Shown here: in pieces, positions 1 to 64,000 of the stretch | Layout of the letters: every line of letters starts with the position of its first letter | Numbering within the stretch: the first letter of the stretch is position 1 | Notes under the pieces: generated by a model | Databases searched by the model: none | The model's input: the letters and a program-made list of their open reading frames with translations, nothing else | Told to the model about the DNA's origin: nothing | From: Selaginella moellendorffii | Lineage: Eukaryota > Plantae > Lycopodiophyta | NCBI RefSeq assembly: GCF_000143415.4 | Contig: NW_003314266.1 | Location: forward strand, 1,572,463-1,636,462 | Length of the DNA stretch: 64,000 nt | Direction: 5' to 3' | Program-made: the position numbers and the translations under genes

Positions 1-1331
1 GCTGCCCCTCCTAGTTTTCCTTGCTCAATGCAACACACTCAAATACCAAGGTAGCTTTAAATTAAGGATGTATTACAATGGCAAATCTTCAAAAGATCGC
101 ATTCCTTCTGTTTAAGTACAATTAAAAATCCACACCTGGAAACAAAAAATACATCTAAATGAAAGTGTCACTTTGCAAGAAAGAAGTTCTCTTGAATCAT
201 AGAAGTGTTGTTAGAAGAAAACAAATCCGTTGCCATGGAGCTGCCGGCAGCAGCCTCACTTTGGTGCTGGCAACATCACGTTCACCTACAACATGAAGTT
301 GAATTGATAATTGTCACATGGTTGGTACCAAGCACCATCAAGATACCTATCCTAGAATAGAAGCAGCATCCTGTCAGTATCCTATCAAGGGCCTGTAGAG
401 TAACATCTAGATTATCCACAAACTTGTTCTTCCTTTTCCAATCCCTTCGAGCCAAGCAAGCCAAGCCGAGAACTGGATCATGTTGGGGGGATAGCATGCC
501 TGATCATGGAACGCTCTCTCTTGCCACCTCTAGAAATCAACATTACTGGAGGAGAATCCATCACCATTCCATGATGGGTCTGTCAATACGTCAGCACGCT
601 CTTCACCCAAGGGGCCAAAAGGGAGAAGCCTTGGATTGAACATACCATCACCGCCAAGCCCCAGCATTGCAAGGAGCGCCCCTTTGTCGCTCATCCAGCC
701 CTCCATTACAGGAACTACAGGAACATCGTTCTCACAATAGACCCTGCACGAAGGAAACAACACGATTAAGAAAAGAAATAAAGTAGTTGTACACTGGCTG
801 AGACAGAAAAAGCTTTGGATCAAGGAGAAAAAGTTCTTCGATGAGAGGAGAAGACTAGCATGCCCCAGTCTTACCTGCCCATGCACGTCTAATTCACTAT
901 AAAGTGTGTTAAGGCTGCTGTGCGAGATTAGTGTAAAGTTAGTGACAGAGCAAAGAGCGGTGTTGAGGCTAAATTTGTACCTAGCATCGCCGGCTCACTC
1001 CCGCCTGCCCATGGTCCAAAACCACCCGGCTGGCCTAAGGCTGGCCCGCCGGGTATAATGTCACAGCTCGATTGAAAAAAAATAGTACCGCCTTTGCGAG
1101 TTTAAATAATCTTAAGCTTCTTAGTTAAGCCTTAAAAACAATTCACAAGCTGACTTTTTATTTTAACAATCTTTAGTACAACTCGAAAGTAATACTGATT
1201 TATTGCGATGAGAAAATTAGACACATGCTAATGATGCTATGCTTTGCAGAAGAGAACTTATTGGATTTGTGGCAATTTTATGCTGTGAAAATGCATGGAA
1301 AACCACTTCATAAAGTGAGTTTTCCAAGCTA

Positions 1332-1943
1332 CTAATATGGCTTCTGTCCAACCCAGTTACCAGGTGGATCATAGTTACAACTCACAAGCAGCGCATTTCC
1401 TGGACATGTGATAGAAGCACACCCCACTCTCTGGGTGTTCCTCCAGACAACTTGGGTGTAATGCCCACAAACCTTACCAGCGGCACAGCTATTCGTTGCA
1501 TACGTATAGTCTGTCCTCTCGCTCACCCATGACTTCACGGCTTCCGCAGGATTTGGTGGTGGCAATCCAGGACTTCCCTGCCATTTGTATAAATTTTCTC
1601 CATATGCTCTGTTACCGGAGTGAACCAGGCCGCAATTTTTCGTGTCTCTCAGGCTTGTGATCCATTGCGTTGCAAATGCCGCGGCGTCAGTGCTCCAGGA
1701 GAGAGGAGGGATTCTTGGAGATGTCGAAACGGAAGCTCTGGCGGAGTTGTGAGCGTCGAGGAAATCACTCTGGGTGCTTGCAAGGATTGAGTAGAAGTCA
1801 CTTTGGGTGTTTGCAAGGATTGAGAGGATATCACTCTGGGTGCTTGCGAGGATTGAGAGGGTGCCATAGATCAACAGGGCAAGGAAACTAGAGAGGAAGA
1901 ACTTACTAGAGATGAACATGGCTAAGCTATAATCTAAGTACAT
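1332..1943 (-). CDS. PR1: Pathogenesis-related protein 1 (CAP/SCP family), secreted, intronless
   Basis: Hydrophobic N-terminus, then FLDAHNSARA, YGENL, CGHYTQVVWRNT, VGCA, and the C-terminal CNYDPPGNWVGQKPY (CAPE-type peptide motif). Confidence 0.95.
   Translation of the reverse strand: MYLDYSLAMFISSKFFLSSFLALLIYGTLSILASTQSDILSILANTQSDFYSILASTQSDFLDAHNSARASVSTSPRIPPLSWSTDAAAFATQWITSLRDTKNCGLVHSGNRAYGENLYKWQGSPGLPPPNPAEAVKSWVSERTDYTYATNSCAAGKVCGHYTQVVWRNTQRVGCASITCPGNALLVSCNYDPPGNWVGQKPY
1762..1860 (-). repeat. Three in-frame 33-bp tandem repeats (11 aa, xxSILAxTQSD) in the PR-1 N-terminus
   Basis: Units aaatcactctgggtgcttgcaaggattgagtag / aagtcactttgggtgtttgcaaggattgagagg / atatcactctgggtgcttgcgaggattgagagg. 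Confidence 0.9.
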
Positions 1944-2379
1944 GAAGTTTTATAGCAAGAACAAGTTCGATTGAAATGGTCTCGAGCAACGCAACATGAC
2001 GAACATTCCGTGACGATCATCCTTAGAAGTTGAAAGGAGGGTGGAATGTTCAGCCCTCGATTTACGCTCCTTGCAATCGCGGCCGTCCACGCTGAAGAAA
2101 TGCAGCGCTGTTTCAATCAGAAATAAAAAAAGGCAAAATTCGTAGAACAAAAGGGCAAATAGTAACATTTTAGAAGTTTAGTTTGACTTCTCTCCTCTAA
2201 CTTAGACTCATTGTTGTTATTACTCACGTTCTGCTGACCAATGCTTCTGATTGTGATTGCAGCAATTGTAAAAAAGAAGCCGTTTTGGATTTTACATGAT
2301 TTAAAACAAATAATTATTAACGTATGCAGAAAACCTAGTCAAAATTTTTTCTTAATCTGTAAGTTAGCTTTGATAGAAT

Positions 2380-2650
2380 TTGTGGAGTTCCTCCTCCGAG
2401 TTCTTGGATCTAAAACAGCCCTGATTTCTCCACACTTCATCCTCGACCTCCCTCGCCATGAAGATCACTTACTCCTTCGCCACCTCGGCCTTGAACGCGG
2501 CCATAGACGGGGATGTTGAGAATGGCCAAAGACGACAGTTGCGCCCATTCCCGGCCCAAGATTTCCACTAGAATGGATCGAAAAAGTCTAGCTCGTGTTA
2601 TACAGGGGAGGATGACGTCTTTGATACGGCAGCGAGGCTGGGATTTCTAA
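2380..2650. pseudogene. Highly deleted remnants of the RtcA-like (-) and uL23-like (+) sequences; paralogous to 7250-8090
   Basis: ttctccacacttcatcctcgacctccctc (~2425) matches ~7310; gatgacgtctttgatacggcagcgaggctgggatttcta (~2611) matches 8041-8079. Confidence 0.75.
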
Positions 2651-2760
2651 TCTTACAAGTTATCCAATCTCGACGCACGAGTTCTTTGACTGTCGTCTTC
2701 TGTGAAATAGAAAGCTATTCGTGTCGCGTATGTTTTTACTGAGGGTTTCTAAAATACACG

Positions 2761-4688
2761 ATGGCGAGCATTGGTGAATTTGAACGAGCTTGTGAGAATG
2801 GAACTTCGGTCCAGGAGGAGCTGCTGGTCGGCATTCTCCGCAAGAATGCAAGCACCCATTATCTCCAGAAGTTTGGGAGCCCCCAAACTCCAGCTGCTTA
2901 CAAATCCCAGGTTCCAATCGTATCCTATGAGGATGTCGCCGGAGAGATTGAAAGGATTGCATCCGGGGACGAGAGCCCAGTTCTTTGTCAGGACCCAATT
3001 ATTTGCTTTTTCGCGAGGTAAGAATGTCTTTGCCGGAAGAACAAAGAAAAATCTCTCTTTTTCTAGTTTAATTGTCAAAATTTTCTAATTCCAGCTCCGG
3101 CACATCATCTGGGAAGCACAAGATTATTCCAGTCACTGCTGAGAATATGTCCGCCACATGGAGAGCAGTAGAACTTTCCAGTGCTTACAAAGCAAGGTAT
3201 TTTGCTAATCTCAATTTCTCTTGTGAAGAACTTTGATGGTTTTGTGGAAATCTTTTAGATGTTTCCCGGAGCTTGGAAGTGGGAGAGTGCTCGGTTTGTA
3301 CTACTGCATCGATCAATTTCATACCAAGGCAGGGATCTTGGTGGGAGCTGGCACCACTTACACGATCAAGAACTACAGAAGCTTCTCAAGTAAGTTCACG
3401 ACTCCGTACGAGATGATCGTGTCCGGGTCAAACTGGCGGGAGCTGACGTACTGCCACTTGCTGTGTGGCTTGATCCAGCGAGACGCGGTGGAACACATCG
3501 AGTCGATGTTTGCCTACACCATCTGCGAGTCTCTGAGGATCCTCGAGAGCGATTGGGAGGAGATTTGCAACGACATAAGAACTGGCAGCTTGATCAGCGG
3601 CAAAGTCACACACGCAAAGCTCCAAGAAGCTTTCGCGAGTTTAATTCTGGATTATAACGAGCTGGATCGTGTCCGCAATGCCGAGGCCATCACCAAGATT
3701 TGCAGCAGAAAATCATGGTCTGGAATTCTTTCCTTGCTCTTCCCGCGAGCAAAACTGGTTTCCACAGTGGTGACCGGGGGGATGGCACACTTTGTTCCTG
3801 AGTTAAGAGATTACGCAGGTGTCAAGCTTCCAATATCCGGGAAGGATTACTACTCGTCTGAGGGAGTTCTTGGGATCAACACAAACCCCGCTTCTCCTCC
3901 TGAGGAAGTCGTCTTCACAATTTTACCACACATAATGTACCACGAGTTTCTTCCGATCGGTGCTAATAATCCAGCTGGTGAAATCCTGGCTCCACACGAG
4001 GTTGTCGTTGGGCAAGAGTACGAGATCGTCATCACGAACTTCGCAGGTTTGCCATCTTCTATCTTTTCTTGCAAATTTCTCACCCGAAGTGTTCTCTTTT
4101 CTTTAAGGATTATATCGATACCGAGTCGGGGACGTGGTGAAAGTATCGAGTTTTTTCCATGGAGTTCCTCAGCTGGCTTTCAGCCACCGCAAGAACGCGG
4201 TTCTGAGCGTCCAAAATGAGATGGTCGACGAGCAAGAGCTCCAAAATGTGGTGATGGAAGTATCAAAAGATTCAGGGATCGAGGTGGCGAACTTCACAGC
4301 CTATGGCAATTCCACCGCTGTTCCTGCGCACTACGTGATCTTCTGGGAGCTCAAACGCAGAGAAGGGATCAAGAGAGAGCTCTTGGAGAGATGCTGCTCG
4401 AGTATAGACAGGTCTTTCAATCCGGGATACACTGGAAAGAGGCTGGATGGAGTGATCGACTCGCTGGAGCTGGTGATTGTCAGGGAAGGGACGTTTGAGA
4501 GGCTGATGGAGGAAGCTGTGAGGAATGGAACATCGCCAGCGCAGTATAAAACTCCAAGGTGTGTGACCTCTCCAAGAATGCTGGAAGCTCTAGAGTCTGG
4601 ACGCGTCCAGAGCTACAAGAGTGGGGAGATGCCTAGATCTGTGTTAGAGAGCTGGGAGCCAAGCTTTCCACAAGGCAGTGCATCGTGA
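2761..4688 (+). CDS. GH3: GH3-family acyl-acid amido synthetase, 4 exons (2761-3017, 3095-3196, 3259-4046, 4108-4688; 575 aa)
   Basis: The spliced frame gives FFASSGTSSGKHKIIP (motif I), DYYSSEG (motif II), GLYRYRVGD (motif III) and C-terminal QYKTPRC. Exon sum 1728 nt is in frame. Confidence 0.93.
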
Positions 4689-4749
4689 GATGCCTAGAAT
4701 ATACCTGAAAAAGCATCCACATTTGTTTCCAACAGAAGTCCATGTGCCC

Positions 4750-7150
4750 CTCACCTCATTTTGTATCAAGCAACTGGCTGAGATTTTTAAGAACAAACAT
4801 AGTTAAGGTAGCAAAATCATAGTCAATGCATACATTGGGCCAATTTCATCAGTTCTTAACTTGTTTTGTTCAGCCCTTGAGGTTTTCAAAGGTATAACAG
4901 AATACAACCATTAAAACTTGATTTGAATCATTGAAGCTGGAGGAGATTTAGTTGTGACAATTGCGAATCCACCGCCACAGCTAAGATGGCTAATCTTCTA
5001 AAAAATTGCATCAACAAGAACATTGTTGCTGAAAAGATTGAGCTCTTGGTGGAGTTGCTATGTTTATTCCATTATCTTCCCCACTATCAACAAGATCCCA
5101 TTGGAAAAAAAATCCTGTCCCAATTTCACCAGCGTCACAAGACATTATGAATCTTAGCAACATCTGGTTAAACCAAAAGAAAATTCTGAATGAGAAACAA
5201 TGCAATGTACTTGAGTGTAGGATTTGGTTCTGAAGTTCATCCTAGAAATCTAGAGGCAAGGTTAAGTTTCCATTAAGAATGTGTGCTGCGTTGACGAGAT
5301 CATTCTCATCAAAGGGAGCTTGTTGATTCGTTGGCAATGTCATCTCAGAGATAAATGCCAAGAATCCTAGTAAAACTTGCTTCATGTTCTATGTTGATGT
5401 CTTTGCTGTGACTAGTTCAAAACCTTAAGCTGCTTGACCATGTAGAGATCTTTAGCTTGTTGGTACTGAAGTTGTAATTTTCAACTGAAGTTCCTATCTA
5501 TTATAGGGCTTCCTCTAGCACTCTCCACTCTCATCTAGAAAATTTTTGCCAAAAATCCCATATCTAGTCTTGTGGGATTTTCAGTAACCCACTTACCCAT
5601 ACTTGTGATGGAATACTTGGATACAAACTTGTTACTTGCCACTCAGGAACTTTATACCCATTGCAAAGTAATGAAGCATGTGTAAATCTAGGGTAAGTTA
5701 TTGATCACCACAGCCTCAAAAACATCTGCTAGAACTTCCGAAATTTCGGCATGCAGTCACTCTTTATTAGTAAATCACATATTTCTACCACTAAAAGCTT
5801 GAAAGGAATTTATGAGTGGTTTGGCGAATTTGCTCACCTATTGAAGTGTTGAGACAGATATTTCTTCCATGATGATGTCTGTAAACATGATGGACCATGC
5901 ATGTAAAGCATTGGTGACCACCTCCGTCTCCAAGAAGAGAATGCAATACATAATAAACTTAATGACAACTCAAGGATCTCTCAATACCATATGCTAACTT
6001 CCACATCCTTGCAAAGCTTTATTCTACCTGGCATCACCAATGGAAATGCACCAGCCATCCATACCACATTTTGCATGGTGTTTAATGGCTCCCACATGCA
6101 TGGGGCAGGTCCTTCTCAAATGCAAGCCTGCATCCCTACACTCGTTGCATACTGTGTAGAGTAACACAATTGTGCATAAGCAATTGAGCTGCATCTTCAC
6201 TGTAAGGATTAAGAACATTATGTAAACCTTTATGAATATGCTTTTATTTCTTATAAGGAAAATTCATTTCATATATATCAAAGTATTCAAGCAAAATAAG
6301 TTGCATTTCACATGTAGCTTATTTTGTTAGCCCCTCAAAGTCTTATATATCATCATCCACCACCAACTGATTACCGACAAATATGCAATACACAAAGTAC
6401 AACAAAGGGGAAAACAAGTTTGAACATGGATACAAAGCTTATGAACTCAAAGCCAAGGACATAAAACCCATGAATTTGGAGCCAAGACAAGCCTATATTT
6501 GTATAAAATGTTTTAAATCTAAAAAATAAGTCTTCAATGAGTATCTTGATTTATGCATTTTGTTTAATAATGGCTACAAAGCCTATATAGCTTTATCATG
6601 GTAGTAGGCACATCATGTTCTCTTTATGCTCTACTACTTCAAGTAATTTATGTGAAGAGTAGGATATATTTTATATCAGGATGGGAACATTGTGTTAACT
6701 CACTTTTGTGCCAAAGCGAAATGCCTACCAATGCTATAAAGTTCATAGCTAATCTCCTATGATGACAAGCTAGTTGATTGTCATTTCTTACTTACATATA
6801 ATGCATATTTTGAATAAAGAATTGTATTTATAATCAATGCTCACCCTTCTACTTTTTGAAACCTGCACACACATGATAAATTTGATGCCTAAATTGAGAC
6901 AAAAAATCACATACCTTAACACAACATCCACAATGGAGGCATTATGAACAAATTATTGCACTTGTGTTTGCACAATTAGTCTTCACCCACCAATCAATCT
7001 TTTCCCTCAAACTCCTCAAAACCTACACATACAATAAAGGATCAAATGTATTGCAACACATATCTTTGCAAGAGAATAAGAGAGTGGCAAGCAAGAAATG
7101 ACCTAGCAAAGAGATATATGTTGCAACATCATTGCATGCACCCATAAATG
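4750..7150. mobile_element. AT-rich, gene-free stretch; probable degenerate transposon relics (family not determined)
   Basis: No spliced gene evident, only stop-riddled short ORFs; composition differs from flanking genes. Confidence 0.35.
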
Positions 7151-7249
7151 CTTGAGATGGCAAATTGAGTAAAAACACCTCTATAAGTTAGCTTGAATTG
7201 GAATTTGTGGAATATTATAAACATGATATGCCATCAGGAGAAGTTCCTC

Positions 7250-7810
7250 CTCCAAGTTCTTGGATAAGTGGCTTGCAAAATGAATGGCGGTCCTTGTGTG
7301 GAGTGAGATTTCTCCACACTTCATCCTCAACCTCCCTCTCGCCAGCACCACGAAGATAATTACTTGATCCTGCAAAAACTCGTCCATGAAGATCTCCCCT
7401 CAAGCTGCTCCACCATCTTCGCCAGTGCTGCTGCCACCATCCCTTCCTGGAGCTCCGCTTCCTGCCCGTCAGCACCGACGCTCCAAGCCAGTGCCCATTG
7501 CTCGTCTCCACATCAAGCACCACCTGCATTCGACGCTCTCCCGAAAACTCGCTCTCCATCGCCAACGCCAGCTTCTGGCAGCCCTGGATCTCTTTGGAAC
7601 CTCAGCCTCGAACGCTACACGCTCCGGACACGTATGCCGTACACTTCGTGACGGCCCCGCGCAGGTACGCGCGGGCATGACCCCTGCCTCTCCTCGCACA
7701 CCTCCACAGCGCGACAAACCTTGCTAAAGTTGGCAGGAAGACGCGCTTGAGGTACTGGAAAGGTGGCGAGAATGGTGCCACCCTTGAGGGCGAAGGTGGA
7801 GCTGCCGGTC
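7250..7810 (-). pseudogene. RTCA: Frameshifted C-terminal half of a class I RNA 3'-terminal phosphate cyclase (RtcA/RTCA-like)
   Basis: Successive frames read STFALKGGT / PFSPPFQYLKRVFLPTLARF / VVLDVETSNGHWLGASVL / DEFLQDQVIIFVVLARG..GEISLHTRTAIHFA, resembling RTCA LKGGTN..APQIDY..VFKP, AETSTG and DEYLQDQLIVFMALA..VTLHTQTAIHFA. N-terminus absent; several frameshifts. Confidence 0.8.
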
Positions 7811-7825
7811 TTGGTCCAGGTTTCA

Positions 7826-7834
7826 AAACCCTAA
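7826..7834 (+). promoter_or_regulatory. Telo-box (AAACCCTAA) just upstream of the uL23-like ATG
   Basis: aaaccctaa at 7826-7834, ending 11 nt before ATG 7846. Telo-boxes are typical of plant ribosomal-protein/housekeeping genes. Confidence 0.55.
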
Positions 7835-7845
7835 ACTAATCAAAC

Positions 7846-8094
7846 ATGGGGTTCCTGATTCAGTGCCCGGTGGTGAGCTTCGAGGATGCCGCGAAGAGAA
7901 ATACTCTTGGTTTTCTAGTGAGTATTGGCGCGAACAAGGCTGAGATCAAGCGGGCTGTGATGGAGCAGTACGGATTGTCCCGGGTCAAGAGCGTTCGGAC
8001 ACGTATACAGGGGAAGGACAAGTTTGCGTATGTTGTGGTGGATGACGCCTTTGATACGGCAGCGAGGCTGGGATTTCTAGGAACAAACCACTGA
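7846..8094 (+). CDS. Divergent minimal ribosomal protein uL23 (L23a/L25-like), core domain only, intronless
   Basis: IQCPVVS..NTLGFLVSIGANKAEIKRAV..Y..VKSVRTRI..KFAYV..DAFDTAARLGFL aligns with the eukaryotic/archaeal uL23 core (NTLVFIVD..ANK..IK.AV..KKAYV..DALDVANKIG). No N-terminal extension. Confidence 0.7.
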   Translation: MGFLIQCPVVSFEDAAKRNTLGFLVSIGANKAEIKRAVMEQYGLSRVKSVRTRIQGKDKFAYVVVDDAFDTAARLGFLGTNH

Positions 8095-8203
8095 TTTCCA
8101 ATATTTGAATGGAATAAAGTTTATTGGGAATACGAGTTCTTTAAATTGTCCTCTTCGGTGAAATAGAAAGCTATTCGTGTCACGTTTATCAGTTTAATAC
8201 ACG

Positions 8204-8854
8204 ATGGCGAACGTTGGCAAGAATGGAGCTTCGGTCCAGGAGGAGCTACTGGGGGGGCGGAAGAAAGGTATCTCCAGAAGTTTGGGAGCCCCCAAATTCC
8301 CAATCTTAACCTGGATGTCGCAGGAGAGATTAAAAGGATTGCGTCCGGGAGGGCCAGTTCTTTGTCACGAGGTCGCTTGACACGAGGTTGTCACTGGGCA
8401 AGAGTACGAGATCGTCATCACAAACTTCGCAGGTCTTAGTTTCTATCTTTTTCAACTTTTCTTCCTTTCTTTTTTTCTCAGGATTATATCGATACCGAGT
8501 CGGGGACGTGGTGAAAGTATCGAGTTTCTTCCATGGAGTTCCTCAGCAAACTCAGAGAAGAGATCAGGAGAGAGCTCTGGGAGAAATGCTGCTCGAGCAT
8601 AGACAGGTCTTTCAATCCGGGATACACTGGAACTGGTGATTGTCAAGGAAGGGACGTTTGAGAGGCTGATGGAGGAAGCTGTGAGGAATGGAACATCGCC
8701 AGCGCAGTATAAATCTCCAAGGTGTGTGACCTCTCCAAGAATGCTGGAAGTTCTAGAGTCTGGACGCGTCCAGAGCTACAAGAGTGGCGAGATGCCCAGC
8801 TCTGTGTTAGAGAGCTGGGAGCCAAGCTTTCCACAAGCCAGGCAAAAAAATTAA
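8204..8854 (+). pseudogene. Collapsed GH3 duplicate with multiple internal deletions
   Basis: Blocks nearly identical to 2761-2990, 3995-4170, 4355-4435 and 4470-4675 are joined with large deletions and frameshifts. Confidence 0.9.
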
Positions 8855-8986
8855 GTCATTGGAAGTCAAACAAGGTTGAATAATGCCATGAACTTGACCT
8901 AAAGTTACTGACACGTGTTTATTTTATTTACCTGTAGCATGATTACATCAAAATAAAGAATCTTTTTACAAGTCTAGGGCTAGAGA

Positions 8987-9271
8987 ATGGGCGCTGTGAC
9001 CACGGCCGTGATCGCGATCGCGGGGATTCTACTCGGATGGGCAGCGATCGAAATGGCTTGCAAGCCGTGCTTGGAGAGAGGAAGATCTTCGCTGGCGAAA
9101 TCGCTCAATCCGGACTACGATCCAGACGACGAACTGGATGCCCAGCGCCCGGCGGTGACAAAGAAAGACGAAGAGGAGGAGGAGGGCGATGGCGATCGTG
9201 GCATTGAGGAGCTCGAGGCCGGGGGTAGCGCCAGCATTGACGACGAGAAGAAGCCACTCACAAAGAAATAA
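8987..9271 (+). CDS. OEP7-like small plastid outer-envelope membrane protein
   Basis: AVIAIAGILLGWAAIEMACKPCLERGR...NPDYDPDD matches the OEP7-family signature LGWxxIExxxKPxL..DPDD; acidic tail. Confidence 0.85.
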   Translation: MGAVTTAVIAIAGILLGWAAIEMACKPCLERGRSSLAKSLNPDYDPDDELDAQRPAVTKKDEEEEEGDGDRGIEELEAGGSASIDDEKKPLTKK

Positions 9272-9468
9272 AAGCTCTCGATCCTCGCCCTCTTTGTAAG
9301 TAAACGAAGTTCTCCTGCGAAGAACACATCCAATCTATTGTATTGTCTCTACAATCTGGGCATTCTTCCCTCTCCTTGGGCGTCCAGACTCTTAGATCGT
9401 CCAACAAGAGAGATCACACACCTCGGATCTCTCCATTTCTTCTCAAACGAGCCATAAACCCTAAACCT

Positions 9469-10836
9469 ATGATGCTTTCTTCCTCCGCGAATGCGGTGCT
9501 TCCCAGCGCTCGGCCGGGCCGCTCACACCAGCTGCCAAGATTTCGCGCTTCCCGGGCAGCGATTTGCTGTAGGAATCACGGCAGCGGGAGCGCGAAGGTG
9601 GAGAGATCGACCGGTCGATTGAGCAGGGATGCAGGGATTTTGCTCGGCACTGCGGCGTTTTGCCTGGTCTCGGGATTCAGCGTCAGCGATTTCGCTCGAG
9701 CTGAGGCCGTCCCGCCCGTCGACGATGTGGCTGGGTTGCCGGCGTCCGCGATTCCAGATCTCGCCAAGAAGAAGAGGGCGGTAGCCGAGAAGCCAGGGAA
9801 GAGCTCAAAGGTTCCGTCCAGGGTTCTTCGCGCAAAGGCCAATGAGAGGACGCTCAAGGCGGTGCTAAAGACGATCGAGGAGGAGCCGGGCAACTTGGTG
9901 GCTTACAAGGCTTTGCTCTCGCTCAGGATGGAGAATGGCGAGGTGAGGGAGGCGATTGAGGTTCTGGGAAGGATGATCGAGTTGGAGCCAGAACATCTCG
10001 AGTATAGATTCATGAGAGCCAGAGCTTACGGGCTTGTTGGGGATGTGAGACATTCCAGGGAGGAGTTCCGGGAGCTTGTGGAAATCCAACCTTTCTCCGC
10101 GAAGGCTTTGCAAGTCAGTGAGTGATCGATCGTTTTCTTTCGAGTTCTTAGAAGCACCATTGTGTTTTATGCTCCAGGGACTGGCTTTAGCTATGGAGAA
10201 AGATGGAGAAGACGACTCCCAGGTTCTAGAGATGATCCATGCCGCCATAAAAAATGCGATTGATCAGCAGCAAAGCTTTGCAGCTCGCAACTTTAAGATG
10301 CTTCTCGGCCAGATTCTTACGTCTCAGGTACTAGAACAAGCTTTCTTCGTCCCTGTCTAGCTTCGTGAGATTTTTCTTTCCTTGTTCTAAGCTCCAGTGG
10401 TGGATTTCTTCCAGGAGAAGCTGACACAGGCTCTCGAGCAGTACGAGGAACTGACCAAGGAAGATCCATCCGACTTTCGTCCATATCTCTGCCAGGTGAG
10501 TGACGAAGAACTTCACGAGAACTTCTAAGTTCCTCGATTAGCTCTCAAAGTTTCTGACTTATCCAACGATTTCTCCAGGGACTGCTCTATGATTCTCTCG
10601 GCGAGAAAGAGAAGGCCAAGGAATGCTACAAACGATTCAAGGAGCTCTGCCCCGAGAGCTTTCCACAGCGCAAGTACCTCGACGATCTCCTGGTGAGAGG
10701 GAGCTATGGCGCTCGCGTGAGAGAAGAAGAGAAGGAAGGAAAGCTCGCCTCGATGCAACAGCCAAAACTAACGATGCAAGACATGGCACAAGCAAGCAAG
10801 GGGAAAGAAAATAAGAGCGAATATGCTTCGAAGTGA
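9469..10836 (+). CDS. Plastid TPR protein, SLOW GREEN1-like (4 exons)
   Basis: Transit-peptide-like N-terminus and TPR repeats. Spliced C-terminus RNFKMLLGQI..EDPSDFRPYLCQGLLYDSLGEKEKA..P; stop at 10834-10836. Confidence 0.8.
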
Positions 10837-10907
10837 GAAGGAATCTAGGTCGAAAACTAGAGACGGCGACGCCGCGAGCGGGATTCCCTGGTCTGTGGGG
10901 CGGATTG

Positions 10908-11752
10908 ATGGCGCCGGACGTCATGGATGATCTCCAGGAGCTCAAGGCGCTGCTGGATCAAGCCAAGCGGCCGCGAGTGAAATCGCTGCTCTCCGCCGAG
11001 ATCGAGAGAATGCAAAAGGTTCTTGCTCTCTTTCTTGATCGCTGTAGCGGATTCTAGACTCCTGGAGGCTAATCCTGCAGGGATTGATCGAGAACGAGGC
11101 GAAACCGGCGGCGCCGCTGGAGAAAATTCCAGTTGCTGCTCCAGAGCCGCGCTACACCACTGTGGATTCGTTTAGCTGGGATCAAGATGATAAGAGCGTG
11201 AAGGTAGTTCTCATTTTTTTTCTTTTCTCTTTTAGCGACTCGCTTGCTTTCTTGTCGTTTGAAGATCTACATTGGAATCGAGGGTGCCTCCGCTGACAAA
11301 GTATCTTCGAAGTTCCAGGACGAGTCTTTCGAGATCAAGATCGAGGATTTGGGAGGGAAGAACTACCGCTGTGGTGTTCCAAGGCTCCAGAAGCCTATAG
11401 ATCCAGCGGCAAGTAATGTGATTGTCAAGCCCAAGCGCCTTGTGGTGGTTTTGAAGAAGATGGCCACGGCAAGATGGACCGATCTACACTACAAGGAAGA
11501 CAAGGTCTGTTCTTCGCGCTTTTCTCTCTTGTCTGAGACGATCGATTGTGGATGCACAGTTTAAGCCGGATGAAGGGAAGAATCCGATGGCTGGCATCAT
11601 GGACCTGATGAAGGTAATTTCCATGGCTGCATGGTTTTGGATCGATCGTGACCTTGTTGTTGCAGAATATGTACGACGAGGGCGACGATAACATGAAGAA
11701 AACGATTGCTCAGGCATGGACCGACGCAAGAGCCAAGCAGGGAGGACTGTGA
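10908..11752 (+). CDS. CACYBP: Calcyclin-binding protein / Siah-interacting protein (CS + SGS domains)
   Basis: DDLQELKALLDQAKRPRV, FSWDQ..VKIYI, and NPMAGIMDLMKNMYDEGDDNMKKTIAQAW across GT-AG introns. Confidence 0.9.
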
Positions 11753-12001
11753 ATCCTTTCGTTTTAGTTTGTTCTGCTTAGATTGGATGATTTCCTCGCT
11801 GCGAAATTAATCTATCATGTTGTTACTGACGTGGATTGTGCTTTGCTCAGCGTTCATCCCTCTTGCTAACGTTTCTTTACTGGTGCTTATGATTGAACAC
11901 TTTATACAGGAGCTCTTGGTTTTAGTTTTGGTTTGTTTAAGATTTTGCTCTACAATAGAGGTGTACAAAGTTTGTGCAGCCTTGTGAAGATCATTGGTAG
12001 G

Positions 12002-12062
12002 GCTTATTTGGTCAGAGCGTGTGACTGAAAATCAGAAGGTAGTTCAATCCCACTCTCCGGCA
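12002..12062 (+). pseudogene. Pseudo-tRNA-Phe(GAA): 5' acceptor strand and part of the variable/T arm deleted
   Basis: atttggtcagagcgtgtgactgaaaatcagaaggtagttcaatcccactctccggca is a deleted version of the tRNA at 19515-19588; flanks also match. Confidence 0.85.
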
Positions 12063-12399
12063 TTATAACTTATCTTTTAGTTTCTGGACTTCGAACTTGG
12101 GACGTTTATGAAGAGGTATGCTATTATGGCGTGAAATTTGTGACACCTGACTGTGCTGCCCAAGGTGATGACATATTTTGTAAAATATTCCTACAGCTCT
12201 TGAAATATTCTTTGCCTTCTAGAATGGTATATACTTGGTATCTATCAATCATATTTATGTGCCCAACATGCACCAGTCCATGAAGTGCTATTGTAGTCTC
12301 AGACTCAGTTTTATTTGATGAACTTTTTATAATTCCAGTCATGGTTTCGAGGATCTTTAAGATTATAACAGAAAATTTATTTCCTTTAGCTAATATTTG

Positions 12400-13990
12400 A
12401 GACCTACGTGTCCTTAGGTTTGAATAATACTAGGCTAGATGACTTTTTAGAAAAGTCAAATTCACAAATTTACATTTAGTATAAAAAAGGTATCAAGTTA
12501 TGAATAAAAGTGCACTTTTTTTTCAAAACAGTTAAGAGTCTTTGGTTACTCTCGAGGGGTAGGATGTTAAGAGAGCAAGACTTTCAAAAGAGCTATGGTT
12601 CTCAACTTTTATTCACGAGAATATGAACTTATAAGGAAGCATGGTGGATTGTAAGTAGCTATTTAAAAGGGTGTGAATTTATAGGGAAACATGGTGGATT
12701 GCAAGTAATTAAAGGGAATGATTTGAAAGATAATCTATAAAAATTCAAATATAGAAGGAAATAGCCTATAAATAAAAGTGCACTTTTTTTTCCAATCAAT
12801 TAAAGATCTTAGGATACTTAAGGTTAAGTGTCTTTTGGTTTGAATAGTATGGGGCTAGAAGAAGTATTCAATAGCAATTGCAAATGCACTAATAAAATTT
12901 CTAACTTCCACCTAGCAAGTGAAATAGTCAGTAGTCAAAAAGTCAAGTAGTCATTGCCAGCAATCAATTGTGGAAAAAGCCCCATGAGATCAAATGCCAT
13001 CCACTCAAACAAATGGAAAATTGCAATTAAGTGTAACTATACTTTCATAGCACAAGGGGGAGTATTACAAACTTGGCACGAACGTACATACCAATAGTAT
13101 CATGTTGCATCTCCGGCTAATAGAAAGATCTGTGTAGTTTCTCAGTCATATAATGATGTCGTATATGTCATTCTCAATGTGATATTGAAAATATAAATGT
13201 CGAAATGGCAAATCATAAAACTATCACAAAGCTTTTAGATCCATAGCTCAACCTTGTGAGCCTCACAAATCTCATCAAGAGAAGGTAAAAAATCATGCTC
13301 TATACCTTGTGGATATTAAACATCAAATACAATAACTGTTGATGGCATAGAATCCTCATCCAAAAAATCCACAAGCCTCATAGCATGATTGTGCCGCAAT
13401 TAATTCATACCAAAGATTCAGTCAAAAGTTTGACTCAACACCACCCGCAATAACTATAGCGTAAGCTCCTGAATTTAGACTTCCCAAGAAGTCACCCAAC
13501 CCAGTACTATTTAAACCCAAGGACACTTAACCCCAAATATCCCAAGACCCTTAACCGATTGAAAAAGGGGGTGTACTCTTGTTCATGGGCCTTTTCCCGT
13601 TATATTTGAACCCTTATATATTATTTGTCAAGTTGTTCCCTTTGGTTGTTTACAATCCACCATGTTTCCTTGCAAATTTATGCATTCGTGAATGGAAGCT
13701 GAGAGCCCCGCTCTCTTGACACCCTACCCTTTATGTTGAGCCCAGTGGGAGTAAACTAGATCAGCCAGATGTCAATCAACATATGGTGCGATTCCCCTAA
13801 GCCAACCAACAGAGTCAAACCTGAGACCTCTATAATACCAAATGTAAGCTCCTGAATTTGGACTTCCCAGGAGGTCATTCAACCCAATGCTATTCAAATC
13901 CAAGAACACTTAATCGATTGGAAAAAGGGGTGCACTCTTGTTCATAAGCCCTTTCCCTTTATATTTGAACCCTTATGGATTGTTTCTCAA
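12400..13990. mobile_element. Cluster of degenerate LTR-retrotransposon LTR fragments in both orientations, with Met-type PBS relics
   Basis: (t)gtaagctcctgaattt.gacttccc..ga.gtca occurs at 13461 and 13843, with reverse-complement copies at ~12405-12475 and ~12600-12860. 'ctctataatacca aa tgtaag' (~13826-13848) resembles the reverse complement of LTR-end CA plus the TGGTATCAGAGC PBS. Confidence 0.6.
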
Positions 13991-14299
13991 GTATAAAGAA
14001 TGAAAATTGGCTCTACTGCATAGTGCAAATATAAATGTAACATGTAACAATAGACTAAGTAATAGAGGATAAACTCAAGTCTATATCCACCAACATAGAA
14101 TGAATAATAGAAGATCTCTTATTATTAAAATGAGATTGGAAAGTAAACACTATATGAACTAGTGCTAAATGAACTTCTTGATAATACTCTCGAAAGAAAG
14201 ATGGAAGGGTCACTGACTTATTTGTGCAAAGACCCTTTGTTACTTGTGTGACTCTTCATTTCTTAGAAACATCTTGGTGTTTAGACCTTTCACTTCAAT

Positions 14300-14950
14300 A
14301 ACACCAATAGGACATTATTGATACTAAAGTCTTTACCTAGGAAATGGAGGTTATTAATCTAGAAAATGACGATAATGCTAATAAATGTGACTAACTTCCT
14401 TATACGCATAACAACAAACATCACAACCATAACCACATTTTTGCCTTTGTTCTTGAATTTGGGTAACAATAGCATTAACCTCCATTGGAATAGAACTATC
14501 TCCCATAAGAAGTGGAGCTAAAGGACATGCAACTAAAAGTGGGGAAAATGATGTCTCATAATGTTGTGCTAAGAAAAGAGTATCATTAAAGGTGTGGGAG
14601 CAAGTGCATACATAAATCTTATAAAATATTGACGAAGTGTTAGCCACAACATTTCTAACCTAATTCACTTTGACTTTGGCTTCACACAAAGTAAAAGGTT
14701 TCGGAAACAAACACAAAATTGCATTATCCAAATGTGCATTTGAAGACATCCAAAAGAATGCTCCAATCCTCAAGAGTGGCTACACTCAAATTATTGTACC
14801 ATTGCAATGCCATCCCTTGAAAACACATGGGAAACTCATGCAAATGTTGAATATCATTCTAAAAATGATATGTGGTAATCATCGTAAATTGATCAAACTA
14901 ATAGTATATATCATCCCTAAAACTTCCACAAAAGAAATCTAATTAGACAC
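14300..14950 (-). mobile_element. Possible degenerate hAT-type transposase relic
   Basis: Weak fragments LLVACP / EVNAIVT recall the hAT DUF659 segments FLVxCP / NVVQVVTD; heavily decayed. Confidence 0.25.
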
Positions 14951-15296
14951 GAGAACTAACACTAAGAGCAAGATGAATTGTATTATATGCTGTGAATGCC
15001 ACTATCAACTAAGTTTGATTGTTCAACTATAATCCCATAACATTGATAATTGCATGACTACTACTCCAAGTTTAAGCAAGAGGAGGCTATTGTTGCTAAG
15101 AAGATGAACAAAAAGGAAAAAGTAAAAGAGAAGAAATTAAAAAAGCTAAAAGGAAAAAGAGATCTAAACAATACAAAAGTTAAATCTAAATTAAATTCCC
15201 AAATCCAGACATTGCTCAAGGACAATCAAAGTTGCCTCCACTAATGTGAGTGCATGGAATATGGAAATAGAATACAAAAATGTGCATTTTAATTAG

Positions 15297-15300
<4 letters not shown>

Positions 15301-15350
<50 letters not shown>
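15301..15350. repeat. (TA)n microsatellite, ~25 units
   Basis: Directly visible. Confidence 0.98.
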
Positions 15351-15352
<2 letters not shown>

Positions 15353-15524
15353 CATGTGGTCTAAATTAAAATCAATCTGACAGCTATCAAAATCTCACTA
15401 CATTACTTAGCCCTCAAAAATTTATTTACTACAGTTTAATGGAAAATTTCTTTTACTCTTTTATTTTCTTTACTTAGGGAAAAACTTGAGATTGTTATAA
15501 ATGGATATGAACTAGGGTATAGTC

Positions 15525-15705
15525 TTGTCCTGGAACCTCCTCAAGAGACTTTACATTGTAGTCTACCACACTGCCAAATTTGAAGAGGGACTGCAGAGGT
15601 TGTCGAGGCGATCAGGATGTGGAGCTCCAGTGGTGGCGGCCCCAAACTCGCCACTTCGAGCGAGGGGTTTCGGTTCGTGGAGCTGATCGACAACAACCTC
15701 GAGAC
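15525..15705. pseudogene. Mosaic of short fragments from the GDSL gene (same orientation as ~23235-23311) and the Dabb gene (inverted relative to ~18760-18900)
   Basis: tacattgtagtc and ctgccaaatttgaagagggactg match the GDSL gene; ggtggcggcccc..ttcgagcgaggggttt..gtggagctgatcgacaac match the reverse complement of the Dabb gene. Confidence 0.7.
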
Positions 15706-15756
15706 CCCCCAAATACGTTTTTCAATTCAGGGTTAGGGCTCTTGAGCTAGGGTTTG

Positions 15757-16245
15757 ATGGCGTGGGCGAGGGCGATTGGCGGCTTATGCAGGCGCGCGGG
15801 CAGCGGTCGCTTAGATTCTCTTTCCAACCGAGGATTCCAGCGGATTTCTAGCTCGTTTGGCCAAAGGGGCTACTGCGCGCCGGTGGAAGCGCCACTGTCA
15901 GATAATTCGGCGGCACCGGCGCTGGCCTACGAGCTCAAGTCCTCGCTCAAGTCTTCGCCGCGGCATGATTTGGCGATGATCTACACTTGCACGAAGTGTA
16001 ACACGCGATCGGCCAAGACGTTTAGCAGGGAAACGTACGACAGGGGGGTGGTGATTGTCCGGTGTGGGGGATGTAGCAATCTCCACCTCATCGCGGACAG
16101 ACTTGGGATGTTTGGGGACAAGGGGAGCGTTGAGGATTTTCTAGCGGAGAGAGGTGAGAAGGTGAAGAGGGAGTCTGAGGATACGTATGAGTTTGCGCTC
16201 GAGGATTTAGTTGGAGCGAAATCCAGTGAAAATTCTCGGGACTAG
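15757..16245 (+). CDS. DNL-type zinc-ribbon Hsp70 escort protein (Hep1/Zim17/Tim15-like), probably mitochondrial; intronless
   Basis: YTCTKCNTRS..GVVIVRCGGCSNLHLIADRLG zf-DNL signature; R/S/G-rich presequence. Confidence 0.93.
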   Translation: MAWARAIGGLCRRAGSGRLDSLSNRGFQRISSSFGQRGYCAPVEAPLSDNSAAPALAYELKSSLKSSPRHDLAMIYTCTKCNTRSAKTFSRETYDRGVVIVRCGGCSNLHLIADRLGMFGDKGSVEDFLAERGEKVKRESEDTYEFALEDLVGAKSSENSRD

Positions 16246-16399
16246 TTTCTAGTCGAAGGTTTCTTCCTGGGTGGTTTTTCTTGCTTAGAATCACGTCTAC
16301 AGTTCAGTTGCCCACTCTCGCATCCCGGTAGCATAGCGTTTGACGGCACTATCCTGCATGTTACCACAAGCTCACAATTTTGAAGCAGTGTGGTTTGCA

Positions 16400-16560
16400 T
16401 TCTTGAGCGCCTGTCCAGAAACTTTGGTTTGTCTTTCAGATTCTTCTTGGCGCAGCGAGCAAAGGCTGCAACCAGCTTCCAAGAGTCCGGCCTCACCTCG
16501 CCCATCCTATCAAACAGCTCCAAAGCCAGACGATCCTCCGATTTCGACGTCCTTCTTCTC
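16400..16560 (-). pseudogene. PPR-repeat fragment
   Basis: LALELFDRMGEVRPDSWKLVAAFARCA resembles a PLS-class PPR motif; no complete gene is visible. Confidence 0.45.
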
Positions 16561-16772
16561 CTCCCATCTAGTTCGTGAGCTAGCACTTTGCATGCATGTC
16601 CTGGTACTCGCTGGAGAGGAAGTCCTGGAGGAGGGACAACACTTACAAGCTTGCCGAGTCCTTTTCTGTTGCAGGAATACTTTTGACAGCTCCTGGTTTC
16701 AACAAACCGTTGTCTTTTTGTTTTCTTTCTATACAAGCCGAGTTGAAGTGACCAAAAAAGTACCGAGAGCCT

Positions 16773-16872
16773 NNNNNNNNNNNNNNNNNNNNNNNNNNNN
16801 NNNNNNNNNNNNNNNNNNNNNNNNNNNNNNNNNNNNNNNNNNNNNNNNNNNNNNNNNNNNNNNNNNNNNNNN
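16773..16872. other. Assembly gap (100 N)
   Basis: Run of N. Confidence 1.
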
Positions 16873-16959
16873 TCTTGTTTTTTGTGAACACATCTTAATA
16901 TTATCTGATTCAAAAAAAAAAACATTCTTTCCATTTCAAAAAACTAAAAGATCACTAAT

Positions 16960-18120
16960 ATACGAGATTGATTTAGGATAAATAGTTACATGAAGGTAGC
17001 AAAATAAATATAGTTTACTATATAAAACTTCAATTTTTTTTAATTATCTTATCACATTCAAAATAATATAAGAGATTTATATGTATCTCATTAAACTTAC
17101 CATTTATAATACTTTCCAAACCATTTATCCATATATAGTTTTTCGTTAAAGTCATTCTTTTTAATTTTAATAATTAAATTTTAAAATTCCTTGTGATATA
17201 GATATTTTAGTACTATCACTATAACTTGTTAGGTATCGAATTCTAGCTTATTTATTAGTTAATAACAAATTGTAATTATTTATGTAATATCACGAGTATT
17301 TAAAATTCTAAGTTTTTCAAACTTTAGATGATAAGTTGTTGCAGATAAATCTTGAAAATAATGAAAATTGTACAAAATTTTTTTTATACTTTTTATTGAC
17401 CATTTGTAAAAGGATATGTATATGTATATATATGCACTTTTAAATTATTAACGTATTTATTCAAAATGATTATAAATTTTTTAATTAAAAAAATTTTAAA
17501 TGATATGTTATAAAGAAAAAATATAAATAACTACTTTATTCTAATTTCAATATTTTTCTTATTGTACTTTATATATTTTTAAAACATTTTCACCTACTTA
17601 TACTACTTTCTTAATATTATAATACATTAATTTCTGAAAGGAAAATTGTATTCTCTACTACTTTAAAAGCTAAGAAATATAAAAATATGCTTAGTTTATA
17701 GTGGTTTGACAAAAAACTTTATACTAATTGTGAATTTTAGTTTTGCATGTGCATTTAGCACTACTTGTTTGTACTAGTGATAATACCCAAAATGCATTTT
17801 TTACCATCTAATAGTTGATATTCATTTACTACTGTTGTGTATAATATTCATAAACTTATAAATTATTATTTTAAGTGAAATATTTTGCAATGAGCTATTT
17901 AGCAAATCAAACTAGTCACTTCATCCATAAGAAGCAACCTTCCATTATTGTAAAAAATAACACGTGCTTATATTTGATTTTTTCACTAATATTTTATATT
18001 ATTAATACTAGGTTATAACTGAAAACTGAAGAATCATTACTTTTTCTTATACTTTATGTATTTCAAATGCTAATACATGCAAAAAGATTTATGCTATCAA
18101 TATCCTTTATATATCTACTG
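16960..18120. mobile_element. Extremely AT-rich dispersed repeat (non-autonomous element relic), related to 40200-40850
   Basis: ttttaccatctaatagttgatattcattta (~17798) recurs as ttttaccatctaatagttgttattcattta (~40643). Confidence 0.55.
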
Positions 18121-18628
18121 ATTGATGGATGTTTGCTATCTATCTAGACACCCTTAAATCCGATATAAAAAGAGAATAGATGGTTTTCTTGCTCGCACGA
18201 TACAATCACTCCTGTTTGGAAGCATCATCTAGAGCTGTTACCACAAGAATGCTGAAACTGAAGTTCTAAAAGCAACTAGACATTTATCTGAAAAGGATTT
18301 CTAAATCTTACTCAAGCAATCTGTTAAAAGTGTCTTATGGCAATCCTGGTTTGGAATCCTGTCACCTGCACCTCTGTGACAGCAAGGATCCGTACTGTGA
18401 TCAGTACAGAATATATTAGAATCTAGTATGGTGAGCAAGGAGCTTAAGTGGGAGCAAGGTGTCAGGAGCAAGGAGCTCGAACTGGGCTAAGCGCCTTGTT
18501 CAAGTGTAGATCATCGCCAAGTCGTCTTGAAGCTCATCCGCTGGAACCTCCGGCTGGAAAGACTAGAATCTAAACTCCCGCTACTCGCGCGCCTGCAACG
18601 CAGCTTGTGCAAATTCAAATTTGAAATT

Positions 18629-19321
18629 TCAAACGTATTCGTGGCCGGGCTCTGCGAGTGGCGAGTTCTCGGCCTGCATGCCCGTCTCGTTCCAGTAATC
18701 CACGAGAATGAAATCCTCCACGAACGGCCCCTCCTTGAGCTTCGCCAGCACCACTTCCGGGCTGTTGTCAATCAGCTCCACCTCGTCGATCCAGCGGAAG
18801 AAGGCCAGGTAGCCGAAATCAAACCCCCTCGCTCGAACCGGCGAGAAATTGGGGCCGCCACCATCGAAGCTCGACGTCCTGCTCGCCTCGGCGATCTCCG
18901 AGACGAGCTGCTCCCTGCCATCGCCGCACACCCCGTCCTTGAGCCGGCACAGCACGATCCTCTTTGCCTCGAAGAACTGGTCGACGTGCTTCTCGACGCT
19001 CGACTCCCAGTCCAGCGCCAAGGCGGACTCGCAGATGGGATTCACGAACTTGTCCATGCAGTAAATCTGCGCTGGGTGGAGCGAAAACGCGGCCAGCGCC
19101 GCCTTGTTCTGGTGCCGCGAGTGGAGGACGTGCGTGTAGCCACCGCTGAGAATTTCGTGCGCCGGCCATATAGACAGCACCGGTCCGGCCTTGAGGTGGA
19201 GGACGCCGTTGATGGCCCGCAGCTTGTTAAGTTGTTTCACCATCTCGGCTCGCTTCTCGGCCGAAGCCCAGTGCCGGACCTTGAAAAGAAGGACGTGCTC
19301 CACCAGGTGAACGATCGGCAT
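18629..19321 (-). CDS. Stress-responsive A/B barrel (Dabb) two-domain protein
   Basis: VEHVLLFKV..GVLHLKAGPV..GYTHVLHSRH..HPAQ; second domain with GPNFSPVRARGFDFG. A short upstream exon (~19400) is possible. Confidence 0.88.
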   Translation of the reverse strand: MPIVHLVEHVLLFKVRHWASAEKRAEMVKQLNKLRAINGVLHLKAGPVLSIWPAHEILSGGYTHVLHSRHQNKAALAAFSLHPAQIYCMDKFVNPICESALALDWESSVEKHVDQFFEAKRIVLCRLKDGVCGDGREQLVSEIAEASRTSSFDGGGPNFSPVRARGFDFGYLAFFRWIDEVELIDNSPEVVLAKLKEGPFVEDFILVDYWNETGMQAENSPLAEPGHEYV

Positions 19322-19514
19322 CCTGGAGCTTCACTGGAAATCTCTGGAAGAAAACCAAGAGCACAAGCGTGAGAATCGTTGTCGCGCTGTTGCTTGGCCA
19401 TCTTGATCACAGCGCTACTTTCACTGAAGGGAGATTTGCTTTTCTCACTCACTTATCGAAACGACAGCATACCTCTTCGTAAACGTCTCCAGAAACTAAA
19501 AGATAAGTTTAGAA

Positions 19515-19588
19515 TGCCGGAGAGTGGGATTGAACCACCGACCTTGTGATTTTCAGTCACACGCTCTGACCAAATGAGCTACTCCGGC
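19515..19588 (-). tRNA. trnF-GAA: tRNA-Phe (GAA), non-canonical body
   Basis: GCCGGAG-TA-GCTC-ATTTGGTCA-GAGC-G-TGTGA-CTGAAAA-TCACA-AGGTC-GGTGG-TTCAATC-CCACT-CTCCGGC-A forms a full 74-nt cloverleaf; TTTT lies ~14 nt downstream. Confidence 0.93.
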
Positions 19589-19932
19589 ATCGTGCTGCCC
19601 TCATGAAGATATTCACAAGCCTGAGCATGCTTTATGCATTGCTAAAATTAATGAAAAACAGCAAAAAGGTAATAAAATGGTCGGGAAACTCTAAAAAAAA
19701 CGTTTTTTGTTTCACTTCCAGACGTCCTTATGGTCGAATTTATATCCGGGTCATGATTGGCGGGGCAACAACAATATAATGTAGCAAAAAACTTCCAAGC
19801 GCATGATCCTTCCAAGATCAACCTAGGTCTGTTTCTTCTTGAAAAAATCTAGACTAGAGCTTGCAGCAAGAATACAATGCAACATTATGCCAAAAACAAA
19901 ACCATAGACTAGATGACTACCATACAGCTTTA

Positions 19933-20006
19933 TGCCAGAGAGTGGGATTGAACCACCGACCTTGTGATTTTCAGTCACACGCTCTAACCAAATGAGCTAC
20001 TCTGGC
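19933..20006 (-). tRNA. trnF-GAA: tRNA-Phe (GAA), second tandem copy
   Basis: Same cloverleaf with acceptor stem GCCAGAG/CTCTGGC and D-loop ATTTGGTTA; upstream CAA motif; T-runs ~30 nt downstream. Confidence 0.93.
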
Positions 20007-20262
20007 ACCTTGTTGCCCTACCAATGAACTTCGCGAGCCTGAGCAAACTTTGTACACCTGCATTGTGAAGTAAAATCAGACAAACCAAAACTAAAACCAA
20101 GAGCTCCTGTATAAAGTGTTCGATCATAAGCACCGGATGAATAGTAAAGAAGCACTTACTCTGTTAGCAGAGGGATAAACGCTGAGCACAATCCACGATC
20201 AGTAACAACATGATAGACTAATTTCGCAGCGAGGAAATCATCCAATCTTAAAACGAAAGGAT

Positions 20263-20704
20263 TCACAGTCCTCCCTGCTTGGCTCTTGCGTCGGTCCACG
20301 CCTGAGCAATCGTTTTCTTCATGTTATCGTCGCCCTCGTCGTACATATTCTGCAACAACAAGGTCGCGATCGATCCAAAACCATGCAGCCATGGAAGTTA
20401 CCTTCATCAGGTCCATGATGCCAGCCATCGGATTCTTCCCTTCGTCCGGCTTAAACTGTGCATCCACAATCGATCGTCTCAGACAAGAGAGAAAAGCTTC
20501 AAACGAGATCTTCAAACGAGAAGAAAGCAAGTGAGTCGCTAAGCGAGATCGAGAGCTCACCTGCGAGGAGAGGGAGGATTCGTCGCCGGCGAGGCCGATG
20601 CTTGCGATCTCGGTGGAGAGCAACGATTTCACTCGCGGCCACTTAGCTTGATCCAGCAGCGCCTTGAGCTCCTGGAGATCATCCATGACGTCTGGCGCCA
20701 TCAA
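20263..20704 (-). pseudogene. CacyBP duplicate lacking the CS-domain exons
   Basis: Inverted match to 10905-11000 and 11520-11752, with the middle deleted. Confidence 0.88.
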
Positions 20705-20719
20705 TCCGCTCCACAGCGA

Positions 20720-21670
20720 GAGCCTTTGTCAGCTTCACCTGGAAGAAATCCACCACTGGAGCTTAGAACAAGGAAAGAAAAATCTCACAAAGCTAGACAG
20801 GGACGAAGAAAGCTTGTTCTAGTACCTGAGACGTAAGAATCTGGCCGAGAAGCATCTTAAAGTTGCGAGCTGCAAAGCTTTGCTGCTGATCAATCGCGGC
20901 GGCATGGATCATCTCTAGAACCTGGGAGTCGTCTTCTCCAGCTTTCTCCATAGCTAAAGCCAGTCCCTGGAGCAAGAAAACCACAATGATGCTGCTAAGA
21001 ACTCGAAAGAAAACGATCGATTACTCACTGACTTGCAAAGCCTTCGCGGAGAAAGGTTGGATCGCCACACGCTCCCGGAACTCCTCCCTGGAATGCCTCA
21101 CATCCCCAACAAACCCGTAAGCTCTGGCTCTCATGAATCTATACTCGAGATGCTCCGGCTCCAACTCGATCCTCCTTCCCAGAACCTCAATCGCCTCCCT
21201 CACCTCGCCATTCTCCATCCTGAGCGAGAGCAAATCCTTGTAAGCCACCGGGTTGCCCGGCTCCTCCTCGATCGTCTTTAGCACCGCCTTGAGCGTCCTC
21301 TCATTGGCCTTTGCGCGAAGAACCCTGGACGGAACCTTAGAGCTCTTCCCTGGCTTCTCGGCTACCGCCCTCTTCTTCTTGGCGAGATCAGGAATCGCGG
21401 AAGCCGGCAACCCAGCCACATCGTCGACAGGCGGGACGGCCTCGGCTCGGGCGGAATCGCTGACGCTGAATCCCGAGACCAGGCAAAACGCCGCAGTGCC
21501 GAGCAAAATCCCTGCATCCCTGCTCAATCGATCCCACACCCCGGTCGCCAGCTTCGCGCTGCCGCTGCCGTGATTCCTACAGCAAACCGCTGCCCTGGAA
21601 GCGCGAAATCCTGGCAGCTGGTGGCGGCCGAGCGCTGGGAAGCACCGCATTCGCGGAGGAAGAAAGCATC
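20720..21670 (-). pseudogene. SG1-like TPR duplicate, 3'-truncated and with an N-terminal frameshift
   Basis: Inverted near-identical copy of 9450-10435; the last exons are missing and it is fused directly to the CacyBP copy. Confidence 0.85.
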
Positions 21671-21811
21671 ACTCTAGGTTTAGGGTTTAAGGCTCGTTTG
21701 ATCTCTCTTCTTAACGCGCCAAGGAGAGATTGTAGAGAAAATACAAATAGATTGGATGTGCTCTTCGCAGGAAAACTTCGTTTACTTACAAAGAGGGCGA
21801 GCATCGAGAGC

Positions 21812-22053
21812 TTTTATTTCTTTGGGAGTGGCTTCTTCTCGTCGTCAATGCTGGCGCTACCCATGGCCTCGAGCTCCTCAATGCCACGATCGCCATCGCC
21901 CTCCTCTTTCTTTGTCACCGCCGGGCGCTGGGCATCCAGTTCGTCGTCTGGATCATAGTCCGGATTGAGCGATTTCGGTAGCGAAGCTCTCCAAGCACGG
22001 CTTGCAAGCCATTTCGATCGCTGCCCATCCGAGTAGAATCCCGGCGATCGCGA
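21812..22053 (-). pseudogene. OEP7-like duplicate with start codon lost and frameshifting deletions
   Basis: Inverted match to 9010-9271 with indels. Confidence 0.85.
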
Positions 22054-22152
22054 TCTCTAGGCCTAAAGCTTGGTGGCAAACTAAACATGCTAAAGGTAAA
22101 TAAAATAAACACGTGTCAGGGATCTAACTTTAGGTCAAGTTTATGGCATTGT

Positions 22153-22460
22153 TTAACTTATACTCGAGCAGCATCTCTCCAAGAGCTCTCTCTTGATCCC
22201 TTCTCTGCGTTTGAGCTCCCAGAAGATCACGTAGTGCGCACGAACAGCGGTGGAATTGCCGTAGGCTATGAAGTGCACGACCTCGATCCCTGCCTCTTTT
22301 AACACCTCCTTTACCACATTTTGGAGCTCTTGCTCGTCGACCATCTCGTCTTGGACGCTCAGAACCGCGTTCTTGCGGTGGCTGAAAGCCAGCTGAGGAA
22401 CTCCATGGAAAAAACTTGATACTTTCATCACGTCCCCGAGGTATCGATATAATCTTTAAA
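22153..22460 (-). pseudogene. GH3 exon-4 fragment
   Basis: KVSSFFHGVPQLAFSHRKNAVLSVQDEMVDEQEL...CCSSI, truncated on both sides. Confidence 0.9.
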
Positions 22461-22829
22461 GAAAGAGAACACTGATTCATAGCGTGGTTATTAGGAATTC
22501 TCAACCATTCATTTAAGGAACTTATAACCAAACTAAATAAAGTTGCAAGTGAAAATAAAAGATGGCAAAAGCATTGTGGCATTGATGGTTGCCCACCTTC
22601 TATTTTGCATAGAGCCGCTAAAAGCAATCTCCTCTAAGTAAATGTTATTAAAGACATTTAATTTACATCTTGTGTTTATCGCAACCTTTGCTCAACACCA
22701 TTTACTCATTTCAGTCAGTCAGGATCCCAAGTCCAATTACGGAATTTGCTTTTGTTTTCTCTCCGCCAACATCTAGTGAAACCATAAATTCAATGGTGGA
22801 ACCCGGCAATGTAATTTATTTTTATAGTT

Positions 22830-24188
22830 TCAACTGGAGGTAACTAGTTGATAGACGTTGATCGGGTGATTTACATCCGGCCCTCCACGAAAGGCCTTGA
22901 TAGCAACATCTCGAGCAACTCCAGCAGTAGGATGGAACTCATCGAAGAAAATGTGTTGCGATGGATTGGAGCAATATGGAACTTTGGGCAGACAGAAGAA
23001 AGAGCCTCTGTAAGGACCGATACCACAGCAAGCAGTCCCTGTGACCTTGAATCCTGCTCAAGAAAGTAAAGACATAAAACCCGAGACCCGGAAGTCCAAA
23101 GGATAAAACTTGAGATGCTCACCGTGCTGGCTTGGATTGTTGTAGATGGACATGAACGAGTAGTACGAGTCCGTGTAGACGGTCCTGAGACCCGGAAGAG
23201 ATCTCTCCACCTCCACGAGGAGGGACTTGAGTCCTACATTGTAGTCCACCGCGAGTTTGTTCACAAAGTCTATGCACTCGCCGTTCTTGCTGCCGAATTT
23301 GAAGAGGGACTGGGGGCAGCAGCCGATGGGAGGCATGCTCACGACATGCAGCTTACGAGCACCGATGTTGTATAGTTCCTGGAACGAAGAAGGAAAGGAT
23401 TTAGAGCTTCGTCCCGTGACGAAGGCTTTAAGTTTTGGAAAGCAACGAACCTGCAATTGCGATTTGAGGCTGGACAGCAGCAAGGCCTGGAATTGAGCGG
23501 GAGTTCCTTCCCTCCGCCTGACGAGATAATTGTTGAGATAGTCGTTGCTTCCCGTGACAACAGAGAACAAGGCCTTGCTGAGAAGCGTCCTCGTGCGTTC
23601 TTCTCCAATAAGCTCTTGGATTTCCTGCTTAACTTTGTGCATGCTTTTCAGTTGAGAGCCCATTGGCATGTTCTGCCCCTGCAAGAAAACGCTCCAGAGC
23701 AAGGGTCAGCTCCAGATTTGCTGTTGACAAGAACTTACGAAAATCTTTCCAGTGAAATCAAGGATTCCAGAGCCTGAGGACGCAAAGTTGACGCCGAGGA
23801 GAAGCTTGCTGCCTTTGGTAGAGGGGTCCAGATAAGCGGGAACGAAAGGCAGTCCCAGAAGCTCAGCTGTTCACCACGACGGGAAAAGAACAAAAACAAA
23901 GTTAACACACAAAAAATCTTGCAAAGGTGACTTACTCAGGTAGTCGACTGAAACTCTCCCATTGCTGAATCGCCCCGTTGCAATGTGCGTGTCAAAGTCG
24001 ACTCCATACGGATGGAAGTTGCTCTTGGCAAGCGTGAAGAGATGGTTGTTGTTGCCAACGTCAACCAGGGAGTCTCCAAAGATGAAGTACGCGGGAACGA
24101 GCGGAGAGCTCGCATTTGCTGCCCAAGACCCAGAGATCCAAAGGATCCACTGGAGCACGACGGCGAGCAAAATACGAGAGAGTTGCAT
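22830..24188 (-). CDS. GDSL esterase/lipase (secreted; 4-5 exons)
   Basis: Signal peptide, [40 protein letters not shown] (catalytic DxxH); stop TGA at 22830-22832. Confidence 0.95.
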
Positions 24189-24451
24189 CCTCTCGCCCGT
24201 TCGGATCCTTTCCCCTCGCCCGCTGCTTATATTCGTGTCTTTTCCTCTTCTTTTACCTGTCGAGTGAGGAAGGTTGGTGCTTTTGCTTTCGATTTTTGGT
24301 TCTGTCGTTCATGTGACTCCATTAAATGAGAGTTCTAAACTTGGTTATTTTTGACCCGCCAAAGGAGCACCGCTGTATTAATGTTGTCAATATGCAATTT
24401 ACGCTTCCAACAACAATTACCTGTTTAGGAGCCTCACGTCTACAGTAAAGC

Positions 24452-27400
24452 TCAGTAGAACTGTGCTTTAAGTTCCTGAGCACGGTCGAGAGGAGCGCCG
24501 CATGAGTCACGAAGCCAGTCGAAGATTGACAGGAATGTATTCTTCTCACAGGGTGCCAGAAGCTTTAAAATAAGCCCAAAACGCTTCACTTTCACCAGCC
24601 CGCCAAGCACTGCCATTGTTCCCTGGAAGAATCTTCCCGTTAAGGTAGAAGAAGAGATAGAAAGATAGGAACTTACCGCGGGATCGTGTGGCATGAACGC
24701 AGCTTGCAACGACTTTAGAATGGTCCTCAGGACTTCCACGCTCAGGTTCTCCTTGAAAATCCCCGGATACTCGTCAATGTGGATCCTGCTGATGAACTCT
24801 CTAAGCAGCTGTGATTGGCCTTGTAGTCGTTCACACGATCGCTGGAACTCTATCGCGGTCCTTGGCTTTTCAGGAACTGTCGTTGCCCTGGCTTGTCTGA
24901 CGTTCCGTTCAGGAGCTATTGGACGCTCTTGTGGTTGAGACACTGGAATGCAAGCTCCTTCGCCAATCTGAGTCTTTATTTCGTGCATCGAAGGGCTCCT
25001 TCCCGAGGTTTCTTCAAGATTCTTGTCGCTGCCAGCCTCTTCCTGGGATGACTCTTTGACAAATGATACTCGAAGCTTCCGCTTGATAGTCCTGAGCTTC
25101 TCACCGATTTCTGAATCATCCGGTTGCAATTTCAGAGCGGCCTGAAGATATAGAAGAAGAATAATGAGTAACAGAAAATATTTTCCTATATAGAAAAAAA
25201 AATGTTGGACCTGTAGGTCTTTGAGGGCCCCTCGAAGATCACCAAGGCCTTCAAATGCCAATGCTCTCCTGTAGTATGCCTTCGCATATCCACAATCTAT
25301 GGTAATTGCTTCAGAACAATCCGATATTGCGGTATTCCAATCTCTCATCTGCAATGCAAACAACGTTGGCCATAACGCAGACACTAGAATTTACCTTTAG
25401 ATAGCAGAGTGCTCGGTTAGCAAAAGTTGCCGCGACGCCAGGATCTAAACTCAAACTCCTGTTGTAACACTTGATCGCTGCGCAGTAATCTTGAGACTTG
25501 AAATGTTCATTCCCGATTGTTCGCTGCTTGTTTGCTTCTTCTCGAGCGTCATTGGTATTTTCAGGCCGACACGCCGTCGATGATTCCTCAGGCTCGCATT
25601 TCTACACAAAGGTCATCACGTCAGTAAACTTCAAATGGAAAGCGCTAGATACCGTCTCAACGATCTCCTCAATCACCATCGGCCCAGCTCGCATAGGAAT
25701 GTACGAAGAGTTCTCCTCCAGCGCAGGGGAGAGCTTACGTTCAGATAGGACCTTTAGCTCGCCCTGCAAAAGTTAAAAAGATTGGCATCGAACATCTATA
25801 TAGAGATAAGCTTAATAGATGAAATCACCTCGGGAACAATCTCTTTCGTAAATATTTCACGTTGAGGAAATTTCTGCGTCTTAGTCACCCGAGTTCGAAG
25901 GGCTGGAGTTCGACTCTCCATCTCTAGCAACGCTGAAGAAGAACGGGATTCATCTTCACCTCCAACCTCTTCTATTGAAATTCTTTTACAACTGTCTGCA
26001 AGCTTATCATCGTCCTTTTGCTTCTTCCGAACAGCTCTTTCTGCCTTTTCTTTCAAGGTCGAGGCCTCCTTACAAGATGAATCCAAATCAAATGCAGCAG
26101 TTAAATCTGCAACGTGGAATTCAGAAACGTCATAAACTCTAAACCGAATGAGCACCTCTCAAGGCCGCCTCCGGCCTTCCTATTTCCAGGTAAGCCACTC
26201 CACGACGAAGAAGTGCCTGCTCTTGCGAGGGCATTGTTCGCGTTAGCTCAAAATCAGAAATATTGTATACCTTGACGTGATTTGGATCGAGTTCAAGTGC
26301 TTTGGAACAGTCTGCAACAGCATCATCCCATCGATTCAGCTGTTCATATATGCTCGTCATGGATGTAAAGTAGTGTCAATTGACGATTACCTTAACTTGA
26401 ACTGCAGCACGATTAGCAAACGTCGTCGCCGAATTCGAAAATAGTTCGAGGGACAAGCTGTACGCATCTAGTGAAGCAATATATTCTCGTGCCTGAATGT
26501 AAACAGAATCAGTCCCCAGATTGCAAATGCAGTTGTTTTTACCTTAAACAGCTCATTGCCCTTCTCTCGCTCTCGGTTTGCATGCCATTCCCTCTCTGTT
26601 TGGGATTTAGAAACAATAGCATTCCTGCATACAGATTATTAGCACTATAGATTTTTGCAAAAACTGGTATACGGACCTTTCTTTGGTTTTCTTGGGATGA
26701 GGTATCTTTTCTTCGGTTTTGCAGTCGTCTTCCTGGAGAAAATGTACAACATCAACCCAGCACTGCCAATGGTAGAAAATGACTTGCGTTTTCGCATTTT
26801 GCGGCGAATTCATCCCATAGTCGGTAATAATCTCTGCCACTTTTTACGTCTTTACCCTCTTTCTTCGTGCGGGTATTTAAAACTTCAGAAGGCTTAGTTG
26901 TATCTTGTATAGTTGGCCTGGCCTGCGCATAAAAACCGGAAAGCGTGAGAAACAGAAAATGAGCGCCTAGCCTACTTTGTCGCCGGACTCTGCAGCTTTG
27001 GGGCCTTTCACTCTCTGAAGCTGGCGAAGCTTGTCATCGGCACCTTTGATCGCGTCCTGGTGGTGAGAAGAGTGAAGAAATAAGAGCTTGAGAAGTCCCC
27101 AGCAGATTTTTGGACGCACGAATTCACCTTCCACGAGTCGAAGGTCTTAAGAAAACCATCGAAGTCTTCGTCGTACTCGTCAACTCTGAGATACACAATG
27201 AAAAACCACATGAAAAAAGGAGAAGAAGAAGAAACACTTACCGAGTTTCGCGCTCTCCGGGACGAAAAACCCGGCCCCCTAGTTTGATAATAGTTTCGTA
27301 AGCAGCCTCGGCAGTTTGGGGAAATCCCTCTTCCCTGGAATCGATTAAATCAGCTGCGAAAGCTAGAAAGAAAGAAATCCTCACCGCATGTATCTCTCGA

Positions 27401-27537
27401 GTTTCTTGAGCTTCCGGAGATCCGTCATGCCGCGGATTTGATCTCCGCTAGAAAGTAGAGAACCAAAAACACATTTAACCGGAAAAATGCAGCGATGGCG
27501 GCAGGAAATCTTACGTGATATGATCGAATTCGTCCAT
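24452..27537 (-). CDS. SPAG1: SPAG1-like R2TP-type co-chaperone (SPAG1-type N-terminus, two TPR clamps, RPAP3_C domain), multi-exon
   Basis: Spliced N-terminus MDEFDHITGDQIRGMTDLRKLKKLERYMREEGFPQTAEAAYETIIKL resembles SPAG1 (HLDFKYIEKCSDVKHLEKIL..LRSGEEGYYPEL). TPR clamps EREKGNELFK..FANRAA and GNEHFK..FANRA; C-terminal PRTAIEFQR..YPGIFKENLS..LVKVKRF. Confidence 0.75.
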
Positions 27538-27761
27538 CTCCTTGTCGGAAATCCATGAGCGCTTCACGCCGGCCACCATAGCTGCGAGAAGCCCTAAACT
27601 CTGGGAGGAAGAAAGAACAAACTCGGGGATCCAACGGAGGTTTTCTCGACAGCCGTCGGATCCTCCCGCCAGAAATTCGTAGCAATATAGAATTAGGGTT
27701 CTTATTTTGGAGCTCGGCTATGGCGGAATGTGAGGCGCTCTGGTGAGGCAATCTGGTCGAA

Positions 27762-30298
27762 ATGGCAGCTCAAGAAGAGGATGCGACTCGCCTGAGATTG
27801 CTCCTCGAGTCGTCCTCGAGCTCTCTTGGCGACATCGCCGCCGCCTGTCATGCGGTGGAATCCGTCTCCAGGCACTTGCCAAGATCGTTCTTTTGCGTTT
27901 GCTTCCCGCTCCTCCTGCGCAGATTGTTTGGATTCAAGGACTTCCAGGCAGGGGCAGTGACTTCCTCGGAGGGATGGCTCTCGGTCGTCTCGCAGCCGGG
28001 CTGTGAATCGGCCGCGACGGTAGTAATCGCTCTCCTAGCGCCCGGGAGCTCGCTCTTCAAATCCCTCCTCGCCTCGGACAGCGAGAGCGTCGTGAGGTAT
28101 GTGTTTCCATTCGAGCGCCTCCCGGAATGGGTCCGCCGCCTCTTGGCGGTGGAGGGCGGCGGCCCAGTGCTGGAGCACGTCTCGATTCTCTTCCGGAAGA
28201 GGCTCAAGGAGGACATCACTGGGTCGATCCAGATCGAGCTAGACATCTTCCAGTACTACATCTTCTGGTTTGCCTACTACGCGGTTTGCAAGGAGTCTCC
28301 AGCTGCCAAGACTTCCAAGACTGGGCTCTCTCGATCATCCCAGCTGCGCAGCCAGATCGAGAGCTGGGCTTCTTCCATCCCGGGGCTCCATCACTCTCAC
28401 CAGGGAAGCTTGGTCTCGCCGCTTCATCCATACTTGCAGCTCCTCCAGCTCTATCTTTCACACTTTGTTGGTCCAGCGATGATCCGGAAAGACAAGCAAG
28501 TGATCTCACTGTGGGAAGACTACGTCATCTCGCACGCCGACATACTCGTCCGGACTTTGATCGATTTTTGGCTCATTGACGACGATCCTTGTCCGTTCTC
28601 GCTCGCGGTGTGCCAGTCTTTGCAGCTCCACACTTTGCCGCCACCTTCGTCTTACGTGCCGCCAGGAAGAGATCTCATCGATGCCGTGAAGCTGCTCATC
28701 AACTATTTCAGTGCTCTTCTCCAAACGCAGATTGGTCACCACGAGCAGTTCTTTGCTTCGCCAGAGTCACCGGCTGGATTCAGGAGGAAAGCTTCGCTTC
28801 TGTCGGATTTGCGAGCAAGTTCCGCGCTGAATGCTAGTCCGTATCTGCAGTCGCTGCAAAGGCCGCTCTATCGGTTCTTTCTCCGGGCGTTTTGTTTGTG
28901 GCCGGTTGGGACGTCCCTGACCAAGGTGCTGCCGATGGTCGACCTGTGGCTACACTACTTGGAACCATGGACGGCGATTCTTCTCGTCCCAAAGGACAGT
29001 AGCGTTCAGCCTGGCTCCAGAGTTGTTCTTGACGAGTCGAAGCGCTTCTACTCGGCATACTGGCAGGAATACGTTCTCTCCAACTATGGTTTCTACACGT
29101 CGCTGGTTTCGCACTTCCTGGATTTCGCTTTGAAGTTTCTACACGTCGACATGGAGCTGGTCGTCCAGGCAACATGCAAGGTGAACCCATCGCTCCACTT
29201 GCTATAGGTGGCTCCTATACATACACCCATAGAAACTGATCAGAGCTGGTGAACTGATGGCGTTGTCTCTTTTTGTTGAAACAGGTTCTCGGTGTTTTGG
29301 CCAAGTCAGATGATCTGTTAGATCTTCTGCGGAGGGTTAATGCCGCGTACACGGAAAGCTTTCTCGGGAGGCATCACTATACGAGTAATCCTTTTGTTGA
29401 CAGAGTCCCAACCATCATGGAACAGCTACAGGTAACTCTTTGCCTATCAAAACTTCCCGTTTTACTCTTTGCTTATCAAATGTTCCCGTATCCTTTCAGG
29501 ATTGGGAAGAGGGCATGACAAATTCAGAGAAGGAGCATGGCGAGATCTTGCACTCGAGCATGCAGACCAGTGCCCCCCAGCTGCATTTATTTGGTGTGGG
29601 AGAATACGGAGGCCATTATGTCTTACAGGTGATATTTGTGAACTTTGGTATCTCTTTGCTAAACAGACTATTCCTTTCAGAGCATCATCTTGCTGGCGGA
29701 AGCGGAAAACCGAGCTTGCAACACCGACAAGCTGCCAGTGTCTCCCAAGACCTTGAGAAATCTGAAGGAGCTCGTCCTGAAAGTTTTTGAGCGGGAGGTT
29801 TTGGGAAGGCAGCAGCCGCTGAGGTCGGACTCTGGCTCTCCACTCCCCGAGATGGTGATCCCGGAGACAAATCACTCGGAGGAGATCCCGGAGAGAAGTC
29901 CTGGACTCCAGAGGCACAGCGTGGCGGAGGTGAAGTACAAAGGCGATTGGATGAGACGTCCGATAGAAAGCCAGGAGATCGGGTGGCTTGTCCGGCTGCT
30001 GGTGGAGGTCTCGGACAAGCTAAACGGTTGCCTGGGATTTACCGGAGGCAGGGAATTGATCGAAGAACAGGGGTGCTCATCACACTCGCAGGTGCTCGAC
30101 GCTGTTTTTCCCGAAGTCCTCAAGCCAGTGGCGAGAGCTCTACTCGCAGCTTTCCTCTTCGTGGTGAAGGAGTTGCGGAAGCGGGGATTTAGAATAAATT
30201 TGCGGCCGCTAGCGAGCAAGCAGGCGATCAGTTCCGGGGCTCTAGCGCTCTTCTTCTACTGGCTGGTCAAGAAGATCGCGGGGTATTTCTTCAAATAA
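27762..30298 (+). CDS. SMPD4 (neutral sphingomyelinase 3)-like / plant PNET1-like nuclear-envelope membrane protein
   Basis: FPLLLRRLFG, FQYYIFWFAYY, LQRPLYRFF, WLHYLEPW, YKGDWMRRPIES.EIGWL and RINLRPLAS followed by a C-terminal TM helix. Confidence 0.8.
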
Positions 30299-30572
30299 TA
30301 GCCGTTGGATGGATGGAATCGACGGCTAAGGCGCTAGGGTTCTTTACGACGCTTGAGGCATATTCCATTGGCGGGTTTTTCAAATAAGTCCAACACGTGG
30401 CTTATCCACGAGCATCCGCCGAGTGCTACGTGGCAAGGCTTCATAACGTTGTGGCTTCCAAGGACGTGGCGTTTAGGGTTTATAGCACAAGAAGAGGCGG
30501 CAGGAGCTGCGCCAAGCATCCAGGCAGGTTGAGGGATATCACTTTGGAGTTTTTGGTCACTGTGGATTGAAA

Positions 30573-32173
30573 ATGGAAGAGTTTTCATCGTCTTCGTCGG
30601 GATCTCTCTGCGTTTTGGAGCAATGGCGATCGGGTGGTCTCGTTGGTGTTTGTTTTATTGATGGATTCGGCCGGGATCAATGCAGGGAGTGGCCGGGAAG
30701 TGTTTCGAGCTTGTGTGGAGAGCCATGGTGGGAGCTTTGGAGTCGCCAGCAGCTATCAGTCTTGCGACGTTTGGGGGAGTGAAGAGGCCTCAGTTGCCGA
30801 TCAATTTTTTCAAGTTTCCTGCCGCCACGCGCCTCAAGGCTGTGCAACAGGTTTGTCTAGCGGCATTTTCGTTTCCACAAGAAAAAAAGCTCTCTCATGT
30901 TCGTTCTTTGCAATTTTGATTTTTCTTGCAGTACATAGGCTGCTTTGAGTACCGGATAGCGCTTCAGCCACACTACAATGTTAATAAGTACAGGCCACTG
31001 GCAAAACTTATGGACACTGCACAGATGGTTAGTTTCTTGAGAGTTTGTAGCGATTACTTCTTCAGGGTTGGTTTTTATTTTTGTTTCTCTCTTTCCAGAT
31101 GATTCACAGTCCTCAGGCAATTAAATGCGTTGAAGGTGTGATTCTGGCAATTTATCTCACCGTAAGCTTTCGACATCTTTGTTGGGAAGTTCTTAATGCG
31201 TGCTTGCTTTTGTGGAGTAAGGCCGGACTCCAAGGCGTGGAACGAATTCCCGTGGGTTTTGAGACTGAGCAAGACACGAAGGTACATCGTCCATATGATA
31301 TCTGCGGTGGTTTTCTAAAGAGGTTTTTTGTATGAGCTACAGATCCATCAGCACATCATTCTAGTGGTGCGCAATGGAAAGAAGTTTGGTGCGTTTGGGA
31401 TGAGCCGCGAGGCCGACTTGGCAGGAAGAGAGTTTGAGTTTGATAGGTTCTCGTCATAGCTCTTAAGTTTCTCCTTTTACATCCTTTTAAATTTTTGCAG
31501 CTTCTCAAGTATTGTTTCTGATTACAAACGAGCCTACGAAGGCCATCGCCACACCATCCAGAAGCTATGGGTTGGACTGCCGGTAATCTTTCTTTTTCTG
31601 CTTTGGAAACTTGAACCATTTAAACTCTAATTTGTCCTCCTTTTTTATCAAGGTGGAACTCAATGTCGAGTCTTATAACTACGTTTGCTGGCGGTACTTG
31701 ACACTCACGCCAAACTCGCAACCATGGATAGAGGTAATTCTTTGCGCATACTTCTCTAAAGTGACTAAAATTCTTACTTCAGTGCTGTGCCGAAATGGAC
31801 AAACACTTCTCCCAATCGAAAAAACTCTGGGAAAGGTCAGTCTACCTTGTCGAAACCCATACTGATATTTTTCTTAAATTCTTTCTTTCTTTTCCTTCTA
31901 GATGGCTGCTCGAGGGACAGGGAGAAATCCCAAAGAACCAAAGCATCTATAACAACGCCAAGAAACTGGATATAAACGCTGTTCCCAGAGCTGCAGGCGC
32001 GATCTTGAGGATTCCAAGGCCGCCTTCACGCTCGACGATCTTACCATCGATCGTGAACCTCAACACTCCTGGTAAGAAAAGCGCTGAAAGTTAATTAGCT
32101 AGGTAGAAACTGGAAGAAAAAACAAAAGCCAGAGAGAAGAAGACCAAAGAAGCGCTATCTTTTCCCTGACTGA
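30573..32173 (+). CDS. VASH: Vasohibin-family tubulin tyrosine carboxypeptidase (detyrosinase), multi-exon; 5' end uncertain (30573 or 30680)
   Basis: Spliced RLKAVQQYIGCFEY..NKYRPLAKLMDTAQMMIHSPQAIKCVEGVILAIYLT..ERIPVGF..HQHIILVV..FGAFGMSREADL parallels VASH1 RLEAVQRYI..QY..KKSRPL..LMD.AKEM...PIKCLEAVILGIYLT..ERFPISF..RHIVL..YGALGMSRREDL. Confidence 0.88.
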
Positions 32174-32432
32174 ATTTACAGTGCCATCGCGAGTGGGTTT
32201 TCATGAGATCCCGTCCATCAGATATTTCCACGACTAACTTTTAATGGGAGTTCTTTTATTCTACCTTTAACTTAACCCCGCCTTTTATCGTGTGACGTCT
32301 GCCCTAGTTTCTTGTTTCATGTGAAGAGGTCCATCTTCGAGGGTTTGGAGATCGCGTGTCCGCGTCGGCGCTTCCGGTTTGCCTCGATCCCTGGGAATTT
32401 CTCACAATGCAGGGCTGAATCGCCGGGGATTG

Positions 32433-35135
32433 ATGTCATCAATGCGTGGAATGCTAAGAATGCGTCGCAGATTCGCTGCCGCTGCTACGAATGGAGCTCT
32501 CAAGTCGTATTCTCTCGCGGCGGAATCCCAGGTGCGATTGCCAGATGAGTTGTGTTGTGTAGTCGAGCGAAGAATCGTTCGAGAATTTGTAGTCGAGAGA
32601 ATCGTTAGAGAAATTCGTCCAGTTTGGTATTGTTCTTTCTTGTGATTCTTTGTTCTGTTTCCTTTGCTGATACATATCTTCGTTTTTGGTCAGGGCGGTG
32701 GGCTTTGTCCCTATGGACGTCGTGAGCATATGAAGCTTCTCATGGAGTTCTTCCAGAAGAATCTTCCCAGAGCGTGTACTTTCCTGGCCCCGCCGACGAA
32801 CTTTGCATCAACGTCGTACCGATTCCCTGTCAGGAAGTTCCAGTTTAGATCGTCGTCTGTGCAAACAATCGGGCCGAGATGCTGCGCTTTGCCCGTCAGA
32901 TTTTTCTCGAGCACTCCATCGCCAGAAGCACTAGATCGGCTAAATTGCTGCAGCCACAAGAGGGACTCCGACTCCGACGATGAGACCGAGTCTCTGGGGC
33001 GGTGTTCTTACGTCCAGCCTCCAGGTAATCGGGAAGAGGCAACCGAGAAACTCCAGGAGGAATTCGAAACTGCGATGAAGTGCTTCGAAGACGCTCCACC
33101 ATGCCTGGACGACATTCCGAAGATAAATCCCAATGGTAGGTGAGTATATTTGCTTTTCATCTTCTAGTTGCTCGAGAATTGTGTCTAACGCTCGGGTTTT
33201 GCAGGTGTTTATGCCAACCATAACTTGCGCTTGGATCTCATCAGCGTCTATGGATTTGACTACGACTTCACGTTAGCTCACTACACTGCGAGTTTGCAGC
33301 ATTTGATTTACGACCTTGCCAAAGAACAGCTTGTAAAAGAGGTATTTGCAGTATTTTATTTTCTTTGCACAACGATTTAGGCTGATATCTTCTATGAACA
33401 GCTGAAATATCCGGAATCATGCTTGGATTTCAAGTATGATCAGAATTTTCCAATAAGAGGGTTATATTACGATAAGAAACGGAGCTATCTGCTGAAGCTA
33501 GACTTTTTCCACTGTGCGGAAGTTGCGAGTTGTTTCTTTGGCCGCCGGCGTGTAAGTGGATGTTTCTTTCTGTTCCTTCTTAACAGTGAGATCAGTTAAC
33601 GCATGAGGAAGTCGAGCAAGCATATGGAGGAAAGCATATAAGCCCAGAGAACTTAAGTAACCTCGTCCCTCTTATGGATTTATTTTGCTTGAGCGAGGTA
33701 CATTTTTTATGTTTATTTCTTCTTCTTGCTATAGATGTTATTGTCTATACAGGTCTGCCTTCTATCCGATGTTATTCAACATTTCGTAGATCAAAAGCTC
33801 CAGTTTGATCCTGGTTATGTGTACGAGGACGTAAGACGCTCTGTTGAGAATATCCATCGAACCGGACTTTTACATAAACTTATCCTTGAACGCCCAGAGG
33901 AGTACCTTGTGAAAAATGTAAGAACTTGGCTTTCTGTTCTCGCATTTTAAGCGCTTGTGAATACAGGAAGCTGTCACCCGGATGCTAAAAAGGCTTAAAG
34001 AGATAGGAAAAAAGACGTTCATCATCACAAACTCTCCTTTTCCGTTTGTAGATGGAGGGATGAGATACTTGTTTCAGGTAAACGGCCAGTCTTTTGATTT
34101 TTCCTGTCATAACATTGTTTATATGCGTAGGAAGACGGAGACGACGGAAGTTCCTGGAGAGACTTGTTTGATGTTGTTGTGGCTCTGTCAGATAAGCCAA
34201 ACTTCTATTCCTCTCAACGACCATTCAGGTAATGTTTATTACGGACATAGCAAAAGATTCAATGAATATCGTGAAACAGGCATTACGATATAGAAGCGGA
34301 CAGGTTAACCTTTAACAAGGTGGAAGAGTTTGAACCTCATGCTGTTTATTACCATGGATGCTTGAAGGACTTTCTTCAAATCACGAAGTGGCGAGGAACA
34401 GAGGTGTGAAGGTTTTGCACTGGACAGCTTTAAAATGCTTAACATTTGCAGGTCCTGTATTTTGGAGATCACTTATTTAGTGATTTACGAGGCCCTTCAA
34501 AGGCTGGATGGCGCACGGCTGCTATAATTCGGGAGCTTGAGGTCTGTCTTGAGATATAAATCAGTATAAAGCAACTCATTTTCCACTTTCAGAGAGAGAT
34601 CGCTACACAAAATGAAGATGAATATCGCATCCACCAGGTATTTAAAAGGGCCTAGCTGTCTTATCGTAAACGTGATAGTAATTTGTTAACAGGCACGATA
34701 TCATATGGTTCAAGAGCTGCTTGGCAAATATCACGGCTTGCCTGTGGGACCTAGAAGGGACAAAGAAAAAACTCTTCTCCTGGCATTAAGAAAGGAACGC
34801 TTGAATGCGAGATTATCGATGAGCCAGATGTTCAACCGCTACTTTGGTTCAACGTTCCTCACAGATACTGGCAAAGAGTCGGCTTTCGCATATAACGTGC
34901 AGAAGTACGCGGACGTGTATACAAGCCGCCTTGAGAACTTGATGACATATTCTAGTGAAGCGTGGCTCTATACCCCGTTCGACGTGAAGATTTTGCCGCA
35001 TCATATCAAGGTACTCATGTCTAGTGGTTTTTCTCTGATTGTTCACTAATTCGTGTTTCAAAAGCTTGTGTGTGACTACAGGTCGGGCCGTCTAAAGTTT
35101 TCAAGGATTGGCCATTTGAATCCTACCCAGCATAG
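32433..35135 (+). CDS. HAD-superfamily IG 5'-nucleotidase (NT5DC/cN-II-like) with organellar-type presequence, multi-exon
   Basis: [63 protein letters not shown]. Confidence 0.92.
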
Positions 35136-35498
35136 TGAAGATCAGCTGTAAGCAACTTATGAGACTTTTTTCGTAACAATTGCAATGTTTCTAGTCATGA
35201 ACACCTGGAGCCACAACTGGAAATGGCGGATCGCTGATGTGGATAGATTGGACGAGACACGACTTGTGGATACGGGGATCAAAAAATAACGAGTTAAGTT
35301 TCGTGGAGAAGTTTTGGGAAGCTCCGCTGTATGTTGTCTCCAGCTGAGACTCTGTCCTCTTGGGCTTCCTCCACACTTGGCCGGTTATGGAGGAGGAGGA
35401 CTAGCACTGGCGGAATTGTAGAGGAACTAGCGGTAGCAGGAAATCCGATAGGTGGGGAATCAGGAACTTCGAGTGGAGCAGCAGCTCCAGAATCAACA

Positions 35499-35758
35499 AT
35501 GGTGCTGCGATCGCAATCTAGAAGAAGGAAAACTCCGGAGCCGTCTATCGTGCGTCGTCGCAGAAGACGAGGAGGCAAGGTAAGATCTTTGTTTTGTTTT
35601 GGTTCTTCGTTTTCTCGCTTGGATTTCTCATTGCGCGAGTGACTTCTTGTTTACAGGGACGCAGGAGACGACGGAGAAGACGCGCGAAAACTCACTCAAG
35701 TCGTTCGTGTTCCATGAAACCATTCTTTCAATCAGAACTGGGAAAATCTAGCTTTTAA
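35499..35758 (+). CDS. Candidate 60-aa arginine-rich protamine-like protein (exons 35499-35579, 35657-35758)
   Basis: ATG in aacaATGG context; clean GT-AG T-rich intron 35580-35656; product MVLRSQSRRRKTPEPSIVRRRRRRGGK|GRRRRRRRRAKTHSSRSCSMKPFFQSELGKSSF. Confidence 0.5.
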
Positions 35759-35824
35759 TGCGAGTGTAAAGAGCTCTCTCGTGTCTATCGAGTTAGGGGT
35801 TTAGGTTTTTGAAATATTTGAGCG

Positions 35825-38085
35825 ATGGAGCGCGCGCTCTACACATCGATCTCCGCGGCGCTGGAGCCGCTGGTGATGGCGCATCTCTTCTCGCGAAAAT
35901 GCCGAGGTCTGGAGCATCCCACGCGATGGAAGGAGCGCCTTGGCTATCCCTCGCTTCCTCGCCCCTCTGGAACCCTCATCTGGTTCCACGCCGTCTCGCT
36001 AGGTCGGTTTCTTTCTTCCTCTGTGCGATCGATCGTTCTTTTCTTTGGAAATTTTCAAGGTTTTCTTTGCTCATGGATTCTTTCTTTGTTGAAATTCTAG
36101 GAGAAGGGCTGTCAGCCATACCGATCATCGATAGATGCTTGCAAATACATCCTTTCCTTAACGTTCTTCTCACTACTGGGACTTTGACAGCATTGTGAGT
36201 AACTCTATGTACATTTCGCGATTTATCCAATGTGTTCGTCTTCTTTTCCGTAGCAATGTCCTCCGGAGCAAACTTTCTCATGGTGTAATCTTCCAGGTAC
36301 TGTTCTCTGTTAGCTGTTCTATGGTTTGCGAAGTTCTAAAATACGGTTGGAAAGTTTGTTCCTGTGGATACTCCAGCAGCGGTGGACAGATTTTTGAGTC
36401 ACTGGAAGCCACAGGCTGGTATATTCATGGAAAGTGAGCTTTGGCCAAATCTTCTCTTGTCATCGTCCTCGAGAAAGGTGCGTGATTGTTGAAACTGTGG
36501 AATTGAAGTTTTACTTACCTTGCTTCCTATGCAGATTCCTATGGCTCTGTTGAATGCGCGAGTATCTGAGAAATCTTTCATTCGATGGTCTCGTTTCACC
36601 TCGAAGTCGCTTGTGGGTGAAATGCTTGGAAGTTTTTCTTTGATATGCCCTCTGGTATGCTTTGGAAGTTTTTGGTCCTTTGCCTGACCAACTTTATATT
36701 CTACTTGACAAGGTAGAGCACCAATGACGCGATACATCTGCAGCTTTTGGGTGCTTCTCCTGGCGTCATACATTTCTCTGGAAATTCGAAATACGGTGGG
36801 TAGTGGTATCCCAAATTCTTTGACACCATGTATTTTCCAGCATGGGGAGCATCTCAGGACAAGTCGCAAGTGGAAGATCTCCTGCTAATGAAACGAAAAG
36901 TCTGGCTGGCATCGTCGACACATGCTGGTGAAGAGGAAGGTACAGCTCTGTTTAGGACTTACAAAACTCCATCTCATATACCACCGGGTGCTCTAGTTAT
37001 TGCAGAGGTGCACTTGACACTCAAACGAACATTTCCAGAAATTCTTACAATCCTCGCACCTCGGCAGCCCAGTCGTGCAGAGTCAATCATCATGGTTAGA
37101 TACAATATCACTTGTTTTTGTACGTTTTAACATTTTCTTTCAGATGCTGCGAACCCATGGATTGAAGGTTGCACAGAGGTCCATCAACGAGAATATTTGC
37201 CTAAATACTGACATCTATCTCGCAGATACCGTAGGTACGTGATTCTAGAGCGTTTCTCGGTTTCTCTTCTCAAACTCTTGTCTTCCAGGTGAATTGACAA
37301 GACTTTACAACTCTGTTCCAATAGCTGTTGTTGGTGGCTCGTTACTAAAAGGTTTAGCTGGTCACAACATGGCGGAGGCTGCAGCATGCGGTTGCGCTGT
37401 TCTTACAGGTTGAGAAGTTCCCATACTCCGATCTAAGCTAAAAGCATTTCTATCTAAGAACAGGAACACACTTGGGTCACTTCTCCAAAATGCTGAAAGA
37501 AATGCAGTCGATCTCTCCATTATCCATCTTACAAGTAAGAAGCTTTGTTTCTTCATTTACCCAATTTCATTTTCTTTTCTCAAGGTTTCCTCCGCGGATT
37601 CTCTAGCGTCCGCCTTGATGGAGCTTTTCTCTGACGAAGGAGGTCTACGACTTCGTAGGAAAGCTGCAAAAGCAGCTTCAACCACTGCAGCTGCTGGCAT
37701 CATCGACAATATCTTCAAGCTGCTAGAGCTCAACATATTCCAAGGTGTGTATTGCGACACTCTCATGGGTTTAGGGTTTAGTGAGAGGAAGCAGGGGTCT
37801 ATGGTGAATGCAATCCACTTGGAAGAGAATGCCGGTGGTACTGAGACGCTCCTCTCTTTTTTACTTCCAGGAATCGCGATGGGAGGCGAAGTTTCAGCAG
37901 CTACGCGCGATGGTGAGTGCTCCGAAGATGGGTCCTCCTCCCGCTGGAAGAAGGATGATGATTCCCAAGGCCCAGAAGAGGATGAAGATCTACGACTTGG
38001 ACGAGGCACTGATCATGTACAAGAAGTTCCGGGATATTGTCAAGCTCAGGGACTTGCTGGAGATGTCGCAGGGCCATGTCCTTAA
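35825..38085 (+). CDS. KDTA: 3-deoxy-D-manno-octulosonic acid (Kdo) transferase, lipid A-like pathway, multi-exon; 3' end uncertain
   Basis: ERLG..LIWFHAVSLGE, MESELWPN, LLNARVSEKSF, WLASSTHAGEE, VGGSL..GHNMAEAAA. The last exon stays open to 38085. Confidence 0.88.
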
Positions 38086-39355
38086 CCTCCATGCACTGGG
38101 AAGGCTCAAGGGAAGATTCAAACTCGACCCGGCAAGCAGGATTTCATCGTATCCAGACGCTCATCCTGGCGTGGTGAAGCTCACGACCGACGCAGACAGC
38201 TGGAAGTGGCTCGAATTTACAGATGAGGCCGAGGACTTGATAGCCGAGAAGGGGATCTACATGAGAGAGGTTCACGAGGCACAGGTGGTCAAGTGGATCC
38301 GGAAGATGCTGATGATGTCGCAGACTCGAAGCATGCCTCTGATACGGCTCCAGCACCTCAGGAACGTTCTCTTCCTGCCACCGGACTTCAAGTCGAGGAT
38401 CATCCACGCGTATCCGCAGTACTTCCGGGTGACGACCGTGAGGGGGGCTCTCACTCTCGAGCTCGTGGAGTGGGACGAGTCGCTGGCGGTGACTTACAGG
38501 GAGCAGAGGCTGAGAGACAACGCTCTGGAGCTGGACGAGCTTATGGGCGACACGAATCCTCACGCGTTTCCGATGTCGTTCCCGACCGGCTTCCACCTGA
38601 GGAAGAACGTGAGGGAGTACTACGAGACGTTTCAGAAGCTCCCGTTCCAGTCGCCTTATGAGATATGCCGGACGATCCATGGGACGATGGAGGCGGAGAA
38701 GCGGAACTTGGCCATCGTCCACGAGATACTGAGCATGTACGTGGAGAAGCGGGCACAGATCGCGCAGATCGCTGTGTTCCGCAAGGACTTCAAGCTCATG
38801 AGCTCGCTCCGGGGGCTCATCGAGCGTCACCAGGGGATCTTCTACACGTCTTACAAGGAGGACCTCTTCACGGTGTTCCTCAAGGAGGCTTACAGCGGCA
38901 TGAGACTGATCGATCGCAGTCCGCTGCTAGACTTCCGGGACAGGTTCATAAGGCTGTGTTTGATCCAGCCTCGGGAGAAGCGGCTGGATCCGCGAAGAAC
39001 TTCTCCCGAGAATGTGGAGAAGCGGCTCCGGCAGATGGACACGATCAAGGAGGAGGTGGGGAGAATGGACTGCGAGGGGAAGATATCATGCAAAGGATCC
39101 AAGAGGGAGATGAGGAGGTGCCTGGCGAGTGGACACGAGGTGGAGATACTCGGGGAGGATAGAAACGCGAGGTGGAGGAGGCCGAGGGTGCTGTTCGAGG
39201 AGATGATGGACAAGACTCCGGACTACAACATCACAGAGCTGGAGAAGGCGCTGTATAGATTCAAAGGGAAGGCTGATAAGTGGCCAAACCGGGAAGATGG
39301 AAGCTGTGAAGGTTTGGATGACGACGACGACGGTGACTCCGACTTTGAGTGGTGA
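37808..39355 (+). CDS. PORR-domain (Plant Organelle RNA Recognition; WTF1/RPD1-like) intron-splicing factor, intronless
   Basis: RKMLMMS, LPPDF..YPQYF, LELVEWDESLAV, FQKLPFQSPY, EKRNLAIVHEILSM..EKR, RHQGIFY.S...TVFLKEAY. Confidence 0.93.
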   Translation: MQSTWKRMPVVLRRSSLFYFQESRWEAKFQQLRAMVSAPKMGPPPAGRRMMIPKAQKRMKIYDLDEALIMYKKFRDIVKLRDLLEMSQGHVLNLHALGRLKGRFKLDPASRISSYPDAHPGVVKLTTDADSWKWLEFTDEAEDLIAEKGIYMREVHEAQVVKWIRKMLMMSQTRSMPLIRLQHLRNVLFLPPDFKSRIIHAYPQYFRVTTVRGALTLELVEWDESLAVTYREQRLRDNALELDELMGDTNPHAFPMSFPTGFHLRKNVREYYETFQKLPFQSPYEICRTIHGTMEAEKRNLAIVHEILSMYVEKRAQIAQIAVFRKDFKLMSSLRGLIERHQGIFYTSYKEDLFTVFLKEAYSGMRLIDRSPLLDFRDRFIRLCLIQPREKRLDPRRTSPENVEKRLRQMDTIKEEVGRMDCEGKISCKGSKREMRRCLASGHEVEILGEDRNARWRRPRVLFEEMMDKTPDYNITELEKALYRFKGKADKWPNREDGSCEGLDDDDDGDSDFEW

Positions 39356-39819
39356 GAATTTTGGTGGTGGCAGGAGAGATCGATCGAGCTATCGAAGATT
39401 CAGTGAAGAAAACTCGGAGAGATGATCATGGATATGATATACTAATATTCGTGAAGGTGGATGTTGTCTTCTATCTTAGGAAAGCCACCATGGACTGGAT
39501 GATTTTGTTCTTCCTTTCTTGAGGAAGTTCATGCTGGAATCGAACCGGGCTCTGTTCCATGGCATTTTTCAGTTAGCTAGATTAGCAAAAAAGGATAGAA
39601 AACCTTTTGTGTAGACACTATATAGAGGAGTAGCTAGGGTATTGGGGAAGTTTAGTTTTAACGATGAGCAAAAGGTTGAGCTAACAATCAACAAGGCATA
39701 AAAAATTTTAATCACAATGAATTATCATTTAGTCCTCTCATGCACACGAGAACGTCATAAAAGTTCTCGGCTTGTAATACACCTTATTGAATTCCTTGAT
39801 TTCCAATAAGTGCTGGATT

Positions 39820-40110
39820 AAAGAAACTATGCGGCAGCTCTTAGTGGCGAGCTTGCATGAGCGAGAGTTGTGCATAAGGACATGAGTGTCTCAAATTTGA
39901 GCTCAATGGAAACAACTTTGTAGTGAATTTGGGAGATTTTAGCTGCGCAAGGAAGCACCAACTATACATATTGGATCACTGGGATTTAGGGCTCCTGAAG
40001 TTATCGAGATTGAGAAGTTTGGGACAGGTATAGACATGTGGGGTGCTGGAATGGTGTTTGCAGTGTTGCTTCCGGGAAAGAAGCCTTTTGGTGGCCATAA
40101 ATTAAAGATT
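39820..40110 (+). pseudogene. Protein kinase fragment (subdomains VI-IX), decayed
   Basis: VVHKDM..SNL and IGSLGFRAPEV..GTGIDMWGAGMVFA..GKKPF in broken frames. Confidence 0.7.
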
Positions 40111-40199
40111 CCGAGAAGAATTGGTTTAATAAAATTGAAGACAAGGATCCTGTGAATTTGAAAGTGGATCCCAAGCAAGCAAACCCTGCAACAATTTCA

Positions 40200-40850
40200 T
40201 AATATTTGTTAGTCATGAAAATAATCAATGCCATTGTATTAATACTATTTAAAATTACCTTAACAACTAAAATAATATAATATTGTTTTTCCGAAGCAAA
40301 ACAAATGTTTCTATATAGTCTAGAGAATTATTAAATAGCAAGTTTTAAGTTTGTCTTTGTAGTTTTATGTGTGTTTAGAAATTTTCCTTACATACAACTC
40401 ATTTACTTGGGTGCAATATAACAATTATATAATAGATACTAAAGTATAATATATCATTACAATACTTTTTATATAAATTAACTTTCTGGAGAAGATCAAA
40501 TAAATATATTTAAACAATTTTTAAAAAAATAAGTATAAAATAAAATAAATAATTTCTTTGTTAGATTTATATTCATACAACATTATATTAATTTGCTTAG
40601 GGGAGTGAATAAAAATAAAATATTCTTTGATATTCTAAGATATTTTACCATCTAATAGTTGTTATTCATTTATATTAATCTTGTATTTATAATTTATAAA
40701 CATGTTTATAATTTATAAATTTTCAATAGTATATTTATTTTATTCTCATAGTTGATATATAATAAGATTAATCTACTTCCAATTGATCAATTCAATTAAT
40801 AAATCATAAACACTACCAACTATTGCTACATGAACAAATGTTTTTTGCTA
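40200..40850. mobile_element. AT-rich dispersed repeat related to 16960-18120
   Basis: Shared ~30-bp block (see above); very high AT content. Confidence 0.5.
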
Positions 40851-41214
40851 GTTTGTTAGGCTACCCCTTTCCCTCTATGACCAGAATGGTTGTTCTATTC
40901 GCCTTGTGCTTGTGAAGAAATTGTTAAGTGTGTTCGGATTAGACTGAATTTAAAAATTTCAAGGTAGGGCACATTTTGTTTATAAGCTCAAGGTGGCTAC
41001 CACACTTAAAAATTTGCGATCTGGATTGCAAGCTCGCTAGAAATGCATCTCAAATGCAAACACCTATCACAGGCAAGTCTCTTCTTTAAGTGGTCTTTTT
41101 CTCTTCTTTTTTTTCTTGAAGTTTTTACTAGGAAGAGAAGAAACCATTTCTCTCGACGAGCAAGCTTCTTGTTCGTCGGTGTTCGTGGCACTTTCTTCTT
41201 CGCGTACCTCCATT

Positions 41215-42030
41215 ATGGATGGATACCAGTTCGTTGAAGACTTCCATATCTTGCGAGGTAAGCCACGATTTTTGACGATTTTTTTCTTCTTGATCTCAGA
41301 GAAGCTTGGATTCGGATGCTGGCAAGTCTTACGGCCTTGTCATGGCTCTAGGAAAAAGGTTTGTTCTTTTGCTCTTTTCCATGGTCCTAGATTTGTGGAC
41401 AGGAAAATGATCTTAGCTCCAGAGTTTGAGATGCCAAACGTCCTGGAGCCGCTGCGCTGGTACGTTTTTCGTTTACTCACTTCGATCATACCCGTTTCTT
41501 TCTTGGCAGGCTACAAGGTGGGAAGCTAAGCAGCGGAAAGCTTAACGAGAGAATAAGCCGATCATGGAGCGAATGCGAAGCTAGCCGAGTTCTTCCCGAA
41601 CGAGATGAACTTACTGGAGCATATCAGGGAATCGGGGCATTTCCTGCGGCCTCACCTCGACGATCTCCAGGTTCTCTCCATCCTTCCCGACTGTCTCCCA
41701 TTTGTTCTTGCTTGTTTCTATGCCTATTCAAGATCGCAAGTGTTTTTTAGCTCTCAGGCACCTTGATCGTCAACTTAAGCATGTGCGGAGAATTCTACAT
41801 GACGTTCAAGAGAGGAAAGGGTGCGTACGAGTGTCATAAAATCCTATTGAAACAACGATCTCTTCAGGTAAAGCGCATCTATTCTCTCCAGATAAAAAAT
41901 TGGATATTTTTGTCTCTCGTTCTAGATTCTGTGGAGAAGCAGATATAACTTCACAGATGAGATTGAGAACCGGGTCATACTATCCCCAAGGCGAGTTAGC
42001 ATTTCATTTGGAGGTGGTTTCTTAGGACAT
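41215..42030 (+). pseudogene. AlkB-family 2OG-Fe(II) dioxygenase (ALKBH4-like), apparently disabled
   Basis: FPNEMNLLEHI..G..LRPHLDD..LIVNLSM..RSLQIL..RYNFTDEI..RRVSISF. HxD is present but the distal His is Asp; indels break the exon frames. Confidence 0.65.
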
Positions 42031-42122
42031 TTGGTGAACAGTCAAATTTTAGTCAACTTTCTATGTTTCTTTGTAAACTTATTACAGAAAAACTGAAGTC
42101 ACACTATTGTATATGGAATTCA

Positions 42123-43455
42123 TCACTCCTTTCCATCGGCCTTCCTGAGTGAGCCGAGTTGGACTGGAGCTTGAGTTCCCACAACCTTGGAGGAGCTATA
42201 AGCTGCCGCCAAGTCGTGTGATCCCTCCGCCATCTCCTTCTCAAGCTGCTCCTTGATCCACATGTAGGTGATTCGCAGCCCATCTCTCAGTCGCATCGAG
42301 GGAGCCCAGCCCAGCTTCTCCTTGATCAGACTGTTGTCCGAGTTCCTTCCGCGGACTCCCTCCGGCCCGGGGATGTGCTGGATTGGAATTTGCTTGTTTT
42401 CAAAGCCCAGGATCATCTCCGCCATCTCGTTCATGCTCACCATCTCGTCGCTGCCGATGTTGAGCGGCTCCCGGAAGTCGGACTTGGTGAGTCGCAAGAC
42501 GCCCTCCACGCACTCGTCGATGAACGTGAAGGATCGCGTCTGCATACCATCGCCCCACATCTCGAATTTGTCGGTGGAAGTCAAGGCCTTGCGACAAAAC
42601 GCGGCTGGAGCCTTCTCTCGTCCGCCTGTGAGATCGATTTGTCAGTCACCCATCACACTCTAAGCTTCGAGCAAGAGAAGAAAGAGGAAGTTCCAAGAAT
42701 CTAAGCTCACCTTTCCAGGTACCAAAAGGCCCGTAGATGTTGTGGAAGCGCCCAATCCGGCACTCGATTCCAAAGTCCTTGGTGTAGTGCTTGCACAGCT
42801 CTTCGGTGCACAGCTTCTCCAGCCCATAGGCATCTTGGGGCTGCAAGGAAAACAAGAGTTTTAGAACTTTCAGATCAGAAAGAAAGGGTTCTTCTTTCAC
42901 ATACCTCTGCCGGCCATGCATCGCCTTCTTTGAGGCTCACGTTCGTTTCTAGCTGTTTGAACTCTGGATAAATGCATGCGCTCGACGCGTAAAAGAATCT
43001 GCAAGCCAAAAGGAAAAGTGAGCTCCAAATTCTCGGAACAAAAAGAAGAATCCACACCTTTTGACTCCATTGATTCGGGAGGCCTCGAGCATGTTGAAGC
43101 TGATCATGGTATTGTTGAAAAGGATGACCGAGTGATTCGACTGGATGAAACCCATCCCGCCCATGTCGGCCGCGAGATTGAAGACGTGATCCGCGCCCCT
43201 CGTCACAACCATGCAGTTGTCCATGACGCGGAGATCCACGAGATGGAACTCATGGCAGAACATATCCTCGCTCATGTGTTCGTTCTTCTTCCAGTCCGAT
43301 GCGATTATGTAGTGTCCCTCCGCCTTGAGCCGCCGTGCAATGTGCGATGCTATGAATCCTCCAGCACCGGTGATGCAAATCCGGAGTTTAGATTCCGGCC
43401 AATAGGCTTTGCGCTCCAGCTCTGCCCCAACTGTATAAGCTCCAAAGGATTCCAT
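42123..43455 (-). CDS. GME: GDP-mannose 3',5'-epimerase (ascorbate / cell-wall sugar pathway)
   Basis: ITGAGGFIASHIARRLK, FNLAADMGGMGFIQSNHSVI, YASSACIYPE, DAYGLEK, GPEGVRGRNSDN, APVQLGSLRKADGKE. Confidence 0.98.
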
Positions 43456-43581
43456 CGCTGCTCTCTCTCTCTTTTCTTTAGGATACGGCTAATGTTCCGC
43501 CCCTATTTATACTTGGCTAACCAAAAGGTCTTTCCACCTTTTTCCAAGGAACCTTTTGCCACCTTTCTCAGAAAAACTTTG

Positions 43582-46499
43582 TTAAGTGTTAACTTGGAAC
43601 AGCTTGACTGCATGATCGGCACCGCAGGACGCGAGTCTCGAGCGCTCTTGATCTTCACTCCAGCACAGCCGATTGACAGCCGCCGCGTGACAAAGCTGCG
43701 AGTCGAATCTGGTGACGAGGCTGGGAGCTTGTTTCGCTACGACGCTCCACAGCTCTATCATCCCGGATTCCATCCCAACCGCGAGTAAATACTTGGACCC
43801 CCATGCGAGAGCCGTGACGCTGCTTGCGAAACTCGGCAGTGTCGAAAGCAGCTCCACCTTGGCTTGTTCTTGTTCTTGGTCTCCTCCTTGTTCGACTATC
43901 GACCAGATTTTCACGCTTTTGTCCCGCGAGCCTGTTGCAAACCTGTTGTCGTGCGGGCTCCAGGAGCACGTCCACACAATTCGTTTGTGGGCTTCGAGTT
44001 TTACCAGCAAGCGCTGGAAAGCTGGAACAATGAAAATGGTACCTAGAGCTGACAATGGCTCGAAGCTTACAAAAACTAACGTACCTGTTGTAATCCGGAA
44101 CAAAGACAAGTGCCTGTCCCTGGACACCGAGAGCAGGAAGCGGTCGTCGTGCGAAAACTCCATCTGCGTTACCGTGAGCGAGTGCGAGCAAAGTTGCGTG
44201 ATCGGCCGCCAAGACTTTGTCTCCCAGAGCCATATCTCGGCTACGCTTGGAGTTTGGGCCTGTGAAACTTTGTGTGAATAAGTTCACAAGAGATACAAAA
44301 CTCGCATACCTTGCATGCAGTGGCAAGAATTTCACCACCATGGCTCGAGCACATCGAGTAGAGCTCGTTGCCGTGTCCATATAACTTGTGGGACTCCGGC
44401 CACAGCGTGTTTTGGACGAGCTGTTCCTCCAGTGGTGGTTTTGTGAGGACACTAGGAACCGCCTTTGCCACATACTCACTGTCAAACGCATTACTGCGGG
44501 AATCCTGGTTTGCGTCGGCTGCAAGAGAGGACGAAGTTAGTAGTGCAAAAGAAAAAACATCTTTTTGTCTCAAACCTTGTGTATATATTGGTTTCTGAGA
44601 CAAGCCAAGTGCGGACATATTTGCTCCCAAGATTTGGACGCCTTGCCTCGCCTCCTCGTTGCCACTCGAGCTTGTGAGAAGATCGAGCGTGTCTAGAAAC
44701 GCGGTGGGAGCCTCAAACACCCTCGCAACCTTCTCGTCGGCTCCACTTACGTATCTATAGTTTCCTTTCCCTCGGATAATCGCCAGACAGTTCATGTCAT
44801 GGCCGTGGACTTGTGGCCTCGCAACCTCGTGCCAAGTCGAGTTCTCTGCGTCTTTGTTCCAGCAAGTAAACATCCGGGTAGTCTGCAAACCACCAAACCA
44901 TACACACTGAGAATAAATTCTAGCAAGAACAAGCAGTACCTGGTCGTGACTCGCTGTAAGCAGAAACTGCCCGTTCGAAGCCCAGGCAACGTCGACAACA
45001 GGACCAAAATGCCCGGACGGGACGAGCTGCGGCATCCATCCAGTCGACACTTCCTTCCAGAGATGGAACGAGCCATTAAATCCGTGAGCCAAGATGGCAT
45101 CACCACCGGGACTCCAGACACCACCGTAGAAGCCGAATGCCGTCTGTCCGAGCTCGCCAACCGTGACTTCGTTCATCCAAATCCCCGACTTGGCTTCTGG
45201 TCCCCAAACCATCATCGTCTTGTCCATGGACGACGACAGAACCGACATTGGCTGAACTTTGTTCTTCAGAAGAGGCTGCCAGCGTACGGAGTACACCCAG
45301 TCTTCATGGCCAACGAGCAGCGACTCGAGAGAGATTTGCCAGATTTCTTTACCTGCCCGGAAAACAGGACCTTCGATGTAAGTTCTCAAACTGGGACCTC
45401 TCGAGGCAGCGCCAGGAGATCTCGAACGTATTTTCCAGATTCTGATGTTCCTGTCCTGCGAAGAGCTTGCCAGAAAGAGAGATTCCACCCCATCCTCTTG
45501 ATGCACGATGCCGGAGAAGTCCAGACCACGGATCCAGTCTTGATGTCCTTTAAGTTTGCAAGCGTGAGTAAACTGGAGAGAAAAAAGAAAATTAGAGGGT
45601 GACAAAGCAAAGCATCAAACCTTTTCCAGTTTACTCCCGGCGTAAATGTTGATGGTGTTGTCTAAACTTCCGACTGCTAGTATAGTGATATCGGAAATTC
45701 CTGGTAAACGAGCCATTGCCACAGCCACCACTGGCCGAGATACTACCATTTCAACAGTGTCAACAAGCAAAAGGCTGCAGTCTCCTGTTAAACAAAGAAA
45801 GCTTTTAGCCAGCAATAAAAACGAAAATTGCAAACAAGAGCCTACCAGGAAGTAAAGAGGCACTCCATACACATACTCCGCCATCAGATGTGCTTGTCGC
45901 AAACAATGCCTCGGTGGATGAAATCATCATACTCGCAATGCAGGTCACTGAGCCTCCTTTTGAAACTGTTGCTTGCGAACCAATCCTCCACTAGAACATC
46001 GCAATGCAAACTCAGTCGAGAACGAGAAACTAGAAAACAAAAAAGAAATTCGGTCGCAGACCTTTTTCTGTGATGGAACAAACGACCACAAGATCACAAC
46101 CCCATCCGCGCTTCCGGATAAAATAAAGCACTCACCAGCATCTGAGAAGAACATTCATCAACGAAAGAGAAGAGAAGAGATTAAAAAAGCCAGGAAGAGA
46201 GTTTTATGCCATGCCTGTTCCTGTATAGTCGAGCCATTCCACGCAGTTGACACTGCTCTTGTGACCGGAAAGCGATACAAGTATCTGCGATGCCTGGAAA
46301 ACGGAAGCAAAGATTTTCTCAATCGACCACTGTGATCGTAAAACAAAGAACAGAAGAAAAACCAGACCTTTGGCGAGAAGATCCCGACAGAGGAATGCGT
46401 CGCAAATGCGACGAGATCGCAGCGCCCCCACGCCGCGGCTTTCACCGTTTTGTTGCAGCCGGCGCTCACGAACACGGCCTCCACCCGCGCCATCGCCAT
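43582..46499 (-). CDS. ELP2: Elongator complex subunit 2 (WD40)
   Basis: FVSAGCNK, LKGHQDWIR, LVGHEDWVYS, WHEVARPQVHGHD, GANMSALGLSQKP, TLWPESHKLYGHGNE, AHKRIVW. Confidence 0.96.
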
Positions 46500-46713
46500 A
46501 AGCCCTATACCCTAGAAAATCACCAAACAAGAAATTCGACTTAAAAGCTTCCCGCGAAAAAATTCGCTGTATAAACTCGAGTTGGTATGCTACAAAACTG
46601 GCCTTTGAAGCCGATCAGTGAGTGTTCCTATCCTGCAAAGCACGAAAGAAAAAATTCGTCAAGAGAGAAAACGAGAGAGAAACCACCTTACCAACAAGAA
46701 AAATAAGAGACCT

Positions 46714-48879
46714 TCACCGCGTGAGCGATCTAACCAGGTTCAAAATCCTCGAGAACTCGAAGAACAGCACCGAGTGCTCGCCTCCCAACCCCGTCCTCGA
46801 CGACCTGTTGTTCCCGGTGAGATTGTTGCAGGGAGAGCCGCCAATGACGAGATCGAATCCACCACTCTCCTCCATGAGCCGAGCCACCACCGCCATCGTC
46901 AAGTCCTGGACGTCGTCGAGGATCCGGTGCTGTCCAGTCTGCCCCGACGTCGACCACCACCTCTCCAAGATCCTCCTGTTATCGACGTTGGACTCCACGC
47001 ACACCACGAACTTTAGCTTGATCCCGGCTCGATGCAGCGCCACCTCCGCGCCGCCGATGCCCGAGAAGAGCGAGAGCATCCGGATGCCGTCGGGGAAGAG
47101 CGGACGGAGCGCCGAGAGGTGGAAGCCGACTACGTCCACTTGGAATGTGTTGCCGAGCGACTTGAAGCGCTCGTTGATCGTGATCGCTCCTCGCGTGTGT
47201 CCGCGCTCGTAGCCAAGCGCTTGCTCGATCTCGTGTGCTTCCAGCGGCGAGCACGTCCCCGGCCCCGTCCACACCAAGTTCCACCTCCTGACGAGCGACA
47301 TGATGGTCTTCTTTGCTTCCTCCGACGGCTCGCCCGCGGCCATCAACCTTTGGACGTTGCGGCAGAAGGACGCTGTGTTCCCGCAGGTGTTGATGCAGTT
47401 CAGCTGCTGCCGGGTGTCCCAGGCGGGTGTGTACTGCACCGTCGCTGGCAGGAACTCTCGAATGGTCTTTGGTGGAATCGGGAGAATCAGCTGCCTGTTC
47501 TCGAGCGGGAGGTTGTGGATGTATCCTCTTGCTCTACGAGAAACTGAAAAATGGCTGCAAAGGAAAAAAGAAAGCAAGAAAGCATGGTAGCTTTCGGAAA
47601 AATGAAACACACGGAGCTACCTCGCGCACACAAACTCTGGTTGGATACCGTAAAGCGAGTTGGAAATGATATCCCAGGATCCATTCGGCATCGTGCGCAC
47701 ATTCTCGAAGTAGAAGTACGGTTTCCTTGCTTGAGTAGAGGTGAGACTAAGAAATCCACAACAAATATCAGATGTAAAGCTCAAAAGAACGCACATACTT
47801 ACCTCCTGGGAATGGGAGTCTCGGCCGGCAAGCCGAAACCTTTCAGTCGACGAGAGTGACGTTCCAGAGTCTCGTCCGGCGAGCCAAAACCGTTCAGTGG
47901 ACGAGAGTGATGTTCCACCCGCGCTCGTTTTCTCCTCCGGGGAACTGCTACCTCCAGATCGTCCTCGAACGCGTCGAAGTCGCGAGCTGCGAGGAAATCG
48001 ACAAGAACATCGATGTCCTCCGCCCCTGAAAATGTAAATCTTGATAGACATTCTTTTCGAACGGAAAAAGCTCACCACACGATGCAATTGCTTGTGACGC
48101 CTGCTCGTAGCTGTAGCCGAGTGTCGTCAATGTATCTAACGCAGTCATATCCTCGTCCTGCAGATAAAGAATTCTCAACACCAGAAAAAGTTGACATTTC
48201 TACCGGCTGAGCGCCAGATCCATGCTCAATTATATACGCAATGATCGTTTGAATCGCCGCTCCACTTCCTGCGCCAGATCCTTGCTCAAATCAGAAGCCA
48301 GAAAAGAAAAGATCGTTCTCACCGCAGCTGCTCATAGCTTCAGCGATGTCTTGAGTGGAAAAACCCATGCTGCGGAGGAGATCATTTCCAGTGCTATCGT
48401 CTAGTTCCTGCTTCAGAAAAGTTAGCAATGAGAAACCAAAGAAAGAAAAGAAAAAACTGTGCCTCTGAATCTCCAGTTACAGAGATAGCACTAGATGTGG
48501 ATGCCACTGCCGGAGGAGCAACCTACACAAACATCCCTGTGTCAAAGAAACCAAGAAGAAACCAAACGAAAAGAAGACAAGAAAGAAAAAACTTACATCG
48601 TGTTGCATCGCAAGAATGTAGTCGATGATCACATCGTCCGGAGCGTCGTCGCCGTGGACGCGCATTGCAGCACAGGCTTGCTCCGCCGTGAAGCCCATCG
48701 TGGCGAAGGCCAGGGCGCGATCACTGGGCGGGGCATGATCGCGAGCGGCCGGGGCAGGATCGCCATCGCCGCTGTCATCATCGGAGCTGTATTCGACGAT
48801 CGCCTGCAAGCATGGCGCAAGAATGTGGGTAAGGAAGCGGCACAGACGGTGGAGGAATCCAAACCTCCGGCCGCGCCAT
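46714..48879 (-). CDS. DRM: DOMAINS REARRANGED DNA (cytosine-5) methyltransferase with N-terminal UBA domains
   Basis: UBA-like ATMGFT..A and TTLGYS; PYFYFENV (motif VI) precedes LSLFSGIGGAEVA (motif I) and FDLVIGGSPCNNL (catalytic PC), i.e. rearranged motif order. Confidence 0.93.
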
Positions 48880-48981
48880 TCCCTCGCTCGCTTAAACCCT
48901 AAAACAATGGTTTGATTTGAATAAAATGCATATAAAACAATGGGGGTCCGCCCAGCCCAAGGGTTTAAAGCGCGAATAGCT
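48880..48981. promoter_or_regulatory. ~100-bp bidirectional promoter between DRM and nitrobindin with telo-box and site-II-like GCCCA motifs
   Basis: Divergent ATGs at 48879 and 48982; aaaccctaaa at ~48894; cgcccagcccaa at ~48949. Confidence 0.55.
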
Positions 48982-49987
48982 ATGGAGGGGGCGAGGACCG
49001 ATATTCTCCCGCCGATCCATCCAGCGCTGGCGCCGCTGGGTTTTCTACTGGGATCTTGGCGGGGAGCTGGAGAGGGCGGCTTTCCCACCATCAAATCGTT
49101 CGGCTATGGCGAGGAAATTCGCCTCTGGCACACTGGAAAGGTACTTTGGGGATTTTTCCTTGGAATGGCTTGCTTCTAGAGGAGAAAGCTTCTCTTTTGC
49201 TCGATCAATTCCTTTCGCTGCGTAGAAAGTGTCCAAACTTGCGATTCCTTCTCGTTCGTTCTTTGCAAACTTTGACATTGCTTGAGTTTTCTTCTCGTTA
49301 GTTCCTTGCAAACTTTGACATTGCTTGAGTTTTCTTTTCGTTAGTTCCTTGCAAACTTTGACATTTCTCGAGTTTTCTTCTCGTTAGTTCTTTGCAAACC
49401 TTGAGTCAGTGCTTGCGTTTTCTTCTTGTTTGTTCTTTGCATTTTTTTAATTTTTTTTGCCATGATTTGTTTGCTCATCCGGTACTACGATGGACTTGTT
49501 TTCCAGCCAGTGATGGCCTACACGCAAAAGACATGGAAGGCATCGTCCGGGGAGCCTATGCACGCCGAGAGTGGCTACTGGAGGCCCAGGCCCGATGGCT
49601 CGCTCGAGGTTGTCATCGCACAAAGCACCGGTCTTGCGGAAGTCCAGGTACTGTACAGAGCGAATTTCTCGTTTTCAAGTCTCCGGACGTTCGTGCTAAT
49701 GAAGCAAAACCATTTCTCCTGAACAGATAGGTACGTACGATACCGAGAACAAGACCGTGACGCTTCACTCCTCGCTAGTGGGAAACGCCAGCAAGGTTCT
49801 CACTCTTCAAGTTAGCAATCGTGTTTTTCCTTTCTCACGCTGTGCTTGGTTTCAGGTCACAGCGATTTCGAGGCGCTTCCAAGTCACTGGAGACGATGAG
49901 CTCAGCTACACGGTAGAGATGGCCACCTCGGGTACTAATCAACAGCTTATGCCTCATCTTCGAGCGGTCCTGAAGAAAGTAAGCTGA
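48982..49987 (+). CDS. Nitrobindin (THAP4-like heme-binding beta-barrel), 4 exons
   Basis: IHPALAPLGFLLGSWRGAGEGGFPTI, PMHAESGYWR, AQSTGLAEVQ, PHLRAVLKK (heme-ligand His). Confidence 0.93.
49249..49441 (+). repeat. 43-bp minisatellite (~4.5 copies) in nitrobindin intron 1
   Basis: Unit ttctcgttagttccttgcaaactttgacattgcttgagttttc. Confidence 0.9.
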
Positions 49988-50234
49988 TGATAAAGCCTCG
50001 AGAACAAACCTTTGAAGCACAGCAATGTATCTAAAGCTCGAGATTCCGGCTATGGCTGTGAGTCTTGTCTTCACTGTCCTAACATCAAAAACTATTCTTG
50101 TTCGCTATTAACTTGCATTTAGAATTCTTTTGCTGTCAAGTTTCTTACAGTTTCTCGCATTCTCTTTGTGCCTTTCGAGTGAGAAGTATACACAAGCAGC
50201 GAAAAAATGGACACTTTCTACGGTTCCAACAAGA

Positions 50235-50825
50235 TCAAGGTTTTGTGATTCTCTTGATGCATGGAAGGTCAACGTTAGAGTAGAGCGTGTAGTTTCTCCA
50301 CTTGTTGGGTTTGACCGTGGCATACTCGAGCACAAACTTGGTGGGCTTGAGCTCAAACGACTTAAACACACGCAGCAAAGCCGCTTCTTCCCGCCTGAGG
50401 AATCCCAGCACCAGCTTGCAATTCGCTCTGTTCTTGGTGATGCTCGTCACCGCCTCAAACAGCACCTCCAAAGGAATGTAGAAGAATGGAGGGTCAAACA
50501 CGATTACGCTCATCGGATGATCTCGCTCGGACCCCAAGGAGGCCGGCATCCGCAAGTCGAAGTAGCGGAATCCTGGGAGGTAGCGGAAGCGAGTGTCCAC
50601 GTCGAGCAGCAGCTCGGTCCGCTGGTGCTGGAAGTAGAAAGCGTGCGCGAGCGAAGGAGTCGTGAGGCAGCAGATCTCGCCCTCTTTGATCCCCTCGAGC
50701 GCCTGCGTCAACCGCTTGACCGTGGCCTCGGTCCAGAAGTACTGCTCCAGATCGTGGCGCTCCTGGAATCGATCTGCGAGCATGGATCGCGAGCTCGAGG
50801 GTGCGGATCGATTTGCTGCCGCCAT
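50235..50825 (-). CDS. EEF1AKMT1/N6AMT2-like (N6-adenine-methylase-fold) SAM-dependent methyltransferase, intronless
   Basis: LEQYFWTEAT, ICCLTTPSL, LLDVDTRF, YFDL, VIVFDPPFF, and YTLYSN near the C-terminus. Confidence 0.8.
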   Translation of the reverse strand: MAAANRSAPSSSRSMLADRFQERHDLEQYFWTEATVKRLTQALEGIKEGEICCLTTPSLAHAFYFQHQRTELLLDVDTRFRYLPGFRYFDLRMPASLGSERDHPMSVIVFDPPFFYIPLEVLFEAVTSITKNRANCKLVLGFLRREEAALLRVFKSFELKPTKFVLEYATVKPNKWRNYTLYSNVDLPCIKRITKP

Positions 50826-51706
50826 TGAATTAAGTGCTGGAGCTGCGAGAGATGAGGAAGGATGATTGCAAGTCGAGTTTTAAGTTGAGCTTGCTTGGAG
50901 CACAAGGTACGTGACTTTGTCAACACGAAAGTGCACGATTTTCATTATAAATTAAATCTCTGAACAATAGTAATATGAGTTGGTTGATGGACGTGAGACG
51001 GAGCTTGTACGACCCTGTGAATATGGTGGATGGGGGATAAAATTTGTGGTCTTATACCTATAGAATGGAGAACCAATCCATTTTGGTTCTGTCCATAGCA
51101 GTATTCCAGGATATCTGGAGCTACGACTGGCAGTTCCTTTGAGAAGCAGTTTCAAACAAAGTTTCCATACCAGTGCGTATGAATCATAATTGAAATTAAA
51201 ACATCTTCTAATGGTGTAATAGGCTGGATGAAGCCAAATTTAATTTTGTCACGAGTGTATGTTGCAAACAGGTCCTGATTTTGTGGCAACTCTTTGTACA
51301 ACAACATGACAAAAGATGGATGATCTTCAGACCTCAACCGTCACAGAATCAGGGTTATCCAGGTTATCCTTAAGTACATGGCCAACATTTACGTCAACTG
51401 GATCTCCTATATGGATCTTGCACCGAGCTCTTGACAAGATGATGGTTGGTCTTAGCAGGTCGATAGTTGTTCTCCCCGGTACCAAAGCTCTTATAAAAAT
51501 CCATATTGGCTCTGTCCATACTAGTATTCCACTACATCTGGAGCTACATCCTTTGCTTGATTCATAATAAGCAGAGAGAGAAAAACAAATCACTCCGATC
51601 TGTTCAGAAGCAAAGTTTGCATAAGCTAATTAACTTGGAGCTTCCTTGTGGAGAATGTGGTGCTTATCAAGGTGTAATCTTGACTTAAGACAAAGTTTCT
51701 GTTAAT

Positions 51707-51780
51707 GGTTTCATGGTGTAGTTGGTCATCACGTCAGTCTAACACACTGAAGGTCTCCAGTTCAAACCTGGATGAAGCCA
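51707..51780 (+). tRNA. trnV-AAC: tRNA-Val (AAC)
   Basis: GGTTTCA..TCAGT-CTAACAC-ACTGA..TCCAG-TTCAAAC-CTGGA-TGAAGCC-A; downstream TTTTT. Confidence 0.93.
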
Positions 51781-52194
51781 AATATATTTTTGTCACAAGT
51801 AACCTTTAGTCAAGTCTTGATATTCTTCATAATTAAATGGACAGGTAACAAAAGATAAAGATAATTCCAGCTAAACGAAAGACCATATGGATGTTAAGAC
51901 GATGGTTGTTCTTTGCAGTTGATAGTTGTTCTTCCTGGGGCAACAAGCACATCTTGAAACCAAAGCTCTAATAGAATGGAGAACCTGGTTCTGTCCATAC
52001 CAGTATTCCAGGACATCTGGAGCTCGATCCATGATAAGCAAGGAGAATAAAACAAATCACTCCGCTCTGTTCAAAAGAAAAGTTTGCATACCTTGATAAG
52101 CACCAACATTCTCCATGAGAAGCCTCCAGTGCTTGGATAACTTATTTATCGAAGAATATATTGTGGTCCTGGCTTAAGATGAAGTTTTGTTAAT

Positions 52195-52268
52195 GGTTTC
52201 ATGGTGTAGTTGGTCATCACGTCAGTCTAACATACTGAAGGTCTCCAGTTCAAACCTGGATGAAGCCA
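52195..52268 (+). tRNA. trnV-AAC: tRNA-Val (AAC), C38>T variant
   Basis: Identical except anticodon loop CTAACAT; no immediate T-run. Confidence 0.85.
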
Positions 52269-52745
52269 AATATATAGCTAATGGATCTCTCTCTCTCTCA
52301 TTAAATCTAAGAACTCCATAGCAGCATGTCACCTATCAGTAACTTATTTTGCCTCCTTGGCTAAATCCTGAGAAACCGGTTTGCCTTGTCAAATATCAGC
52401 GTTGCCCTGGCCTTTCTATCCACAGGTTTCTTATCGTCTAGGGCTTTGACGCCAGAGCCCATTTACATTTCGCTACATACATTGAAAAAGATGACAAACG
52501 ATTTTACCCCTGAAGTGAGAAAATTGATCCATGTGCACAGCAGAAATCGTTAACGGCATTATAATGCGAATATGGTTCGATCAGGTCCTCATGAGCAGCA
52601 GGGAAAGAAAAACCAGTCACTCCCTCAGTCGATCCATTAAAAAATAAAGTTTGCATACCTTGACGAGCACTGCGTTCTCCATGACAAGCTTTGATATTTA
52701 GGGAAGAATTTGCTCATTCTTCTATTAGACAGGCTTTTTGTTAAT

Positions 52746-52819
52746 GGTTTCATGGTGTAGTTGGTCATCACGTCAGTCTAACACACTGAAGGTCTCCAGT
52801 TCAAACCTGGATGAAGCCA
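52746..52819 (+). tRNA. trnV-AAC: tRNA-Val (AAC)
   Basis: Identical to 51707-51780. Confidence 0.9.
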
Positions 52820-53394
52820 GTCACAATTATATGTTGCAAACCACAAATTATATCTGTTTTGTACAGGTTTGCTCAAATTATATATCATTCCAAAGATGCA
52901 GAAGAACTCGCCAGACGATCTTCCAGCTAAACGAACTCCCAGGTTTCTCAGCAATGCCGTCACAGAATCAAGGGTATCCTCTAGCCAGAGCTACAAACCC
53001 ACCGCTAGAATCTTTTCTGCCACCTTGCTCCATCTACATCAAACAAAACGTCGCTACGTACATTTTTTTCCACGAAAAAAATGAGAAACAATTTTACCCC
53101 ATACTGCTGCACCAGCGAGAAGATCCGATCCACATCAGAATCGCAAACAGCATGTTTGACGTTATCGATTTATATAAGAAAGCAAACAGCAGACCTTGGG
53201 GGATGTCCGACTCGATTCAATCGTCACCTCGTCAAGAAGTACTTGACTGGCTCCGGGTGGCTCGGTTCTACAGTAATGTCTCTCTCTTTCTGTTGTTTGC
53301 TCGGCCCCGCAAATATTTCTGTCATGAATTCCTTGGTCAGCTTGGCGGGGGAATCTAGGAATTTCAACGTACCATGGCCCTGTTCCGCATCAAG

Positions 53395-53870
53395 TTATGG
53401 CCTACACGCAAAAGGCATGCCCAGCAGGCACCGTCCGGGGAGCCTAAGCACGCCGAGGGTGGCTACTGGAGGCCCAACCCGATGGTTCAATCGAGGTTGT
53501 CATCGCACAAAGCACCGGACTCGCGGAAGCTCAGGTACTGTACAAAGAAAAGCTTCTCGGTTTAAGTCTCCGGACGTTCCTCGTCCATGAGTCACCTGAC
53601 CAGATAGGTACCGAGAACAAGACCGTAGCGCTTTCACTCCTCGCTACTGGCGCATGGCAGCAAGGTTCTGTAGCCAAACTCTTGAAGTTAAAACATCGTA
53701 CCTTTTCACGCTGTTTACCTCTATTTCCTTCGTTCCTGGTGCCAGCGATTTCGAGGTAAATTTTAGAGTCAATGGCGACGATGGACTCAGCTTGGCCACC
53801 ACGGTACTAAGCAACAGCTGCTGCCCCATCTCCGAGCTGTCTTAAAGAAAGCAATCCGATGATAAAACTC
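53395..53870 (+). pseudogene. Degenerate duplicate of nitrobindin exons 2-4
   Basis: ttatggcctacacgcaaaagg..ggggagcctaagcacgccgagggtggctactggaggccc.. matches 49511-49990 with frameshifts. Confidence 0.88.
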
Positions 53871-56160
53871 TCAAAACAAAATCTCTAAGATTGCTTACTC
53901 TCAACAAGCTTGCATAATAAAATAACGTGGTGGCGATGCAGCGTACATCGGATAAAAGCGTTCAAGCTGGAAGGAAGCACAGCTAATGCATCACAGAGTA
54001 GTTGGAAGGATCTGCAAAATCGTCCCAGGAATTTTTATAGCCGTAGCCTCATCATTGGCAATGACGCATTCCAGCGACAATGCAAAGAAAGGACTAAAAA
54101 GGAGATGGCTGCTTGGCTCCTCCTTCCTACTGTTAGTAGTGCAGTTGCTTCTACTGTTTCGTAAGGTACTTACTTGACTTTAGTGTTAGCTTGAATGGAT
54201 GCAGTTGCGCTTTTACTACTCCACAGTGTTGACCACTCTGCTGACGAGAAATCATTCATGCAGGTTGTTGTTGCTAAAATCTCCTACAGTAATCGAAGAG
54301 TCGGTGTTAGATTCCAAATTAGATTTCAGAGGAAAAAAATTGAAAAACTCTGCACGCTTCTTCCTTATCATATTATCTCCATGTGTCGAGTGAATAAACT
54401 AAGCGCCTCTCATCATGCTGGAACGAACATCGGTGACAGATCTGTCTTTCTGTCTCACGAGATTTTTCCAATCCTGCAGCAACTTAGCTTAACTCGAACA
54501 TGAAGAACTCATGACTACGTATGAAATTAGAAAATTAGAAAATATGAATGGGACCGCTCACCTTCGTTCGCCCTGTCAAATCGCTTCTGTTTTGCCTGGA
54601 TAGAGAGCTGTAATAACAAATGTACCTGTATACGCCCAAGAAAAACAACCTTTCTCTATGAGCAGCAGACACTATGGATACGCTCTGTGGGAATTGAAAC
54701 AATTCCCAGCCAACTGTCGGGCAGGAATGGCTAAATCCCAACATGTGGTCAGCGAGACAAGACGGCATAGAACACATCCTGTTCGCTTTCCCGGCATTAC
54801 TTCCGTTAACAAGAGATGCTTAGTGGAAGAAAAAAGCAGCCACAGACCTGTTACTAGTGCTGCAAGCTGTAGCATATGTCTCCTCCAAGTTAAAAACCAG
54901 AAACTCTTTTCAGAGAGCACTTTTTCGCGTTCACATGCAGCTGGCTGGCTCTGATTCTCATCACCACATTTCCATTTGTGTTAGCGGCACATACGTATCT
55001 GCTGCTTCGAAATCTCCTGTTTGAGAAAACTGCACAGAACCAAGCAGCGTCGCGTCCTCAGCGAAAAAGACAAACAAGAAAGACGATAAAGTGAGAGAAA
55101 AACAGACAGAGAAGCGAAGAGACGCATAGCCAGAAGCATACCTTGCATTATTAACGCATGTGAGCGTTCCCAGGGCACCAGAAAAAAAAGAGGAGAGAGA
55201 GCAAACAAAACAAAAAAATCTCTTGAAATCCTGAATGACTGAGCTCGTTTCGAGACCGAGAAAGGAGCTTAATTGATCTTACGGACTAGGCGACCCAAGA
55301 AGACGAACGGAGTCAAGGCAGGACTTGTTGAGTTAGAGGAAACCAGCGTGTCAGGCTGAAACATAGAAAGGAGAGAAAAGAAAAGTTAAAGCTTCAAGAG
55401 GAGGGATGCCTTGGCAAGCTTATGATATGCAATGAGGCAACGGTAGGTGAGGTACCTTCAGAGCTTATCATGACTTGCTGTATAATAGCTTGACAACAAG
55501 CCTCGCCCGCCGCTGCACAAGCTGTATATGCTGTATGGTGTACCACGACGGTTCAGTGCAGCACTTCCTCTCTTGCGCAGCGTTCATTAAACCAGGAGGA
55601 GGTTGACACCACGAGAAAGAAACACCTGCATATACAAACAAGCGAGTAAATTCGTTACTACAAAGGCATAATTCTCACATTACCTCCCGGCCTTTCTCAA
55701 TCACAGCAATGCATAACCGTATTTCTTCTTTAGTTCTCCACCCTCTTTCCCCTGTCTCTCTCACACAAACAAATACGAAGACAAATATATCACATTCGAT
55801 CCACGTACCTCCTATTACGAACCAGATGTTGATGTGCGCAATGCGTGCCTTCTGTAAATGATCCTGTGAGGAAAAAGGAGCAAGATATCAACTGGCCAGT
55901 GTCTAGGCGCGGAAGCCAGCTTTATGAACCGAAGAGGATCACATATACTGTAAAAATCTCAGCGAAGGAACTTGCATTGATTCGCACTTCCTAACAGTTT
56001 GCTGCCTGTCAATCCGCCAGGCACCGACCTCAGAATCAAAGAGAGGCCTCTCACTCCGCACAGCACCTAACTGTTACAACAGCAGCAAGATCACTCTTAA
56101 AGAATCAACCGAGAAACACCAACCTCACGCCGGAGAGTGGACGGGCATCAAGCGAGAGTT

Positions 56161-57941
56161 TCAATCGCCCTGATCAGGAGAAAAGTCCCACAGGTGAAGT
56201 CCCGTATCCCGCGAGCTCACGGCCAGGCACGAATCGCTAGCAACCATGTCGTTGTACATGTACCCCGTCTCCTCCCGCAATGAATACAGATGCTCGCCCG
56301 ACGAACAATCCCACGCATTGACAGCCCCGGAGAAGCATAGGAACAGCTGTCGAGAATTCAATGTGCCAAATAGCTGCTGCATCTGATCCCGATCATCTGG
56401 CCGGAGCCTCGGATTCGCATGCACCCCCGGATGCCGCACCGTCAACACTTCCACCATCGTCGGCAATTCCCGTATCCGCGCAAGCCCCTCATACGACGCG
56501 CTCAGCAACTTGTTCCCTCTCACGTCCATGGCCTCCACGGCATTGTTTTCCGCCTCTTGATCCCTCTCCACGATCAGTGGCATCCCATGAGTCCCCAAGT
56601 CGTGAACTCTGATCCTCCGCCGGTTGGCAGCGACGAGCAGCTCTTCGTTCACTATCCTCACGCGGCCAACTCGCCCGGCTCGCTCCACGAGCATATGCCA
56701 GCCCCGCATTGCATCATCGTCAGTCATGTTGCCACCCCTGTACACCACCTGCTTTGTGGCAGCGTCCCACAACCGGAAGCAGTGCCCGACGCTCCCAGCG
56801 TAGAGAGCAATCCACCATCGCTGGCTCGCGGCGAAACTGATGAGTGCCCCGTCCTGGATCACTCTCCCCACATGAACTCTCACCCGGTTCCCTCGGCTGG
56901 CACTTGCAGTAAACACGTTCCCGTCCACTGACCCAAAAACGATGTCGTCCCCTTGCAGTGAGATCCCCGCTATGGCTCGCGACAAGGGACCGAAACCCTC
57001 CTCCTGGTTGGCTCGTAACGTCCACACGCACGCTTTGGTCTTGAGGTCGAAGATGCGAAGTGCTCCATCAAAGTGGCCCCCGACCAAGTAGTCATTGGAG
57101 ATGGCCAGCGAGCGTGGTGGCTCGTAGTGCCTCCCGCCGGTCTCCTCCTCGACGAGGATCGTGTGACGGGCACGGCCTCGGCGGAAATTCGATGCGGTCG
57201 CGTGGGCTCGCTGGAATTCCCGCCGCCAGGAGCGCTCCGGCTGCCGGGCTTGCGTTGGCCAGACGACGTTGAAAGCGTTCTCCCATAGCAGTTCCGACTG
57301 TGAGACAGATCTCCAGACCGAGCAAACCTGGCGGAAAGAAACTTGTATCAGCGAAGAGATCTTTATAAAAGAAAATCGCGAGGAGAAGAAAAGCGAGCAA
57401 AGATCTTCCCGATCGAAATATCGACACTAAGAACAAGCAATCCGTGCAAGAAGATCGATGTTTCGAGCAGCGCAGGAAATCTTTCGGGCAGCCAAGCACA
57501 CAAAGACGTCGATCGATGCATCGCGGATGTGGATCCATGCAATGGAAAGCCACAAACCTGAAATATGCACGCTAGGGTGCGCGACGCCGCCATCGCTCCA
57601 TGCGCTCTCGCGGCCGCTGCCGCGGCCTCCACGGCGACGGCCTCGACGACAGATTCCGGAAGGAACGCCGCCGCGCCGCCGGATTCCACCATCGCCGCTG
57701 CGCTCAGCCGTCGGGGCGCGCTAGAGGATTCACCGCGAGACCATCGCGATATGGATGAATCTTGCGGCGCTGGAGAGGAGGAAGAAGGCTCCGCCGCGGA
57801 TGAATGGCGGTAATCCCTAGCGCCTTGGCCTTCCTCGGGGAGCTCCTGGCCATTGTCGCCGCGCCGGCTAGAGGAAGACGTAGTAGTAGCAGCGGTGTTA
57901 GGCAACGAAGAAGCAGCCAGTGGCCTATCAGGCTGCCGCAT
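56161..57941 (-). CDS. SAP: STERILE APETALA-like F-box/WD40-like protein (2 exons; start codon uncertain)
   Basis: LPESVVEAVAVEAA..LACIFQ|VCSVWRSVSQSELLW..WRREF..ASNFR..LAISNDYLVGGHFDGALRIF..RGWHML..GEHLYSLRE..LHLWDF. Confidence 0.85.
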
Positions 57942-59426
57942 TTTTACTGAAGGTGTGTCTCTATGGTAAGTGTGGCGGCCGTACGTCTGCCCTATTTGTG
58001 GGCCGGTTAAAAAGGCCATGGCCAACGGCACGTGTGAGACAGCTTGCCAATTCTCCGCCGTACGTACCGACCCGTCGCGAATTTCGGCCCGTCGCTGTCA
58101 CGTACGGCCGCCGGCGGCCTAACGAACTCGCCAAGCGCCCTAAAAGGCGAGAGTATATTCCATGCCTTGGTATCTTTCACATGCCGCTTTCGAATATTCC
58201 CATCTCGGGTGTCCGATGTGGAGTCCGAGGTGGAGCCCGAGCTCTCGGGAAACGCGAATTTTTGTTTCGAGTCACGGTCTGTGAGTGTCAGGTTGACCCC
58301 ATTCAAAGAAAAAAGAAAAGCTCCCTCGACTGGACGCATGGGAACGCTGCCAAGCTCCTGCCACGGAACACTAACTCTCATGGCTCTTCCTTTCATCTCG
58401 GCTTCCAAAATCCTTGGGCTTAGCGATCACTTTTTTCTACTGCTGCTGCTGCTGTCGTCGCTGGTCGAGCGACGGGAATTTGCGCTGTTACATGAGTTGC
58501 GACGAGTGAGAGAGTTTCAATGCAAAACCCGTGATGAAGTTAAGTGGTTTATCAAATCGAAGTGTTAGAATCCAGAACCTGGGGTATGTAGTGTAGCTGC
58601 CAGAGAGAGCCAAAGGTCTATCATAGAGGCGAGAGGAGCTTGGGTGGCACTGCACACATAATTCTTGCCCGCATTCTGCGAGAACACGTCAAGAGCAGCA
58701 AAAAGTGAGGCCAAGTGAAGCGAACATTCCTTCCTAACACCCACCAAAAAAATAGACTTTTGGTACTCGCATCGCCCGACGTACTGTCGACCGTGCACTG
58801 CGAAGGTTGCTCCTCGAACAGGTTGTTTCCCTGTTCGTCGACAACGAAAGAAGACGGCTTTTATGGGTGTTAGCAGCAGTAGAGTAGTACTTGGAAACCT
58901 GTTCTTTCTGACTCCTGGAAGAGCTTTGCTTTGCTTGTTTCCTTCCTTTCTGTAGCATAGATCTTAAAACAAAGCTATCGTCTTAACAAAGCTAGGAGCT
59001 CACCTTTTACCGTTCCGTCCTTTCCATGTATGCACCCTGTTTCTACGTAGCAGTAGCTTTATCTCCTCGAGAAACGATGTCCTGGTTAAGCTGTTGTTAT
59101 CAGAAGATGCAGGAGCTAACAAAGCTTGCATAGCATACCTCGATAGATATTAGAACGGAATTAACAACGGATTCTTCTAGTTGGGACCTGTGTATGAAAG
59201 CAGTCCAAGTTAACCGAACATTCCCTTCTCGCAGCTCCTCTCACGCACATTACTGACTGATCTGATATTTCTTGGCTTTGAAGTTGTAAATCCTCTGGTA
59301 GTAGTCTATTCAGGCGCATTCACTGGTGGTTCCTGGCACTGCTATAATTGTTGCGAGGATTTCGTAACCATGAGAACGGGCCTCGGGTGCTCTCGCTATA
59401 CAATTGCCTCTATTATTGTTAAGTTC

Positions 59427-62400
59427 TCATCTGTATGTAAGGAAGGACGCCAACCCACGCCGGAGTTCAGCTAGACATTGAAACAACCTTTCCAGCTGAA
59501 ACTCCGAGGGAAGCTCTACTAGACTGTGTAGCTGCAAGAAAAAAAAGTCTCAATGAGAAACTGTAACGCCGCCATTTCAGAACAAACCTCCAATCTCCCA
59601 TTGGAAAAGCTAAGCGAGGACTTTAAAGGTGGGGAGGCCATGGAACAATGTAGGACTTGAAATGCGTCGGCGTTCATGTTCGTGAGCATTGTTATTTGTT
59701 TCCCTCTCGTTTGAATGTGATGAATTCCCAAATCTGCTGCCATTCTCTTCGCATAAATGGTCTTTAGAAGAGCCTGGTCACAAAACACATTATTTGTAAG
59801 CTTTACAACATAATTACGTACCTCTAGAGGTGGTGGTTCCTTTCCTCTTTCACTGCGCAGTTTCTCCGTAAAACGAACAAGATCTTTGATACCTTTTTTC
59901 GCCGCTTCCTCAGCTGAATCAGTGACTGCTTCCCACTGCATGCTACTCAAGCTACAGACTTGACAGTTCGACTCCATTGCAAGCTGCATGCCATTGGTCA
60001 GGTCACATAGAAATCCACATGTGTCGTTTTACCTGCACATCTTCGTACTCTAGTTGAGGAAGACTATGGTATTGCGCCTAAACGGCAAAGATAGTCAGGA
60101 AAAGCTGTGAGAATTAACAGAATTTACCTTCGATATTGCTTCAAAAAGCATTTCTGCGTACAAGTCGACTCCAACTTTGCTGAATTCCCCGCTCTGTTTC
60201 TCGCCAAAAATGCTTCCAATACCTCTAATGGCCATGTCTCTTTCAGCAAGCTGGAAACCTTGGCCTAGTGCACAACAGTCCTCGAGTGCACTCAATCTTT
60301 CCTGGAACGAAAAGTTTCTATATAGAAAGAAAAATTAAGAGACTTTCGTACCAGTGCATCGGAACTAAGAAAATCCTTGGGTGGATGCAGCATATAGGCA
60401 TGCGCTACCTTGTCTGCTCTCCCAACCCGTCCGCGAAGCTGATATATCTGTGCAAGTCCGAACATCTGTACATTCTCCACGATAATTGTATTTACAGTTG
60501 GAATGTCCAGCCCACTTTCAATAATGTTGGTGCATAAGAGTATGCTCGTCCCCTTTTCAGTAAACTTGGTCATTGTTGCCTCCAGCTCAGTTGCACATTT
60601 CTGAAGTCGAAATCATATACTTACGTTGAGATGCTCAAAACTTAATCACGGTACCTTGCCATGCGCAATGGATACTTGTACTCCAGGAACCAGCAATTTG
60701 AGTTTCTTTTCGGTGGACTCCATATCTGTAGAAAGGGTCTTAGTGTCATCATCAGTGACCAGCTAATAGAGAATGATCACTACTACCTTGAATCCTGGGT
60801 ACAACATAGAAGACTTGGCCTCGTCGATCCAGTTCAGCCTTGATGGCATCTTTCACCATGTCCTGAGAGTAGACGCATACATGTGTCTTTATGGGCCGCC
60901 TTTCCGGTGGTGGTGTTGTCATCAAGCTGAATAGGGATAACTTCAAGCACATAAGTATAACACTCTTACGTGCAAAAGGAAAACTACCTTGCATCTCGAA
61001 AGCCACTTAATGCCATGTGTAGTGTCCTAGGAATCGGCGTCGCGGACAGAGTCAATATGTCTACTGTCGTCTTCAGCGTTGAAATCTTCTCTTTTTGAGC
61101 AACACCAAATCTCTGGAAAGAAAAAACGAAAAGGTATGCGTAAAAATGCAAAGGCAGGAATGAATGTACCTGTTCCTCATCGACAACCAAAAGTCCAACG
61201 TTTTCGTACTGTATATTGTTGCCAAGAAGAGAGTGAGTTCCAACAGCAATGTTTACAACCCCATCGTTGATTCCCGCAATAACCGCTCTCCTATCTACGT
61301 TGTTCTGCCATTAAAAAAATTCAAATAAGCATGGAACCTTATAAAATAGTTGTGCCATACCTGAAATCGGCTGAGAAGAGCCACTTTAATGTCTGGAAAA
61401 TTTGCAAAACGCTCCTTAATGCTCTCATGGTGCTGCTTAGCAAGTACGGTCGTCGGAGCCAAAACCATGACTTGCTTCTTTGCGGAGACTGCGTAGAATA
61501 TTGCACGCATAGCAACTTCAGTCTTTCCAAAACCAACATCCCCACAAATAAGCCTGTCCATTGGCGTTTCCGCGTCGGTCAAGTCTCGCTCAACATCTAA
61601 AAATGCCTGAGAAGCAAAACCACTCAGCATTTTTTCAAGCTCGCAAAAAAAACTCTTACCTTGATCTGATCCGGTGTTGGCGTGTACGGGAATTTCCCAG
61701 CGAACTTGCTCATCGCAGGAACGTCCTTCGAATACACGGGTCTCTTCTGCTTCAAACGACGGATATAAACATCGATCATCTTCACGACCCGCCTCTGAGC
61801 GTCCAAGCTTCCTTCAGTCCTTCGTTTCTCCCACTGGCTTCGATCATTTAGCTTGCTGAGAGCTGGATATCTTTTCACCGATTCACCAGGCCTACAAAAC
61901 ACGAGGAAAAACTATCTTAAATCCAGAAAACGAAGAAAAAAGAACTATACCTGAAGTATCTGTAGAGAAGTCGCCGAGCTTGCTTCGCGGGAAGCTTAGC
62001 CATACCATCAGCATATCGAAGATAGACGTACTTTTGTGGCGATTTTCCACCCTCTGGAACTTCCTCCTTGAGGCTCACAAACTGGCCAATTCCAACCTTC
62101 TTGTGAACTATATACTCCCCGGATATGAGCTTCTCTGGATCAACGTTATAGCTCATTCCCAGCTTCGCAAACTTCTCCCGGAGAGCCAGCATTCCCTTCT
62201 TGGGCTTCTCGTTGAGAATCTCATTCAGCCTCTTCATATCGCTCTTCTCCAGCGGGCTGTGCATCGCCGGCTCCTGCTCCAGATGCTTGTGAAGCTGCGT
62301 TAGCGAATCGATGCAATCGCCTCCCTCGGACGAGAAATCCCCGCTCAGCTCCACAAAGCTCTTCCTGCTGCCGTGATCGCTCCACGCCGGCGTGTATTTC

Positions 62401-62591
62401 CTCGCCGCGTTCTGATCGGCCAGGTAGTCGAGCTGGATTGCTTCCTTGGTGTGGACTCTGGCAAGAACCGGGAAGAATGCCTGCTGGAATCCGGCGCTTA
62501 CCTTGGAATTCCATGGCGCCGATGCCGCAATGCCGCCGCTCGCCTCGAATGGAACGCTCCAGCATTGGACCGAGACGATCGAGACGGCCAT
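59427..62591 (-). CDS. Plastid Mfd/TRCF-like DExH helicase (CarD-TRCF + helicase), multi-exon
   Basis: [74 protein letters not shown]; transit-peptide-like N-terminus. Confidence 0.92.
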
Positions 62592-62741
62592 GGCCGCGCT
62601 CCAGGGCTTAAAACCCCACGGCCAAATCAGCAAACGAAAGCCATTCCATCCAGATATTTTTTAACCAGCCACAACGGTTAACAAGTTAATACACGAGGGG
62701 ACAAGCTAATTCACTCTAATAAATCACTTCTTACATGCTAA

Positions 62742-64000
62742 TTAATCACTTCTTTTCTTCTTCACTTCTAATGGTATCTCCTCCACTGCTTTGTATGGGC
62801 TGGATTCGTCAAGAACTTGGATCACGAGTTTTACCTGGAACATCCAGTTTAGAGGCGTGAAAAAAAAATTATCGATCTCTTCGAAGTTCGTACCTGAGCT
62901 GTTTCACGAATGAGAAAATCTGCGATGGCTGCTCGAAAGTCTGGATCGGGAATGTAGTGTGCACTGTAAGTCGCGGTTGGAACGTAGCCGCGCTGGAGTT
63001 TATGCTCTCCTTGAGCTCCAGCTTCAACTTTTTCCAGCTTCCATTCTATTGCGGCCTCTATCGCCTGTGAAGGAGAGTTTCCAAATCCTGCTCATGAGAA
63101 AGAGAACTGGATCAAGTACCTGGTAGTAGCAGGCTTCGAAATGAAGCATCGGATAGAAAACATTGGGAAGGCTGCCCCAGTTACGGCCGTAGAGTGTGTC
63201 GTCGCCAATGAGATTGAGAGCTCCCGCCACAAGCGTTTCGCCATCCTCAGCAGTTACGAGCAGCACCTTGTCACCAAGTCGAGAACCCAGTAAATGAAAG
63301 AACTCCCTCGTCAAGTATGCCTGACCCCATCTGCGATGCAATCGAGAAAGTCAGCAAACTGGAACCGAAACAGACTTCTAATACTTACTTATTATCTGTC
63401 GTGTTGCGATAGAAATTAAAAAACGCATCCCAATGGTGTGCCTGGAAATACACGTGAACTCAACGTCGTAAGTCAGGGATGAAGATACCTTGATGTCATC
63501 TCCTCGGAGGCGTTTAAGCTTCAATTTTTGGTCTTGGATCTGAATGAACGCAAGCATCCAAAGTTGTTCAAGCAAAAAAAGAAAAAAAAGAAAAAAAACT
63601 ATGCACGCTTGGAAAGCTCTTACCTTCTTGCGCTCTTGACGAATACGCTTTCGTTTGGTATGCCTCAAAGTCGCTAAAAAGTCATCAAAGCTGCAAAAGA
63701 TAGATACACATCAATCACCAAGCACGCGAAATAAAATACCTTTTATAGCCGGCATTGAACCAGTGATACTGTACACCCATCCTCTGCAAGAAGTTGTGCT
63801 TGCCCATCTCTTTCCACTCATCTTCAGTTGCAAAAGTAACGTGAACAGATGACGCTTGAGACTGCAACTCAAACAATCCCCTGATTAGCAACGCAGCAAA
63901 AACACACCGAGAGTAACAGTTTACTTCGACAACACAGCCAGAAATGTGGTACTCGGATTCTCATACTTGATGTGCGAGCTCCCGCAGCGCCTTGCAAATG
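62742..64000 (-). CDS. DUF482 / FemAB-like GNAT protein (3' part; 5' end beyond window)
   Basis: WGQAYLTREFF, AGALNLIG..LYGRNWG, LHFEACYYQAIE, EAGAQGEHKLQRGY. Confidence 0.88.

Follow-up and report, generated by a model that had tools for sequence, protein, structure and literature searches.

A nuclear tRNA-Phe(GAA) gene pair of Selaginella moellendorffii with an Asn-like central part: an unusual isodecoder, likely anticodon-shifted

Canonical eukaryotic tRNA-Phe carries G20, a PheRS determinant, and G37, the site of wybutosine or m1G. Two neighbouring tRNA-Phe genes in the nuclear genome of Selaginella moellendorffii have the GAA anticodon and A73 of the canonical molecule, but both G20 and G37 are absent and U20 and A37 are found instead. 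The locus thus raises the question of where such genes came from and whether their product is a special tRNA for the organelles, as the first-pass annotation had proposed. The answer reached here is that the locus encodes an unusual isodecoder, likely anticodon-shifted, and that it is not a demonstrated import system. Specifically, the comparison of sequences favours, at a probability that we put at roughly 0.5, nuclear tRNA-Phe(GAA) isodecoders that would have arisen by an alloacceptor shift from an Asn type to Phe, followed by tandem duplication and retention through selection or gene conversion.

The gene pair and its two haplotypes

The window, by which we mean the whole stretch of 64,000 nucleotides analysed, was scanned with ARAGORN, which called minus-strand tRNA-Phe(GAA) genes at 19514-19589 and 19932-20007. 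Rfam RF00005 matched both over their full length of 74 nt with all stem pairs standard, at 71.8 bits (E 1e-13) for copy 1 and 71.3 bits for copy 2 where the gathering score is 29, so that the two programs agree on a pair of intact cloverleaves with a start-to-start spacing of 418 bp.

19515..19588, minus strand: tRNA-Phe(GAA) copy 1, with G4-C69, C20a, U15, U20, A37 and A73 (ARAGORN, Rfam RF00005)
19933..20006, minus strand: tRNA-Phe(GAA) copy 2, with A4-U69 and U20a, the rest as in copy 1 (ARAGORN, Rfam)

The copies are identical at 71 of 74 positions and differ at positions 4 and 69 and at D-loop position 20a, which is C in copy 1 and U in copy 2. The 4:69 pair is G-C in one copy and A-U in the other, and comparison of the two sequences bears out the claim that this acceptor-stem change is compensatory. 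Both genes have the class I arrangement of 7-, 4-, 5- and 5-bp stems with 7-nt anticodon and T loops, and the centroid fold of copy 2 is a cloverleaf. They have in common U8, A14, U15, G18 G19, U20, G26, the pair A31-U39, C32 U33, GAA, A37 A38 and A73, together with the variable loop AGGUC, the T loop UUCAAUC and the arm sequence GUGUGACUGAAAAUCACA; U20 and A37, as originally noted, can be read directly in both. The conserved residues U8, A14, G18 G19, U33, G53 U54 U55 C56 and A58 are all present, and the tertiary set is standard except at 15:48, where the purine 15 - pyrimidine 48 Levitt pair is absent and U15 stands with C48 in both copies and both haplotypes, just as the annotation had flagged. 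Phage tRNA-Phe genes with U15 have A48 (variable loop AGGCA) and so form a Levitt pair of another kind; with C48, the U15 of the Selaginella genes is left uncompensated.

The Pol III signals that had been proposed are also in place. The A-box and B-box regions of both copies, read from the sequence, are near consensus, and a run of T residues follows each gene on its 3' side.

19498..19501, minus strand: TTTT run, Pol III terminator-like, 14-17 nt 3' of copy 1 (read from the sequence)
19892..19901, minus strand: TTTTGTTTTT, Pol III terminator-like, 32-41 nt 3' of copy 2 (read from the sequence)

The locus lies on scaffold GL377570.1 of assembly GCA_000143415.2 among intron-containing plant genes, and the two tRNA-Phe genes that it carries are nuclear and well formed but not of the canonical eukaryotic G20/G37 type. 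The adjoining intronless gene at 18629-19321 (minus strand) encodes a Dabb-domain protein, for which the protein collection gave no relative at E <= 1e-10 outside a three-member S. moellendorffii cluster. Both tRNA genes are present on the second haplotype (GL377566.1) with the same 4:69 states, and the tRNA bodies differ between haplotypes only at 20a. Here the states are swapped, haplotype A having C in copy 1 and U in copy 2 and haplotype B the reverse, which suggests either gene conversion or recurrent change at 20a.

Outside the tRNA bodies, the spacer differs between the haplotypes by a 64-bp duplication and a 67-bp indel, and the 5' flanks of the two copies can be aligned over 45 nt.

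19589..19633, minus strand: 45-nt 5' flank of copy 1, with the block AAAGCATGCTCAGGCT..GAA (ungapped alignment with the copy 2 flank)
20007..20051, minus strand: 45-nt 5' flank of copy 2, with AAAGTTTGCTCAGGCT..GAA, and with CAA triplets immediately 5' of the gene

The ungapped alignment gives 30/45 identity and retains the common block AAAG..TGCTCAGGCT.G.GAA, in keeping with the upstream motif that had been described for both genes, and the 3' flanks are unrelated. Flanks that have decayed around a tRNA that has stayed unchanged, with its stem change compensated, argue for constraint on the tRNA or for gene conversion limited to it. The pattern points to a duplication that would be old enough for the flanks to decay while the tRNA was constrained or converted.

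As a separate observation on the spacer, a 40-bp piece at 19714-19753, within the 67-bp stretch missing from the other haplotype, matches at 38 of 40 positions a very abundant sequence from elsewhere that has unlike flanks. The abundant sequence was seen at contig depths of 490-610 in runs X1 and X6 and 7 in run X2, and in about 63 raw RNA reads of run X12; the piece may be a spacer insert of an organellar or other highly expressed sequence fragment.

An Asn-like central part

When the pair is set against canonical eukaryotic tRNA-Phe as represented by yeast (PMC3923128), the GAA anticodon, A73, A31-U39, G26, the AGGUC variable loop and the GCUC/GAGC D stem are alike, whereas U20, an extra 20a, A37 and U15 replace the yeast-type D loop with G20, G37 and G15, and the pairs 28:42 and 29:41 are swapped. 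Eukaryote-type tRNA-Phe copies found through the yeast anticodon-arm string carry G20 and G37, lack 20a and have the stem UCAGA/UCUGA, in agreement with yeast that G20/G37 is the canonical state, as the annotation had stated. The pair A31-U39 is common to yeast tRNA-Phe, E. coli tRNA-Phe and these eukaryote-type copies.

The central part of the molecule was followed with a 28-mer running from the 3' strand of the D stem through the variable loop. Given the Asn states at positions 31, 35, 36 and 39, it had 37 exact matches in IMG/VR, every one of them a tRNA-Asn(GUU) on giant-virus-type contigs. With positions 31, 34-36 and 39 left free there were 58 IMG/VR matches, comprising 44 Asn, 6 Arg(ACG), 4 Lys(UUU) and 4 Thr(UGU) but no Phe, and A31-U39 as in the Selaginella pair occurs in 7 of the 44 Asn matches. 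The Asn matches reduce to 29 unique tRNAs, in all of which G15, U20, A37 and A38, positions outside the search pattern, are invariant, with G73 in 28; G26 and AGGUC were fixed by the pattern for nearly all 29, and their constancy is uninformative. From position 8 to position 48, copy 2 differs from one of the viral Asn tRNAs only by G15U and two anticodon bases.

The Selaginella genes therefore share with eukaryote-type tRNA-Asn(GUU), as sampled in the 44 giant-virus copies, the D stem, U20, G26, the anticodon stem (UGUGR/YCACA), C32 U33, A37 A38 and the AGGUC variable loop, and some of those copies also match the 9-nt D loop and A31-U39. The Asn identity itself is lacking, the pair having GAA, A73 and U15 where the Asn type has GUU, G73 and G15, and the acceptor and T stems differ as well. 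Over 30 stem and loop positions the pair differs from eukaryote-type tRNA-Phe at 5 or more, the D loop differing in addition, and from the Asn type at 0-2, a comparison that rests on pattern-chosen giant-virus tRNAs, one aligned contig and background plant tRNA sequences. Expressed as changes needed for the central part, this amounts to about 4 from the Asn type (two anticodon bases, G73A and G15U) and about 8 from canonical tRNA-Phe. The contig in question, 482 nt long and from run X6, which also has an exact 193-nt match to the locus, matches tRNA positions 1-57 at 51/58. It continues past position 57 to the 3' end ..CCCTCCTTCTAGCG (equivalent to ..CCCTCCUUCUAGCG), which we take to be that of a plant tRNA-Asn.

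The tRNA-Asn-like body of the first-pass annotation accordingly stands for the D arm, the anticodon arm and the variable loop, where 44 of 58 arm matches are Asn and none is Phe; it does not stand for the acceptor and T stems, which are not common to the Asn type and for which no source was identified. Whole-length identity (59-74% to the sampled Asn tRNAs and 77.5% to E. coli tRNA-Phe, the best match in that genome) was rejected as a measure of ancestry, since all sampled class I tRNAs reach 65-77% and only a stem-by-stem comparison is informative. The further claim, that U20 and A37 are an acquired organellar-type Phe identity, fares worse: the two residues are indeed those of bacterial and organellar tRNA-Phe, but they do not discriminate, being present in 29 of 29 sampled Asn tRNAs. 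As the standard states of Asn-type tRNAs, they are most simply regarded as inherited and not adaptive.

The history that we prefer would begin with a duplicated Asn-type gene in which U35 U36 became A35 A36 and G73 became A73, yielding GAA and A73 as the main Phe identity elements. The gene has A31-U39, seen in the sampled Phe tRNAs and some Asn tRNAs, and would have picked up G15U, with U20, A37 and A38 retained from the ancestor. The shifted gene would then have been duplicated in tandem with about 45 nt of its 5' flank, and selection or gene conversion would have maintained both copies. These changes suit a Phe decoder, as GAA and A73 are reportedly the major determinants for PheRS (Sampson et al. 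1989, cited in PMC3923123). AsnRS relies mainly on the anticodon and G73, and with GAA and A73 in the pair, charging with Asn should be rejected. The genes would be transcribed by Pol III from their internal A and B boxes, and the product would be charged by a PheRS and read UUY codons. With A36-A37-A38 in place of G37 no wybutosine is possible, and an i6A-type modification should be present instead. Like other nuclear tRNAs of S. moellendorffii, this one may enter mitochondria.

Among the points that weigh against such a shift, the arm is not exclusive to Asn, as 14 of the 58 arm matches are Arg, Lys or Thr; and U15/C48 breaks a nearly universal tertiary pair while U20 leaves the molecule without the cytosolic PheRS determinant, which makes the efficiency of charging uncertain. 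Alloacceptor shifts of nuclear tRNA genes are documented (Rogers and Griffiths-Jones 2014, PMC3923123), and the Selaginella pair resembles them, as well as mitochondrial tRNA remolding (PMC4783518), in combining the body of another acceptor family with a new anticodon and discriminator by way of duplication. The nuclear cases cited there were found by synteny between close species, whereas the Selaginella pair has no known ortholog with the ancestral anticodon and has two anticodon bases changed. The portions of PMC3923123 and PMC4783518 that describe shifts and remolding make no mention of a change from Asn to Phe. If the genes yield a working tRNA, a land plant decodes some UUY codons by a tRNA-Phe lacking both wybutosine and G20, a natural test of how much the modification and the determinant matter, and a clear two-base alloacceptor shift would be added to the few known nuclear cases.

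Transcripts, organelles and other readings

Assembled transcripts place copy 2 in a messenger RNA. One contig of run X2 spans 19786-20057, after which its next 27 letters correspond exactly to 20160-20186; this contig is spliced across 20058..20159, so run X2 contains RNA. The intron is bounded by GTAAGT..CAG on the minus strand, lies downstream of the stop codon of the upstream gene (20263-20265) and has its acceptor 51 nt 5' of copy 2.

20058..20159, minus strand: intron of 102 nt, GT..AG, in the 3' UTR of the upstream co-oriented gene (run X2 contig joining 20057 to 20160)
19709..20057, minus strand: terminal 3'-UTR exon in its known extent, containing copy 2 (X1 and X2 contigs)

The exon is assembled from two X1 contigs (19709-19859 and 19856-20006) and the spliced X2 contig (19786-20057), the runs concerned being sparse sets, and the X1 contigs extend it to at least 19709, beyond the T run of copy 2. 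Copy 2 is thus also part of a spliced Pol II transcript as the 3' UTR of the upstream gene. Continuous RNA joining a protein gene and a tRNA was found for copy 2 only, no transcript contig covering copy 1. Dicistronic tRNA-mRNA transcripts have been reported for 23 tRNA genes of the species (PMC8166872), and copy 2 resembles them in sharing the strand of the upstream gene, whose spliced transcript covers it; unlike those listed, it lies inside a separate terminal 3'-UTR exon, and the gene-tRNA pair on GL377570 and GL377566 is absent from the list in that paper. As for mature tRNA, no CCA-tailed transcript was seen, and a poly(A)-type run of raw reads gave only partial matches from other loci.

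Two details of single low-depth contigs may be recorded. The X2 contig (depth 7) has T>C at 19948, that is, G at tRNA position A58 where both genomic haplotypes have A, and this could reflect m1A58 at reverse transcription, a plain error or a difference between strains. The 151-nt X1 contig at 19856-20006 ends exactly at position 1 of copy 2; either RNase P cleavage of the read-through transcript or chance could account for this end.

The position of copy 2 within a spliced exon lends something to the view that the pair does not decode at all, being a poorly charged or unprocessed isodecoder kept by gene conversion, or a tRNA-like element of the 3' UTR or source of tRNA fragments. The known dicistronic transcripts of this species (PMC8166872) are in line with it, as are the departures of U15/C48 and U20 from conserved positions and the exchange suggested by the 20a swap between copies and haplotypes. 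Against it, the genes keep four perfect stems, one of them through a compensated change, and tertiary positions that are standard except for 15:48, and copy 1 is equally conserved yet lies outside all transcript contigs. We consider this account unlikely.

Under the proposal of a dedicated organelle tRNA, mitochondria would take up this isodecoder selectively, and the monomeric organellar PheRS, to which U20 and A37 would be matched, would charge it there. The mtDNA of S. moellendorffii has no tRNA genes (PMC5654404), as the annotation had stated, and some nuclear tRNA-Phe must therefore be imported. In plants without a mitochondrial tRNA-Phe, the two-subunit cytosolic PheRS was not found to be re-targeted, which makes organellar PheRS the likely mitochondrial enzyme, and it appears to charge the imported nuclear tRNA-Phe (PMC10375062). 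The same enzyme is argued to accept ordinary cytosolic tRNA-Phe in Arabidopsis and is described as permissive, so a special imported tRNA is not required. In some of the plants that lost their mitochondrial tRNA-Phe, organellar PheRS has been duplicated and has specialised (PMC10375062). U20 and A37 are present as the proposal expects, but they come with the Asn-type body and need no adaptive explanation, and other PheRS determinants of the E. coli type are missing, G26, A44, G45 and C60 of the pair all differing from E. coli tRNA-Phe.

Plastids do not call for an imported tRNA-Phe, since Selaginella plastomes keep trnF (PMC6486807); S. kraussiana expresses its plastid tRNA-Phe, and nuclear tRNA-Phe is excluded from its chloroplasts (PMC11573648). 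Chloroplasts of Selaginella do receive plastid-type or bacterial-type tRNAs encoded in the nucleus, and the tRNA-Pro and tRNA-Arg-UCU described by Berrissou et al. 2024 (PMC11573648) are like the Phe pair in being unusual isodecoders of the same genus with changed anticodons that look selectively kept. However, those tRNAs have prokaryote-type bodies and proven plastid enrichment, whereas the Phe pair has a eukaryote-type body, is known from its genes and coexists with a plastid trnF. On balance it is improbable that the import proposal is right, and we attach an equally low likelihood to its fuller form, in which Selaginella keeps an Asn-derived nuclear tRNA-Phe without G20/G37 that would be preferentially imported into mitochondria and charged by the organellar PheRS. 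Were it true, it would be a tRNA-side solution to the problem of importing a two-subunit PheRS. In Selaginella every mitochondrial tRNA has to come from outside the organelle, and among the synthetases only PheRS is hard to re-target. These circumstances make the locus a specific candidate that could be sought in the tRNA-seq data already available for Selaginella.

The pair might instead be the ordinary or main tRNA-Phe of the Selaginella cytosol, a replacement in this lineage for the canonical G20/G37 type. The genes do have the look of fully functional ones, and both haplotypes conserve them. To our knowledge, though, G37 is universal in eukaryotic cytosolic tRNA-Phe, and two genes per haplotype would be few for a main Phe decoder. 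This genome moreover has at least two or three other tRNA-Phe(GAA) loci, with genes placed on GL377565 and GL377576 in the supplement of PMC8166872 and none of them described as unusual, and that paper gives SELMODRAFT_91152, _229902, _27860 and _17712 as neighbours of other S. moellendorffii tRNA-Phe and tRNA-Asn loci. A literature search for wybutosine-pathway genes, taken as a proxy for a G37-bearing tRNA-Phe, gave none. Replacement of the canonical type is in our judgement doubtful.

The last alternative is transfer to the nucleus of a tRNA-Phe gene from bacteria, mitochondria or plastids. A37, U20 and A73 match bacterial tRNA-Phe, the top match in E. coli is likewise tRNA-Phe, and nuclear tRNAs of organellar or bacterial type do exist in Selaginella (PMC11573648). 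But G26 and AGGUC are common to yeast and not E. coli tRNA-Phe, and the 9-nt D loop with U20 and 20a occurs in neither, while some Asn-type tRNAs have it. No exact match to the 28-mer was found among 185,579 prokaryotic species, each represented by one genome, and the 18-nt anticodon arm has 11 matches in the same genomes, close to the chance expectation, none of them in a tRNA. In JGI metagenomes, 6 of 20 anticodon-arm matches are tRNA-Phe genes in phage-like tRNA arrays with unrelated bodies, and a 25-mer had no match in IMG/VR. Plastid trnF, in which the Taberlet f primer sits, bears little resemblance to the Selaginella pair. Literal sequence searches in the literature returned only unrelated primers and tRNAs. 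The bacterial origin that the annotation had offered as an option thus found no related tRNA body in prokaryotic, metagenome or IMG/VR searches, and a transfer of this kind is very improbable.

An upstream element and other features of the window

The sequence AAAGTTTGC occurs 8 times in the window where 1.09 copies are expected, and 4 of the 8 are found 5' of tRNA genes and share the gene's strand. One precedes tRNA-Phe copy 2 and three precede tandem tRNA-Val genes.

20043-20051: AAAGTTTGC, 37 nt 5' of tRNA-Phe copy 2
51612-51620, 52079-52087 and 52646-52654: AAAGTTTGC, 86-107 nt 5' of the three tRNA-Val genes
51707-51780, 52195-52268 and 52746-52819, plus strand: three tandem tRNA-Val(AAC) genes (59-60 bits, ARAGORN and local Rfam)

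At the place matching that of copy 2, tRNA-Phe copy 1 has AAAGCATGC. We regard AAAGTTTGC as a possible upstream element for tRNA genes in Selaginella. The whole-window Rfam pass, run at the gathering threshold, did not report the three tRNA-Val genes, and a blank from that pass is consequently not evidence of absence. No PPR gene was found in the window. An assembly gap (a run of N) lies at about 16600-16800 and shows as 34 X in the open reading frame translations. Three more copies of AAAGTTTGC lie within a 43-bp tandem repeat (caaagtttgcaaggaactaacga...) at 49265-49359 on the minus strand.

Follow-up and report, generated by a model that had tools for sequence, protein, structure and literature searches.

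SmVASH-b, an expressed vasohibin gene of Selaginella moellendorffii and a probable autonomous tubulin detyrosinase

The window analysed here, the whole stretch of 64,000 nucleotides from Selaginella moellendorffii, contains on its plus strand a real vasohibin-family gene, SmVASH-b, which is intact and expressed. A three-frame reading of 30500-32250 combined with splice signals gives nine exons spanning 30680-32094 (903 nt, 300 codons) and eight GT..AG introns of 49-81 nt each (Table 1). Logan contigs from four sequencing runs, each belonging to a different study, were placed on 30300-32500; such contigs may omit rare transcript forms. All eight joints of the model are found in these contigs, seven of them in three or four runs; the joint of intron 5 is found in run X7, and 11-letter loose ends fitting exon 6 are found in X1 and X6. 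The contigs skip exactly the pieces bounded by GT and AG and are in that respect cDNA-like (the RNA nature of the runs is only guessed), so SmVASH-b is transcribed and spliced as modelled. Spliced transcripts are present in at least four studies, and parts of the SmVASH-b stretch are matched in the libraries of nine. An earlier note, made from the letters of this DNA alone, had proposed an intact multi-exon vasohibin gene on this strand and had suggested cDNA as a check on its frame; the gene stands, and the frame is unbroken in correctly spliced contigs.

Table 1. Exons of SmVASH-b and other features of the locus, in window positions
Feature	Position	Strand	Content and support
upstream ORF	30573..30782	+	69 codons, stop TGA 30780-30782; out of frame, overlaps the true start
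exon 1	30680..30850	+	start codon, MQGVAGK...; poorly conserved N-terminus, then onset of the conserved core (KRPQLP.NFFKFP)
exon 2	30932..31027	+	Y64, K76, R78; FEY and NKYRP motifs; joints in four runs
exon 3	31099..31161	+	K98-C99, AIKC motif, catalytic cysteine
exon 4	31222..31281	+	AGLQGVERIPVGFETEQDTK; joints 31161>31222 and 31281>31343; inside the alignment of the RefSeq protein with VASH2
exon 5	31343..31446	+	catalytic H134, S151, R152, L156, R159; E153 at the VASH2 R212 position; HQHI and GMSR motifs
exon 6	31501..31582	+	joint in X7, loose ends in X1 and X6
exon 7	31653..31733	+	VELNVESYNYVCWRYLTL...; joints 31582>31653 and 31733>31783
exon 8	31783..31835	+	joints 31733>31783 and 31835>31902
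exon 9	31902..32094	+	end of the folded core and disordered tail; ...NTPGKKSAES, stop TAA 32092-32094
proposed basic C-terminal exon	32103..32173	+	RNWKKKQKPERRRPKKR; part of the 3'UTR in the observed transcripts and of an intron in the RefSeq model
RefSeq alternative last exon	32181..32237	+	VPSRVGFHEIPSIRYFHD

The ends of the gene differ from those given in the earlier note, which had placed the start at 30573. Contigs are unspliced over 30300-30847 (that of X7 starts at 30419), so the vasohibin frame opens at ATG 30680, just past an in-frame stop. This is the first in-frame ATG after that stop, the RefSeq protein begins at the same codon, and the joint 30850>30932 that closes exon 1 is found in contigs of four runs. 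ATG 30573 lies in another frame, and no intron connects it to the vasohibin frame; between 30573 and 30680 the sole phase-compatible donor/acceptor pair would make a 38-nt intron, which is absent from the contigs. Three upstream ATGs (at about 30573, 30622, and 30661), one per frame, lie ahead of the true start in 30573-30679; with A at -3 and G at +4 the first of them stands in a strong context, and it runs over the main start in a different frame. Should the mRNA include these codons, the vasohibin would have to be translated by leaky scanning or reinitiation, and its translation may be limited by them. The 382 nt between the stop of an upstream plus-strand gene and the SmVASH-b start (30298-30680) differ between haplotypes by indels of 13, 9, and 1 nt, and contigs of three runs merge the two genes, which points to UTR overlap or to transcription read-through.

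At the 3' end, contigs of four runs continue past 31900 without a splice, those of one run as far as 32213 and those of the other three to 32270-32279, so the frame closes at the TAA in exon 9. The basic C-terminal exon RNWKKKQKPERRRPKKR that the earlier note had offered as a microtubule-binding or nuclear localization module is unspliced 3'UTR in the contigs of these four runs; as a coding exon it would require a 31-nt intron (32072-32102), the joint of which (32071>32103) is found in no run. The RefSeq model ends differently, tblastn placing residues 294-311 of its protein at 32181-32234, and its joint 32071>32181 was not found in the contigs of the four runs. Some X1 and X6 contigs keep intron 5 (31447-31500, 54 nt). 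For the window haplotype, such retention brings in an in-frame TAG at 31457-31459; the other haplotype has CAG in its place, so that the retained intron adds 18 residues in frame, and RefSeq isoform X1 (P0043, 333 aa) is the intron-5-retaining form of that haplotype. At about 31706-31725 and at 32002-32020, other, deeper contigs (in four of the four runs at each place) match short pieces ending at 31725 and 32020 and then extend for 212-255 letters unlike the window, with a loose consensus that is identical between the runs; another transcript shares these pieces.

The product corresponds to RefSeq XP_024525379.1 (P0001), which automated annotation names 'vasohibin-2-like [Selaginella moellendorffii]'; SmVASH-b is already known to databases and does not represent a novel type of gene. 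P0001 maps back to the window exons and is identical to their product over residues 1-293, differing only in the last 18 residues. The search with the Vasohibin profile that the earlier note had suggested gives a match far above the cut-off: P0001 scores 152.5 bits against PF14822 (cut-off 24 bits, E 1.5e-44) over profile positions 48-240 of 245. Single exons match the same profile colinearly, exon 2 at positions 74-101 (13.8 bits), exon 3 at 103-123 (18.2 bits), exon 5 at 145-176 (22 bits), and exon 6 at 180-204 (13.4 bits). Exons 1, 4, 7, and 9 searched singly, as short and therefore weak queries, gave no Pfam match, and exon 2 alone, similarly short, gave only a spurious fimbrial match among solved structures. 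For exons 3 and 5 the best matches among solved structures are human VASH1/2; exon 5 searched against 1.84 billion representative proteins has three matches, including P0001. The full protein P0001 matches VASH2 with an E of 1.1e-30 and VASH1 with an E of about 3e-27. SmVASH-b, with 300 residues, belongs to the transglutaminase-like cysteine proteases and is one of two vasohibin paralogues in S. moellendorffii.

An AlphaFold2 model of the protein, built on 31 homologues, is confident in its core (pLDDT mostly above 90 over residues 40-246) and falls below 50 from residue 247. VIA-align places residues 31-246 of the model on VASH1 101-305 and VASH2 90-301 in crystal structures of these enzymes with SVBP (Z 25.5, rmsd 1.9-2.3 Å over 192-205 residues), and Foldseek matches the model to the VASH structures with an E of 1.5e-18; the next fold family after the vasohibins is CPR-C4, with a VIA-align Z of only 11. 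As modelled, the core of SmVASH-b has the transglutaminase-like cysteine protease fold of VASH1/2. The human enzymes, which are tubulinyl-Tyr carboxypeptidases (EC 3.4.17.17; PDB 6OCH and 6J4S, for example), share its Pfam family and its fold at 29-33% identity, with Z about 25 and an rmsd of about 2 Å, but the predicted tail of SmVASH-b is short and disordered (about 55 residues) and, unlike those of the human proteins, is without a strongly basic microtubule-binding stretch. Weak fold matches (Z about 6 over 136-143 residues) were also seen to PDB 9e5c_1m and 9y6s_8G, 96-nm repeat proteins of trypanosomatid flagellar doublet microtubules; these hint at vasohibin-like folds on axonemes, too weakly to lean on.

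Alignment of exon 3 to VASH1 166-180, of exon 5 to VASH1 203-227, and of P0001 to VASH2 gives the residue map in Table 2. The non-canonical catalytic set Cys99-His134-Ser151, with Leu156, is present; in VASH1 structures the leucine of this set acts through its backbone carbonyl. Tyr64, Lys76, Arg78, Lys98, Arg152, and Arg159 are also retained, and their equivalents line the tail-binding pocket of the human enzymes, so that the Cys-His-Ser/Leu set and the pocket Tyr, Lys, Arg, Lys, and Arg are common to SmVASH-b and human VASH1/VASH2. The five motifs that the earlier note had listed are all present in the exons (Table 1), and its statement that the catalytic and listed substrate-binding residues are retained agrees with the alignments to VASH1 and VASH2; Glu153 had gone unmentioned.

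Table 2. Residues of SmVASH-b aligned to catalytic and substrate-groove residues of human vasohibins
SmVASH-b	VASH1	VASH2
C99	C169	C158
H134	H204	H193
S151	S221	S210
L156	L226	L215
Y64	Y134	Y123
K76		K135
R78	R148	
K98	K168	K157
R152	R222	R211
R159		K218
E153		R212

In VASH2, C158A abolishes detyrosination, H193A and S210A dramatically reduce it, and each of K135E, K157E, R211E, R212E, and K218E dramatically reduces detyrosination efficiency (PMC6642083). Four of these five critical basic residues of the groove are kept in SmVASH-b (K76, K98, R152, and R159), and the fifth, at the R212 position, is Glu153. The same position is occupied by Arg in the Selaginella paralogue and by Gln in two fern-type sequences. 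From its sequence SmVASH-b looks catalytically competent; its activity, predicted in this way, calls for caution because Glu153 matches the activity-reducing R212E substitution of VASH2.

The N-terminal helices alpha1 and alpha2, which form the SVBP clamp of animal vasohibins (VASH1 about 57-100, VASH2 47-89), have no equivalent in SmVASH-b. The PF14822 match of P0001 starts at profile position 48, and the structural alignment begins only at VASH1 101 and VASH2 90, with about 30 low-confidence residues preceding the core. The same truncation relative to animals is seen in other embryophyte vasohibins: among those scanned that have an intact N-terminus (N-terminally truncated models were left out of this range) the match starts at position 37-48, while that of Ciona runs from position 2. 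The alpha1/alpha2 region of VASH2 is the part stabilised by SVBP, and VASH2 without residues 1-93 is soluble without SVBP, with about 21% of its detyrosination efficiency left (PMC6642083). Vasohibins of Leishmania and T. brucei are autonomous; kinetoplastid genomes have yielded no SVBP homologue (PMC11761321). Because the helices clamped by SVBP are missing, it is reasonable to expect that SmVASH-b works without SVBP, as the kinetoplastid vasohibins do. As non-animal autonomous detyrosinases of flagellated cells, TbVASH and LmVASH offer the best functional parallel to a vasohibin acting without SVBP (PMC11761321), although they belong to another eukaryotic supergroup, also act on beta-tubulin tails, and are likened to SmVASH-b by description.

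The other haplotype of the locus (L001, GL377566.1) is colinear with the window, 98.25% identical over 7.6 kb, and has the same neighbouring genes. Neither allele has a stop within the SmVASH-b coding sequence. The alleles differ by 11 coding substitutions, 5 synonymous and 6 not (pN/pS 0.34, p 0.07 in the haplotype codon comparison), and diverge by 1.2% in the coding sequence versus 3.1% in the introns (p 0.015). A 12-nt in-frame insertion after 32064 in the other haplotype adds four codons (DEAT) to the disordered C-terminal tail and is found both in the L001 assembly and in the X7 transcript contig. The paralogue (P0002, RefSeq 'vasohibin-1 isoform X1') lies elsewhere in the genome and is 59% identical. 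A maximum likelihood tree built from 31 homologues pairs the two Selaginella genes as sisters (100/98) within an embryophyte clade (100/99) that also holds the Marchantia 'tubulinyl-Tyr carboxypeptidase' and the Physcomitrium 'Vasohibin-like protein'. Within this pair SmVASH-b is the divergent copy: its branch length is 0.84 versus 0.36, it departs from the embryophyte consensus at 15 of the 78 sites conserved at 90% or more (other sequences at 0-6, the paralogue at 6), and its PF14822 score is 152 bits versus 189. The departures include the family-wide invariants P96A, A102G, and V136I, plus H195L. By these comparisons SmVASH-b is the faster-evolving duplicate, still under some constraint, and its specificity may have shifted.

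Homologues were surveyed by two profile-seeded searches and a cluster look-up; the searches were word-seeded and covered up to 8000 candidates, and unnamed Logan hits were unassignable. Among the matches listed, named homologues come from the liverworts Marchantia and Riccia, the mosses Sphagnum, Ceratodon, and Physcomitrium, the lycophytes Selaginella and Diphasiastrum, the ferns Adiantum and Psilotum, Klebsormidium, several chlorophytes (Sanguina, Micromonas), and Ciona. No named vasohibin homologue from seed plants was among the matches listed in these word-seeded searches, Ginkgo and cycads being outside the check. In NCBI and UniRef, seed plants are probably the source of the majority of plant proteins. 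A Physcomitrium patens protein of 731 aa (P0022) also bears PF14223, which we take to be the retrotransposon gag domain family, and is probably a fused gene model and not a real architecture. The earlier note had suggested testing whether vasohibins co-occur with cilia across plants; such a pattern fits the named plant homologues among the matches listed, all of them from swimming-sperm lineages.

The published record is at odds with this distribution. The 2016 paper that founded the family bioinformatically described green-algal and moss homologues and stated that vasohibins are 'not in vascular plants' (PMC4866520), and plant cytoskeleton papers of 2024 (PMC11720312) and 2026 (PMC13688044) describe plants as without vasohibin homologues. 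No discussion of lycophyte, fern, or other vascular-plant vasohibins was found in the papers searched. The novelty of a land-plant vasohibin was overstated in the earlier note: RefSeq already carries the name, and moss and algal homologues were described in 2016.

The most likely function of SmVASH-b is that of an autonomous tubulin detyrosinase, and this reading is the probable one; more tentative is the wider reading, in which the family has been kept in seed-free plants for their flagellated sperm. The enzyme is predicted to cleave off alpha-tubulin's C-terminal tyrosine, unaided by the SVBP chaperone. In flagellated sperm the axonemal doublets would depend on detyrosinated tubulin to keep intraflagellar transport (IFT) orderly, as in Chlamydomonas, so that vasohibins would have been retained in seed-free plants through flagellated sperm, and seed plants would have lost the family along with motile sperm. 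A Chlamydomonas VashL mutant has strongly reduced detyrosinated tubulin (most is lost) and stoppages of IFT trains (PMC11770126). VashL (Cre05.g241751) is the only green-lineage locus with functional data and is likened to SmVASH-b here by its function; Chlamydomonas is unicellular with permanent cilia, whereas Selaginella has flagella in its sperm only. The link to sperm flagella is drawn because named plant homologues come only from swimming-sperm lineages and because of the ciliary data on VashL, which together tentatively suggest such a role for plant vasohibins. Sperm-specific expression is in doubt because transcripts are present in libraries of nine studies while swimming sperm are rare cells. 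Against activity itself stand the much poorer performance of VASH2 without alpha1/alpha2 and the glutamate at the R212 position.

The divergence of SmVASH-b permits another reading, here considered rather unlikely, in which it would be a neo- or sub-functionalised duplicate: a cysteine protease with altered tail recognition, directed at another tubulin isotype or tail or at a non-tubulin substrate, while the paralogue keeps the ancestral detyrosinase role. The duplication is specific to Selaginella, the branch of SmVASH-b is more than twice that of its paralogue, and the number of conserved-site departures, the Glu at the R212 position, and the lower Pfam score point the same way. The departures are however mostly conservative (I/V/L/F, K/R), the catalytic residues and four of the five critical basic residues are retained, the ferns are also without Arg at the R212 position, and the allelic pN/pS fits ordinary purifying selection. 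Unlikely, too, is the combined reading in which vasohibins would be the long-sought plant tubulin detyrosinase only where sperm swim, SVBP-free and lost in seed plants, and in which the groove of SmVASH-b would have been re-tuned (Glu153, Leu195, and others) for a distinct tubulin isotype or array, for example spline versus axoneme.

That SmVASH-b detyrosinates cytoplasmic arrays (cortical, spindle, phragmoplast) in sporophyte cells and not sperm flagella, with the phyletic pattern due to coincidental loss in seed plants, is improbable. A strictly sperm-specific gene would not be expected to leave spliced transcripts in four studies or more and pieces of its sequence in nine, but strobili with microsporangia are commonly sampled. 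Detyrosinated tubulin also occurs in seed-plant cells that have no vasohibin, so another plant enzyme suffices there (PMC13688044), which is counted in favour of the cytoplasmic role; the confinement of named plant homologues, among the matches listed, to motile-sperm lineages and the ciliary nature of the sole functional data from the green lineage (Chlamydomonas VashL) count against it. It is very improbable that SmVASH-b is a pseudogene in decay, a product of faulty annotation, or contamination. The three leader ATGs, the premature stop that follows retention of intron 5 in the window haplotype, and an allelic pN/pS that is not significant alone could be read in this way, but both haplotypes keep an unbroken frame, exons are better conserved than introns, the transcripts are correctly spliced, synteny between the haplotypes extends over 7.6 kb, and the gene falls inside the embryophytes in the tree, beside its paralogue.

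The vasohibin family extends to seed-free vascular plants, and statements that deny vasohibins to vascular plants are corrected by SmVASH-b and its paralogue together with proteins of Diphasiastrum, Adiantum, and Psilotum. As a predicted autonomous detyrosinase, SmVASH-b is a concrete candidate for tubulin detyrosination in plants, one that could be tested in the transformable Marchantia, Physcomitrium, and Ceratopteris, and it would offer a vasohibin naturally without the SVBP-binding helices for comparison with the animal enzyme.
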